In this document: positions 1-64,000 of the stretch, one piece after another | How positions within the stretch are numbered: position 1 is the first letter of the stretch | Layout of the letters: every line of letters starts with the position of its first letter | DNA from: Antechinus flavipes | Lineage: Eukaryota | Reading direction: 5' to 3' | NCBI RefSeq assembly: GCF_016432865.1 | Contig: NC_067401.1 | Span: 132,618,001-132,682,000 of the forward strand | Length of the DNA stretch: 64,000 nucleotides | Position numbers and translations under genes: made by a program | The notes under the pieces: model-generated | The model's input: the letters and a program-made list of their open reading frames with translations, nothing else | Told to the model about the DNA's origin: nothing | Databases searched by the model: none

Positions 1-1261
1 TAAAAAATATTAATAGTCTTTTTTTAACTTTAAAATCTCTCTTATGCAAAGGTAGGTCAATCAGAACAATGAATTTATCTAGTCTATTTTAAGGCAATTT
101 CTATTTAGCACATTTTTAAAAGATCTCATTCTGGACTTACTAAGAGACATATCTTTTAAAGAGCATTAAACACTGCCCATAATACTGACATAAGTACCTT
201 TTATTAACTGAAACAATGCATACTCTAATTTCTCCTCATGTAGATTTGTTTTTGTGAATACCAGACATATCATGATGGTGAGCTAAATTAAACACACAAT
301 GAGTTACACAATCTTCGAGTCAGAAGAGGCCCCAGAGACCACATAATCCAACCTGCACGTGTACTGAAATTCTTTCTAAAATATTCTTGACATGTAATCC
401 TTGTTGGAAGACCTCCAGTTATAGAGATTCTGTGATTCTACTTTATAGAATACCACACAACATTACATCATAAAATAATTGTAATTTTTAGAGAGTTTGG
501 AGCCTTGCTATTTTATATTCCAAGAGTTAAATGATACCTAAATGATTTCTTTTACTGCATCATGACACCTGTATAAAATGTATATGCCACTTTGTGGATA
601 TTGTAGGTGACACTTAAGGCAATACAATATTGTTACAAAGTGCTACCTAACTTAAGCTAAGAGGAAAGCAATGTGCCACAATATCAATTACCCAGCAGGA
701 TGTAATGTTCAAGCTATCTACCAAATGGTGCTCTATTCAAGACAACATTCAAGGAATCTGGTCTGAGAATCTCTGACACGTGTGCAAGAGAACCTCCTAT
801 AATGCCATCTCATGCATTCAAATGCCAGTATAGAATAGTTTAAAACTCATACTAGTCACACAATGAGCTAATGTAAGCAAGGAAAAAAGGAACCTTGAGA
901 TCTGTATACCAACATAGTGAGTCTTGCTACTTCCTGGTGGTTTATAATTTTTTGTTTTTTATTATGGGAATTTCTGGGATCTCTATACCTTCTCAACTGA
1001 GATAAAACAAATTATAAAAAATATAACCTATATTTTATTATATTGTTAATAAATTGAATAATAAAAATTTCTAAATAGGGAAATAAATTCTCATTCTTGT
1101 AAATCTTATGAATTATGTCTCAACCATATTTATTACATACCATGTTCATGTAGTACATTTATCTTTCCCAAATGAACATATAAGAATGTATTTTTAATAA
1201 TGATGTCTATAGCAGGAATAGTCATTATAATTTATTGTCATTCAGCTTTTTCAGACATGTC

Positions 1262-1490
1262 TGAATTTTCATGACTTATTTGCAATTTCCTTGGCAAAGA
1301 CACTAGAGTGATTTGCCATTACCTTCTTCAACTCATTTTACAAATGAGTAAACTGAGGCAGACCTAATTATGTGATTTGTCCAGAGTCCAATAGCTACTA
1401 AGTGTATAAGACCAGATTTCAACTTAGGAAAATGAATCTTCTTGACTTCAGTCAAGCATTTTATTCATCATACTATCTGACTGCCTGGTC
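1262..1490 (-). mobile_element. Mar1/MIR CORE-SINE fragment
   Basis: TTGGCAAAGA...TTTGCCATT...CATTTTACAAATGAGTAAACTGAGG pattern; boundaries approximate. Confidence 0.7.
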
Positions 1491-2205
1491 ATCATAATGC
1501 ACCCTTTGAGATTGAGAACTGTGGTTTAAGCAGATTGAATATCAATTTATGAGAATTTACCTCTTTCTTTAAAGACAGATTGCCATTTTAGAAAAGTTTC
1601 TAAAAAGAGATTAATCAACTGTACTTCTTTTTACTACACATAGCAAATGAGTAATTAGGCAGAAAAAATAGTGTTTCTTTGATGTCATCAAATGTATGGC
1701 CACAAAAAGTTGGTCTAGTCATATAGTAAGAATGAAGGACAACTAAATACTTACATTCTTCTTTGGTATTCACTTGGTATCTAAAGAAAGGATACTTAGC
1801 GTTACCCTATCCCACGGTGACTTTATGAGAAAACATGGATGAGTTACACCAGAAGGATGGGTTGTCATCTGTATCATGAATCACTTTGGTATGACAAAAG
1901 ATAGATTCTTGAATATTCACCTCAAAATAGTTTACCTACCAAAATAACACTGCATAGCAAGAGAAATATGATGTAATAGGTGACATGATATGTTGAGGGA
2001 ATTTTTTTGAAAATAGGCTAGGAAACTGACTTTGGTGTCAAAATCAAAATTAGATGAGTTCAAATTCAGGAAGCAAAATTTTTTCTTAATGACATTGGGT
2101 ATTGCATGTCATCATTACTCAAACAAAAATTCTCATTTAATTGGCAAAAACCATTAACGTGGAAATGTTTTTGTCTTCTGGAAGTCCAGCAGTACTTGGC
2201 CAAGA

Positions 2206-2213
2206 TATATAAA
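2206..2213 (+). promoter_or_regulatory. TATA box of the KRTAP2-like gene
   Basis: TATATAAA(GGG) about 90 bp upstream of the ATG. Confidence 0.85.
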
Positions 2214-2295
2214 GGGCTCAGAACAGGTCAGAGCATTCAGATCTGAAAAACCAACTACTCCTTCCACTCAAACCAAACCAAAATCAACCAACATC

Positions 2296-2751
2296 ATGGT
2301 CAGCTCCTGCTGTGGCTCTGTCTCCTCTGGCTGTTGCCAGCCTAGTTGCTGCCAGTCCAGCTGCTGTCAGCCCTGCTGTGGTCAGTCCTGTTGTGGCCAG
2401 TCCAGCTGTTGCCAGCCCTGCTGCCCACCCAGGTGCTGCCTGCCAGTCTCCTGCCAAACCACCGTGTGCCGCCCAGTGAGCTGTGTGCCCAGGTGCAGCC
2501 GCCCCATTTGTGACACCTGTTGCCCCCGTCGCTGCTGTCCCCCTTGCTGTGGACAAGATGGCTGCTGCTGCCCCATCTCCTGCTGCCCCACCTCCTGCAC
2601 AGCTGTGGTCTGCAGACCTTGCTGCTGGGCTTCCACCTGCTGCCAGCCTATTTCTGTGCAGTCTCCTTGCTGCAGACCCCCCTGCTGCCAGCCAGCCCCT
2701 TGCCGCACCACCTGCCACAGCTGCCCCACTTGCTGCTCTTCCTGCTGCTGA
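2296..2751 (+). CDS. KRTAP2: Keratin-associated protein, KRTAP2 family (151 aa, 51 Cys = 34%), single exon
   Basis: Intact ORF with the KAP2 signature blocks [19 protein letters not shown] and [32 protein letters not shown]; TATATAAA at 2206-2213 and AATAAA at 2961-2966. The exact paralog number cannot be assigned. Confidence 0.93.
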
Positions 2752-2960
2752 GCATATATGATCTCTTCAAGATATCCAAGTCAGATTGAAAATATTGTCT
2801 CATGAGGTGCTAATATTCATCATTACATTCTTCCCATTGGGCAGTATCCAACCTATCCAGGTCTTTTCTGCACATCAAATTTTGGAATTTTTATGTCCCT
2901 GTTAAAGAAATATATTCTACCAATGAAAAATTTTATGTTCCCATGATCTGTTTACATTCT

Positions 2961-2966
2961 AATAAA
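2961..2966 (+). terminator. Polyadenylation signal, KRTAP2-like gene
   Basis: AATAAA about 210 nt after the stop, followed by T-rich sequence. Confidence 0.75.
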
Positions 2967-3065
2967 CTTGATTTTTTTCAAGACAAGAAAACCACTTGAT
3001 TTGTATCATTTTACCATTTTACATATTCCCATCAATGAGAATTCATTGAGATTACATACCAATCT

Positions 3066-4572
3066 CCTAACTTTTGGGATAAGAATTCATTATTTGATAA
3101 AAACTGCTGGGATAACTGGAAATTAGTATGGCAGAAATTAGGCATGGACCCACACTTAACACCATATAACAAGATAAGATCGAAATGGGTCCATGACTTA
3201 GGCATAAAGAATGAGATTATAAATAAATTGGAGGAATATAGGATAGTTTATCTCTCAGACTTGTGGAGGAGAAAGAAATTTGTGACCAAAGATGAACTAG
3301 AGACTATTACCGATCACAAAATAGAAAATTTTGATTATATCAAATTAAAAAGGCTTTGTACAAACAAAACTAATGCAAACAAGATTAGAAGGGAAGCAAC
3401 AAACTGGGAAAACATCTTCACAGTTAAAGGTTCTGATAAAGGCCTCATTTCCAAAATATATAGAGAACTGACTCAAATTTATAAGAAATCAAGCCATTCT
3501 CCAATTGACAAATGGTCAAAGGATACGAACAGACAATTTTCAGATGATGAAATTGAAACTATTACCACTCATATGAAAGAGTGTTCCAAATCATTATTGA
3601 TCAGAGAAATGCAAATTAAGACAACTCTGAGATACCACTACACACCTGTCAGATTGGCTAAGATGACAGGCTTCCTGAATTTGAACTCATCTAATTTTGA
3701 TTTTGACACCAATGTCAGTTTCCTATTGGAAGGGATGCGGGAAAACTGGGACACTGATGCATTGTTGGTGGAACTGTGAACGAATCCAACCATTCTGGAG
3801 AGCAATCTGGAATTATGCCCAAAAAGTTACCAAATTGTGCATACCCTTTGATCCAGCAGTGTTTCTATTGGGCTTATATCCCAAAGAAATACTAAAGAAG
3901 GGAAAGGAACCTGTATGTGCTAAGATGTTTGTGGCAGCCCTGTTTGTAGTGGCTAGAAACTGGAAATTGAATGGATGCCCATCAATTGGAGAATGGCTGG
4001 GTAAATTGTGGTATATGAATGTTATGGAATATTATTGTTCTGTAAGAAATGACCAGCAGGATGAATATAGAGAGGACTGGCAAGACTTACATGAACTGAT
4101 GCTAAGTGAAATGAGCAGAACCAGATCATTATACACTTCAACAACGATATTGTATGAGGATGCATTCTGATGGAAGTGGATTTCTTTGACAAAGAGACCT
4201 GAGTTTCAATTGATAAATGATGGACAGAAGCAGCTACACCCAAAGAAAGAACACTGGGAAACGAATGTGAACTATCTGCATTTTTGTTTTTCTTCCCAGG
4301 TTATTTTTACCTTCTGAATCCAATTCTCCCTGTGCAACAAGAGAACTGTTCAGTTCTGCAAACATATATTGTATCTAGGATATACTGTAACATATCTAAC
4401 ATATACAGGAGGGGGTTGCCATCTAGGGAAGGGGGTGGAAGGAGGGAGGGGAAAAATTGGAACAGAAATGAGTGCAAGGGATAATGTTGTAAAAAAAATT
4501 ACCCTGGCATGGATTCTGTCAATATAAAGTTATTATTAAATAAAATAAAATAAAATATTAAAAAAAAGAAAA
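3066..4572 (+). mobile_element. 5'-truncated LINE-1 (ORF2 C-terminus, 3' UTR, A-rich tail)
   Basis: ORFs 3144-3779 and 3697-4170 translate as the L1 ORF2 C-terminus (MDPHLTPY.KI.SKW, REMQIKTTLRYH.TP.R.A, CWWNC...QPFW); G-rich 3' UTR tract and A-rich tail. Start is approximate and no TSD was found. Confidence 0.93.
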
Positions 4573-5165
4573 ATAGTTAGCAAAAGCAATCAAATATTAA
4601 CAAATATGGAATTAGACATAATATTTCTCATCTGTGTACTCTATTCTCTCCATCTCTACAAATGAATGTGAGAAAGTGTCTCCTCATATCTCTTCTCTGG
4701 GGTCAAGCTAATCTTTGTAATTTGGTTATATTAATATCTTATTGTTTTGTGGTAGTTGTGTTTTCCATTTACATTGTTTCAGTCATTTGGGGTAATGTTT
4801 TCTTTGCTCTACTTATTTTACTTTGTTCGTTTAAGTTTTTTCAGGCATCTCAATAATCATTTTTATCATGTATTATATTACACAATATTCATGTACTATA
4901 ATTTATTTTTCAATTCTCCAATCAATGGATATGTACCTTATTTCCACTTCTTTGTTCTCTCTCTCTCTCTCTCTCTTTCTTTCTCTCTCTCTGTCTCTCA
5001 CATACACACACACACACAGCACAAACTTGCTTTCTTCTTTTGAAAATTACCTATTTATATCCTTTACCATTCATCTGGTAGGGAACAGTCTTAATCTTTC
5101 ATACTTTCATACATAATCTTTCATTATCTCAATTTTCTATATATCTTGGATGTCAGGTTTTTATC

Positions 5166-5703
5166 TGTAATGTTCTTCTCTAAAATATATTGTTCTCTGG
5201 GAGCAGGTTTCTTGGGAGGCTTCTGGAGGCCTCAATGCTCAATGCAAACTCAAATCAGGCAGGAGTTAAAGTCCAAATCCTTTACTTTCTCTTTCCAAGT
5301 ATTGTCTCCTTCCTTGGCCCAGTTAGCTTACTTAGAGGCCTATTTCTCTCCTTGGTTCCAAGAGCTCTTTGCTAGTCCTTTTCCTCTCCAGCTTCAGCCT
5401 CTAGCTTCCTCCTAATCTCTTCAGCCAGCCCAAAGGTGGAAGAAGGAATGACTCTGACTCCACTTCAGAGAGTGGGCTTGTGGGCTTCTGTGACTTGTGA
5501 ATCTTCTCCACTGAATCCTGACTTGTGAATCTTCTGGCGTGCTTCCTGGTGGAGACTCCTAGCTTTAATATGCTCTCTTAAAGGTGTGAAAGGTGTGAAC
5601 TCTAATAAGTACTAAGTACATTTAGAGAACTGTTAAGCATCCTGCCAAACTACCACTGTCTCTATCAATTCCATTGACTTAGCACCTTGTAAGAATCATA
5701 ACA
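5166..5703 (-). mobile_element. Solo ERV LTR (538 bp) with 6-bp TSD TTTATC
   Basis: Minus-strand ends TGTTATG...CATTACA; TTTATC at 5160-5165 and 5704-5709. Confidence 0.88.
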
Positions 5704-6467
5704 TTTATCAAAAAAAAAAAAATGTTGCCAACATTTTCTCCTCAATTTACTAGTTCCCTTCTAATTTTATCTCCAATGATTTTATTGTGCAAAATATCTT
5801 AAATTTTATGTAACCAAAGTTGTCCATTTTATCTCTTGTGAACACTTTCTAATTTTATCAGGAATTTTCACCAAACCAAAATGCAAAATATACCTTCTTC
5901 CTTATTTGCAGCCTGTGATATATAGTGTGAATAGTTGGTCTAAGGCCTATTTATGCCAGATTACTTTCCAGTTTTTCTAGAAGACTTTGTCAAATAAGGA
6001 GATCATAAGTCAGTAGTTGGTATCCTTGAGTTTATTAAATAATACACTTGTATCTTTGATTGCTTCTGGGACTCGTTTATTAATATAAATGTCCAACTTA
6101 TAAACTTTTTTATATTTTAGTCAATATCAAATAGTTCTGATCATATCTACTTTGAATGATAATAAATTTCATCAGCTACTACCACCACCTACCCTACCAA
6201 TGTTGTTTTGAGGGTAAAAAGAGATAACAACAATAATGAATTTATTTACATTTATATGGAATTTTAAAGTTCAGAAATCCTAATTTTATGCTCACACAGC
6301 AACTCTGAGAGATGAGTACAATTATTATTCTCATTTTATAGATGAAAAAATTGAAGTAAATGGATATTAAGCGACTTACTCAGGATCACAGAGGTAGGAC
6401 ATGTCTAAGACTGGATTTGAATTTAGATCATTCTGACTCCAGCTCCACTATTTTATATATGGTGCTA

Positions 6468-6843
6468 TGTAGAGAGCCTGAACTCTGGAGAAGTATACTT
6501 GAAACAAGGTGTTAACTCAGTGGAATTGATGAGATAATGGTTCTCTAGTTCTCATGTATACTTAGTACTTAGTATGGTGATGTAATAATTCTCTAAGTTC
6601 GCACATAATCAGTATTTTGTAATGACGTAATTACTATAAGGTATATAAGGGCTAACAAGGACTGGAAGAGAGACATTTTATCTTTGATCAGTCTCATGGT
6701 GGCTCTCATGCCTCCTGCACTAAAATCAAGACTGGGCCAGAATAAAGACTCTAAACTCTATTCTTGACCATTCTCATGGTGTCTATCCTGCTGAGACCAA
6801 GACCTGTCCGAAGGACCTCCAGAAAGCTAGCCTGAACATTACA
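6468..6843 (+). mobile_element. Solo ERV LTR (376 bp) with 6-bp TSD GTGCTA
   Basis: TGTAGAG...CATTACA; GTGCTA at 6462-6467 and 6844-6849; internal TATATAAG and AATAAA; inserted in a MIR-type SINE. Confidence 0.9.
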
Positions 6844-7354
6844 GTGCTATTTCCCCACCTCTAAAGATGATGTAAGCATCCCAATCTGCAATCACCAAAT
6901 ATTACATAAATATCAACTATTTAGTGAGCTTCACTATTTTTATTATATCAGCCTTGACTTGCAAACAAAAATCAGTCCCTTTAAAGAGAACTTTCTAATA
7001 CACGAGGCAATTCTTAGTCTTCATTTATGGAATATGAATTTGCAACTCTGCCCATTTTGATCTCAGCAGTGTGAACTTTAATCAGTGTGAATTCCAACTC
7101 ATTTATGCTTTGTCATGAACATAATTCTTGTGCATATCCTCTGTAAGTCTTCCAAGGAGTGTGTACTCAGTACACTGGAAGCCTTTTTCTGGATCTTCTA
7201 AGAGTTTGTGAATGTTGTTACAGTATTGAAACATTATGTAAGCTACTCCTCAAGTTCAACACATTCATGGTCAATACATCTCATTTAATAATATTTTGCC
7301 ATTTCTTGTGCACAAATCCTTTTTGTTTGGATTGACCTATTGCTAGATCCCAGC

Positions 7355-7823
7355 TGACAGAGGTAACTCCATCTTTGACCACTGATTCAATCACCTATAT
7401 ACAAGGAACAAGGAACAAACCAACAATTGGTCTTGTCAATTATGCTTAGGTTTAAGAACACAAGATCAGCAGATTTCATCTAATGCATGTATGTAAAGTG
7501 AGCAAATAATCACAGTGCCTTTGTGATTGATATGGGTGGAATGGGGATGGGTGGTTGTCATAATCTAGACCACTTTATTAGTTAATTAACCCTAAGATCC
7601 ACACCCCCCTCCTAGTCTTTGAGAATCTGCCATTAGATTTAAGGATAGAAATTGGAATAGCTGGAGTCTTGATTACAGTATATGTGTATGTCCAAGCCAC
7701 TATCTTTGCATGTCTAAAGCACTCTAAATTGAGAGTCGTATTTCTGGATGCCTGTGAAAAATAAGCTGCTTGATTCTAATTCTTTAAGCATCTATTTTCC
7801 TTCTCCAAGCCTCCTTTCCCTCA
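7355..7823 (+). mobile_element. Probable solo LTR (ERV1-like), 3' boundary approximate
   Basis: Starts TGACAGAGG and contains ACTCCATCTTTGACC, also found inverted in the element at about 34098-34586; no TSD recognised. Confidence 0.5.
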
Positions 7824-8147
7824 ACCTCCTCATAGTATAATTCTACAAGCTACTTATACCATCATGTCATCCATTGCCTGAAATTTTTATTTTTTCTTTA
7901 ATCATTCTACTAAATAAGATAATGATTTTGAGTTCTACTAATTGGAAAATTATTCTCAAAGCAAGATTATCAAATAGAAATGTATGAGGTCTTTCTATGG
8001 TTATCATATCTTTCATGATATAATATTGACCACTGATTCAATCACCTACATACAAGGAACAAGGAACAAACCAACAATTGATTTGGTCAACTATGCTTAG
8101 GTTTAAGAACACAAGATCAGAAGACTTCATCTAATGCATGTATGTAA
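7375..8147 (+). repeat. 122-bp dispersed direct repeat (7375-7496 / 8026-8147)
   Basis: About 7 mismatches in 122 nt. Confidence 0.92.
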
Positions 8148-10149
8148 TCCATTCAATCTTTTTTTGAATACCTCCATCTCATTCTTCCCAGTACGAGCCA
8201 TTCTAATTTAAGATAACCCTTATTGTTAAGATACTTTCCCTCACATCAAGCTTGAATTTCCTTCTTTGAAATGACTACCCTTTGTTCCAACTTCTACCTT
8301 ACAGGGTCAAAAAAAAAAAAAAAAACCCCACACTGGGATCTCTTTTCTTTTTAAAATATATATCATTTCTTTTTATCATGAACATGGCAGTCCTCACAGA
8401 CATGAATATTTCAATATATGAAGGAGAGAAAATTAAGATATGAGTTTTTGAATCAACTTACATAGCCTGTTTTTAAGTATATACCATTTAACATGGAAGT
8501 AGCAACCACATCTTTCTTTTTTGTATTCCAATCTGAACTTCCTTTTGGCCTTTCTATACACTTAAAAAAAATTATATAACATATGTCTTTGAAATGTTAT
8601 GATTTTCAAATTTCACAGTGTCTACATTAATCCTACACATTTACATTGTTTATTTTTTTCTATAAGTACTCCCTAGTACTCATTTTTGGGAACAATAAAT
8701 CAATGGCAGTCCTATTCCATTAAAGCTATGCATTGAAATACTTTTTTTTTTCTAAAGTAGCAAGACAAGATAATGTATTTTCACCATTTCTTTTTTTACA
8801 GTGTGGTTCAGTACCTGAGTTTTAATTCAGAGCAGCAGCATCACTGCAGAGCAATAAATTATATTGAAATAAATGTGTTGGGTTACAAAACAAATATACT
8901 TTCCCCCCCTATTTTTCTATCTTTCCCATTACTCCCACTTCTACCAAATAAGAAAAAAAAAAAAAAAAAAAAAAAGAAATCCCTCTATCCATAGCTACAT
9001 AGTCTGACAAAATAAACATTGTCTATGACCTGTTGGCCATATCTAAAAATGTTATCTCTCTGCATTTTAAGTTCATCACTTCTCTGTCAAGAAGTCAATG
9101 GCATGTTTCATCTCATTGTTTTGGTCTAGTGGTTTGTTGTTGCATTGATCAGCATTTTAAAATTTTCCATATTTTTTCTCTCAAATGTTATTATCATTGT
9201 ATAAGTTGTTTTCCAAGTTTTGTGAATGTTTTACTCTGCGTGAGTTTATTGTGGTCTTTATAATTTCCCCAGAAACTGTCCTTTTTGTTACTTCTTATGG
9301 CACAATAATTTGAATGTCTTTTTCATATAATCATGCTTTGAATATTTGAAAACTATTATTAGTTCTTGCCTTCTCTCCCTCCTCCCCCCCTTATCTTACC
9401 GTGAGTCTTCTCTTCCTTACATACATATATCCCAGTTCTTTTGACCAATCCTTATATGGAAAGCATCTGATGCTACAGTTGTCCTCTTATGGAAACTCTC
9501 CAGCTTATCAATGTTCTCAAAATTGCAGACCCAGAACTGAACAGTATAAATCTATGAGTAGTAGAACCAGGACAGAGCAGGATTATTACCTATTATTATT
9601 GATTTATGATGACTTACTGAAACTCTACTTCTCATCCCATCCCAAGATTTCATTAAACTTTTTGACTGCTAGGTCACACTTATTGATGTAAACTAAACTT
9701 GTAGTCCATTACAATCTCCAGATATATCTTTAAGATTATTTCTGATTAGCTATCCCTCCCCCAACAGAGTACTTCTGAAATTGATTTTTTTAACCTAAGT
9801 GTAATAATTTACATTTATTTCTGTTAAATTAAGTTTCTCCCCCTTCAACCCAGTAGTCTAAACTTTCAAACTTTTGAGATCTTGATTCTATCCTTAAGTG
9901 TGTTTATTATCTCTCCCTTGGGAACATAAAAAAATAGTAGCTTGTGTTTATCAGTTAAACTTTCAAATGAAGAATTGACACATGAAAAATAAAGTCTAAA
10001 GCTTATATGTTAATGACAGAATCTTTGAGAGATGAGACACTGCCTCGTCATTTTCTAGTTATAAAGATACAATGAGTATTCACTGAGCAACAAAGCAAAT
10101 CCAATTTTATTGCTTTGGTAATATTTTAAAAATAGCTCATGAGCCTGTG

Positions 10150-10229
10150 ATCAGAGGGAACAAGCTTGACAATAATAAAATGGAAGTGCTGACTGTCACA
10201 TAAACATTAGCTCCAAGAGGTTTATAAAA
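10150..10229 (+). promoter_or_regulatory. KRTAP1-A core promoter (ATCAG / GGAA / forkhead-like ATAAACA / AGCT / TATA)
   Basis: ATCAGAG 10150, GGAA 10182, ATAAACA 10200, AGCT 10209, TATAAAA 10223; the same order occurs in the other three KRTAP1 promoters. Confidence 0.7.
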
Positions 10230-10305
10230 GGCTGAATGTCCAAGTTCAAGCAAATTTGAAAAAACGTCATTTCATAAGTAAAACAGAAACAGACTTATTG
10301 ATACC

Positions 10306-10770
10306 ATGTCTTGCTGCAACACCTGCTCCACCAGCTTCTGTGGTTTCCCCAGTTGTTCTACTGGAGGGAACTGTGGATCTAACTGCTGTCAGGACAGCTG
10401 TGGAACTAGTTGCTGCCAACAGGGTGGCTGTGGAAGCAGCTGTGGTGCTAGCTGTGGAACCAGCTGCTGCCAACAGGGTGGCTCTGGGATCAGCTCTGGG
10501 GCTGGCTGTGCACCTCCTTGTGAGACCACTTGCACAACCAGGTGTTACCAACCCCCATGCTGTGGATGTGAGAGCTGCCGCACCAGGTGGTGTCGGCCAG
10601 ATTGTAGAGTTGAAGGAACCTGCCTGCCATCTTGTTGTGTGGTTAGTTGCACTCCCCCATCTTGCTGCCAGCTGCATCATGCCCAGGCTTCTTGCTGCCG
10701 CCCATCCTACTGTGGTCAGTCTTGCTGCCGTCCAGCCTGCTGCTGCTACTGCTGTGAACCCACCTGCTAA
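10306..10770 (+). CDS. KRTAP1: Keratin-associated protein, KRTAP1 family, copy A (154 aa)
   Basis: Intact ORF; N-terminal TSFCGFPSCS and the KAP1 C-terminal domain RWCRPDCRVEGTCLP.CCVVSCTPPSCCQLHHAQASCCRPSYCGQSCCRP.CCC; TATAAAA at 10223; AATAAA at 10979 and 11030. Confidence 0.95.
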   Translation: MSCCNTCSTSFCGFPSCSTGGNCGSNCCQDSCGTSCCQQGGCGSSCGASCGTSCCQQGGSGISSGAGCAPPCETTCTTRCYQPPCCGCESCRTRWCRPDCRVEGTCLPSCCVVSCTPPSCCQLHHAQASCCRPSYCGQSCCRPACCCYCCEPTC

Positions 10771-12127
10771 AAACCAATTTACAAATTTTATGGCTGAGAT
10801 ATGATTTTGAAATTGACTAAGTACTCACAAACTCTTGGATTCCAAAGAAATTTCAAGTCTATCAATTTTCTAACCTGAAACCTTCATCTGACTTCCTGTT
10901 ACTGGAAATGTTTTAAAAACCCAAACTTGGAATCCATTGATATGCCGAGACACTTGGGAATCCCCAGACAAAAAGAGAAATAAAATATCTTAACAACCCA
11001 TTAGAATATCTCCTCTTCTTTGATTCAAAAATAAATTTTAAGTTTTCCTTGCACAGCTATTCTTGGTTTCATGATTTCTTAAATCATACTTGTCAGTAAA
11101 GGATTAAAAAAAAAACAACTTCTAATAAATATGGCATGGCAAAATGTTTTTTCTAATTATTATTGAGAAGATACTCATTTAAATTTTTATTTCATTTAAA
11201 GTTGAAATTTGTTTGCTTGAATATGCTTGTTTCAAAGATCTTGTTTTTCTCTTTCTCCTCCAAGGGGAGAAAAAAGTGCTTGTTAATTAAAAAAAAAATT
11301 TTGAAAGCAGAGGGAAAGCAACTAGAAGATAGGAAGAGATTAAATACGAATAAAAGCTTGCGGATCATAGAGGGGATCATCTGCTGGAGAAATGAGATTT
11401 AATAGGATGTGGAGAGTTTTGCCTTAACAAAGAAAAGAGTTACCACTCCATATGAGAAAGAAGTAAGGGAAGACATAGTTACAGAAAGGATGTAGGTGGT
11501 ATAAGAAGAGGAGGAGAAAAAGAGAGAGCTCTTGGCAAATAGCCTCAGTGTTTTTTAGTAAAACATAAGACAAAGTTTTCATTTGAGGCAGTGAGAGAGG
11601 GGGAGTTTTAAGGACGTTCAAAAAGATTTGGAAGATCCAGATGTGGTGAGTAGAATAATATCCATCCCTATCTCTATCAAGAATCCCACCATTTTTTAAA
11701 CTTTATTTTTTTTACTTTTTGAACTTTAACTTCAATAAGCAAGAAAAATTCTCTATAAAAAGAACAAAAAGCAATGATTTTATGTGAAATTGTAAACTTC
11801 CATATTATATACGTTGAATTTTTAACATGTACATTAAATTGAACCATTAACATGATACTGCCTGTATTCCCTGTTTGTATCTACTTCTGAACTTTTTGTG
11901 CTCCTGTGTATATTTTTAGTATTTCTTTTTCTTCCTTTTTTCTTTTGAAATCCTCCCTTGTACTAAGTTATAGTCAGTAAAACATATTCACACAATGTAT
12001 TTGAAAAGGTAAATTTTATTCAGTACCTTTAATCTACAACCTCTCTCCAAAGAGATTTGGCGAGGTAAGGAAAGGGGAAATCACCATTCCTTAAGTTACT
12101 TGAACTTCAAAGCCTAAGAATCATTCT

Positions 12128-12274
12128 TTTTTTTTTTTCCTGTGCAATTGGGGTTAAGTGACTTGCCCAGGTTCACACAACTAGGAAGTGTTAAGTATCT
12201 GAGATCATATTTGAACTCATGTCCTCCTGACTTTGGGGCTGGTGCTGTATCCACTGCACCATCTGATTTCCCCC
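12128..12274 (-). mobile_element. WSINE1-type SINE with 12-bp TSD
   Basis: Poly-T followed by the reverse complement of a tRNA-derived CORE SINE; TSD AAGAATCATTCT (12116-12127) / AAGAAGCATTCT (12275-12286). Confidence 0.85.
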
Positions 12275-12497
12275 AAGAAGCATTCTCAATCATTATCCTA
12301 CCACCATCACCTTGTCTGATTCAGTCAGTTGCCAAATCTTGATAGTTCCATTTCTTTAGCATCTTTTATATTTGGAGTCTTCTCTAGTCACAATAGAATC
12401 ATGTAGCCCAGGCTCTTATCATCTCTTACCTAGACTATTGGAGGAGCCTCCTAAGTGGTCTCCTTGAATCTAGATTCTTTCCTTAAGAACAAGTATG

Positions 12498-13788
12498 TGC
12501 TAAGTGAAATGAGCAGAACCAGGAGATCATTATATACCTCAACAATGATACTGTTTGAGGATGTATTCTGANNNNNNNNNNNNNNNNNNNNNNNNNNNNN
12601 NNNNNNNNNNNNNNNNNNNNNNNNNNNNNNNNNNNNNNNNNNNNNNNNNNNNNNNNNNNNNNNNNNNNNNNNNNNNNNNNNNNNNNNNNNNNNNNNNNNN
12701 NNNNNNNNNNNNNNNNNNNNNNNNNNNNNNNNNNNNNNNNNNNGATCTCTTCGATAAAGAGAGCTAATTCAGTTTCAATTGATCAAGGATGGACAGAAGC
12801 AGCTACACCCAAAGAAAGAACACGGGGAAATGAATATAAACTGCTTGCATTTTTGTTTTTCTTCCCAGGTTATTTATACCTTCTGAATCCAGTTCTCCCT
12901 GTGCAACAAGAGAATTGTTCGGTTCTGCATACATATATTGTATCTAGGATATACTGTAACCTATTTAACATGTAAAGAACTGCTTGCCATCTGGGGGAGG
13001 GGGTAGAGAGAGGGAGGGGAAAAATCAGAACAGAAGTGAGTGCAAGGGATAATGCTGTAAAAAATTACCCTGGCATGGGTTCTGTCAATAAAAAGTTAAA
13101 AAAACAAACAAACAAACAAACAAACAAAAAAGGCTTAGCCCAGCTTGTCAACCTATTAAGTTCCTGGATTTTAATTGCCAAAACTGACTTGATGTTAAAA
13201 AGCAATGATCAAAAAATGAGTGAATAGAGTGAATAGAGTTCTGGATCTGGAGTCAGTAAGACCCAAGTTCAAATCCAACCTCAGATACTTGTTAGTTGTG
13301 TGACTCTAGCTGAGAAAACCCAATTTCTTCATCTCTGAGGATAATATAACATCTGCCTCCCAGGGTTGTTGTGAGGATCAGATTAGGTACTTGAAATTGC
13401 TTAGCACAGTGCCTGCATATATATATATGTTCACTATTATTGTAAGTGTCATGGAAACTCAAGGAAGAGAGAGTATCCTGGTCAGCAATATCAACATTGA
13501 GATTTGGTCATGATCAGGACTGATAAAAGACTTTCAGTTTAGCGATTTATAAGATTATAATTTTGTAGAGAGACTCTTAAGCCCCTCTTTTAATATGGTT
13601 GCATCTTCTAGTGCATGAGTTTGTTCAGCTGAGCTGTCATTTCTTCTGCTTCTCAGTTGTTATAAGGATAACGCTCATTGCTTCTTCATACTGATTGAAA
13701 TACACAAGTTCTTTTCATGTATTGAGCATACATCTAGTAATAAAATGCAATTGACTCCAGAAGATTTTGGCAACTGAAAAAAAAAAAA
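12498..13788 (+). mobile_element. 5'-truncated L1 with 3' transduction, bounded by 13-bp TSD AAGAACAAGTATG
   Basis: L1 3' end 12498-13131 (contains the N gap), non-L1 segment 13132-13776, AATAAA 13739, poly-A 13777-13788; TSD at 12485-12497 and 13789-13801. Confidence 0.85.
12572..12743. other. Assembly gap (172 N) inside L1
   Basis: N run. Confidence 1.
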
Positions 13789-13964
13789 AAGAACAAGTAT
13801 GAAAATGTAAATGTATATGTTGCTCAAGTAAGAAAATGGAACTCCTCTGGATCAAAAAACTTCAGAAAAAACCTCTTACTTGGAGGTTAAAATAGAAATT
13901 CTTCTATTTGTCATTAAATCCCCTCTTAATCTTCAGTCTCTTTTTCCAGACTGATTACAATAAT

Positions 13965-14149
13965 CAGGGGTCCTCAAACTACGGCCCGTGAGCAGATTTT
14001 GCAGCTGAGGATGTTTATCCCCTTCACCCAGGGCTGTGAAGTTTCTTTATTTAAAGGCCCACAAAACAAAGTTTTTGTTTTTACTATAGTCCGGCCCTCC
14101 AATAGTCTGAAGGACAGTGAACTGGCCCCCTATTTAAAAAGTTTGAGGA
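13965..14149. mobile_element. Non-autonomous hAT (OposCharlie1/OC1-like) MITE
   Basis: Left TIR CAGGGGTCCTCAAACT; right end ...AAAAAGTTTGAGGA retains 10 nt of the TIR; internal TACGGCCC and GTGAACTGGCCCCCT motifs. Family name from memory. Confidence 0.75.
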
Positions 14150-16401
14150 TCTTCCTTTTTTTTACATCATCCTGTCAAAATGACATACTTACTATTATTC
14201 ATGTTATGATATTCCACCTCTGGCTCCATATGCCTCCAAAGATTTCCTCTAATGCTTGCAGTGCTCTATTTTCTTATCTTAGCCCCCTTCAAGATTCATC
14301 TAAATTACCACATCCTTCATGAGGTCTTTCTGGATTCCTCTAGTTGTGAGTGGCCCTTTCTCCATCACTTTGAGTGTGCATACACACACATATATTTGAT
14401 TTCATAAGCTTATCAGTAAAATATTTTTTAGCATGCACTCCCAGTATGTGTACTTTTACTTGTTCATAAATTAAATATTTGTATTTCTGTACTAATAATT
14501 ATGCACATTATTAAACTTGCACAAAATAGAAATTTTAAAAAGATGAGATAAAGATGATACCGATTTGATCCTAGAGTTAACTGGAGTCAATAGAGTTTAT
14601 TGAATTGAAGAGTGTCATAGTCAAGTCAGCACTGAAATAAAATTATTTTGACAATTGTTTGGAGGATGTATTAGAGTGAAGGAAGACAAAGTAGGAGAGC
14701 ATTGTGATTGTCCAGAGAAGAGGTGATAGGGACCTCAATGAATTGTGGAGAATAAATGTGGGAGGGGAGAAAAAGAGGTATTATGGGAAAGATTAGAAGT
14801 AAAAACAACAAAATCTGATAACTGATTGGCTACTTGGAGTGAAAGAGAGTGAGGGAAAATGAAAAGAAGGTTATACCCAAAATGATACTAAAAACGATAA
14901 TCTGGATCATTGAAAAGATTGTAGTAATTAAAAGTCTGCAAAAAGTGTGGGTTTGGGGGAAAAAGGCATTGGAATGAGATCCAAGATCTGTTGCAGCTTG
15001 CTGCTTTCTATCCCAAATTGAAGAAAGAAGGAAAAGGGTCTCTTCTCTGTCTGTCAGTACACAGAAGCAAAGAATTAGCCTTCTGTGTAAATGCTCACAG
15101 CATCCAGTCATAAAATGATCTGGAGGAATAAAGGAGAGGTCTGGTGGAAGGAGGTAGGAGAGAGATTTACCTAATGGCACCTGTGCAGCTACTACTAAAT
15201 ATAAATTCCTGGATAGGAGTTTGATTATCATTGCTCTAAGAAGCTAAAGCCCAGCCTGGAAGGGGAAAGCTTGGTAGCTTTTACAGAAAAGAGAAGTGAA
15301 AAGTAGGGGAATCTTGAGAGAGAAGCATAAGTGTGATTGTATTTATGGGTTCTAAATTTGGCTGTGGCAGAGAGGATAAAATGCAGACTATATTCCCATC
15401 CTGTTTAGCTCGTGACATATTCCTTAGAATCTTGTCACAGACCCAATTTGGTCAGGCAATGTTCTAGCATGAGATCTGAGCCCCTACTTTAAAGACTGCA
15501 GTTGTTAATCAATCTGACATCCAGACATCAGCTTCCTATGACACTTATACATGCCAGGAATTAAATAAATAAAAGGCTAAATTACTGCCTTAATTTAACC
15601 CAAGAAAAAGGAAAATCTCTACGCATTGTACCTTTTTGATCCAATTAAATGAATGATTTGAAAAAATGGACTTAATATCAAGAGTAAGAATCCATCATTA
15701 AAAAACAAAGCCATTTTTCTCTGATTAATCACATCCTAGAATCCATCTTTCCAAAACAAAGCTGATCACATATGTGTAGTAGTCAAAATTTGACTTCACT
15801 CAGATTAAATTTTTCTCCATATCCCTGCTTTTGGAAGCACTGAACTTTAGGATGTTTAAAAAAAATATGAGGGGACCACAGAGATCACCCAAGCCTTCTG
15901 CTACTCATGAATTATTCCCTTTTGGCATTAGAAATATAAGTTCATTAAGGACTGAGATTATTTCATTTTTCTCTAAGCAACTTGCATGTTACTTTGCACA
16001 TACTGAGAACTTAATAAATCTTTGTTGTTCTTATTGAATTGGCTGATAATTTCCTTGAAGTTGTGAAGTCTAGTCACCCCCAAGGATTTTGGTGTAAGAT
16101 ACATAATTATGTTCCACTAGTTCTTAATTTTTCATCTCTCCAGGTGTATGCCTACCTAGCTCTTCTGGGTAAAGGCTCTTAAAGCAAAAGATTAACAAGT
16201 CCCACACCAGATCATTTAAGCGTTTATTGAAGCTTTTATAAAATTAACTTTTCTTCTGCTGGCTTCCAAAATAGTTAATTTGTCAAAACAGGGTCCCTGG
16301 CACCCAGCCAAAACTCCAAGTTTCAGATCTTCTTTGATAAAAAAAAGTCCCCCACCTATGACTCCCTATACTAATAGCATTATAGATATGGTGTGTGAGC
16401 A

Positions 16402-16439
<38 letters not shown>

Positions 16440-17116
16440 TAAACAATGATGTTCAATAAGCTCTCTGCTCGCCATAAAAAAGAAGAAAAAAGCAGACATA
16501 GAGAATACTTGTCATACTCATATGTTTCTCTTGGAATTATAGTTTTCAAAGAGGAAGGGAGTAGAATCATCAGTGTGTAGAGTGCCCTTTTGAAATCTCC
16601 CTTCATAGATGCAGATCTTCAGTTCCTGTTAGTTTTTGTCTACTTTCTGTAGAGTTTCCTAAGGGAAATGAGAGGCTAAGTAATGATAATAATAAAAATA
16701 ATAATTAATAGTATCACTTATATAATGCTTCAAGGTTCATGAAACACTTTACTACATTGTCTCATTAATCCTTACAACAACCTTGGGAAGTGGATGCAAT
16801 TATTATCTTCATTTTAGAGATGAGGAAACTGAGGCAAACAGGTTGTTATTTGCCTAAGGTCACACAGCTAGTAAGAGTCTGAGATCAGATTTTAATTTGG
16901 TTCTTGCTGATTCCAGGTCCAGTGCTCTATCTACTGTACCACCTACTATAATGTACTATAATAAATAATATAATATACCTATAATATGGAATAATATAAT
17001 ATATATTACCATAGTTTGATATGGCATATTATAAAATGTAGTGTCATATAATGTCATATAACCATCATTTCTATATCACCTTAAAGTTTGTGAAGCATTT
17101 AAAAAATACCATTATT

Positions 17117-17256
17117 GGGGCAGTGGATAGAGCCCCAGTCCTGAATTCAGGAGGACCTGAGTTCAAATATGACCTCAGACACTTAACACTTCCTAGCTGT
17201 GTGACCCTGGGCAAGTCACTTAACCCCAATTGCCTCAGCAAAAAAGCTAAAAAAAA
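17117..17256 (+). mobile_element. WSINE1-type SINE
   Basis: GGGGCAGTGGATAGAGC...GAGTTCAAAT...CTAGCTGTGTGACCCTGGGCAAGTCACTTAACCCCAATTGCCTCAGC plus A tail; short deletion in the A-box region. Confidence 0.85.
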
Positions 17257-17874
17257 TCCCTTTGTTATGTTGTTGCTCAGTCATTCAGTCATGTTACACT
17301 CTTAGTGACTCTGTGGACCATTGCTTGCCAACATTTTCCATGAGGTTTTCCTGGTAAAGATTCTGGAGTATTTTGCCATTTCCTTCTCCAGTAAATATCT
17401 CATTAGATCCTTAGGGAAGATGCTTATTATCCCTATTTAACAGATGAGGAAAGAGACTGTGTATTGGTCATACTTACATAGATATTATGTGTCTGTCAGG
17501 GCTTTAACCCAAGTTTTCCTGATTCTAAGGTGGCCCTGCTTTCTACTACACCATCCTGTAAAAGCCTCTTCCTGGGCTTCTAAGTTTCACAACAAGTGAC
17601 ATTACCACCTGACCATCCACTCCCGGGACTTTTTCTCATAATCCTCATTGCCTAAAATAAGATGTTCCCTTAGAGAAGAGGACACTGGTTGTACTGGTGC
17701 ATTCAGGTATATCTATCAAACATAGTGGATATAATCATAGTAAATTTAAAAGGGATAATGTTGGATAATAATACCTACTTTTGAAAGTAAAATTGTACCC
17801 TACCCCTACTCCATGAGCAAAGCTAGATCCTGCTTTTTCTGGGACTGAGCATCTAGTGAACAATAATAGGCACT

Positions 17875-17920
17875 GATGATGATGATGATGATGATGAAGA
17901 TGATGATGAAGAGGAGGATG
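17875..17920. repeat. (GAT)n/(GAA/GAG) triplet repeat about 160-200 bp upstream of the KRTAP1-B TATA
   Basis: Direct inspection. Confidence 0.9.
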
Positions 17921-17995
17921 TTGTTGCTGAATCCTAATTATAAAACAAATGCAATCAATTTGCAAAGCTTTCAGAACAGTTTTATTAATAGTTCA

Positions 17996-18083
17996 ATCAG
18001 TGTCTTAAAAGGAAATTGTTTAAGTCCAAAATAAGGAAGAGCTATTAAACACTATAAACAACAGCTGAGAAAGGCATATAAAA
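17996..18083 (+). promoter_or_regulatory. KRTAP1-B core promoter module
   Basis: ATCAG 17996, GGAA 18035, ATAAACA 18054, AGCT 18063, TATAAAA 18077. Confidence 0.7.
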
Positions 18084-18148
18084 GGTACAACAAACAAGAG
18101 GACACTTGAATTTGAAAAATTTCACTTTGCCAGAAACCTCCAGACACA

Positions 18149-18595
18149 ATGGCCTGCTGCAACTCCTGCTGCAACTCCTGCTCCACCAGCTTCTGTGGTT
18201 TCCCCAGTTGTTCTACTGGGGGAAATTGTGGGTCTAGCTGTTGCCAAGATAGCTGTGGGACGGGCTGCTGCCAACAGGGAGGTTGTGGAACCAGCTGTGG
18301 GATCAGCTCCGGGACTGGCTCTGGGGCTGGCTGTGCACCTCCTTGTGAGACCACTTGCACAACCAGGTGTTACCAACCCCCATGCTGCGGATGTGAGAGC
18401 TGCCGCACCAGGTGGTGCCGCCCAGACTGCAGAGTTGAGGGTACTTGCCTGCCACCTTGCTGCGTGGTCAGCTGCACTCCTCCATCTTGCTGCCAGCTGC
18501 ATCATGCCCAGGCTTCTTGCTGCCGCCCATCCTACTGTGGACAGTCTTGCTGCCGTCCAGCCTGCTGCTGCTATTGCTGTGAGCCCACCTGCTGA
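18149..18595 (+). CDS. KRTAP1: Keratin-associated protein, KRTAP1 family, copy B (148 aa)
   Basis: Intact ORF with the same KAP1 signatures; TATAAAA at 18077; nearest clear AATAAA about 19131. Confidence 0.95.
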   Translation: MACCNSCCNSCSTSFCGFPSCSTGGNCGSSCCQDSCGTGCCQQGGCGTSCGISSGTGSGAGCAPPCETTCTTRCYQPPCCGCESCRTRWCRPDCRVEGTCLPPCCVVSCTPPSCCQLHHAQASCCRPSYCGQSCCRPACCCYCCEPTC

Positions 18596-19559
18596 GAACC
18601 TGCCTGTTAAAAATCAGGACATCAACCCCCAGTTTATAAAGGACACCATGTTTTTGAATAATAGCATGGGACAATACTACAACTTTTGACTCCTTATCCC
18701 AGGGCTCCCAAGAATATATCTTTGTTCAATCTTATTCCAACACAGTTTCTATTCCCCAGATGAAAAAATGGATATGGTCCAGGACACAGAAAAAGAAGGT
18801 CTCTCTGTGATAAAAGAGTATGAAGATTGCTACTGGAACCTGCCTCAGTCTCTAAGTGCCTGTATGACTGATTTCTTTTCTCTGAACCTCAGTTTCCTGA
18901 TCTATAAGTGAAGTGGTATTGTCTCAGAGTTCCTGTCCACCTCTCGCTCCAGTTACATGAGCCTACAATCTTTTAGGAAAAACTCTTTACTACTCACCAA
19001 GGTCCCCTTGCTGAGTATCTCACAGCCAATTTCCTTTTTTCAGAGAAAATCTCTTTTCCATCTGACTGTTCTTTCTCTAGATTATCAAATCTCACTTTAC
19101 CTTGAAAAGAAGAGAAGATAATTCAACCAAAATAAATTATATAATTTCTGCTAGTTTTTTTTTTACCCTTTTTCCTTATTATTCAGTGAACATTAGAAAC
19201 AGATTTCATGAAAATCCAAATTCAATCTAACACATATTTCTTAGGCATTTGTTGCATACACACAAGCTATGGGTGACTAACGCAAGGCTTCCTGGCTCCA
19301 AGGTCAGTTCTTTATCCACTGTCAGAATTAGTTCTTTAACTATGACCTATTCTAAAGTCTCTGAATGAACACCATGATAGAATATCAGTAAATTAATAAT
19401 ATAAAACAGCTATTCTATATAGCTAACATAAGCTAAGGTTACTGAGATAAAATAAGACTAATCCCTGACCTCATGAAGCTTATAGGCAAATGGAGATAAA
19501 ATAGGTACACAGGTAATTTACAGAATAAAATGAAAAGAGAGATGTAGTTGCTTAGTTAT

Positions 19560-19790
19560 TTTTCAACATTTCATGACCCCATATGCAATTTTCATGGCAA
19601 AGATACTGGAGTGGTTTGCCATTTCCTTGTCCAGATCATTTTACAGATGAGGAAACTGAGGCAAGCAGAATTGAATGACTTTCCCAGAATCAAATGGCTA
19701 GTGTCTGAGCATAGATCTAAATTCAAGTAAATTTGTCTTGCTGACTCCATGCCAGTCACTCTATTTACTATGCCATCTAGCTGCCCTACT
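19560..19790 (-). mobile_element. Mar1/MIR CORE-SINE
   Basis: Same pattern, including CATTTTACAGATGAGGAAACTGAGG; boundaries approximate. Confidence 0.7.
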
Positions 19791-22649
19791 AACAATAAAG
19801 ACCTGAACACAATCATTTAATAGCTATTGGCCTCAGTTTCCTCATCTGTAAATTGGGGTAAGAATGCTGGTAGCATTTATCTCACAGTAGTATTGTTAGT
19901 ATTAAATGAGATCATTTAAAAAAACTTTCCAAACCTTAAGCTACTAGAGAAATGTTATCTATTTTTATTTTACTAGGGTTTTTCCACCAAAATAAAAACC
20001 ACTCCCCATACATTCTCTTTAAAGAGATAAAAGAATAGGAACTAGACTTGTGATTTCATGGGTAGAGAGAACTTGTAGAAGAAGAAACAGTTTCTATCAA
20101 TAGCAGATCAGATATGGAAACTTCTATCAAAAGTAATCAGCGTTTTCTCTTCAATTTAAAGTATTGAAGAGCTGTCTACAGAATTAAAAGGTCAAATGAC
20201 TTACTTAGCATCACACAGCCTCGTGCAGGTCCTGAACCCAAGTCTTGTAATTTCAAAAGTCAATTCTCTATCTGATATGCTACAATTTCCTCTCAAAGAA
20301 AAGCAAACATAAACAAATTCTCTAGTGAAATCCCTTGTTAGAATATCAAAAAGAACATGCTAAAAAGGGAATCCAGAACAATCTCCAGTCATCTTGATCT
20401 ATATCTTGCTTGGACACAGATGGCTCTGCAAGAAAAAATGATTCAGGTGATCTTGCTCAGCCCCCTTCCCCATTTAAATCCAATTCACTTGCAAGTCATA
20501 ATATCGCTTCTCTGATGCCATGGTTCTCTTCTAGGACAAAGGACAAACAACAACAAAAAGTAAGAAATAGAAAGTCTCCATATACAACAAAATATTTATA
20601 GCAGCATTTTTTTTTTTTTTTTTGCAGTTTAAAGAATTAGAAATAAAGTAAATGTGCATTGATAAAGAATAGTCAAAATAAATTGTAGTACATAAATCTA
20701 ATGAAATATTCCTGGGCCATAAGAAACAATGAATACAAGTTATTTAGAGAAGCACAGAAAGTTATGTATTGATACAAATTGAAGTAAATAGAACCAGGAA
20801 GACAATATACAACATGCTCCTAAAGTTTAAAACTGCACTAAGACTTTTGAGACATCCTGAATGTAATGACTTCAACAATACAAATGAAAACAACAAATGG
20901 CAACAATAATATAAAACTAAATGCCAAAAGAGGAAACAGCACTTGGGTTTGACTCCTACCTTTACTTACTACTTGTATTTAGTTTCCTTTCTTAGCTCCA
21001 AGATGTAGAAATTTCTGAAGCTCTATTAATTTTTAATTAAGTATCATGTTGTGATGAAATAAACAGAAAAGAAAGAAATTATATCTCTATCCCTTTCTTG
21101 CAGAGGTGAGAGATTAGGGATGACTTGGTTGATAATAGAAATTTATTTTATTTTACCAATCTGCTCTTTTCTCTCTCTTTCTGTGTTTCTGTCTTTCTCT
21201 GTCTCTGTCTCTCTCCATCTTTCCATGTGTCTCTGTTTCTCTGTCTCTGTCTCTCTTCTCTCTGCCTCTATCTCTATTTCTCTCTTTTGCTCTCCTTCTC
21301 GCTCTCCTTTTCTCCCTCCTTCTCTCTCTCAATGATTCTTTGGGGAGCAGGAAGTGATATATTTAAAAATAGAAATTATATTTTTAAAAAAATCAATAAA
21401 TTAAAAAAGTACTATTACTTTGTATATTGTGAGCATTTAACAATCCTTTTTGAACTGAGAAATGTTTCTTTAATACCTTATAATCTCAGCATTTAGAAGT
21501 CAAGTCAATAAAACACAAGCTTGGGCAGGTTTGATTAAATATAAAGAGTCTGAATATGATATAGGCTAAAGGTTGTATTTGTTATTTTAAATCCAGCCAA
21601 GTACAACCAGGCTCAGCAGCAACAAGCTATCTATTGGATGATAGGTTATTTTAAATTAGAATTTATTGATCTCATTGCATTTTATATTGCCTAGATTTCT
21701 CCTTTTATCCATCCCTCTATATTCTTGGAGAATTTTTTTTAAAAAAGCCAAAACAATGAGAGAAAAAGGAAAAAATAGCAAAAATCAAACAATGTATGGG
21801 TGATGAATTATTTTTGCATGATATCAACATTCTGGACCAATAGGCAAGATCATTGAACTAAACCATTTCTAATAATCCTCAGAGTAAATCTGAAATCAAT
21901 TTCCTAATGTCAGTACGTACATAGATCTGTTAAAGGATTGGTCTGTGCTTTTTTTCTTACTTTTCTCGGGGAGAAAAAAAAGGAAATATCAGCTTTTACA
22001 AAAAAAAAAAAATTGATTGATAGGGGGAAACAGAATTTCATACTCAATGTTTCTCTTAAGAAGGAGAGCAAGAATAGTATGAGAGAGTCTATTAATTACA
22101 AAAAAACTCATGGAGAAGTTAGTACCAACAGCATGTTCATTTCTCTAAAAAAAAAAAAATGACATTGCCTTTAAAAAATGAATGAATTAATTTTTAACAT
22201 TCATTTTCAGAAAAATTTAAACTCTAAATTTTTCCTTTCCTCCTGACCCTTTTTTATCCATTGTGATAACAAGAAATATTGTATTAATTATATATGTAAA
22301 ATCATGTAAAATATTTCCATGCTAACCATATAGGAAAAACAACCCTCAAAAACAATAAAGTAAAAAAAAAAATTTTTTTTTCAATCTGCATTCAGATTCC
22401 ATCAGTTCTTTCTCTGGAGATTTATAACATTTTTCATCTTGGAATCCAGAATTATCTTGGATTTGGAATTATCTTAGATCATTGCATTGGTGAAAATAGC
22501 TAATTCATTCACAGTTAATCATCATGCAATATTGTTACCGTGTACAACATTCTCCTGGTTCTGTTCACTTCACTTTGCATCAGTTCATATAAGTCTTTCC
22601 AGATATTTTGCTCATATAGTTCCTGATTTTCCCTTGGCAGATAGATTCC

Positions 22650-22935
22650 TAAATATTTTATACGATCGGTAATTGCTTTAAATGGAATTTCTCTTTGTAA
22701 CTCTAACTGTTGGATTTTGTTAGTGATATATAAGAATGCTGATGACTTGTGTGGGTTTATTTGGTATTTTCAACTTTGCTAAAGGTGTGGATTATTTCTA
22801 ATAGCTTTTTAGTAGACTGTCTGGGGTTTTTTAAGTATACCATCAAATCATCAGCAAAGAGTGATAATTTGGTGTCCTCATTACCTACTCTAATTCCTTT
22901 AATCTCTTTCTCAACTCTTATTGCCAAAGCTAGCA
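22650..22935 (-). mobile_element. L1 ORF2 (RT region) fragment
   Basis: TATATAAGAATGCTGATGA...ATCATCAGCAAAGAGTGATAATTTGG is the reverse complement of the L1 RT FADD region. Confidence 0.8.
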
Positions 22936-23659
22936 AAAAATAATAATAAATTGGAAGAACAAAAGTTCAGGAACTTCAAAGAAATCAGGGGAAAAGAAGT
23001 AAAAGAAGTAGATTTGACAGTATCAGGCCTTAAATTATATTATAAAGGAGAGCATTGCTGAAGTATATGAAAAGGATAATAATGATTATTTTAAATTTTA
23101 AAAAATTTCATATAAAGAATATGTAGCAAGAATAGAGGGAATGCAGAAAATGGGGAAAGGAGAACTTTCATAGACCATCTATTAGATAGGATATAAGTGG
23201 GTTGGAATATAGCAGTGGCATAAAAATTGATGAACTAGTTGATTTATATTAACATGGAAAGATTTGGACCTATTACAGAAGATCCTGTCCACCTTCTGAG
23301 AAACAGATGACAGGTATAAATAAAAATAGCATGATCTTACATATATGTGTATGAACATATATGTGTGCATATGTGTGTATGTTTATAATTATCTATGTAT
23401 ATACATGAGCCATGCTTAATTATGGCCCTTTTTAGGATGGAAAGGGAAAAAATAAAGTAAAAAATGCACAGCAAATAATAAAAGAAAACCAAACAATATG
23501 TCATATTTATTATATAGGTTTGCTTGAAATGGAAATTTATTGCTATACATAGAATTCTCTTATGGTCTGCTTCACACATGGCAATGCTTTTTTTTTTTTT
23601 TTCCTTTTCTTTTCTCATTTTGTATCTAAGTTCAAAATAAAAGAAATTTATTTTTTTAA

Positions 23660-25410
23660 AGGAAAGAAATCTGAGAGGTGGAGCCAACATAATGGAGTAA
23701 AGGCAGAAACTTGTACAACCTCTCCCCTAAACTGCTTCAAATTCTTTTAAATAATGATTCTTTAAAAAATTAGAGCATTAGAACACCCAAAAAGATGGAG
23801 TAGAATATTTTCCAATGAAAGACAATTTAGAAGCTCAGCAGAAAAGGTCTGTGACACAAGGGTAAGAGTGTTTGCACAGCTCCAACCCAGTCTGGCCTGG
23901 CTGAACCTCTGAATCAGCAGCAGTACTGGGGCTTCCAGACTTCTTAGCCCAGAGACACCAAAGAGGACATGGGAGATCAGCAGAAAAGTTCTTTAGAACC
24001 AGAGTAGGACCCCAGCACATAATTCCAGTGCTGGCCCGGCTCTAGCCCCAGCTCCAATCCAGACTCCAGTGTCAGCAAGATGGAACCTCTGAATCAGCAG
24101 CAATGCTAGAGGCTTCTGGACCTCTTAGCCCAGAGACATTAAGGAGGTCTGGGAAGGTCAATGGAGAGGGTCTGTGGCAATGGAGTAGGAGTCTGTTGTG
24201 CAGACCCAGGATAGTATGAAGTCAGCAGAGCCCCAGCCCTGGAAAACACACTAGATATTACAGCTACAATACTTCCAGGGCAGAAAAGAGTGCTTGTGTC
24301 AGATTCCTAGAAGGATCTCTGAAAATAGCTGCACAAAACTCCTGAAATTTGGGACAGTGAACCCTTCATCCTGGAAACAGAGCCCTACTTTAACAAAGAG
24401 TTAAAAGCTAAATAATAGGCTAGGAAAATGAGCACACAACAAAAAAGTTTCTGACCACTGAAAGTTATTATAGTGGTAAGGAAGATCAAAACCATACTAA
24501 GAAGATGATAACAAAGTCAAAGCACCTAAATCCAAAGCCTCCAAGAAAAATACAAATTGGGTTCAAGCCATAGAAGAACTCAAAAGGGAGTGTGAAAATC
24601 AAGTAAGAGAGATTGAGAAAAAATAGAGAAAGAATTGAGAGAGGTGCAAAAGAAAAACATAAAAAACTAATGATGAGAGGAATGCCTTAAAAAGCAAAAT
24701 TGGCCAATTAAGAAAGAAGGTACAGAAGCTCACTGAGGAAAATAATTCCTTAAAAAATAAAATTGAACAAATGGAAACTAATGACTTTATTGTATCAAGA
24801 TACAATAAAACACAACCAAAAAATGAAAAATAGAAAAAAATGTGAAATATCTCTTTGGAAAAACAACTGACCTGGAAAATAAATACAGAAGAGATAATTT
24901 TAAAATTACTGGTGTGCCTGAAAGTTATGATTTAAAAAAAAGAGCCTGAACATCATCTTTCAAGAAATTATCAAGGAAAACTGTTCTAATATTCTAGAAC
25001 CAAAGGGTAAAATAGAAATTGAAAGAATCCACCTCTTGAAAGAAGGTACAAAATGAAAACTCCTTAAATATTAAAGCCAAATTCTAGAACTCCCAGGTCA
25101 AGGAAAATATAGTGCAAGCATTCAAAAAGAAACAATTCAAGAACAGTGGAGCCACAGTCAGAATAATACAAGATTTTAGCAGCTTCTACATTAAAGAACT
25201 ACAAGTCTTGGAATATGATATTCCAGAGAGCACTGGAGCTAGGATTGCAACCAAGAATCACCTACCCAGCAAAACTAAATATAATCCTTCAGAGGAAAAT
25301 GTGGTCATTCAATAAAACCAGATTTTCAAGCATTCATGATGAAAAAACCAGAGTTGAATGGAAAATTTGATTTTCAAATACTGGACTCTGGAGAAACATA
25401 ATGAGGTGAT
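23660..25410 (+). mobile_element. Decayed L1 5' UTR (180-bp tandem monomers) plus ORF1
   Basis: Repeated GAACCTCTGAATCAGCAGCA at 23903 and 24083; downstream frameshifted ORF1-like coiled-coil and RRM segments (GCCACAGTCAGAATAATACAAGATTT, CACCTACCCAGCAAAACT). Confidence 0.75.
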
Positions 25411-25469
25411 CAGGAGAGTTTGAATACAGAATACATAATAATACTCTCAAAAAAAGAGAAAAAGAAAGG

Positions 25470-25960
25470 TCACCTTCTTTTACATTTTTTTCATTGACTT
25501 CCTTGATATTGTTGACTTTTTATTATTCTAGATGAATTTGATTATTATTTTTCTAGCACTATAAAATCATTTTGGAAGTTTGATTGATATGTTATTGAAT
25601 AAATAAATTAATTCAGGCTGAATTGAAATTTTAGTTAAATTGATTTGACTTACCCACGAGAAATTCATATTTTTTCTAGTTGTTGAGATTTGACTTTATT
25701 AGAGTGAAAAGTGTTTTGTAATTGTGTTCATATAGTTTCTAAGTTTGTTTTAGCAGGTGAACTCCCAAGTATTTTATATTATCTGCAGTTATTTTAAATG
25801 GAATTTTTCTTTTTACCCCTTGCTGCTAAACTTTGTTGGTAGTATATAGAAATGCTGATTTGTATGAGGTTTTTTATATCTGTGACTTTCCAACTGTGTT
25901 GGAATATATGCAATATATTGATGTAATCTTCTTGCTAATATTTTCTTTGAAAGTTTTGTG
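25470..25960 (-). mobile_element. L1 ORF2 fragment (antisense)
   Basis: Reverse complement of L1 mid-ORF2; boundaries approximate. Confidence 0.75.
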
Positions 25961-26007
25961 TCAATTTTCAGATGAGGAATTTGAAACTAGTTATATGATC
26001 AAAAAAA

Positions 26008-26047
<40 letters not shown>

Positions 26048-26800
26048 TAGTCATATGAAAAGGTGCTCCAAATCACTATTGATCAAAGAAATGCATGTTA
26101 AGACAACTCTGAGATACCACTACATACCTCTCAGATTGGCTGAAGATAATGACAAATGTTGGAGGGGATGTGGAAAAACTGGGACACTTATACATTTTTG
26201 GTGGAATAGTGAACTGATTCAACCATTCTGGAGAGCAATTTGGAACTATGCCCAAAGGGCTATCAAACTGTGCATACCCTGTGATCCAACAATGTTTCTA
26301 CTGGACTTGTATCCCAAAGAGATCTTAAAGGAGGGAAAGGGACCCACATGTGCAAAACTGTTTGTGGTAATCCTTTTTGTAGTGGCAAGAAAGAGAGTGG
26401 ATGTCCATCAGTTGGAGAATGGCTTCATAAGTTATGGTATATGAATATTACACCCAGAGAGAAGACTGTGGGATCTGAATGTGGACCACAACATAGTATT
26501 TTCACTATTTCCTGTTGTTGTTTTCTTGCATTTTGTTTTCTTTCTCAGGTTTTCTTTTCCTTTTTGATCCAATTTTTCTTGTGCAGCAAAATAAACTTAT
26601 AAATACGTAAACATATATTTTAACAAATTTAACATGTATTGGACTATATGCCATCTAGGGGAGAAGGTGAGGGGAAAAGGGGGAAAATTTGGAACAGAAG
26701 ATTTTGCAAGGATCAATGTTGAAAAATTACTCATGCATATTTTTTATTTATAAAAACCTTTAAATAAATAAATAAGTGAATGAATAAATGAATGAATGAA
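25960..26800 (+). mobile_element. L1 3' fragment carrying a TSD-flanked A/GA insertion
   Basis: ORF 25833-26444 C-terminal half is L1 ORF2 (KRCSKSLLIKEM..KTTLRYH, KCWRGCGKTGTLIH.WW); A-rich tail about 26760-26805. Confidence 0.85.
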
Positions 26801-26809
26801 TGAATAAGC

Positions 26810-28260
26810 GGGGAAAGTTTTGGGTCAATATTCATTAGGAAAATTTATGCATATATTTCTTTATTTTCACTCTTGCTGATTTAGATATCAGTGTATTTGA
26901 GTCATACAAGGAATTTGCTAAGGTTTTTTATTTATCTTTTTTTTTCTCATATAGTTTATAGCATTGGAATGGATTGTTTTTTTAAGTGTTTCATATAATT
27001 TATTTGTGACCATCTGGTCTTGGGAATTTTTTCTTAAGTAGTTCAGTTATGGTTTGTTCAATTTATTTTTGCAAGATACGGTTATTTAAATATTGTATTT
27101 CTTCTGCTTATCTTGACAATTTATATTTTTGTAAATATTCATCCATTTCACCTAGATTTCAAATATATTGGCATATAATTTGGCAAAGTAGCTGCTAATA
27201 ATTGTTTTAATTTCATTTTCATTTGTGATGTATTCATCTTTTTTTCATTTTTGATGATGGTTATTACTTTTTCTTTCTTTTTAANNNNNNNNNNNNNNNN
27301 NNNNNNNNNNNNNNNNNNNNNNNNNNNNNNNNNNNNNNNNNNNNNNNNNNNNNNNNNNNNNNNNNNNNNNNNNNNNNNNNNNNNNNNNNNNNNNNNNNNN
27401 NNNNNNNNNNNNNNNNNNNNNNNNNNNNNNNNNNNNNNNNNNNNNNNNNNNNNNNNNNNNNNNNNNNNNNNNNNTTAAACAATAGTTTATCTACCTAAAA
27501 GTAGTTCTTAGTTTTATGTTTTAGTTCAATGGTTTTCTTACTTCCAATTTTGTTTAATCTCTCATTTAATTTTCAGGGCTTTTAAGTTAATGTTTCACTG
27601 GAGATTTTTAAACTAATCTTTTTCTAGTTTTTTTTTTTAAATTTCATGTCCAATTCACTGATCTGTTCTTTTTTCCATTTTACTTATGTAAGCATTTAGA
27701 GATATAAATTTCCCTGTCAGTACTTCTTCGGCTGCATCCCATAAATTTTGATACAATGTCTCATTATCATTATCTTTAATGAAATTAGTTATTCTGTTTT
27801 TTGTTACTTTTCTCACTTTTGCTTTAGTATTAGAATATTAGTTTCTAATTAATTTTTATCTACATTTCCTTGGGTCTTTATTGAACATGTTTATTGCATT
27901 ATGTATTTTAAAAAGATGTATTTATTATTTCTGCTCCTTTGCTTTTCTTTATGAGGTTTTGGTGACCTAATTCATTATCAATTTTTGAGCTGTACAGCTG
28001 AGAAAAAGATATATTCTTTTCTGCTCCCTTCCATTTTTCTCTTGAAGTTTGTCATATCTAACTTTTCTAAAATTCTATTCTATTACCTGTTTCTTCCTCA
28101 TTTAACTTTTTCCTAAAGAATTTAAATAATACTTCATTTGGTGAATATGTTTATTATTGATATTACTTCATATATCTATGGTAGTATTTAATAAGTTGCA
28201 GTTTCCCTGCTTATTTCTTTTGATTAGATCTACTTTTGATATATAACAAGTTTTATGTTT
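26810..28260 (-). mobile_element. Old L1 ORF2 (EN/linker) fragments spanning an N gap
   Basis: Strongly T-rich, with antisense L1 motifs (CCATCTGGTCTTGGG, GCTGCATCCCATAAATTTTG). Confidence 0.65.
27285..27474. other. Assembly gap (190 N)
   Basis: N run. Confidence 1.
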
Positions 28261-31254
28261 TTGTGCCAATATTTTCAGAGCTAGGTCTGGGGTTCTATAT
28301 GTTTTCAATGCTTCTAAGGTGGTATAATCCAAAAGTGTGGTCACTGCATTCCTAGCCCATAGTGTGATTTTTACTCAGGAAGGAACCTTCTCTCTCCTCC
28401 CCTCCCCAAGTGCTAAGTATAGTTAAATATTTACTGACTAAAGTGGTGAGATGAAGGTAGGATCACATGGGTGGAGAGAAGGGAATAGATAAAAGACTTA
28501 TTAAACAGGGATTTGACAACATCTGTGATGTGAGGGGTAAAAAAGACAGAAAATTCAAAGATAATTCTGAAATTGAGAGCTTGACTTGACGGATTGTGTT
28601 GCACAGAATGGAAATAAAGGTATGAAAAGAGCTAGTTTTGGGAGGAAATGGTAAATTTGTCTTAGAATATGTTGAATTCCAGATGTCTTTAAGACATTTA
28701 GGTAGGGGCATCCAATAAGTAGTTGATGGTATGCAAGTGAAACTCAGGAAAACTTTATGATTGAAAATGTCAGCTTTTCAAGTGAAGATGATTTCTAACT
28801 ACTTTAAAAAAAAAAAAAATCTGTCACCCAGATTACCAACATCTAAATCATCCTCAACTCTTCATTCTCCCTCATCCTTTACATTCAATGTGTTGGTGAA
28901 TCCTGGCAGTCTTACCACTGCAGTATAACTTGGTATTCATTTCCTTCTTTTGAGATCCTCCAATAGCTACCATTCTGGTTCAGATATTCATTATCCCTCA
29001 TAAGTTTTGTTGAAATTTTCCATTACCAATGGATTATTGGATTTCTCCATCAAGATGTCCCAGATTCAATGTATCCAAAATGAAATTTATTCATTCCCCC
29101 CCAAATCATCCCCTTTTCTAATTTCCTTATTTTTATTCATCTTCAACCCATCCTCTACAAAACATCCTAAGTGACAATCTCCCCTAGAGTATAGAAACAG
29201 ATTACTTTGCAACTCAAAAAATTTTGTTCTTGCTTCTTGGACAAAATACAAATATCTTTGCTTCTCTTTTAATGTTCTTCCACAATTTATCCAACTGCCC
29301 CTTTTCAGGATTTATATTATTTGAGTCTTGCTATTCTCCATTCACAACATTACATCTCCTCTTCCTGTGGTTTGGACAGCCTGGGTCCCCAAGTCTAGAA
29401 CGTTCTCCCTTCTCACTTTGCCCTCTAGCTATATCTTGTCTCACCCAAATCTCAGATCAAGTACTGCCTCCTTCTGTAGGAATCTTTCTCTGATTTCCCC
29501 AGTTATTAGTGCCATCCTAAATCTTATAAAATTGCTTTGTCTTGTATTGTCTTGTATTTACTTATCTGGGACTATGTTTGGGGTCTCAATCCATCCTAAG
29601 TTTCATGAGGATGAAGACCATTTAATTTTTGTGTTTGAATCCCTAGCACTGAACACAGGGTTAGCACATATTAGATTTTTCTATATTCTTGTGAAATTAA
29701 ACTGAATTGATTCATAAACCAGGTACAGACTGACAATCACAAGCCTTAAGAATCACACAACTTGATAAAGCTGAGAGCAAATAAATATATACTTCTGGAA
29801 TTTTATGTGCCCTGGTATGTACTGCAGCATATTTCAATTTCAACATTACATTTTTTTCTAATTGTAATGAACTACTACTGTGCTATGATGAGCTTGTTGA
29901 TTTTGGAAAAATTTGGAAAGACTTATATGAAATAATGAAGAATTATATGAGTAGAACAAGAGAATGATGTATACAATAACAGCAATATTATTTGAAGAAT
30001 AACTGAACAACTAAGATAGTATTATAAATATTCAAATTAACTACAAAGGCTCTTTCTTTGAGGAAATGGCTCTTCACTTCCAAGAAAAAATCTGATAAAG
30101 AGAAGTATGCACAATATGATTCAATATAATATAAACATATACATATGTATGTATAAATATCTATGTACTTATATATACACATGTGTATGAAATAGTGATC
30201 TTCTCTAGTGCAGGAGAGGAGGAAGATAGTTCAGAACTTAAAATGTAAATAATAAACTTTAAAAGATTGCATTTTCTCAGCTATACATACAGTCCTTAAG
30301 ACAGTTCTTCTGGGGAGAACAAAAAAATATAGAAAATGTACATATACATTTTTATAAATATCATAAAATAGATATGACCAAAAAAGGACAAGAAGCACTG
30401 GATGGTAGATAGAAAACTCACTTTGAGTTTAAATTCTACCTAGAACTTATTTCACATGAATTGTGGTATGGGTGACTGGGTCACATTGGGTCAACAGAGG
30501 CATAAAGGACAATGAGGGAGATGAGCTCCCAATGGAATATGGACTCCCTGAGAAGAAGGGAAATATGAGGGTCACAGGTCTTTGAGTGATGGGACTAGGG
30601 AAGGTAACAGGGCTACATTGCACAGAACAGACCATAAAAGGTTCTTGAATCACTGTGAGGAGGTAGTGTCCCAAGGTTATCAGCAATCTGGAACAAAGCT
30701 CCCACCTTCTTTCTGGCATGCAGCTTCCATCTCCGAAATCTGAATATTTCCAGTAGCTATTCCCCATGGCTAGAACTTTCTCTCTCTTCATCTTTACCTC
30801 CTAACTTCCCTGGCTTCTTTTAAGACTCAGATAAAGTCACACCTTCAGCAAGAAGTTTTCCCAGTCCGCTTTAATCATAATGCCTTCCCTCAGAGACCAC
30901 TCCCACTTTATCCTTTTATAACTCATTTATATATTGTTGTTTGCATAGTGTCTCCTTTCTCAGACTGTGAGTTCTCTGACATGATGGCCCTAGCACTTAG
31001 CACAGTGCTTGCAATATAGTAAGTTATTACTTGGCCTTTCATTCATATCTTACTCTTGGACCATAGCAAAAAAGACCTTTTTATCTTCCACTGTCTGCTT
31101 AAGTCTGTCCATAATAGTGTAAGTATTTAATAAATATTATTTGATTGACTGACAGTGGCCCCAGGAATTACAGCCATTCATTGATACTTACTAGTAGTAT
31201 GACCACTGGTTAGTGACTTAACTTGGGTGCCCCCAGACAACTCTCTTAAAAATG

Positions 31255-31790
31255 TAAGTTATACTATGCCCAAAGGGCTATAAAACTGCTCATCCCCTTT
31301 GATCCAGCAATACTATTACTAGATCTATATCCCAAAGACATGTAAAGAGCTTATTTGTACAAAAATATTAATAGCAGCTCCTTTTTTTGTGGTGTCTAAG
31401 AACTGGAAATACCTATCAACTGGAGAATGGCTAAACAAGATGTGGTATTAGAATATTATTATATTATGAGAAATGACAAGCAGAATGATTTCAGAAAAAC
31501 CTGGAAAAACTTACATGACCTGATTAAAAAGTGAAGCCATATTGTTCAATGAAGAATTGTGAATGATAGCTATTTTCTGCAATAACAATGATCTAAGACA
31601 ATCTCAAAGAAATAATGATGCCTCCATCTGCCTCCAAAGAAAAAAACTGATGTTGTTTGACACAGAGTGAAGCATGCTATTTATCACTTTCTTTCTTTTT
31701 CTTTTATTCAAGTCTTCTTGTATAAAATGACTAATATGGAAATTTTTTACATAAAAAAGTAAGTTATAGTAAAGTTGCTCATGTGGGTCC
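31255..31790 (+). mobile_element. Old L1 3' fragment
   Basis: ACTATGCCCAAAGGGCTATAAAACTG...GAAATGACAAGCAGAATGATTTCAG. Confidence 0.7.
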
Positions 31791-32116
31791 ACAGAGGGGT
31801 TCCCAATCTTTGAGTCAATGATACCAGTAAAACAACAGAGCTACCTCTGGGGAAAGAAAAAGAAAAGAGGAGAAAAGGAAAGGAAAAGAAAAAAAAAAGA
31901 AATATGAGCTCAAAAATTGTGATCCAGTCATTCTATCATGAGATATCTTCATTCACACAAAGAGAGGGTTGAGATTAGCCTTTTAATGACAGGACTCAGT
32001 GGATAGAAAACCTCAAACTTATCCCACAGAACAAAGAATAGATTTAATTAGACTTAATTAAACCAAGGTGATTTTTAAAAATGCTATTTATGATTTTCAT
32101 AATACCTTAGTATTAG

Positions 32117-32200
32117 CCAATCAGAGATTCACTATGCAGCTAGCAACAAGGAAAAAATGCTAAATATTTGGTAAATACAGCTAGTGGAGGTATATATAAA
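32117..32200 (+). promoter_or_regulatory. KRTAP1-C core promoter module
   Basis: CCAATCAGAG 32117, GGAA 32150, GTAAATA 32171, AGCT 32179, TATAAA 32195. Confidence 0.7.
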
Positions 32201-32277
32201 GAGCTCGTAGGACAAAGGACAATCACATTTCAGAAACTTCTCTTTACTAGAAGACAAGAAACTGCTTTTCAGACACC

Positions 32278-32724
32278 ATGGCCTGCTGTAACTCCTGCTG
32301 CAACTCCTGCTCCACCAGCTTCTGTGGCTTCCCCAGCTGTTCTATGCAGGGAAACTGTGGATCTAGTTGCTGCCAAGACAGCTGTGGGTCCAGTTGCTGC
32401 CAACAGGGAGGCTGTGGGTTTGGCTCTGGGTTTGGCTCTGGGTTTGGCTCTGGGGCTGGCTGTGCACCTCCTTGTGAGACCACTTGCACAACCAGGTGTT
32501 ACCAACCCCCATGCTGCGGATGTGTGAGCTGCCGCACCAGGTGGTGCCGCCCAGACTGCAGAGTTGAGGGCACTTGCCTGCCACCTTGCTGCGTGGTCAG
32601 CTGCACTCCTCCATCTTGCTGCCAGCTGCATCATGCCCAGGCTTCTTGCTGCCGCCCATCCTACTGTGGACAGTCTTGCTGCCGTCCAGCCTGCTGCTGC
32701 TACTGCTGTGAGCCCACCTGCTGA
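32278..32724 (+). CDS. KRTAP1: Keratin-associated protein, KRTAP1 family, copy C (148 aa, with (GFGS)3 linker)
   Basis: Intact ORF with KAP1 signatures; TATATAAA at 32193-32200; CCAAT at 32117; AATAAA at 33081. Confidence 0.95.
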   Translation: MACCNSCCNSCSTSFCGFPSCSMQGNCGSSCCQDSCGSSCCQQGGCGFGSGFGSGFGSGAGCAPPCETTCTTRCYQPPCCGCVSCRTRWCRPDCRVEGTCLPPCCVVSCTPPSCCQLHHAQASCCRPSYCGQSCCRPACCCYCCEPTC

Positions 32725-33080
32725 GAACTAGGATCTATGGTTTACAAAGAAATTGATATTTGCAAGAAATGGATATGAGTTGAATGAAACATCTGTAGAG
32801 TCATGAAGATTATGAAGGAGGTTGAAAGACAATTGATAGCATGTCTTAGTCTTTCCTGCTTTGAAGATGCATTTTAAAAAAATTCAAATGCTTTCTTCTA
32901 GAACTTCCATAGGCTAAGAGAATCCACAAACTGAAGATCAAATTTTCCACAGCAGCTTAATCTTCAGAAAACATCTTACATGGAACAAAATATTGTCCAA
33001 CTGCTCTTTATTTGGATAATTTTCTATCCCCTTAATTTTCTCCTATTTTATTTATTCTTGAGTATTCTTTATTAATTTCA

Positions 33081-33086
33081 AATAAA
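33081..33086 (+). terminator. Polyadenylation signal, KRTAP1-C
   Basis: AATAAA about 355 nt after the stop. Confidence 0.65.
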
Positions 33087-34097
33087 TTCTGTTAGCCTGC
33101 AAAGTAAATTTGACCATGGTCTTTATTTTACTTTTAAAAAAATATTTGGAGCTTATGTTGTTAGGTATAATGGTGGATAGAGAGCTAGACTTGAAGCCAG
33201 GAAGATCTGAGTTTGAATACTATCTTAGACAATTACCAGCTAGGTGCCCCAGTTTCCTCATCTGTAAAATGAAAGTGTTAGACTTGATGATCTCTAGGCA
33301 GCTAGATGGAGCAGTAGATATAGTGCCAGACCTGGAGTTGGGAAGATTTGATTCAAATCCTGCCTCATAGTTATTAGTTGTGTGATTATGTAGGTAAGTC
33401 ATTTAAATTCTTTCTGCCTCAGTTCTTTCAACTGTAAAATGAGGACAATAATAGTCCCTACCCTTCAGGGATGTTGTTGTGATACTGCTATCATTCTAGT
33501 GCAAGCCTTCATCATCTCAAGCCTTGATTATTTCAGTAGTCTGCTCATTGTAGGGTGGGGGGGAAGGGGGAGAAATATGACTTTCTTAAGTCTCTCTCCA
33601 CTCCAATCCATTCTCCATTCAGGCACTAAAAGTGATTTTCCTAAAACTCAGGCCTAGTCATATTTCTCTTTTACTAAATAAATTCAGATGGCTTCTAGTT
33701 GCCTCCAGTATCAAATGCAAAAAGCCTCCTCCTATTTTCCCAGTCTTTTCACACCTCACTCTCTGACACATACTCTGTGATCTAGTGGATCACAGCCAGG
33801 AACTCCTGGCTGTTCCACAAACAAGATGCTCCATCTCTTGTCTCTGGGCATTTTTTCTGGTTGACTCTGAAGAATGGAACTTTATCCCTTCTTTGCTACA
33901 ACTATACAGATTTCCCTTGCTTCTTTTAAGATCCAACTAAAATCCCACCTTCTACAAGAAACTTTTCCAATCCCTCTTAATTACAGTTATTTCCTATTTA
34001 TCATATATAAAATATATATACATATTGTTTGCTTGCATATATTTGTTTGTATGTTGTTTACTCTTCATAGTGCAAGCTCCTTGGGAGTGGAGACTGT

Positions 34098-34586
34098 TGT
34101 AGTGTGCTTTCTAGAGCTCCCAAATTAGGGTGCCAACATATATTTTGCTTTCTAGAGCCTCCACGCTGAGGTGCCAAAATATACCATCTGGACTAGCTCT
34201 TTGGAGGATCTCGGGACCAATCTGAGTCCTTGGTCTTAATGGAGGAGTGATGAAGCAGGGACCCATGAAGGTGGTCAAAGATGGAGTCCAGTTATTTCAA
34301 GTCCTCTCAGCCTTTAAATAAATACCTTAGAACAATTACTTCACTATAACATACTGAGCATGTGCTAACTATAAACACCCTGCTATTAATATGTAAATGC
34401 CTCTTATACTGCAAATGTCTCCATTTCAAGTAGAACACACATTATCATACCCTCCCCCCACCTCCTCCCCGACTTCTCAGAAAGGCTAAGACATCCCAAA
34501 GGGAGATGAGAGCTGAAACAGACATTGTAGCAGGTTCCCTCTGGACTGAAGGATCTTATACCTCACTGAGAGTTCCCCCCTCTGTC
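34098..34586 (-). mobile_element. Probable solo LTR interrupting an L2 3' end
   Basis: Left end TGTAGTG, right end ...CCTCTGTC; contains GGTCAAAGATGGAGT (reverse complement of the motif at 7366) and a ~41-bp internal tandem duplication; the L2 tail resumes after it. Confidence 0.6.
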
Positions 34587-35331
34587 TGTGGCTCTCTTTT
34601 GTTTCTGTCTTTTGTTTCTTCTCAAATTCCCAATACTTACTACAGTTTCTTTTATATAGCAGGCACTTAATAAATGTTTATTGATTGAGCACGTATTAAA
34701 GTACCTACATACATTAAATGCTTAATAACTGTTATAATAGACTAGATAAAACATTAGGCTAAATCTAATAGAAAAGAATAAACTAGAGATCATAGAAGCA
34801 TATATTTAGAAATGGATAGGACCTTACATATCATCTGATCTGATTACATCATTCTACAGATAAACTGATACCTAGAAATGGTGAGTGACAATTCACAATC
34901 ACACTGGCAGTAAGGAATAGAGATGATATTCAAAACTAGTTCCTCTGACTTCAGATCATACATTCTTCTCAGTGTACCATATCACCACCCAAGATAAATA
35001 TAAAGCCATATTTAGATTCAAAAAGTCAATTTCACAAGGATAAAATGGAGGAAATAGGGCTAGATAGTAGCTTTACTGAAAACAGCACTGATGTTGTATC
35101 AAAACATCAAAGATAGTGATGTAGTAGCCAAGAAAGTTAATGTAGTATTAATTTGGCAACATTAAAAGAGGTATGGTTTCCAAGAATAAGGAACCATTTG
35201 GAGGATGGATTTGGAATGGGTCATAATTGAGTCAGAGAAACCAAATACAAGGGGATTGAAAAGGTTCATATGAGAGGTGATATATAGGTTTTATATATAT
35301 ATATACAGATAGATAGATAGATAGATAGATA

Positions 35332-35387
35332 AACTAAAGAGGGGACCTTTATATCATATATATGATATAAAGGTCCCCTCTTTAGTT
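35332..35387. repeat. Perfect 56-bp palindrome (28-bp arms, no spacer)
   Basis: AACTAAAGAGGGGACCTTTATATCATAT|ATATGATATAAAGGTCCCCTCTTTAGTT, checked base by base. Confidence 0.97.
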
Positions 35388-37200
35388 CTGGTCTCATTCA
35401 GCTCATGTTTGTCCTCAGTGCCTGCTCAAGGTAAAGGTACTGATGGCTTAATGAGAATAATAGCTCCATGAGAAAGGGGAATCTGGGCAAGATTTTGTAG
35501 ATACAGAAATAATTAGGTTTTGCAATTGATTATGTATATTGGATGGATGAGGATGAAAAGTCAAGTATGACAACCATGGTTGTACATCTGAATTTCTGGC
35601 AGGATGGTGGTAATGGGGAAGTTCAGAAGGCAAGAGGGTTTGGGGGTAAGAAAGATAATGAGTTCTGTTTTGGACATGTTGAGTTTGCAATGTGTCTGGG
35701 AGGTCCATTTTGAAATTAACTACAAATCTTCCTCTGACTATATTTTTGATATAGTCATATTTTATATAGTTTGTCCTTAAGGTATAGATGGTCAATGGAT
35801 AACATATATTATCTAACTTTTTACATATCATTCAACAAATACTATTGAATGTCTGTAATGGGCTTGCCATTATGCTGATCATCAAAAAAGGTGCTATAAT
35901 AAAAAAGTGACATTTTTTGAGTAATTTGCAAAAGTCTAACACCAATATTTATTTAATTAATGGCACTTTTGATTCATATACACTGATAGATTTGATAGAT
36001 AAGCAAAGAAAATGATTGTGCACTCTAATTTAGGTGGAAAGAATGATGGCTGGAGACAGGAGAAACTTGGATTCACATAGGTATAGTACTTACATCCCAG
36101 GGGAGTTGTGAGGATCAAATGAAATAAAATATATGCAGAGTTTTGCTAGCTTTGAAACAATGTTCAAGTACCAACTAAAATTACTATCATTTATTTAGTT
36201 TTAATACAGTAGTTCTTCTCCATTATCCAATACTGCTTGTAAGGGAGCACTCCAAGCTTTAGGACAGTTGTATCCCACATGAGTGAAGTGATTGAACAAC
36301 AACAACAAACACACACACACAAAAACACATGAATCCATGTTTCCCAACAGTGTTATTTTTGTATTTATGAGAGAACATACCCCAAATTTATGGGAGAAAT
36401 GTGTTGTTACTACTTTCCTTCTAATTCCATTTCATTATATGACTTTGTTTTGTACTAGTTGAATCCTCTGACTGACTCTTCAAGATAAATGCATCAATGG
36501 GACTAATAATATATGGTTTTAGAGGAGTGATCATAAAGTAGCCATCCACTGAAGGACCTACTTTGTCAGGTGGAGACTGTTCATAGGCACCACATAAATA
36601 GTAATATTAAATACTGCAAATTAAAGTTGCATTTACTCATATATAAAATGGCAAGTATTGTGAATCATAGTTTTTACTCAGTCATCAAGGAGAGATTCTT
36701 GTCCTTAACCAGAATACATTTTTATATATTTAGAACTAATTGATAGGATGGAAATGGTGACATTCTATTGATACTATAATTAGCACCTAGGACAGTACCT
36801 TGAACACAATAAGCTTTTAACAAATGTTTGTTGAATTTGAATGTTGTGCTAACAATCTTAGAATAGGAAATAGTCTACTTTAGTATAAACCAAGGAGAAA
36901 ATACTTTGTGAATTCAGATAAATTTGACTTACTCATCCAAGAAGGAAATATGGTAGTTATGAATGAGAGAAAAACATGATTGAGCCTCAAGAGGCTCCAA
37001 CAGATCATCACATGACATCCCTTCAGTTGGAAAATAAGGGTGTCAGCTTGGACTAAAATGCCAGAACTCTTTGATGTTGAAAAACCACAGAAGTGTTCTA
37101 AGGGCCAAAGAATTGATATGATGGGTTCTAATGGAACAATAAAAGCAGAGTAATTTTGGAATTACTGTTCATGTTGTTTCATGAGTGTCTCAGTGACAGG

Positions 37201-37295
37201 CCAATCAGAGGGTCAAAGAGAAATTGGCTTACATAAAAATAAGGAAGAGATTTCAGGTTTTATGTAAACAGTAGCTAGCCATAGAATATATAAAA
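37201..37295 (+). promoter_or_regulatory. KRTAP1-D core promoter module
   Basis: CCAATCAGAG 37201, GGAA 37243, GTAAACA 37264, AGCT 37273, TATAAAA 37289. Confidence 0.7.
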
Positions 37296-37372
37296 GGTGT
37301 AGCAAGGATGGTAAGAACAAAACTTCAGTAACTTCTCTTAGCAGTTAAACTCAAAGTTCATATCCCAACACA

Positions 37373-37807
37373 ATGGCCTGCTGCAACCCCTGCTGCAACT
37401 CCTGCTCCACCAGCTTCTGTGGTTTTCCCAGTTGTTCTACTGGGGGGACCTGTGGATCTAGCTGCTGCCAAGACAGCTGTGGGACCAGTTGCTGCCAACA
37501 AGGTGGCTGTGGGATCGGCTCCGGGACTGGCTCTGGGGCTGGCTGTGCACCTCCTTGTGAGACCACTTGCACAACTAGGTGTTACCAGCCCCCATGCTGT
37601 GGATGTGAGAGCTGCCGCACCAGGTGGTGCCGCCCAGACTGCAGAGTTGAGGGTACTTGCCTGCCACCTTGCTGCGTGGTCAGCTGCACTCCTCCATCTT
37701 GCTGCCAGCTGCATCATGCCCAGGCTTCTTGCTGCCGCCCATCCTACTGTGGACAGTCTTGCTGCCGTCCAGCCTGCTGCTGCTACTGCTGTGAGCCTAC
37801 CTGCTAA
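37373..37807 (+). CDS. KRTAP1: Keratin-associated protein, KRTAP1 family, copy D (144 aa)
   Basis: Intact ORF with KAP1 signatures; TATATAAAA at 37287-37295; CCAAT at 37201; AATAAA at 37883 and 38197. Confidence 0.95.
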   Translation: MACCNPCCNSCSTSFCGFPSCSTGGTCGSSCCQDSCGTSCCQQGGCGIGSGTGSGAGCAPPCETTCTTRCYQPPCCGCESCRTRWCRPDCRVEGTCLPPCCVVSCTPPSCCQLHHAQASCCRPSYCGQSCCRPACCCYCCEPTC

Positions 37808-40800
37808 GGACAAGGATGCTGCCTCTCAGTGTGCAGAGGACACATCTCAAAATGCTTCTTATGGAATTGACATTGGATCACTAATAAATTTGTGAAATTT
37901 GTATTTTGTGACAAGCTACCATCCTTATTTCTGCCTATTTCTTGACTGACCAATTGAGTTCCCTGATTCTCAAGAATAGTCCTAAACGTCAAATGAACCA
38001 TGGAAACTGAGGAACTGAGATTTGTCAAATACCATGGATGAGAATCTACTTGAGCAGTTTGTTAAACTCTCAAATGACTGTTCTATCATACAGCAATGAC
38101 TTGTTGGTGTGTTCCAAATTTTCCCAACATATAATATCTTTTTCTTCTTCATCTTATCAATGACATCTGTGATATAGTGTCCTCTGTTAATGGTTTAATA
38201 AATTCTATAAATTTGATAAAATACAGTTGTCTCTATTCACTAAGTAAATCACTACTTCTTGGCATTATGGTATTGTAGAAAAAGTACTGGATTTGGGGTC
38301 CAAAGAACTTGTTTTGAATGCCTTCTCCATAATTTGCTAGCAACATAAACTTGAACAAGTCAATTCAAGTTTCAGAATCTCAGTTTCTTCATCTGTTAAA
38401 TGGAAACAACCTTACTTAAACCATTTACCCAAATAAGTGACTAGCCTAGGAGCTTTGGGCCTTGCAAAAGACTAGAAATATATACAATCAGGCACCTGAT
38501 CTCTTGTCAGCACAGTGAGTCCTGATATTCACTCACTTGGCTTATGGAAAATATCTCAGAATTCCTCATCAAGTAAAAACTGTTTGCATACCTATATCTC
38601 TGTGGATTTACCACCCTGTAGACTGAGAGAATTTTGATGCTTTTCTTTCCATAAAGCTGAACTGATAATTCTTTTCAAATTTAACTAGGACAAAACAGTG
38701 TAGTAAATGGAGAACTGGACTTGGACTTCAAAAGTCCCAAAAGTCAAATCCTGCCTCAAACAATTATTAGTTATTTGGCGCGAGATAATAATGTTAATAA
38801 TAATACAAAAAGAAAGGCAGTATATACCTCTTCCTCAAGAAGATTGTTTCAGATGAAAATGTTTTGAGACAAATGGTCACTTTGTCAATGCCCAATTTTG
38901 CGCCACGTAGACAGTTTTCACCCATCATAGTCTTTGCAGACCTTACCTCCTACCAGCTTAATAGCTTTAGATCAGAGTTATGAATGTCTGGAGTTAGAAA
39001 GACCTGAGTTCAAATCCAGCTTGAGGTACATACTAGCTGTGTAATACTGAGCAAGTCACTTAACCCTGTTTGCCTTAGTTTCTTCATCTATAAAATGAGC
39101 TGGAAAAGGAAATGGTGAACCATTCCAGTACCTTTGTCAAGAAAATCCCAAATGGGGTCACAAAGAGTCAGATGTGTGATTTAAAAGACTCATCAACAAC
39201 AACAACAACAACAATATAAATGCTTTAAGAAGTCCTTCCTAACCCTTTGGATTTGTTTATCAGGTGAAATCTTGCTTGTCCTGGAATGGCCTTTAAGTAT
39301 AAAGTTCTCAAATAATAATCCAAGGACACACCTTTCTTTACCTTAAGGGTTCTTTTCCCTTAGGCCCTATTAATTCACTAGGTGTCATCTCTGCAGGGTA
39401 GGGCTCTGACAGAAAGAATAAAGAGAGTAGAGGTGGTATAAGAAGCTAAGACCAACAGAGACCTCTTTAGAATCTTACAAGATTTAATTAAGAATGGAAT
39501 GGGCTCAAAAGGTTATTGTGAGTCTTGAGGGCAAAGCCAAGGTCTAAAGAATCAGGCCAAATATAAACTGTCATGTAAGCTCTTTTAAAAGCTTCCTTCA
39601 CTGAGCTTTTGAGGCCCTTTGGCATATTTTTTTGGGGTCTCTTGTCATTGTTGGACCAAAAAAATGAAAATGAAATAAAATACTGTAAAAACAAAATATG
39701 ATTGCATTTCAAAAATTTAACAAACTCTTTTCAAGATTTTTTCTGTGTAATTGAAATAATCATGGGTGAAAAAAAATCTAGTTTTGTGTAATTATATTTC
39801 AAACCATTTGTCTCACAGTTGAATAATAACTAGCATTTATGTATGATGCTTTAAAGTTTCAAAAACCACTATTTATATGAGATTTCATTTGATTCTCACA
39901 ACAACCCTATGAGGGAAGCATTATTATTATTCCCTTTTACAGATGAGTAAACTAAACTCAGGTTTTCCTAATTCCAATTCTTTCTCCTGCTCCACTTTTA
40001 GTAGCCAATTGATGATGGTTCTTTCCCTTCTAAATTTGAGATTATTAAACCTGAAGCCTAAGCCAATGACTTTCATTGTCCCCAGTAGGGGATAGCTTGG
40101 AGTTCAGAAATCTAAACTATATTTAAGGGCCACAGATGAAAGCACGCTATGGAATGGCATCCCTGATTTTCATCAGTATCTAGTGATGGTCAAGGTTTGA
40201 AATCCAGAATATATATGATTAAGGCAGTGGGGAATAGAATTTGGATTAGGAGACAAGAAAAGAATTGTGAAAACCAGAACAGATAGGGCTGGTCTACTTA
40301 AATGCACAACCTAGGGACCAGGAGAGAGCCCAGTTCAATGGGCAGCATTCCTTCTGGCAATAAACCTTCTCCTTGGTGTGAATGAATAAAAAGAATGTGC
40401 ATAGGATCTTGGAGGTCATGTTTCTGAGATGGTTAAATCCTTTGGGGATCTCTCCCAGTTCTATCATAAGCTGTTAAATACACAGTAAGCCATTGGGTTT
40501 GGATGTTTCCTAATTAACTGTCCAATAAATAATTTCAAATATTTTAGGGGAGCAAAATGTGAATAGATTATCTGGAAGGGGGTAATAGAGTCAGTGTTCA
40601 TAGCCTAAAGTAGAGAAAATTTGTTTTTTGGGTTTTTGTTGTTTTTTTCTAATGGGTCAGTGATTCATAAAGAGAAAAAACAATCAATTGAAGGCCAGGA
40701 ACAATAAAAAGCAATTTATTTTTTTAGTAACATAACATTTTACTTTGCTTTAAAAAATCAAATGTTTTATTAGAAACATAACATTATTTTCAGTCACGTA

Positions 40801-41629
40801 TGATTCTTCATAACCTCATTTGGGGTTTTCTTGGCAAAGATATTAAAGTGGTTTGCCATTTTCTCTTCTAGCTCATTTTAGAGATGTGGAAACTGAGGCA
40901 AATGAGATTAAGTGACTTGTCCAGGCCACACAGCTAGTACATGTCTGAGGTCAAATTCAAGCCCATGAAAATAATCTTCCTTATTCCAAGTCTAGTGCCA
41001 CCTAGCTGTCCAAACATAAAATATAAAATATGGATCAACATAAAAAAGAGTTACAGGGAAAGAGGGAGGGGAAAAAAGCTTAATAGTTATAATAATAATA
41101 ATAATAAATTTATATACTACCTCATTGTCTGCAAATCTTTTTTTCTCTCAATAATCTAATGTTTTAAGATTCTCTCCATTACAGAGAAAAGGAAAATGTG
41201 AGGTAAAATTTATTATTACAAAGAACCCACATCTCCCGGCCCCAGCTTTAAACACCCCATCCAGTTATTTGCCATCTTACACTGTTGTTTACCCAAGCTG
41301 TGCTAACAGAGCCAATTATAAATGAAAGCTTCCATTTAGATTGGCATTATGACTTTCCACATGACTAGTTATTTTGAAATCCAAATTACCTTACTCCTCT
41401 TCATTACTCTTATCAATTAACAAATAAATCTTAGTGGTAGAATAGAAAGACCCCTGGCTTAGAATCAGAGGCCCTGGGTTCCACTCTTGCCTTTGAGACT
41501 CTCTAAGTGACCTTGAGGAAACTACTTAATACCCATTAATCTTAATTTATTTTTTTGTAAGAATTGAATTAGCGCTTCTGGGGTCCTGTCTAAGACTACT
41601 CTGAATAATATAGTCATAAGAGGCAACTC

Positions 41630-42075
41630 AGAGGAGAGCTAGGATAACACTGTACACAGTAAAAATAAGATTATGTGATGATCAACTGTGATGGACTTGG
41701 CTCTTTTCAACAATGAGGTGATTAAAGGCAATTCCAATGGACTTGTGATGAAAAGTGCTAATTGCATCGAGAGAGAGAATTATGGAGACCAAATATGGAT
41801 TGAAGAATAGTATTTTTGCCTTTTGATTTATTTTCTTTTTCATGGGTTTTTCGTTTTTAATCTGATTTTTCACAACATGACAAATGTTGAAATATGTTTA
41901 AAAGGATGCACATATTTAACCTATATTAGATTGCTTGCTGTCTTGGGGAGAGGAAAAGGAAAGGAAGGAAATTTGGAAGACAAAGCTTTACAAAAATGAA
42001 TGCTGAAAAATATTTTTACATGTATTTGGAAAAAAAAATTTTTGGAAAATAAATAAATTCTAAAAAAAAAAAAAA
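41630..42075 (+). mobile_element. Old marsupial L1 3' end
   Basis: GATCAACTGTGATGGACTTGGCTCTTTTCAACAATGAG...A-rich tail. Confidence 0.75.
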
Positions 42076-42607
42076 TATAGCCCACTCAGAGGAAAATTAC
42101 TCCCCAGATTGCAGAACTCATAGACACAGAAATGTTATCCTCCAGCCCTAACAATAATTAGAACAGTGTCAGATAACAAAAATCCCTGTATGTTGTTCTT
42201 CATCTTTTAGTTCTTGTACAAATCATTTTTTTCATTTATGTCCATCTAGTTCCATGGTGCTCTTTTAGAATCAACGATAATGGAGAAGCAGTCAATCAAT
42301 AAACAATTATTAAGCACCCACTATGTACAAGGCACTGTACAAAACACAGGGGATACAGAGATTTTAAAAAGTGGTCCTTATCTTCAAGAGATTTACATTT
42401 TAGTTTTCTAGAGGAAAATACTTTTGCTAATTATTAGCTAACTCCTCAAATTCATATCCAGTTTAGGAAATATGATCTTGATTTCATTTAATCTTTCAAA
42501 TGACACTTTGAAATGTTAAGAAACATTTTGAAACTTGGAAGAGACAAATATTTTCACCCATCTAAAAATTCTGAGATTATGAAATGAACTTTTACATGAG
42601 AGTTTCT

Positions 42608-42717
42608 TGTAGAGAGCCAGTACTGAAATAAGTCCATGTACAGGAAGAGCAGATTTTAAATAATACCTGGACCAGGCTCTTCCTGTACAAGAACTTATTC
42701 AATACTGGCCCTCTACA
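42608..42717. repeat. Imperfect inverted repeat, MITE-like hairpin (about 43-bp arms, 25-bp spacer)
   Basis: Arms 42608-42650 and 42676-42717 differ by 4 substitutions and 1 indel; TA dinucleotides near both ends. Confidence 0.85.
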
Positions 42718-45700
42718 GTTTCTGGTAAGAAAAACTCAGAAAAAACAAGAACCTAATAATCTTTGTGGGCCTGGGAAATCCTGATCTCAAATGATGCTTT
42801 GTGTTACCCACTGCTGATTCACTTTTTTTCCTTAAAAGAAATATCATTTTCAGGATTCTACTCTAATGATTCACTCTGGTATTGAGGCAGTCCTGTATCA
42901 TCAGAAAAGGACCATAAGATTGTAGTTTTAGAGCTCAAAGGAATTTCAAAGGTCCTCTACTGTAGTATAATTCTCTGGCTTTTTTTTTTTTTTCTTATGA
43001 GGGAAAGATCTATGATTTCACTGAAATAGGGACTTGCCAGTAAGAAAATTCTCTCTTTCAATGCTGATCAGTATCTGCTCTCTAACTTGTAATCTTCGAA
43101 AATTTACTTGGGGACACTGAGAGGTATTTATGACTTTTCTGGGGTTATTGAGGCACAAAAATGTCAGAGGAGGGATTTGAATCTGAGTCCTTCTGACTCC
43201 AAATCTAGGTCTCTAGCCATTGTACCATGTTGAAACCCAGAGAATTTAAGTGAATTGTTTAAGATTTCAACAGAAATTGAATTTGAACTCAGAAGTACTA
43301 ACATCTAATTAAGGATAGAGTTGTTATTGTAGTTCAGTTATTTTAGCTATGTCTGACTCTTTGTGACCCAATTAGAGTTTTCTTGGCAAAGATGCAGGAG
43401 TAGTTTGCCATTCCCTTCTCCAGTTCATTTTACAGATGAAGAAACTGAGAGTAGCAGGGTTAAGTGATTTGCCCAGGTTCACAAAGCTAGTAAGTGTCTG
43501 AGGTCAGATTTGAACTCAAGGAAGGTGTTTTCCAAGATGGGGTTTAGGTAACTGTAAAAAAAAAAAAAAAAAAAAAAAAAAGAAAGAAAGAAAGAAAAAG
43601 AAAAAAAAGTCAATTTTGATCTTGAATCAAGGGCCAGACCTAGAGGCCAGACAAAAAGGACCTTACTTCCTTAAGTGTTCAGAAGAGCTAGTGAAAAAAG
43701 CCTATCATCAAATCTAGAAGAAGACTAAGTTAGAAAGTATAATTGGAGAAACTGAACCTCTGATTTGACTGAACTACCTTAAGATGAGTTCACCCACTGC
43801 AGCTCATAAAGTTTGTATACATTATAAAGAAGGTTTTGCATTTGTAGCAGCTGACTATGAATATATTATATTCCAACAATTACTACAGGAAAGGAAGATG
43901 CCAGGAAGGGAGAAAGTCCATGATTCCTGCAAATTCCTCCTGGAGGAAAAACATTGGATTTCCTGGGATAGTAGAGACCAATTATTCTTAATTCCTCCAC
44001 CTTCCCTTCCCAAAATCCCCAGAAATATTTATTTATGTCCTGCCCTAGGCTTCAGTTTTCTAACTTCTCTTTATAGATGTCAAGTTATCTCTTCTAAACT
44101 CATCAGAGCCATTACTAGGGTAAAGCAACTGGAACTTTGACCCAGAGCACCAAATTTATCAATTGAAATCCTTCTGCAGAATGGAAACACTCTAATTCAT
44201 CATTCTATTAGTAAAAGTAGGAAGCCGCCAAATGGAAGATAGTAGTAATTTTACCCCACCCTATTGGACTCTACTCCTGTCTTGCCTCTATCACACATTG
44301 TTTGTGCAACATTGGACAAGTCATTAAATCTCATTGAGTTTCATTTTCTTTAAGTGAAAAATAAAATAATAGGTGATTTTCAAAGTCCTCCAGAAATTTG
44401 AATCTATGATGCCCACACACTAAAAGCCTTTATTCCCTCTAAAGGGGACACTCCAGTTACAATTTAGTACTATATTCCAGGGTCTCTTTCTCCTGTTATT
44501 TCCTTTTCATCTTTGTGGTCTTGCCCCTTGTATGGTTAGTGGTAATTGCCCCAAACACAATAATTCTTAGCTCTAAAAACTATCCAATTTCTAGCATTTC
44601 CTGTGATCTTTTCTTTTTATTATCTGTAGCCTCTTCCCTCTTTCCCTTTTTTTCCCTGGGATTCTTTCTTTACAAAAGAAAACCACATCCATTGAAGTTT
44701 ATTTGTCAATTGCCACTTAATGCATAGCACCTAAGTGATACAGTGAATAGAACACCATGCCTGGAGAAGGGACCATGAGTTCAGATAGGGCATCACTTAT
44801 TTTAAAAATATTATGATAAGAAGGGATCTAATCACAGATTTCCCCACTACCAATGGAGTTATAGGCCTGAATCAGTAAATGTTTAACAACAGGGCTTATA
44901 GAAATTCAGGATCCATTCAGCATTTAAAATTTAGGACTTAAAGAGTTAAAATTTAAAATTCAGGATTTAACTTTAATCTACATTTCTACATACAGAGAAA
45001 TCTACACAGAAGAAATGTACATTTTCTCCATCTTTCTCAAGTTCAGACAATCAAATCCCAATTCATAACATTTGATAATTTCTAAGGAGTATACAACTAT
45101 ACTGAAAATTTAATAATGGATTCTCCTGTAGGTTGGCTTCAGAACACCTACTCTATAGAGTAGAGTGTATAACACTCTATTCTCTAGTATCTTTCTTATA
45201 TTTGAGATAAGGAAGCAAAACCAAAGTGATGGGACAGAGGAGAGAGGAATGAGATTGTTGTCCTTCTGATGTTTGACTCTGTTATATTTGACAAATATTT
45301 TCTCACTATAATTACATTTGATGAAAGAAAGTATTGAGATGTTTAAAACTCAGAAAATAAGTCAATAAATTTTCACGATTTTTTAAACTAAAATCATTTT
45401 TTCCAGTCTCAGCTTTATCTTCTCTTTCTTGTTTCCAATTGTAGTGTTTGTTTAGACAAGAAATTAGGTGATGGGATGGAATTAAATGAATGAAAAAGTA
45501 TTTATTAAGCTCCTAATAAATTGACACATATGTTAAACACTATGTCAATTGAATCATTTATTTCCTTCAGTAATTTTATTTCATAGTCCTTGGGAAGACT
45601 AAAAGTTAAATGTTCTCAAGTATAAATATTATCTTTCAAGTAACAATTTTAAATGTTTTAGATAGTTATACTTATTATATTTTCTTTCTTAGATGGACAT

Positions 45701-46420
45701 TGTAAGTACATCCTGAGTTAAATGAGATGTTCACATGTGTTTTGAAATGATTCTTTGCAAAATCTTCAATAAAAATATCATGATACATCTATATCAATAA
45801 AAATCAGAATTAGCATGGCAGAGCCATATTTGTTTAAAAAAAAAAAAGCTTATTGGGGAATACAAAAGATTAAGAAACAGGTGAGGAGATCACAGCCAAA
45901 ATGCAACACAATTAGAAGGAAGAGACATTTTGAATTGTTTGTTTGTAGGTGCTTTAACTGAATCTTAAAAGAACCAATGCTATTATCTTTACAAGAATCA
46001 CCTATGGGGAAAGCCATTAATTTCTTTTCTTAGTTATGGGCCATATATGAGCACTTGCCCATCCATCAGTTAGTCATGAAGCTGATCATCATGCAGATTC
46101 TGAAATATTCTTGCATCAAGACTCTATATTCCACATATCACATAAGAAACATATTTGAATAAAATTTCTCAGTCCACTGAAAAACATCTATCTTTTGTCC
46201 TACACCAATTATCCTTACATGACTACACAACCCAAATTGGGCCAGAAAGACTCCTAGTTTTAGAATAACTTTCAGAGTTAGTTTCCAAATCAATTAGGGT
46301 TATTCCAGTTTATCTCTCATGCTACTAGTATTTCTAGTGAAGGAGGAGAGGGGAAAGAAGGGGAGAAAGAAGATGAAGAAAAAGAAGGAGGAGGAGGAGG
46401 GGGAAAAGGATGAGGAGAAG

Positions 46421-46605
46421 NNNNNNNNNNNNNNNNNNNNNNNNNNNNNNNNNNNNNNNNNNNNNNNNNNNNNNNNNNNNNNNNNNNNNNNNNNNNNNNN
46501 NNNNNNNNNNNNNNNNNNNNNNNNNNNNNNNNNNNNNNNNNNNNNNNNNNNNNNNNNNNNNNNNNNNNNNNNNNNNNNNNNNNNNNNNNNNNNNNNNNNN
46601 NNNNN
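46421..46605. other. Assembly gap (185 N) within a purine-rich simple repeat
   Basis: N run flanked by GAG/GAA/GGAA repeats. Confidence 1.
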
Positions 46606-47750
46606 AAGAAGTGAAGGAAAGAATGAAGGAAAAAATAAAGGAAGGAAAGGATATTTCATTGGGGATTTTATTGATTCAAGTAAGGAGGGAAGAAAGAAGG
46701 AAGAAACAAAAGGAAAAAAGAGTTCATATTTTAAAATGGAACCAACAAAGAATTTTTGAACAAATTAATATTAATTGATGACAAGATCATAGAAATAGAT
46801 TATATCTAGTTCTACACCCTCTTTTTACAGAGGAGATCTTAGTACCAAAGAGATTAACCCACTTGACCCAGATCATACAGTCACAACACTGGCATCACAA
46901 AATTTTCCCCCAGCCTGTTATGTTAAGAACTTCACTGAAAATTTAAAACAATACAAAACACAAACCCCTCAATTCAAGAAATAAACCCAATGGTTTCTAC
47001 TTACTGACATTTTTATTAGAGTGACAAACAGGAAGGTATCCTATATCCTGCTTCTGGGGAAAGATGGAATGATGTCTCAAACTTAAGAACAAGGAATGAC
47101 ACTGAAGGGGAGATGGTTTCAATATTGTCTCTACCACTGACTCACAGGATAAATTTATGAGCCTTTGCGTGACAGTTCTCCCCAGTTTTGATGTGGGAGG
47201 AAGGTTAGTAAAGCCTTAAAGGGCTCTTTTTAAAAAGTGACTAATAATTCCTTAATAGTTTTTGCTCTCACTGTACATAACTTCATAGAACTCATAAAAT
47301 AAGAGCTTGACCTAGAAAAGCATCATTTTTTTTTATTTTATGAAATACACCCTGTAATATTTGGTACAATTCAAATTTTGATTGTTTGGTAGGGTAGGAA
47401 ATTTTATTGAAAGAAAAGTTAATATTATCAGATATTTAGTATAGAAGTGACATTTCACAGGGAACCATTGCAACCAATCCAGAAAATTGAAAAAAAAAAA
47501 ATGCTAATGGTAATGATGATAAGAAACAATGTTTGTATAGTCTTTCAAAATTTATAAAGCATTTGCACATTCTATATAACCTCATGTAAGACTGTCTGAA
47601 GAGGGAAGGTCTTTCTCTATCTTTCTAGTTGTATTCTCTTCCCCATACAAATTACCTATATTTTGCATATGTTTGATATATTTATTTTTTGTTATATGTT
47701 TTTGTTATATTACATGTGTGGATGGATCGGTACATAGACAAATAGATGAA

Positions 47751-47754
<4 letters not shown>

Positions 47755-47799
<45 letters not shown>
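47755..47799. repeat. (TG)n microsatellite
   Basis: Direct inspection. Confidence 0.95.
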
Positions 47800-47802
<3 letters not shown>

Positions 47803-47889
47803 GAAGTAGCTATATAGTTCAATGGATAGAATGGTCGGCCTGGAAGCAGGAAAACCTAAGTTCAAATCCAGCCTAAAACATTCATTAGC

Positions 47890-48618
47890 TAAGAACTTAA
47901 GAATTGATTGTATGATATGGGAGATACTTGGACAGGACTGCCCAGCATGACAGGCCCTCATCAGGCCAGATGCTGTGTTCTGTGAATAAAGCAGAATTGA
48001 ATTAGCTCAGACCCTGGGCAAGACATTTAACATCTGTTTTCCTTAATCTACTAGAGAAGGAAATGGTTTGCAAACCACTCCAGTCCAATGGACTCTTTGC
48101 TAGGAAAAATCTATATAAAATCACAAAGAATTGGACGTGACTGACCAATCAACAATAACATAGATCTCCACATTATTTCTCCTGATAGAATGTAAGCTTC
48201 TTAAGGATAGGGACATTTTGCTCTTTGTATCCTCAATATCTAGCATAGTCCCTGACATATAGGAGGTACTCAATAATTTTTTATTGTCCGGCTGATTGAC
48301 TGACAAGAAACATGACATATTATATACAGTGCAAAGAACACTGGTTTCAAAGAGGACCTGTTTTCAAATCCTAACTCTGATACTTCCAATCTGATTGACC
48401 CTGGATAAGTCCCTAGTTCACAGACTTTTCATTTGAAAAATGAGGAGACTCGACTAAATGGTCTCTGAGATCTGATTTTATACATCTCACATTTTTTCTG
48501 AGCTAATTCAATTCTGCTTTATTCACAGAACACAGCATCTTGCCTGATGAGGGCCTGTCATGCTGGGCAGTCCTGTCCAAGTATCTCCCATATCATACAA
48601 TCAATTCTTAAGTTCTTA
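47890..48618. repeat. 122-bp inverted repeat pair (47890-48011 / 48497-48618), 485-bp spacer
   Basis: 121/122 identity by direct comparison. Confidence 0.95.
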
Positions 48619-48790
48619 AAAAAGATCTTTAGAATGTCCTTGTATCATTTTTTCTGACCACCTTATGAGTGGTTACTATGTATGAGTTCTCTATAAAATA
48701 AACTTTTTGGAAAGCATACATTTGACATTTGAACAATGTGTCCAACCCAATGGAGTTGTGCTCTCTATGGTACAGTTGGAATGCTTGGCA
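48545..48790 (-). mobile_element. RTE non-LTR retrotransposon fragment
   Basis: Similar to the RTE fragment at 51790-52240 (CTGGGCAGTCCTGT...CAAT...AAGTT shared). Confidence 0.65.
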
Positions 48791-49855
48791 ATTTACTTCT
48801 TTTGTTCAAAATGCTTTGGTCAGTTTATCTATTATCTATTTAAACTATTCTTTAGTTGGGAAAGGGGACTGAGGCTAAATGTGTGTGTGTGTGCGTGTGT
48901 GTGTGTGTGCACGTATCCGTGCATACATGTGGACTCATATATATGTGCCTGTGTTATATTTCAATTACAAAGAGGAAATAGCATACATACTTTTTAAAAA
49001 TCTAAAAAAGAGATTCCTCATATAGAAAAGATGTGGCATTTTGCAATGATTTCTCAGGCAATTTTCCTCTTTTTAAAAAATATTCAGGAAACATCACACT
49101 TATCAAACTCCTGTCTTTTATACTTTCACTCAAGTAAATGATCTGCTAATTAATTCTTTAAGAGAGATGAGGAAGATCCAGAAAACCAGCTTTCCCCTAT
49201 GAGCCAAAGTTATATTTCCTAAATATGGATCCCTTATGTGAGATCCTGAAAAATGCCACCCTGTTTGCAACTTGCTTGTTTCTTATTATTAATCACAGCT
49301 ATAGATTACTGCAACTTGCTTATAGTTACCAATATAGATTACTTATAGTTACTATTTATAGATTTTTCTCCTACTACTATTTCCTGAAAATTTAGTGGTT
49401 TGGGGGGTTTTTTGTTTATTTGATTTTTCACTATTTTAAAAACTTATTTTTATTCTGAACTTCACAAAAATTACATAAAATGAGCATTTCCATATAGTAG
49501 AAACAAAGTTTTCAAAGCTGTTTTGCTTGTCTTTACTTCTTTCTAAGTTTCTGTTCTCTGTAATTTTTTTTTACAAAGGTTTCAGTAATGCCTTTTTATT
49601 GTATAGATTGTTTAGCCCTTTCCTTAAGAGCCTATTCCCATAATTCTACAAATCAAATTATTCATTTCTCCAAAGACCATATAACTTTCCCCCCTCACAA
49701 ATAACTTAATCTAAAATTCTACCATTTATTTAACAAAAAAGGAGAAAAAACACACCACAGGGGATATGTTCACTGCTAATGGAAAAATAAGTCGGAGCAT
49801 ATGATGAAGGCTGCATACCAAGTCATCTTTAATGATGGATGATGATTAGAAGATA

Positions 49856-50074
49856 ATGACTTTTGCCTTTGAACATGAAAATGAGTTCTTCTTTGTAGTG
49901 ACAAAGAGCTTTTGGAAAGAATCTTAATCTGGCAACCAAACAAGCCAATCACCTTTTTTATGAGATGAGGAATACTTCCTATGAAATAATCATCTAAATA
50001 ATGAGGTGTTTTTTTTTTAATGGAAATTGACAAATTATCATGGGCCAACACCCACTAGGTTGAGTATATATAAG
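49856..50074 (+). promoter_or_regulatory. KRTAP3-E promoter: LEF/TCF-like CTTTGAA, CACCC box, TATA
   Basis: CTTTGAA 49867-49873; TGGGCCAACACCCACT 50041-50056 (exactly shared with the copy G promoter); TATATAAG 50067. Confidence 0.7.
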
Positions 50075-50160
50075 GGTGCCTGAGAGATGGTAAACCATCA
50101 GATTTGAAAAATCCTCCTTTCTGCATTCACTTAAAAAAACAAGCTAAAGCTACTCCCATC

Positions 50161-50475
50161 ATGTCTTGCTGTGGAACTTGCCTACATGACTGCTGCTGCA
50201 GCGTCCCCACTGGTCCAGCCACAACCATTTGCTCTTCAGACAAATGCTGCCGATGTGGAGTCTGCCTGCCCAGCACCTGCCCCCATGAGATCAGCCTTCT
50301 CCAGCCCATCTGCTGTGACTGCTGCCCTCCTCCTTGCTGCATGCCTGATCCCTATGTGGCATCTTGCTACCTGCTGAACTCCTGCCATCCCAGACCTGGA
50401 CTGTGTGGAATCAACCTGACCACCTACACTCAGCCTGGCTGTGAGCAGGAGCGAGTGTGCGAACCATGCTGCTAA
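50161..50475 (+). CDS. KRTAP3-1: Keratin-associated protein, KRTAP3-1-like, copy E (104 aa)
   Basis: ATG at 50161 (the ORF track starts at an upstream TTG). KAP3 core [29 protein letters not shown] followed by the 3-1-type [11 protein letters not shown]...GINLTTY.QPGCE; TATATAAG at 50067; AATAAA at 50751. Confidence 0.9.
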
Positions 50476-50750
50476 TCTAAGACTCCTCTCTCCAGTGACA
50501 TGGTTGTCTGGGCCCCAAAGTATTCCCTGCCTTCTGACAGTACCCTCTGCCTGCTTCCTGTGAAAGGATTTGTGAAGAATCAGCTTTCAAATCCTTGGAC
50601 AATATTTCCGTGAAACTGTCCAATTTCTTTACTTCACAGAGTATCTATCCATCCTTCCACATTCAAGGGAGGTTGGGAGATCTGTCTCTCTCTAATGCTA
50701 TCTTACTGCTTTGGGGTGGTATATGAACAAAATTCTTCTGTTTATGGGCT

Positions 50751-50756
50751 AATAAA
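50751..50756 (+). terminator. Polyadenylation signal, KRTAP3-E
   Basis: AATAAA about 275 nt after the stop, with GT/T-rich sequence downstream. Confidence 0.7.
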
Positions 50757-51789
50757 CTTCAACTTCCTGGCTTAGCAAATATAACTGTTGTGACTTTTCA
50801 TTTAGTTTAATGTTTCTCCTTTAAAAAAAAAAGTGGAATATATAACTGAGATGTTTGACAACTCTTTGCATGTCCTACACAGGTGTTAACACGTTATTGT
50901 GTAGTTTAGCCCCTGAATTTCACATGTTTAAATGTTCCAGGCATATATTAAAAGATTATTCAGTTAAATTTACTTGAATTAAATTGAATTAGTGGAATTT
51001 CAGCAAGCAAACCGATGGAGTGAGGTAATGGAATCCTATGTGTCCAGTTGAATCAAAAAGTATTTATTAAATGCCTACTATTTACCAGATATTATGAGGG
51101 TAAAAAACAGCTCCCATACTCAAGGAGCTCATAGTATACTGAGGGAGAAAAGATGTAAAACACCATATATAAGTAAGATATAAACAGAGTAAGTTAGAAA
51201 CAACTTAGAGGAAAGGCACTAAGATTAAGAAGGACTGAAGAGGGATTATTTTAAAAGATAAGACATTAGTTGAAACCTGAGGATGTTAGGGAAACTAGAA
51301 GGAGGGAGAACCAAGGTACAGGAGAACCAGTGAAAACATCCAGAGTCTAAATATGAATTGTCATCTGTGAGGAATAGCAGGAAGGCCAGTGTCTCTGAAT
51401 CTTAGAATACCATGGTGGTATTAGGGTAGGGGAGATATGTAATTTGCAAAATGACTGGAAATGTAGGAAGGGAGCAGGTTATGAAGGCTGTTAAAAGTCA
51501 ATCAAGGATTATATATTTGATCCTGTAAGAAATGAAAACCATTAGAATTTATTAAATAGGAGAGTGACATGGTCAGACTTGTGCTTTAGAAAGATCAATT
51601 TGTCAAGTGGGTTTAGTGTTGTCTGGAATGGAAAGAGACTTAAGACAAGGAGATCAACCAGTGAGCTATTACAATAGTCCACGAATGAGATGATGACATC
51701 TCCACCAAGGTTGTGGTAGGGAAATATGGCAGTCATATTTGTTTGTTTATTTGTTGTCTTTCTATCTTGAAGAAGACTAAAATGAATTC

Positions 51790-52240
51790 ACCATATTGGA
51801 GTCAAGGTACAGTGTGTCTGATTATAACTGATCAAACCATTTATGAGATCGAGTCTCTATCACAGATCAGGCAGAAGTAGTCTACATGAACATTTGGAGG
51901 TGAGATGTCTCTAACTTTGTGCATTTCAGGATTGTTTTGAGCTACTAGAATCCTGCTTTTCTCATAGAGCACAACATTTTCTTTGATAAGGGCATGTGAT
52001 ACTGGGCAGTCCTGTGCTGATGTCTCCCATGTCTCATAATCAATTACAAAGTTTTTCAGAGAGGCTTTGAAAATGTCTTTGTACCACTTCTTTTGACCTT
52101 CACATGAGCACTTGCCTTGTATGAGTTCTCCATAACAAAATATTTTGAGGCAAATGCATTTTTGGCATTTAAATGATGTGGCCATCCTATCAGAGTTGTA
52201 CTTTCTGCAGTCAAGTTTTAATGTTTGGCAGTTCAAAAGA
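51790..52240 (-). mobile_element. RTE non-LTR retrotransposon 3' fragment
   Basis: Minus ORF 51841-52236 resembles the RTE RT C-terminus (YGEL..GK.S..GQKK.YKD..KASLK.F.ID..TWE..AQD). Confidence 0.78.
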
Positions 52241-52779
52241 CATACTCTAAAGAAAGGGAAGGAAATAAGAAATGGGTAAGGTGTGTTATTTCATCCAGCT
52301 GAATCATAAGTGAATAAAAGAGGAGTAGTATGGGATAAAAAATAGAAAAGCAGAAGAGGGACAGACAATAAGATTCTTGAATGTCAAACTGAAGAGTTTA
52401 GACTTTCATCTGCAGGACATTGAAAGCCCATGATAATAGATCAGGAATCTTAGAGGTTATTTAGTCCAATGCTTTCATTTTATTAATAAGGAAATTGAAG
52501 CCCAGACATATTACCATACAGGGAGTAAATAGCAAAGCTAGAATTTGAATTCTAGAAAAGCAAGTAACTTAACCTCTCTGATACTTTCTTTTGTAAAAGG
52601 AAAAAGTTTGATGGAATGATCCATACACTCTTTATATTCCATGATTAGAGAGGCATCATGGTATAATAGGTAGGCACAATAAACTTAAAATCAGAAAATA
52701 TTCTTTTCAAAGCCCACCCTTAGAATTTATTAGCTGTATTATTGGCATTGTTGAGTTGTATCCAATTCTTTTTTTTAAA

Positions 52780-53740
52780 AGCCTTTTATTTTCAAAACAT
52801 GCATGGATAATTTTTCAACATTGGCCCCTTTCATAGCTTTGTGTTCCAAATTTTCCCCTCCTTCTCCTCATCCCCTTCCCTAGATAGCAAGCAATCCAAT
52901 ATATGTTATACATGTTAAAATATATATTCAATGCAATATATGTAAACATATTTATATAATTATTTTGCTGTATAAGAAAAATCTGATCAAAAAGGAAAGA
53001 AGTTGAGAAAGCAAAATGCAAGTGAACAACAACAAAAAGAGTGAGAATGTTATGTTGTAATCTACACTCAGTCTCCACAGACCTCTCTCTGCATGTAAAT
53101 GTCTCTCTTAATCACAAGATCATTGGAACTGGCCTCAATCATCTCATTATTGGAAAGAATCCCATCCATCAGAATTAATCGTTATATAATATTTGCTGTG
53201 TACAATGATCTCCTGGTCCTGCTCATTTCACTCAGCATCAGTTCATGTAAGTCTCTCCAGGCCTTTCTAAAATCATCCTGTTGGTCATTTCTTACAAAAC
53301 AATAATATTCCATAACATTCATATACCACAATATATTCAGCCATTCCCCCATTGATGGGCATCCAGTCAGTGTCCAGTTTCTTGCCACTACAAAGAGGGC
53401 TGCCACAAACATTTTTGCACATGTGAGTCTTTTTTCTTCCTTTAAGATCTCTTTGGGGTATAAGCCCAGTAGTAGCACTGCTGAACCAAAGAATATTCAC
53501 AATTTGAGAACTTTTTGGGCATAATTCCAGATTGCTCTCTAGAATGGTTGGATTTGTTCATAATTTCACCAACAATGCATCAATGTCACAGTTTTCCTGC
53601 ATCCCCTCCAACATGTATGTGGCAATTCAGAGTTGTCTTAATTTGCATTTCTCTAATCAATAGTGTTTAGAGAACCTTTTCATATAACTAGAAATGGTTT
53701 CAATTTTTTCATCTGAAAATTGTCTGTTCATGTTCTTTGT
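52780..53740 (-). mobile_element. 5'-truncated L1 3' end (antisense) with internal deletion
   Basis: Minus ORF 53182-53478 is the L1 ORF2 C-terminus (CAKMFVAALFVVARNW...WLN.LWYMNVMEYY); T-rich tail at about 52765-52790. Confidence 0.88.
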
Positions 53741-56592
53741 TGTGTTCAACACTTAACAACACAATGGACTGATATTGTCCATAGGGTTTTCTTGGCAAAG
53801 ATGTTGGAGAGGTTTGCCATCTCTTTCTCCAGTGAACTTTAGTAAATGGAGGTTAAATGGCTTGTCCAGCATCACATAGCTAGCAAGTATCTAAAGGTGG
53901 ATTAGAACTCGGGTCTACCTGACTCTAGACCCACACAGCCATCTACCTGCCTCCATTAGCTGTGTAATTGTAAGCAAATCACAATCTCTTTGGTTTCCTC
54001 TTCTGAAAAGAGGGAATAATAATTCCTAAAGTATCCCCTTTAAAGAGGTTCACATGGAATGTATATTAAGTGAGAAAGTCAGTTACTGTTACCAGATTCA
54101 TGCTTTGGGAAAATAAATTTGTCAAATCTTTGTGTAGAAAAGGTAGTGATTAGAAACAATATGACCAGTTAAGAATCTATCACCATTATTTATTGTGATA
54201 ATAACAATGGCTAATATTTATATAAGACTTTAAGATTTGAAAGATGCTTCACAAATCATATTTCCTTTGATCTTACAACAGCCCTGGAAGAGAGGTACCA
54301 TTATTGTACCCTTTTCATAGGTGAGGAAACTGAGGGTTGGAAAAGAAAAAGAATTCCCCAAGGCCCTATAGGTGGCATATGAGCCCAGTCAGTTTTTCCT
54401 GATTTCTAATCTGGCACTCTTCTATGCTTCCTAATTGCCTCATGGATACCAGAACTAGGGTAATATAATATTAACTATCAAAGCAAAGAAGGCACAGATA
54501 TGGAGAAATGTTATCAATATAGTTTCCTTTCTTATTCAAGGAAAATGTACATTATTTAATACCATTCCTTAATATCCTTCTACATTGTATCCTTGGTATT
54601 TGCCTAGAAGTCCTGATCCTAATCTTGACAAATTCAATCTCAGTCATTCAGTCTAAGTGCTCTAGCTAAAGACCAAACAAATTTTGAGAAGAGGGAAGGG
54701 AAATCTATAAATTCATGAAACAGGGCTCTGTTTTGTCTTCAATTATGAAAAAAAAAAGTGTTTGGTCCTTTGTGTTAATTACAGGGGATTGACAATTCTG
54801 GACTTGTAGTTAATTGATTGGCCCTATAAGTGCTAAGGATCCTCAATGCCTATAAACAAATAATCTTTTTTTAAAATTATTTTAAAGGAATTTGGTTTAA
54901 AAAAAAACACATTCATCATCAGTATATGCAATGGCAAAAAAATTTTCAAAGGAAAAAAACCCAGAAGTTTCTGAAACACCGCAATTCATTTTCTTTACAA
55001 AAAGATTTTAAATATTTTATATTTAATTAAGCTATAAAGTTTCTTTTCATGCCAAAGTAAGTTGCATAATGATTGAACTATGAGGACTTAAGAAGTCTAA
55101 AGTTCTTTCCTAACTTCCATTTTATCAAGATGAACTAGAATATTTGTTATTCTACTACCTCTTCATTTTATGTGGTTTTATGAGGGTGAATTATAAAAAC
55201 AATTTTTGTTTTTGTCTGGGTCAATGATTTCATCAGCGTGGGGGATCTCCCTACTGTACACACATTCCTCCACTGAAGCATATCAACAACTCCTCTGTAA
55301 CTTAGGGTTTTAGAGAATGGCCTAGGGCCTTGCCTGTTCTGTCTATGAAAAACTATCAGTGATCAGATGACATCATTTCCCAATCCTCTCATTCTCCAGA
55401 GAAGGAGACTAAGGATCAGAGAGATAAAGAGGCATTTCCAAAATCACAGAACAAATGAGAACAAAAAGTGAGGAATCCTGTACCATCTTCTTTCTAGAAT
55501 TCAGTTTGTAAGAGCTAACTACTGCTATTATTGTGGTTGTTGAGTTATTTCAATCACATCTAACTCTTAATAACACCATTTCCAGTTTCTTGGCAAAGAT
55601 AGTAATTTGACTTTTTCTTCTCTAGGTCATTTTACACATGAAGAAACTGAGGCAAACAGATGAAATGATTTGCCTAGGTCACATAGCTAATAAGTGTCTG
55701 AGGCCAGATTTGAACTCAGCTCTCCCTAAATAAAACTAAAACTAAAGTTAAAACTCATCTGTAACTTAATTGTTAGAATGTGAGATCTTAGAAAGAAGAG
55801 ATTCCCCACTTTTCACATTGTTTTCCAAGGGTTTAGCCTATAGTTATCACCTATTCAATGCTTTTTTCATTGATTCATTAAGTAATAGTCTAGATATCTA
55901 CATTCTAGATACCAATAAAATTATAGGCTTGCTCCTCTGAACAATCCTTTTGTTTTTCAGATTAGATCTTAGTTATAGGATTTTAAAGTTCTAAGAGTCT
56001 TTATGGACTATTTTGTCCAATTCTATTTCTAGATGAGGAAACTGACATTGAAATTCACCATCCCTCCTGATGTGACCTCGGAGCTAAAAGAGATCTTAGA
56101 GATTATCTAATTCCAAGATTTCTTAATCTTTTTGGTGTTATGGACCCCTCTAAAAGTTTAGTAAAACCTCAAAAGTCCTTTTTTAAAATAAAAATAATTT
56201 TAAAATAATGGACCCTTTAAATCTATCCAGAGACACCAAGGGGTTTCATGTACCTCAGCTTAAATATCTCTATGACCCAAAGCAAGTCATTTAACCTCTC
56301 AAGGTCTGTTTCTCCTTCTGTAAAATAGATTTGCATTCCACATGTTACAGATGACAGAAAATTAAAATAAAAGATTCAAATCCACTTAGCTAATTCCCAT
56401 CAGGTAAAGTATTTCCAGTTTTTAAACCTATGCCCCATCTACTGTATTGTACCAAGTCCTATTTGTAGCAACATGCTTTTAAGCCTCCTAGAAAAAAAAA
56501 TAAACTAACAAGTCATGCACGTGGAAAAAGAAACAAACAACAACAGGGAAGAATCCTTAAGTTTTGAGGAAAAGTTCAGAGGGGAAGAAAGG

Positions 56593-56601
56593 TATATAAA
56601 A
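56593..56601 (+). promoter_or_regulatory. TATA box of KRTAP3-F
   Basis: TATATAAAA about 100 bp upstream of the ATG. Confidence 0.8.
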
Positions 56602-56694
56602 GAATCAGAGGCCACTTCAACATAGGAGCACCTGTCCAAGTTTGCTGACCTTATTTCCTAGCCATAGTTTTCCTTTGCTGCTTAAGAAGACACT

Positions 56695-57006
56695 ATGTCT
56701 TGTAATGGAAGTTGTCTCCAGGGCTGCTGCTGCAGTGTCCCCACAGGTCCAGCCACCACCATCTGCTCTTCAGACAAATGCTGCCGATGTGGAGTCTGCC
56801 TGCCCAGCACCTGCCCCCATGAGATCAGCCTTCTCCAGCCTGTCTGCTGTGATTGCTGCCCTTCCTCCTGCGTGCCCCCCTGTGTGCCCGATTCTTATGT
56901 GCCAACATGCTGGCTGTTGAACTCCTGCCATCCCACCCCCAACCTCTGTGGCATCTCAGTGACCACATGCGTTCAACCCTGTGAGTGTGAACCATCTTGC
57001 TGCTAG
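56695..57006 (+). CDS. KRTAP3: Keratin-associated protein, KRTAP3 family, second 3-1-like gene, copy F (103 aa)
   Basis: Intact ORF; KAP3 core plus [12 protein letters not shown] and [15 protein letters not shown]; TATATAAAA at 56593; AATAAA at 57279 and 57342. Confidence 0.92.
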
Positions 57007-59670
57007 ATAGCCATTTTTTAAGGAATACTATGGCATTCGTCAGTCTGCCAACATGACTCTGTGATCCCTTGATTTCTGCTGAGGGCAATTTAGCAAATAA
57101 TTGAATCCCCTCAAAAAAAACTGCTCAGTACCTGGACATTAAAGTTTATGAAAAATTTTCTGAACATTTTTTAAAATATCTGAAAAGAGAAATGGAAAGT
57201 ACTCTAAGAATATGACTATTAATGGTTGTTACAAGGATTTGGGGGGGGGGTAATCTGGGAGAAGTGCAAAGGAAAAAAAATAAATGCTTTCTCAAAAAAA
57301 AAAATTTAAAAACTAAAAATGTCTCCCATATTTAAAAAGTAAATAAACACCCATGTCTTCCAAACTATGTGTTGCTTCATCATTCTAAGCCATAATTATC
57401 CAAAGCCTATTAACCTAAGCATCATACTTCCATAAATATGCTCAGCAGAACTACATTCTGACGACATCAGTAAAAATCTTGCACCTTAATCCAATACCTT
57501 AATAGTTTCAGATTTGAAAATCTGGAAAAAAAACTTAAAAATGCTTATTTCAAAATTAAGAATTATTTAAAATTGTAAGTTAAACCTTACTAGGCATTTA
57601 ATGTTTACTTTTCCTACCATCTCCAACAACAAAGTTATTTATATCATTTAAAATCTGAAGCACATTCTGTCACTCAGAGGAAGGGCTATTTTGTTCTTAT
57701 CAATCAAACTTTTCAAAAGAAGAAACAAAAGGAGGATGCTCCCTGTGAACTAAATTATTTTTGGAAGAAATCATTGTCTCATGTACTCCAGAGCACAAAA
57801 GTGAAACATGCTTTCTTCTCCTTGGCAAAGAAGTGATGGACTACAGGTGCAGAATGTGCCATACATTGTCAATTTTTGGCTTGTTTTGCTTAACATACTT
57901 TGTTGAAAGTATGGTAGTTTTATTTGGAATGAAGGTAGAGGAAAAGAATTATCTGTAAATTAATCTAAAATTCCATTGAATATACAATCTCATTAATGTG
58001 GGGGTGCTCCCTCCAATGTTGAATCTTGTGCATCTCTTTTCTGTGTTTTCCCATTAGTTCACCACTATTAGGAGCATTTTTTTTTTTGGTTCTTTCGATA
58101 TCATGGGAATCTCAAAGTAGTAAGTTTATTTATTGGTTGTCCCTAACTTGCTATACAAGAAAGGAGAGGGGAAAGGGAGAAAGAAAAGGAGAAGGGAAGG
58201 AAGAATAAAGAGGAGAAAAAAGTTAAGAAATCTTTTGGGAATCACACATTTTTCATTTTAATTTCTAATTTTCAATTTTGACTTTAAATCAAATAATTTT
58301 TAAATTTCAAGAAATGATAAATGGGAATATTTAAAATTTTAATAACCAAACTATGCACATTATGTTTAAAATAAAAATTACTTGAGTCTATCAGTAATAT
58401 TTTTAAAGTTAAGAACATTAAATCTCTTCAAAATTGATTTAATCACTCTTTATATCTACATGTGATCAAGTTAGATTATTTTATTTCCCTTATGTTCTCA
58501 TAGAACTACTACCAAGCAGTCAGGACCCTTGGAATATGTAGGAGGCATCTATGTGTTATAGTAGATGAAGTGCTACCCTGGAATCCAGAAAACTTCAATT
58601 CAAATCTGACCTCCGATAGAGGGTATCTGAATGATTCTAGGCAAGTCACTTAACTTCTGCTTGTTTCAGTTTCCTCATTTATAAAATGGGGATAATTATA
58701 GCCTCTCCTACATAGTGTTGTGAGGATCAAATAAGGCAAAAATATTTGTAAATCTTAAAACAACATATAAATGGTAGATTTTAAACCAAAAAATTCATTC
58801 AATTAATATTTATTGAAGTATTTCCATGTGTATAGTAGTGCTGTAGGGCATTTGGAAATAAATTTATCCTCCAGGAATTTATAATCTATAGTTACAGGGG
58901 AGATGCATATCAGAAACTACCAAATGACACTGGACAGTAGAGGCACAAAGAGGAATGTGCCCTAGTTTACACTTCTCACTGACTCACATCTTTTTCATGT
59001 TCCAACTGGAATCTATAGTTTTAAGTCATAGTAAACACGATTATCATTTATACCTTGATCCAGTGTTTTTAGATGCTTTCTTAAAAATGAGTTGTTATAC
59101 TAATATTCATAGAATTACAAAACATCAGATCTGGAAAGAATTTCAGAAATCATCAAGTTCAATTCTTTCATTTTACAGATGAAGAAACTGAGGTACAAGG
59201 AATAAAAACAATTTTACCAAGGTAACATATCTGATAAATGCCTGAGTAAAACTCAGCTCAAAGAAGTAACAGTTACCATAGGAAAGAGTAATATTGAAAA
59301 AAAACACCATGTAGTCATTCAGTGAAATCCAGTAACACTTTCCCTCCAATAAAACATAGTAAATGAAGGTCTTTCTCCTTTTATGTAAACTGTATATATT
59401 TTTAAAGCATCACCACTGTCAAAAGCTTGAAAAGTGCTGTCAAAAGTGTATTGTATTGGACAGAAGTTATTTACACACAGGGTAAAGTTAAGAGGATAGA
59501 GCAGAATACAGTATGCTTTAGGAGAAGCAAAGAAAGCAGGAATAGTAATACTGATCTCAGAAAAAGCATAAGCAAAAAATAGATCTAATTAAAAGCTAAA
59601 GAAGGAAACTACATCTTCCTGAAAGACACTATAAAAATGAAGTGATATCAATACTAAACATATATGTACC

Positions 59671-60604
59671 TCAAGATCACTATTGATCAGAGAAATGCAA
59701 ATTAAGACAACTCTGAGATACCTCTATACACCTCTCAGATTGTCTAAAATGACAGGAAAAAAGAATGATAAATGTTGGAGGGGATGTGGGAAACCTGGAA
59801 CACCAATATATTGCTGGTGGAATTGTGAATAGATCCAACCATTCTGGAGATCAATTTGGAACTATGCTCAAAAAGTTATCAAACTGTGCATCCTTTTGAT
59901 CCAGCAGTGTTACTACTGGGCTTATACCCCAAAGAGATCTTAAAGGAGGGAAAGGGACCCATATGTGCAAAAATGTTTGTGGCAGCCCTCTTTGTAGTGG
60001 CAAGGAACTGGAAAATGAATGGATGCCCTTCAATTGGAGAATGGCTGAATAAGTTTTGGTATATGATTGTTATGGAACATTATTGTTCTATAATCAGCAG
60101 GATGATCTTAGAAAGGCCTGGGAATGAGCAGAACCAGGATATCATTATACACAGCAAGAACAAGATTATACAATGATCAATTCTGATGGACATGGCTCTG
60201 TCCAACGGTGACATGATTCAAATAATTTTCAAAGATCTTGTGATGAAGAGAGCCATCTACACCCAGAGAGAGGACTGAGGGAACTGATTGTGGACCACAG
60301 CATAGAATTTTTAATCTTTCTGTTGTTGTTTGCTTGCATTTTGTTTTCTTTCTCAGTTTTTTTCCCCTTCTTGATCCTATTTTTCTTGTGCAGCAAGATA
60401 ACTGCATAAATATGTATATGTATATTGGATTTAACATATATTTTAACATATTTAACATTGGATTACCTGCCATCTAGGGAAAGGAGTAGGGGAAAGGAGG
60501 GGAAAATCTGAAACACAAGGTTTTGCCAGAGTTAGTGTTGAAAAATTACCCATGCATATATTTTGTAAATAAAAAGCTTTAATAAAATAAGAAATTTAAA
60601 AAAT
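59671..60604 (+). mobile_element. 5'-truncated L1 nested in an older L1 endonuclease-domain fragment
   Basis: L1 ORF2 3' end and 3' UTR; degenerate TSD AAACATATATGTACC (59656-59670) / AAATGCATATGTACC (60605-60619); EN-domain relic about 59460-59670. Confidence 0.8.
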
Positions 60605-60700
60605 AAATGCATATGTACCAAATGAAATCTGAAGTAACTCTAAAGGATTAATGATGAAGCTTACTATCTACCTCCAGAGAAAGAATTAATACTGATTGAC

Positions 60701-61106
60701 TGTAATGGGCTGAGGCTTGAGTTGATGCACTGAGGTCCCAAGTACATGAGGCTAAATAGTAATTGGACTATATTAATATATATGCTTGGAGAAAGAATGG
60801 CCCCCGCCCACTCTTTGTGCAAGTCCTGATGTGGTGTATAGGAAATGACAATTTTGGTGGGTGGAGGCAAGGGAGTGGAAAGGGAAGCGGAAGGAGAGAC
60901 TGCAGGCTGGCGTCTTGTCACAGCTGCTTGCATTGCTATTGCCACCGCCCTTCACCTCTGATCCCACTCTGCTAGCTGGCTTCCTATCACAGCTGCCTGT
61001 ATTGCTATCGCAATCCTTCTTCACCTCTACTGAGAATAAAGATTGAAGATTTTTCCCTTAACCTGAATTCCTGATTCTGGCTGATTTTAAATATGCGGTC
61101 ATCACA
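60701..61106 (+). mobile_element. Solo ERV LTR (406 bp) with 6-bp TSD ATTGAC
   Basis: TGTAATG...CATCACA; ATTGAC at 60695-60700 and 61107-61112; internal AATAAA; several CpGs retained. Confidence 0.9.
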
Positions 61107-61809
61107 ATTGACTACAGACTGAAGCATGGTATTTTTCACGTTGTTACTTTTTTTTTTTTTTTTTGCTTTTATTTTAGTCTTGTATACTTGTATAAAATGA
61201 CCGATACAGAAATTTTTTACATAATTGCATATGTATAACCTATATCTGATCGCTTATTGAGGAGAGAGGGGAGAGCTGGAAAGATGGCTAGAATTTGGAA
61301 CTCAAGACTTTAAATAAAACAGGTTAAAAAAATAAAGGCATTGTATTTAGAGTCGGGGACCTGGCTTCAAACTTTATAATTTACTCTTTGTGTGACCTTA
61401 GACAAGTCACTTCATTTCTATATCTGTGAAATGAAAGGTTTGATTAAATGATTTCTCAAGCTTTTTCATCTTTAAATCTAAACTATTCTCTTCCCTGTGT
61501 TTATATCTACAGAAAATTTAAGAGCAGAGAACCTATCAGTCCCCATAAGACTTTTGTGGGACATTTTCTTAAATTTTATCAGCCCATACCAGTAGGCAAC
61601 AAATACGTCATTTGGCAACATACTCAACAAGTAATCATTCAATAAAGGAGAAAGAAAAGGAAAAGGATACAGAGACAAAGTGACATAGAGGGACAGAAAT
61701 AGAGCAGCATTGTAAATGATAGTAAACCATTTATTTTATGTCCAATACTGTGATTCAAGTAAAAGAAGCAAGACTGTCTCTGCCCTCAAAAACTTACATT
61801 CCAGGGTTT

Positions 61810-62050
61810 TTTGTTGTTCTTGTTGTTGCTCAGTCATTTTTTCAGTCATGTCCATGTCTTTATATCCCCTTTGGAAGTTATGTCAATGCATTTCCTTCTC
61901 CAGCCTATTTTACAGATGAGGAAACTGAGGAAAACAGGGTTAAATGACTTGCTCAGAATCATGTAACTAGTAAGTGTCAGAGGTCGGATTTAAACAAAGT
62001 AAAATGAGTCTTTCTGATCCTAGATCTAATACGCTATTCACTGCACCATC
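61810..62050 (-). mobile_element. Mar1/MIR CORE-SINE
   Basis: GTTGCTCAGTCATTTT...TTTTACAGATGAGGAAACTGAGG...ACTAGTAAGTGTC. Confidence 0.7.
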
Positions 62051-62826
62051 TCCGTTCCCAGTACATTTTAGTAGGAAAAAGAAAATACATGAAGGTGAAG
62101 CTGAAAGGATGTTTGGGAATGGTGGTCAGAATATGAGAAGAATTCTAATTCTAGATAAAATTAGGGGAAAGCTCATCTACCGAAGCCCAGAGTGGTTTCA
62201 GGATGAGTGTCTAATGGTGGTAGTCTAAAGGGGACAACAGAGGGAGTACAGTTGGGACAGTTTGGTAGTTGTGGATGGGAAATGATGTGGAAAATTGGTT
62301 TCAAACAAAATCATTTAAAAATTCAACAGAAATAGGGTAGTTACAGAGACAGATTAAGACTCAGTATCTTATTTCCTTTTGAAGAGCTCAAAGGGTGAGA
62401 TTCCTAAGCAATCAACTTTAACCTTTAACTTTTTTTTTAATTTAATCTGCAGGAAATTTATGCTGTTGCCAGATATGTGTACTAGAATAGGGAAGAATAT
62501 ATATTTTAAGCGGCAAGATTCTAGAAACTTCTTCCCATCCTTGATGCATTGAGATGCGGAAATACATATAACTCACTTTGCAAATTTTAAAGTGCTACAT
62601 AAGTATTAGCTATTATTGTTGCTGATATTATTACATCCCTCAATAAGAAAAGCAAAACATGAGAATGATTCATCTTGGACATTTATTTTATTGAATGTTA
62701 TGATCTCATCAGACATAGATCATATTTAGAACCAAGAGGAAAAGACAAAAAGAAATTATTTGATGTCATAGATTTTGCTGATTTGTAACCTTAACCAATG
62801 GCCAATCATTGGTGATGAGGGCTATG

Positions 62827-63051
62827 ATGACAAGTCCCTTTGAAGATGAACTCTATAGGAAAATTTCCTGGACAATGAATTTGACTATTGCAAAGTAAAT
62901 ATGATTAACTTAATAGGACTCAGAAATCTTCATGGATAACTAAATACCAAATTAAATACCAAACACTTACAGAAAGGAGGTGACATAGACAGAAAATTGG
63001 ACAGGAAGTCTTTGTCCTGGGCCAACACCCACTGGGGGAAGAGTATATAAG
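62827..63051 (+). promoter_or_regulatory. KRTAP3-G promoter: LEF1/HK1-type CTTTGAAG, CACCC box, TATA
   Basis: CTTTGAAG 62838-62845 (the LEF1 motif described in hair keratin/KAP promoters); TGGGCCAACACCCACT 63018-63033; TATATAAG 63044. Confidence 0.72.
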
Positions 63052-63124
63052 AGAGAAGACATTCAAACCATCAAAATACCCATTTCTCTTTCCTACTAAG
63101 GCAGGAAAGCAAACTCCCAACATC

Positions 63125-63430
63125 ATGTCTTGCTACCACGACTGCTGCTGCAGTGTCCCCACTGGACCTGCCACCACCATCTGCTCTTCTGACAAGTGTT
63201 GCCGATGTGGAGTCTGCCTCCCTAGCACCTGCCCACATACCACTTGGCTGCTGGAGCCCACCTGCTGCGACTGCTGCCCACCTCCCTGCCACATCCCTCA
63301 GCCCTGTGTGCCCTCATGCTTCCTGCTCAATTGTGACCAGCCCAAACCTTGCCTGGAGAACCTGGACCTGACCACACACATCCAGCCTTGCCCTTGCCCC
63401 TGTGAGCCTTGTGCCCCACCATGCTGCTGA
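63125..63430 (+). CDS. KRTAP3: Keratin-associated protein, KRTAP3-2/3-3-like, copy G (101 aa)
   Basis: Intact ORF; KAP3 core plus the 3-2/3-3-type [29 protein letters not shown]; TATATAAG at 63044; AATAAA at 63741 and 63750. Confidence 0.93.
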
Positions 63431-63740
63431 GAGGTTCCAGCCTAACTAGAGCTATATGATATCTATCCTATTTTGATCTGCTTCAGTAGCCACAACAAAT
63501 TTCATCAGATATTAGGATGGGGGGCAGATGTGGCAAAGAACACTTTTATCATTGATGGAAAGGAAAACAAATTGTTTCTTTTGGAAATTTAGAGGAATGT
63601 AAATGATAAGCTATTTCACTGGTTGGTTGTATCCAAATATTGTAATTCTTATGTTTTCTTTGTCAATTTGTTCCTTGGGTTGCCTTTCCTGTCCTGAATA
63701 CTTTTGAGAAGGCTATGGTTTCCTTATGAATTTTCCTTGC

Positions 63741-63755
63741 AATAAACAGAATAAA
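63741..63755 (+). terminator. Tandem polyadenylation signals, KRTAP3-G
   Basis: AATAAA at 63741 and 63750. Confidence 0.7.
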
Positions 63756-64000
63756 CTTGATTTCTCAAGTATTTATTTCAGAATTTTCTGTATTTTTTAT
63801 AAAGAAGAATTGGAAACAAGATAGTTCCCATTACCAGAGTGGCATAGGTTAAAATAATCAAATCCATCTAATATTCATTAAGCATCTACTAAGTACAAGG
63901 TTCTGTACTAGACTCTGGGACTACTAAAACAAGCCAAGAAATCAGGTCCTGCCCTTGAAGGTCTTACATTCTACTTGGAGAATAGGACAGAAACTCAGAT

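What the first reader, a model, noticed from the sequence alone, without database searches (positions are those of the whole stretch)
12485..13801. L1 3' transduction: about 645 bp of non-L1 DNA inserted between two KRTAP1 genes
Seen: an exact 13-bp TSD (AAGAACAAGTATG, 12485-12497 and 13789-13801) at a TT/AAGA endonuclease-type site. It encloses a short L1 3' end with its own AATAAA and A/(CAAA)n tail (to 13131), then non-L1 sequence (13132-13776, including a MIR piece), a second AATAAA (13739) and a second poly-A (13777-13788). Established: this two-tail layout inside one TSD is the signature of read-through past the weak L1 poly-A signal. Inference: DNA from another locus was imported into the KAP cluster, and it tags the source L1.
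Basis: partly seen in the sequence, partly recalled or inferred. Interest (0 to 1): 0.72.

Follow-up and report, generated by a model that had tools for sequence, protein, structure and literature searches.

The report
Ordinary L1 insertion carrying flanking DNA
A truncated L1 jumping-gene copy in the yellow-footed antechinus landed between two hair-keratin-associated genes and most likely brought about 645 bases of DNA from its parent locus; this by-product of L1 copying is well known, and the parent locus could not be searched for here.

Summary
AAGAACAAGTATG occurs exactly twice in the window (12485-12497, 13789-13801), at a TT|AAGA L1-endonuclease-type site. It brackets, in order:
- the last 23 codons plus stop of L1 ORF2, then the L1 3' UTR;
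- AATAAA at 13087 and an A7(CAAA)6A3 tail ending at 13131;
- 645 bp of non-L1, non-coding DNA holding a CORE-SINE/MIR piece;
- AATAAA at 13739 and a pure A12 tail.

Both sides of the N gap are colinear and in the same orientation on the nearest L1 copy in the window, which implies about 8 missing bases, not 172. The duplication pairs across the gap, which argues against a mis-join.

The best reading is a single L1 3' transduction event (about 0.75). Rivals are weaker:
- L1 inserted into an older retrocopy: no duplication flanks the L1 alone.
- Second insertion into the L1 tail: only a 7-bp AAAAAAG repeat at a non-consensus nick site.
- Template-switch chimera: the polarity is wrong and no small RNA is present.

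L1 3' transduction is already published for a dasyurid. The scan's first readers noted similar layouts elsewhere in this genome, all unchecked. Ordinary; low interest.

The parts
12485..12497 (.). Left copy of the 13-bp target-site duplication AAGAACAAGTATG; target site reads TT|AAGA
12498..12571 (+). 5'-truncated L1: last 23 codons of ORF2 plus the TGA stop at 12569-12571
   Evidence: 91.5% identical to L1 copy 4100-4170, whose ORF (3697-4170) ends at the same stop
12572..12743 (.). Assembly gap (172 N) just after the ORF2 stop. The flanks are colinear on L1; the nearest copy implies about 8 bases
   Evidence: the published L1-1_SH 3' UTR is 415 nt including the tail. Letters not filled or looked up
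12744..13097 (+). L1 3' UTR up to the canonical end ...GTCAATAAAAAGTT, with the L1's own AATAAA at 13087-13092
   Evidence: 89% identical to 4179-4532; signal position
13098..13131 (+). Internal A-rich tail A7(CAAA)6A3; under the favoured reading this is the source element's tail as encoded in its genome locus
13132..13776 (+). 645 bp of non-L1, non-coding DNA (the presumed transduced flank). It holds a CORE-SINE/MIR piece (core 13233-13303, probably running to about 13420) and AATAAA at 13739-13744, 32 nt before the tail
   Evidence: no other copy in the window; CORE-SINE alignment; no credible Rfam family (one sub-threshold chance hit) and no significant Pfam match; signal position
13777..13788 (+). 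Terminal pure poly-A (12 A)
13789..13801 (.). Right copy of the target-site duplication
10306..10770 (+). Upstream keratin-associated protein gene (154 aa, Keratin_B2); its stop codon is 1,715 bp before the insertion
18149..18595 (+). Downstream paralogous keratin-associated protein gene (148 aa, Keratin_B2)

Best explanation
This is a single L1 retrotransposition event with a 3' transduction.

Inferred steps. At some other locus of the Antechinus flavipes genome, an L1 of the L1-1_SH type was transcribed past its own AATAAA and its genome-encoded A7(CAAA)n tail. Transcription ran on through about 645 bp of downstream DNA, which happened to hold an old CORE-SINE/MIR. The RNA was cleaved and polyadenylated about 32 nt after the next AATAAA. 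L1 ORF2p then nicked the bottom strand at 5'-TCTT/AAGG-3' between two keratin-associated protein genes and primed on the new poly-A. It copied the flank, the old tail and the L1 3' UTR, and stopped 23 codons before the ORF2 stop. Second-strand cleavage 13 bp away produced the duplication.

Shown: the anatomy, the duplication, the nick site, the two signals and two tails, and L1 colinearity across the gap.
Not shown: the read-through origin and the existence of a source locus.

The insert lies in sense orientation 1.7 kb downstream of one single-exon gene and 4.3 kb upstream of the next. No functional effect is expected.
For: - The exact 13-bp duplication encloses the whole composite and occurs nowhere else in the window. 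Shuffles give 0.2 expected matches even with one mismatch allowed over both strands. At the one position that counts, directly after the A-run, chance is about 1e-7.
- The target site TT|AAGA fits the L1 endonuclease preference TT|AAAA with one mismatch (plus my own knowledge).
- The 5' part is a genuine sense-oriented L1 3' end, 89-91% identical to another copy and ending at the same ...GTCAATAAAAAGTT.
- There are exactly two AATAAA hexamers, each just upstream of an A-tail.
- No direct repeat of 6 bp or more flanks the L1 alone.
- The internal tail is a patterned (CAAA)6 microsatellite while the terminal tail is pure A12. This fits an internal tail copied from a genomic template and a terminal tail added to the RNA.
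- The 645 bp has no small-RNA family, no protein-domain signal and no L1 similarity.
- Base rate in the same marsupial family: 94 of 1,141 candidate somatic L1 insertions in Tasmanian devil tumours carried 3' transductions, from 35 source elements in one lineage.
Against: - No second copy of 13132-13776 was found or sought genome-wide, because no tool here can do so. The defining feature of a transduction is therefore untested.
- The layout is also produced by a second retrocopy landing in the L1's tail, or by retroposition of a host transcript that contains an old L1 fragment.
- A 7-bp AAAAAAG repeat (13126-13132 and 13785-13791) could be read as an inner duplication.
- The cleavage site lies 32 nt after the hexamer, at the upper edge of the usual 10-30 nt spacing.
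- The L1 5' end is missing, so the source element's own duplication cannot be recognised at 13132.
Confidence: 0.75

Rival explanations
1. Two successive events. A truncated L1 inserted first and made the 13-bp duplication. Later a 5'-truncated, polyadenylated retrocopy of some other RNA (645 bp) inserted in the same orientation at the very end of the L1's A-rich tail. Its own short A-rich duplication is hidden in the tails.
For: AAAAAAG is present both at 13126-13132 and at 13785-13791, so a 7-bp inner duplication running into the first 3 bases of the outer one is possible. A-rich tails are known to attract L1-type insertions (my own knowledge). The 645 bp ends with its own AATAAA and poly-A, as a retrocopy would.
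Against: The implied nick site is AC|AAAA on the top strand (bottom strand TTTT/GT). It lacks the /AA of the L1 endonuclease consensus. The canonical site in an L1 tail lies at its start (GTT|AAAAAAA, 13095-13104), not its end (plus my own knowledge). Six of the seven repeated bases are A and carry no information. The terminal A-run is only 12 A, which would have to hold the new tail, the inner duplication and the remnant of the old tail. The prior is low: non-L1, non-SINE retrocopies are far rarer than transductions.
Confidence: 0.08
2. Retrocopy of a host (non-L1-promoted) transcript whose 3' part happened to contain an old sense-oriented L1 3' fragment with its tail, followed by 645 bp up to the transcript's poly-A site. 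It was mobilised in trans and 5'-truncated inside the L1 fragment.
For: It gives exactly the same layout within one duplication. The L1 part is only 89-91% identical to its nearest copy in the window, so it could have been a fossil already when it was copied.
Against: L1 proteins strongly prefer their own RNA in cis (my own knowledge). Sense L1 3' ends inside the last roughly 1.1 kb of host transcripts are uncommon. The 645 bp shows no coding or exon signal.
Confidence: 0.05
3. Template-switch chimera made in one event. Reverse transcription started on the poly-A of a 645-nt non-L1 RNA, reached that RNA's 5' end, and jumped onto the tail of an L1 RNA.
For: One duplication encloses two polyadenylated modules. 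L1 and other LINE reverse transcriptases do switch templates (PMC4476161).
Against: Described chimeras have the opposite polarity: a small RNA, mostly U6, at the 5' side and the L1 or mRNA 3' end at the 3' side, with no A-tail between them. The mechanism appears limited to a few snRNAs. No credible Rfam family lies in 12744-14400 (one sub-threshold hit at E 0.67). The internal tail is a (CAAA)6 pattern followed by only a few pure A, not an RNA poly-A.
Confidence: 0.04
4. Assembly artefact: the contigs on either side of the N gap come from different L1 copies and were mis-joined, so the composite does not exist.
For: The gap sits inside a high-copy repeat, and its stated length (172) disagrees with the L1 model (about 8 bp).
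Against: The left contig carries one copy of the 13-bp duplication and the right contig the other, in the exact positions expected, and the 13-mer occurs nowhere else in the window. The flanks are colinear and on the same strand. Each contig carries one of two paralogous Keratin_B2 genes of one cluster.
Confidence: 0.03

Closest known systems
L1 3' transduction (Moran 1999; Goodier 2000; Pickeral 2000; Szak 2003; cited from reference lists, papers not read here)
   Same: One target-site duplication at an endonuclease-type site encloses an L1 3' end with its own signal and tail, then unique DNA, then a second AATAAA and poly-A. The L1 is 5'-truncated.
   Different: Nothing in the anatomy differs. 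The source locus has not been identified, so membership rests on layout alone.
Somatic L1 3' transductions in Tasmanian devil transmissible cancers (Stammnitz et al., bioRxiv 10.1101/2022.05.27.493404)
   Same: Same marsupial family (Dasyuridae) and same mechanism. Those authors used the unique transduced tags to identify 35 source L1s.
   Different: Those are somatic tumour insertions called from reads. This one sits in the germline reference assembly of Antechinus flavipes, and its age is unknown.
L1-1_SH, the youngest L1 family described in dasyurids (Gallus et al. 2015, PMC4408412)
   Same: A 3' UTR of about 400 nt after the ORF2 stop, 5'-truncated copies, and duplications of 5-15 nt. L1-1_SH insertions mark the younger dasyurid branches, including the lineage of A. 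flavipes.
   Different: I could not align against the consensus because it is not on hand. The family assignment is inferred from layout and host.
U6/L1 and related template-switch chimeric retrocopies (Buzdin 2002 and 2003; Doucet et al. 2015, PMC4476161)
   Same: Two RNA-derived modules inside one duplication at an L1 endonuclease site.
   Different: Here the L1 is the 5' module, a 34-bp A-rich tail separates the modules, and no snRNA is present.

Membership tests
L1 3' transduction | A single target-site duplication encloses the whole composite (L1 + tail + foreign DNA + second tail) | tested here: met
   Exact 13 bp at 12485-12497 and 13789-13801, the only two occurrences in the window; not extendable
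L1 3' transduction | Insertion at an L1 endonuclease-type site (top strand TT|AAAA-like) | tested here: met
   tcctt|AAGAAC = TT|AAGA
L1 3' transduction | The 5' module is a sense-oriented L1 3' end with its own poly-A signal and A-rich tail | tested here: met
   89-91% identical to L1 copy 4100-4532, with the same ORF2 stop and the same end; AATAAA at 13087; tail 13098-13131
L1 3' transduction | The 3' module is non-L1 DNA ending in a poly-A signal 10-35 nt before a terminal poly-A | tested here: met
   No L1 similarity within the window; AATAAA at 13739-13744 and A12 from 13777, spacing 32 nt
L1 3' transduction | A second genomic copy of the 3' module lies directly downstream of a source L1 and continues past the cleavage site without poly-A | not testable with these tools
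ORF look-ups, the metagenome scan and the findings index were all blank. No marsupial genome search is on hand
L1 3' transduction | An empty site with a single AAGAACAAGTATG in relatives that lack the insertion | not testable with these tools
   The orthologue route gave only Petaurus, without DNA. There is no paralogous empty site in the window
Template-switch chimeric retrocopy (U6/L1 type) | A small RNA (U6, U6atac and similar) or other RNA forms the 5' module and is fused directly to the L1 or mRNA 3' end as the 3' module | tested here: not met
   L1 is the 5' module, a 34-bp A-rich tail lies between the modules, and no credible Rfam family is present (one sub-threshold hit, 19.8 bits against a gathering score of 60)
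Nested second retrocopy in an L1 tail | The inner element has its own target-site duplication at an endonuclease-type site | tested here: inconclusive
   Only AAAAAAG (7 bp, six of them A) at 13126-13132 and 13785-13791; the implied nick AC|AAAA is off-consensus
L1 inserted into an older retrocopy | A target-site duplication flanks the L1 module alone | tested here: not met
   No shared word of 6 bp or more between 12465-12505 and 13095-13160

The most novel reading that the evidence does not exclude
The composite is a reverse-polarity template-switch chimera. L1 reverse transcriptase primed on an unrelated 645-nt polyadenylated RNA and then jumped onto the tail of an L1 RNA. This would place the L1 at the 5' side, an arrangement not among the chimera types described in the work read here. 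It would be shown if the 645 bp has its only genomic source in a discrete transcription unit starting at the base equivalent to 13132, with no L1 upstream.
Probability: 0.04. Interest if true: 0.4.

Novelty: new member of a known kind. Interest (0 to 1): 0.15.

Why it matters
It matters little in itself. L1 3' transduction is a textbook by-product of L1 copying and is already documented in a dasyurid.

If the source locus were found, the 645-bp tag would identify one L1 progenitor in Antechinus flavipes. That would be a small data point in the question of how long L1 stayed active in dasyurids. Gallus et al. 2015 found no intact L1 in the devil, while Stammnitz et al. 2022 found ongoing somatic activity.

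The insertion also makes a clean presence/absence marker for antechinus phylogeny. No effect on the neighbouring keratin-associated protein genes is expected.

A practical by-product: the 172-N gap is probably only about 8-40 bp.

Tried and rejected
There is therefore no read or contig evidence on depth, a second copy or an empty site.
- An exact-protein look-up of a 56-aa ORF inside the 645 bp was not on record. Note that the reference translates the TTG start as L.
- A word search with the 63-aa ORF spanning L1 end, tail and flank found no candidates. Non-coding ORFs of this genome are evidently not in that collection.
- A metagenome scan for a 25-mer of the 645 bp gave 0 hits. This was expected and says nothing.
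- The findings index searched by sequence and by relatives was blank, which means nothing for this genome.
- Orthologous loci through the two Keratin_B2 genes: exact look-ups returned only this assembly. The proteins are not in the cluster collection. The nearest relative found is Petaurus at 76% identity, and its DNA could not be fetched.
- A paralogous empty site downstream of the duplicated gene was sought but not found.
- Rejected: an L1 inserted into an older retrocopy (no duplication around the L1), a chance 13-mer, and a coding or small-RNA origin for the 645 bp.
- Papers on human base rates (Pickeral 2000, Szak 2003, Tubio 2014) are not held. They are cited only through other papers' reference lists.

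This was unintended.
- One search used a local BLAST database, built, that still held those places as subject. It was replaced by a masked copy.
- No query of mine contained those letters.
- L001 and L002 are this same assembly region. They were fetched only to identify the genome, and their gap region was not read.

Full report
**What is there.** The window is part of chromosome CM028220.1 of assembly GCA_016432865.2. A paper lists that accession as Antechinus flavipes, a dasyurid marsupial. The 13-mer AAGAACAAGTATG occurs at 12485-12497 and 13789-13801. It occurs nowhere else in the window on either strand, even with one mismatch allowed; shuffles give 0.2 such matches over the whole window. 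The two copies cannot be extended by a single base on either side, so they are not part of a longer duplication. The second copy directly follows a pure run of 12 A. The pre-insertion site reads tcctt|AAGAAC. That is TT|AAGA on the top strand and 5'-TCTT/AA-3' on the nicked strand, one mismatch from the L1 endonuclease preference (the consensus is from my own knowledge).

**The gap, tested first.**
- Left of the N run, 12498-12571 aligns at 91.5% to 4100-4170 of another L1 in the window. That stretch is the end of its ORF2 (ORF 3697-4170). Both stretches end in the same stop codon, which in the focal copy sits at 12569-12571, directly before the gap.
- Right of the gap, 12744-13097 aligns at 89% to 4179-4532 of the same copy, which is its 3' UTR down to the shared end ...GTCAATAAAAAGTT.
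- Order and strand are preserved on all four L1 copies tested. The nearest copy has 8 bases between the two matches. Two more diverged copies imply 38 and 46. A fourth alignment was too short to trust.
- Independently, the published dasyurid L1-1_SH consensus has a 3' UTR of 415 nt including its tail (PMC4408412). The focal copy already shows 354 + 34 known bases after the stop.
- The 172 N are therefore very probably an over-estimate, and the insert is about 1.13 kb long.
- The join is also vouched for by the duplication itself, because one copy lies on each contig.

**The two modules.** The L1 module carries AATAAA at 13087 and a 34-bp tail, A7(CAAA)6A3, at 13098-13131. The next 645 bp (13132-13776) behave as follows:
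- They match nothing else in the window except a 70-bp CORE-SINE/MIR core at 13233-13303, which is shared with three dispersed copies.
- They have no credible Rfam family; the only hit is a snoRNA model at 19.8 bits against a gathering score of 60, E 0.67.
- Their ORFs are all 63 aa or shorter and match no Pfam family significantly.
- They hold the only other AATAAA of the region at 13739, 32 nt before the terminal A12.

The flanking genes at 10306-10770 and 18149-18595 are paralogous Keratin_B2 genes. 'KRTAP1' is a reasonable but unproven subfamily label, since the nearest named relatives are annotated KRTAP9-3-like or KRTAP1-3-like.

**Mechanism.** The duplication encloses both modules, so the 645 bp came in by L1-type target-primed reverse transcription and was not resident DNA. 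Five scenarios give this layout.

1. Read-through of a source L1 into its 3' flank, that is a 3' transduction.
2. A second retrocopy landing at the end of the L1's tail.
3. A trans-mobilised host transcript that contained an old L1 fragment.
4. A template-switch chimera.
5. An L1 inserted at the 5' edge of an older retrocopy.

Scenario 5 is rejected: no repeat of 6 bp or more flanks the L1 alone.

Scenario 4 has the wrong polarity and an A-rich tail between the modules. Described chimeras put a small RNA, mostly U6, at the 5' side and fuse it directly to the L1 3' end, and the mechanism seems limited to a few snRNAs (PMC4476161). No small RNA is present here.

Scenario 2 is possible. AAAAAAG occurs at 13126-13132 and again at 13785-13791. 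However, six of those seven bases are A. The implied nick AC|AAAA lacks the /AA of the endonuclease consensus. The canonical site in an L1 tail is at its start, not its end. And only 12 A are available to hold a new tail, an inner duplication and the old tail's remnant.

Scenario 3 cannot be separated from scenario 1 without the source locus. It is disfavoured by L1's preference for its own RNA in cis (my own knowledge).

Scenario 1 needs no special pleading. It also explains why the internal tail is a patterned microsatellite while the terminal tail of the same insertion is pure A: the first was copied from a genomic template and the second was added to the RNA. This argument is only suggestive, because normal cleavage inside a source tail can also transmit a pattern.

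The base rate supports scenario 1. In Tasmanian devil tumours, 94 of 1,141 candidate L1 insertions carried 3' transductions, traced to 35 source elements in one lineage. I put scenario 1 at about 0.75.

**What could not be done.** The defining test is a second copy of 13132-13776 directly 3' of an L1 elsewhere in the genome, together with an empty site in related species. It needs a search of marsupial genomes or reads.
- The look-up of sequencing runs found 22 holders in 8 studies. Three organisms hold 57-87% of the sampled words and four hold 21-36%.
- Work-arounds through ORF look-ups, a metagenome scan, the findings index and orthologues of the Keratin_B2 genes all came back empty.
- The window holds no paralogous empty site.

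**Comparison with what is known, and verdict.** In anatomy this is a textbook L1 3' transduction. Four of the six defining features were tested and met, and two could not be tested. The phenomenon is long established in human and mouse, and it is published for a dasyurid. L1-1_SH insertions are known to mark the younger dasyurid branches, including the lineage of A. flavipes.

The scan's first readers have noted similar layouts at several other places in this genome, none of them checked. This fits a common, ordinary process.

It is a new instance of a known kind, with no expected effect on the neighbouring genes. Its main uses would be as a tag for one L1 progenitor and as a presence/absence marker. 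Interest 0.15.

Noticed in passing
window 12572-12743, 27285-27474, 46421-46605: The window has three N runs of 172, 190 and 185 bases. For the first, L1 colinearity implies only about 8 bases missing (38-46 from the more diverged L1 copies), so the estimated gap sizes in this assembly may be systematically too long.
   Followed up: partly
window 3144-4560: A longer L1 3' portion with broken ORF2 pieces (211 aa and 157 aa ORFs) ends in a degenerate tail of the form TTATTATTAAATAAAATAAAATAAAATATTAAAAAAAA. It lies just downstream of the Keratin_B2-like gene at 2296-2751. It is 89-91% identical to the focal L1 and served as the yardstick for the gap.
   Followed up: partly
window 10306-10770 and 18149-18595: The two tandem Keratin_B2 paralogues (154 and 148 aa) are nearly identical in their C-terminal two thirds, but their flanks are not alignable. 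Nothing beyond a SINE-like repeat matches between the regions downstream of the two genes. Either only the coding part has been kept alike, or the duplication is old and the coding part was homogenised.
   Followed up: no
window 12127-12261 and 17116-17254: An inverted pair of SINE-like repeats, 87% identical over 139 bp, straddles the insertion site region at a distance of about 5 kb. They are probably two copies of a dasyurid SINE family.
   Followed up: no
The tool describes this as a filter that also trips by chance. They were not examined further and were not sent to any search on purpose.
   Followed up: no
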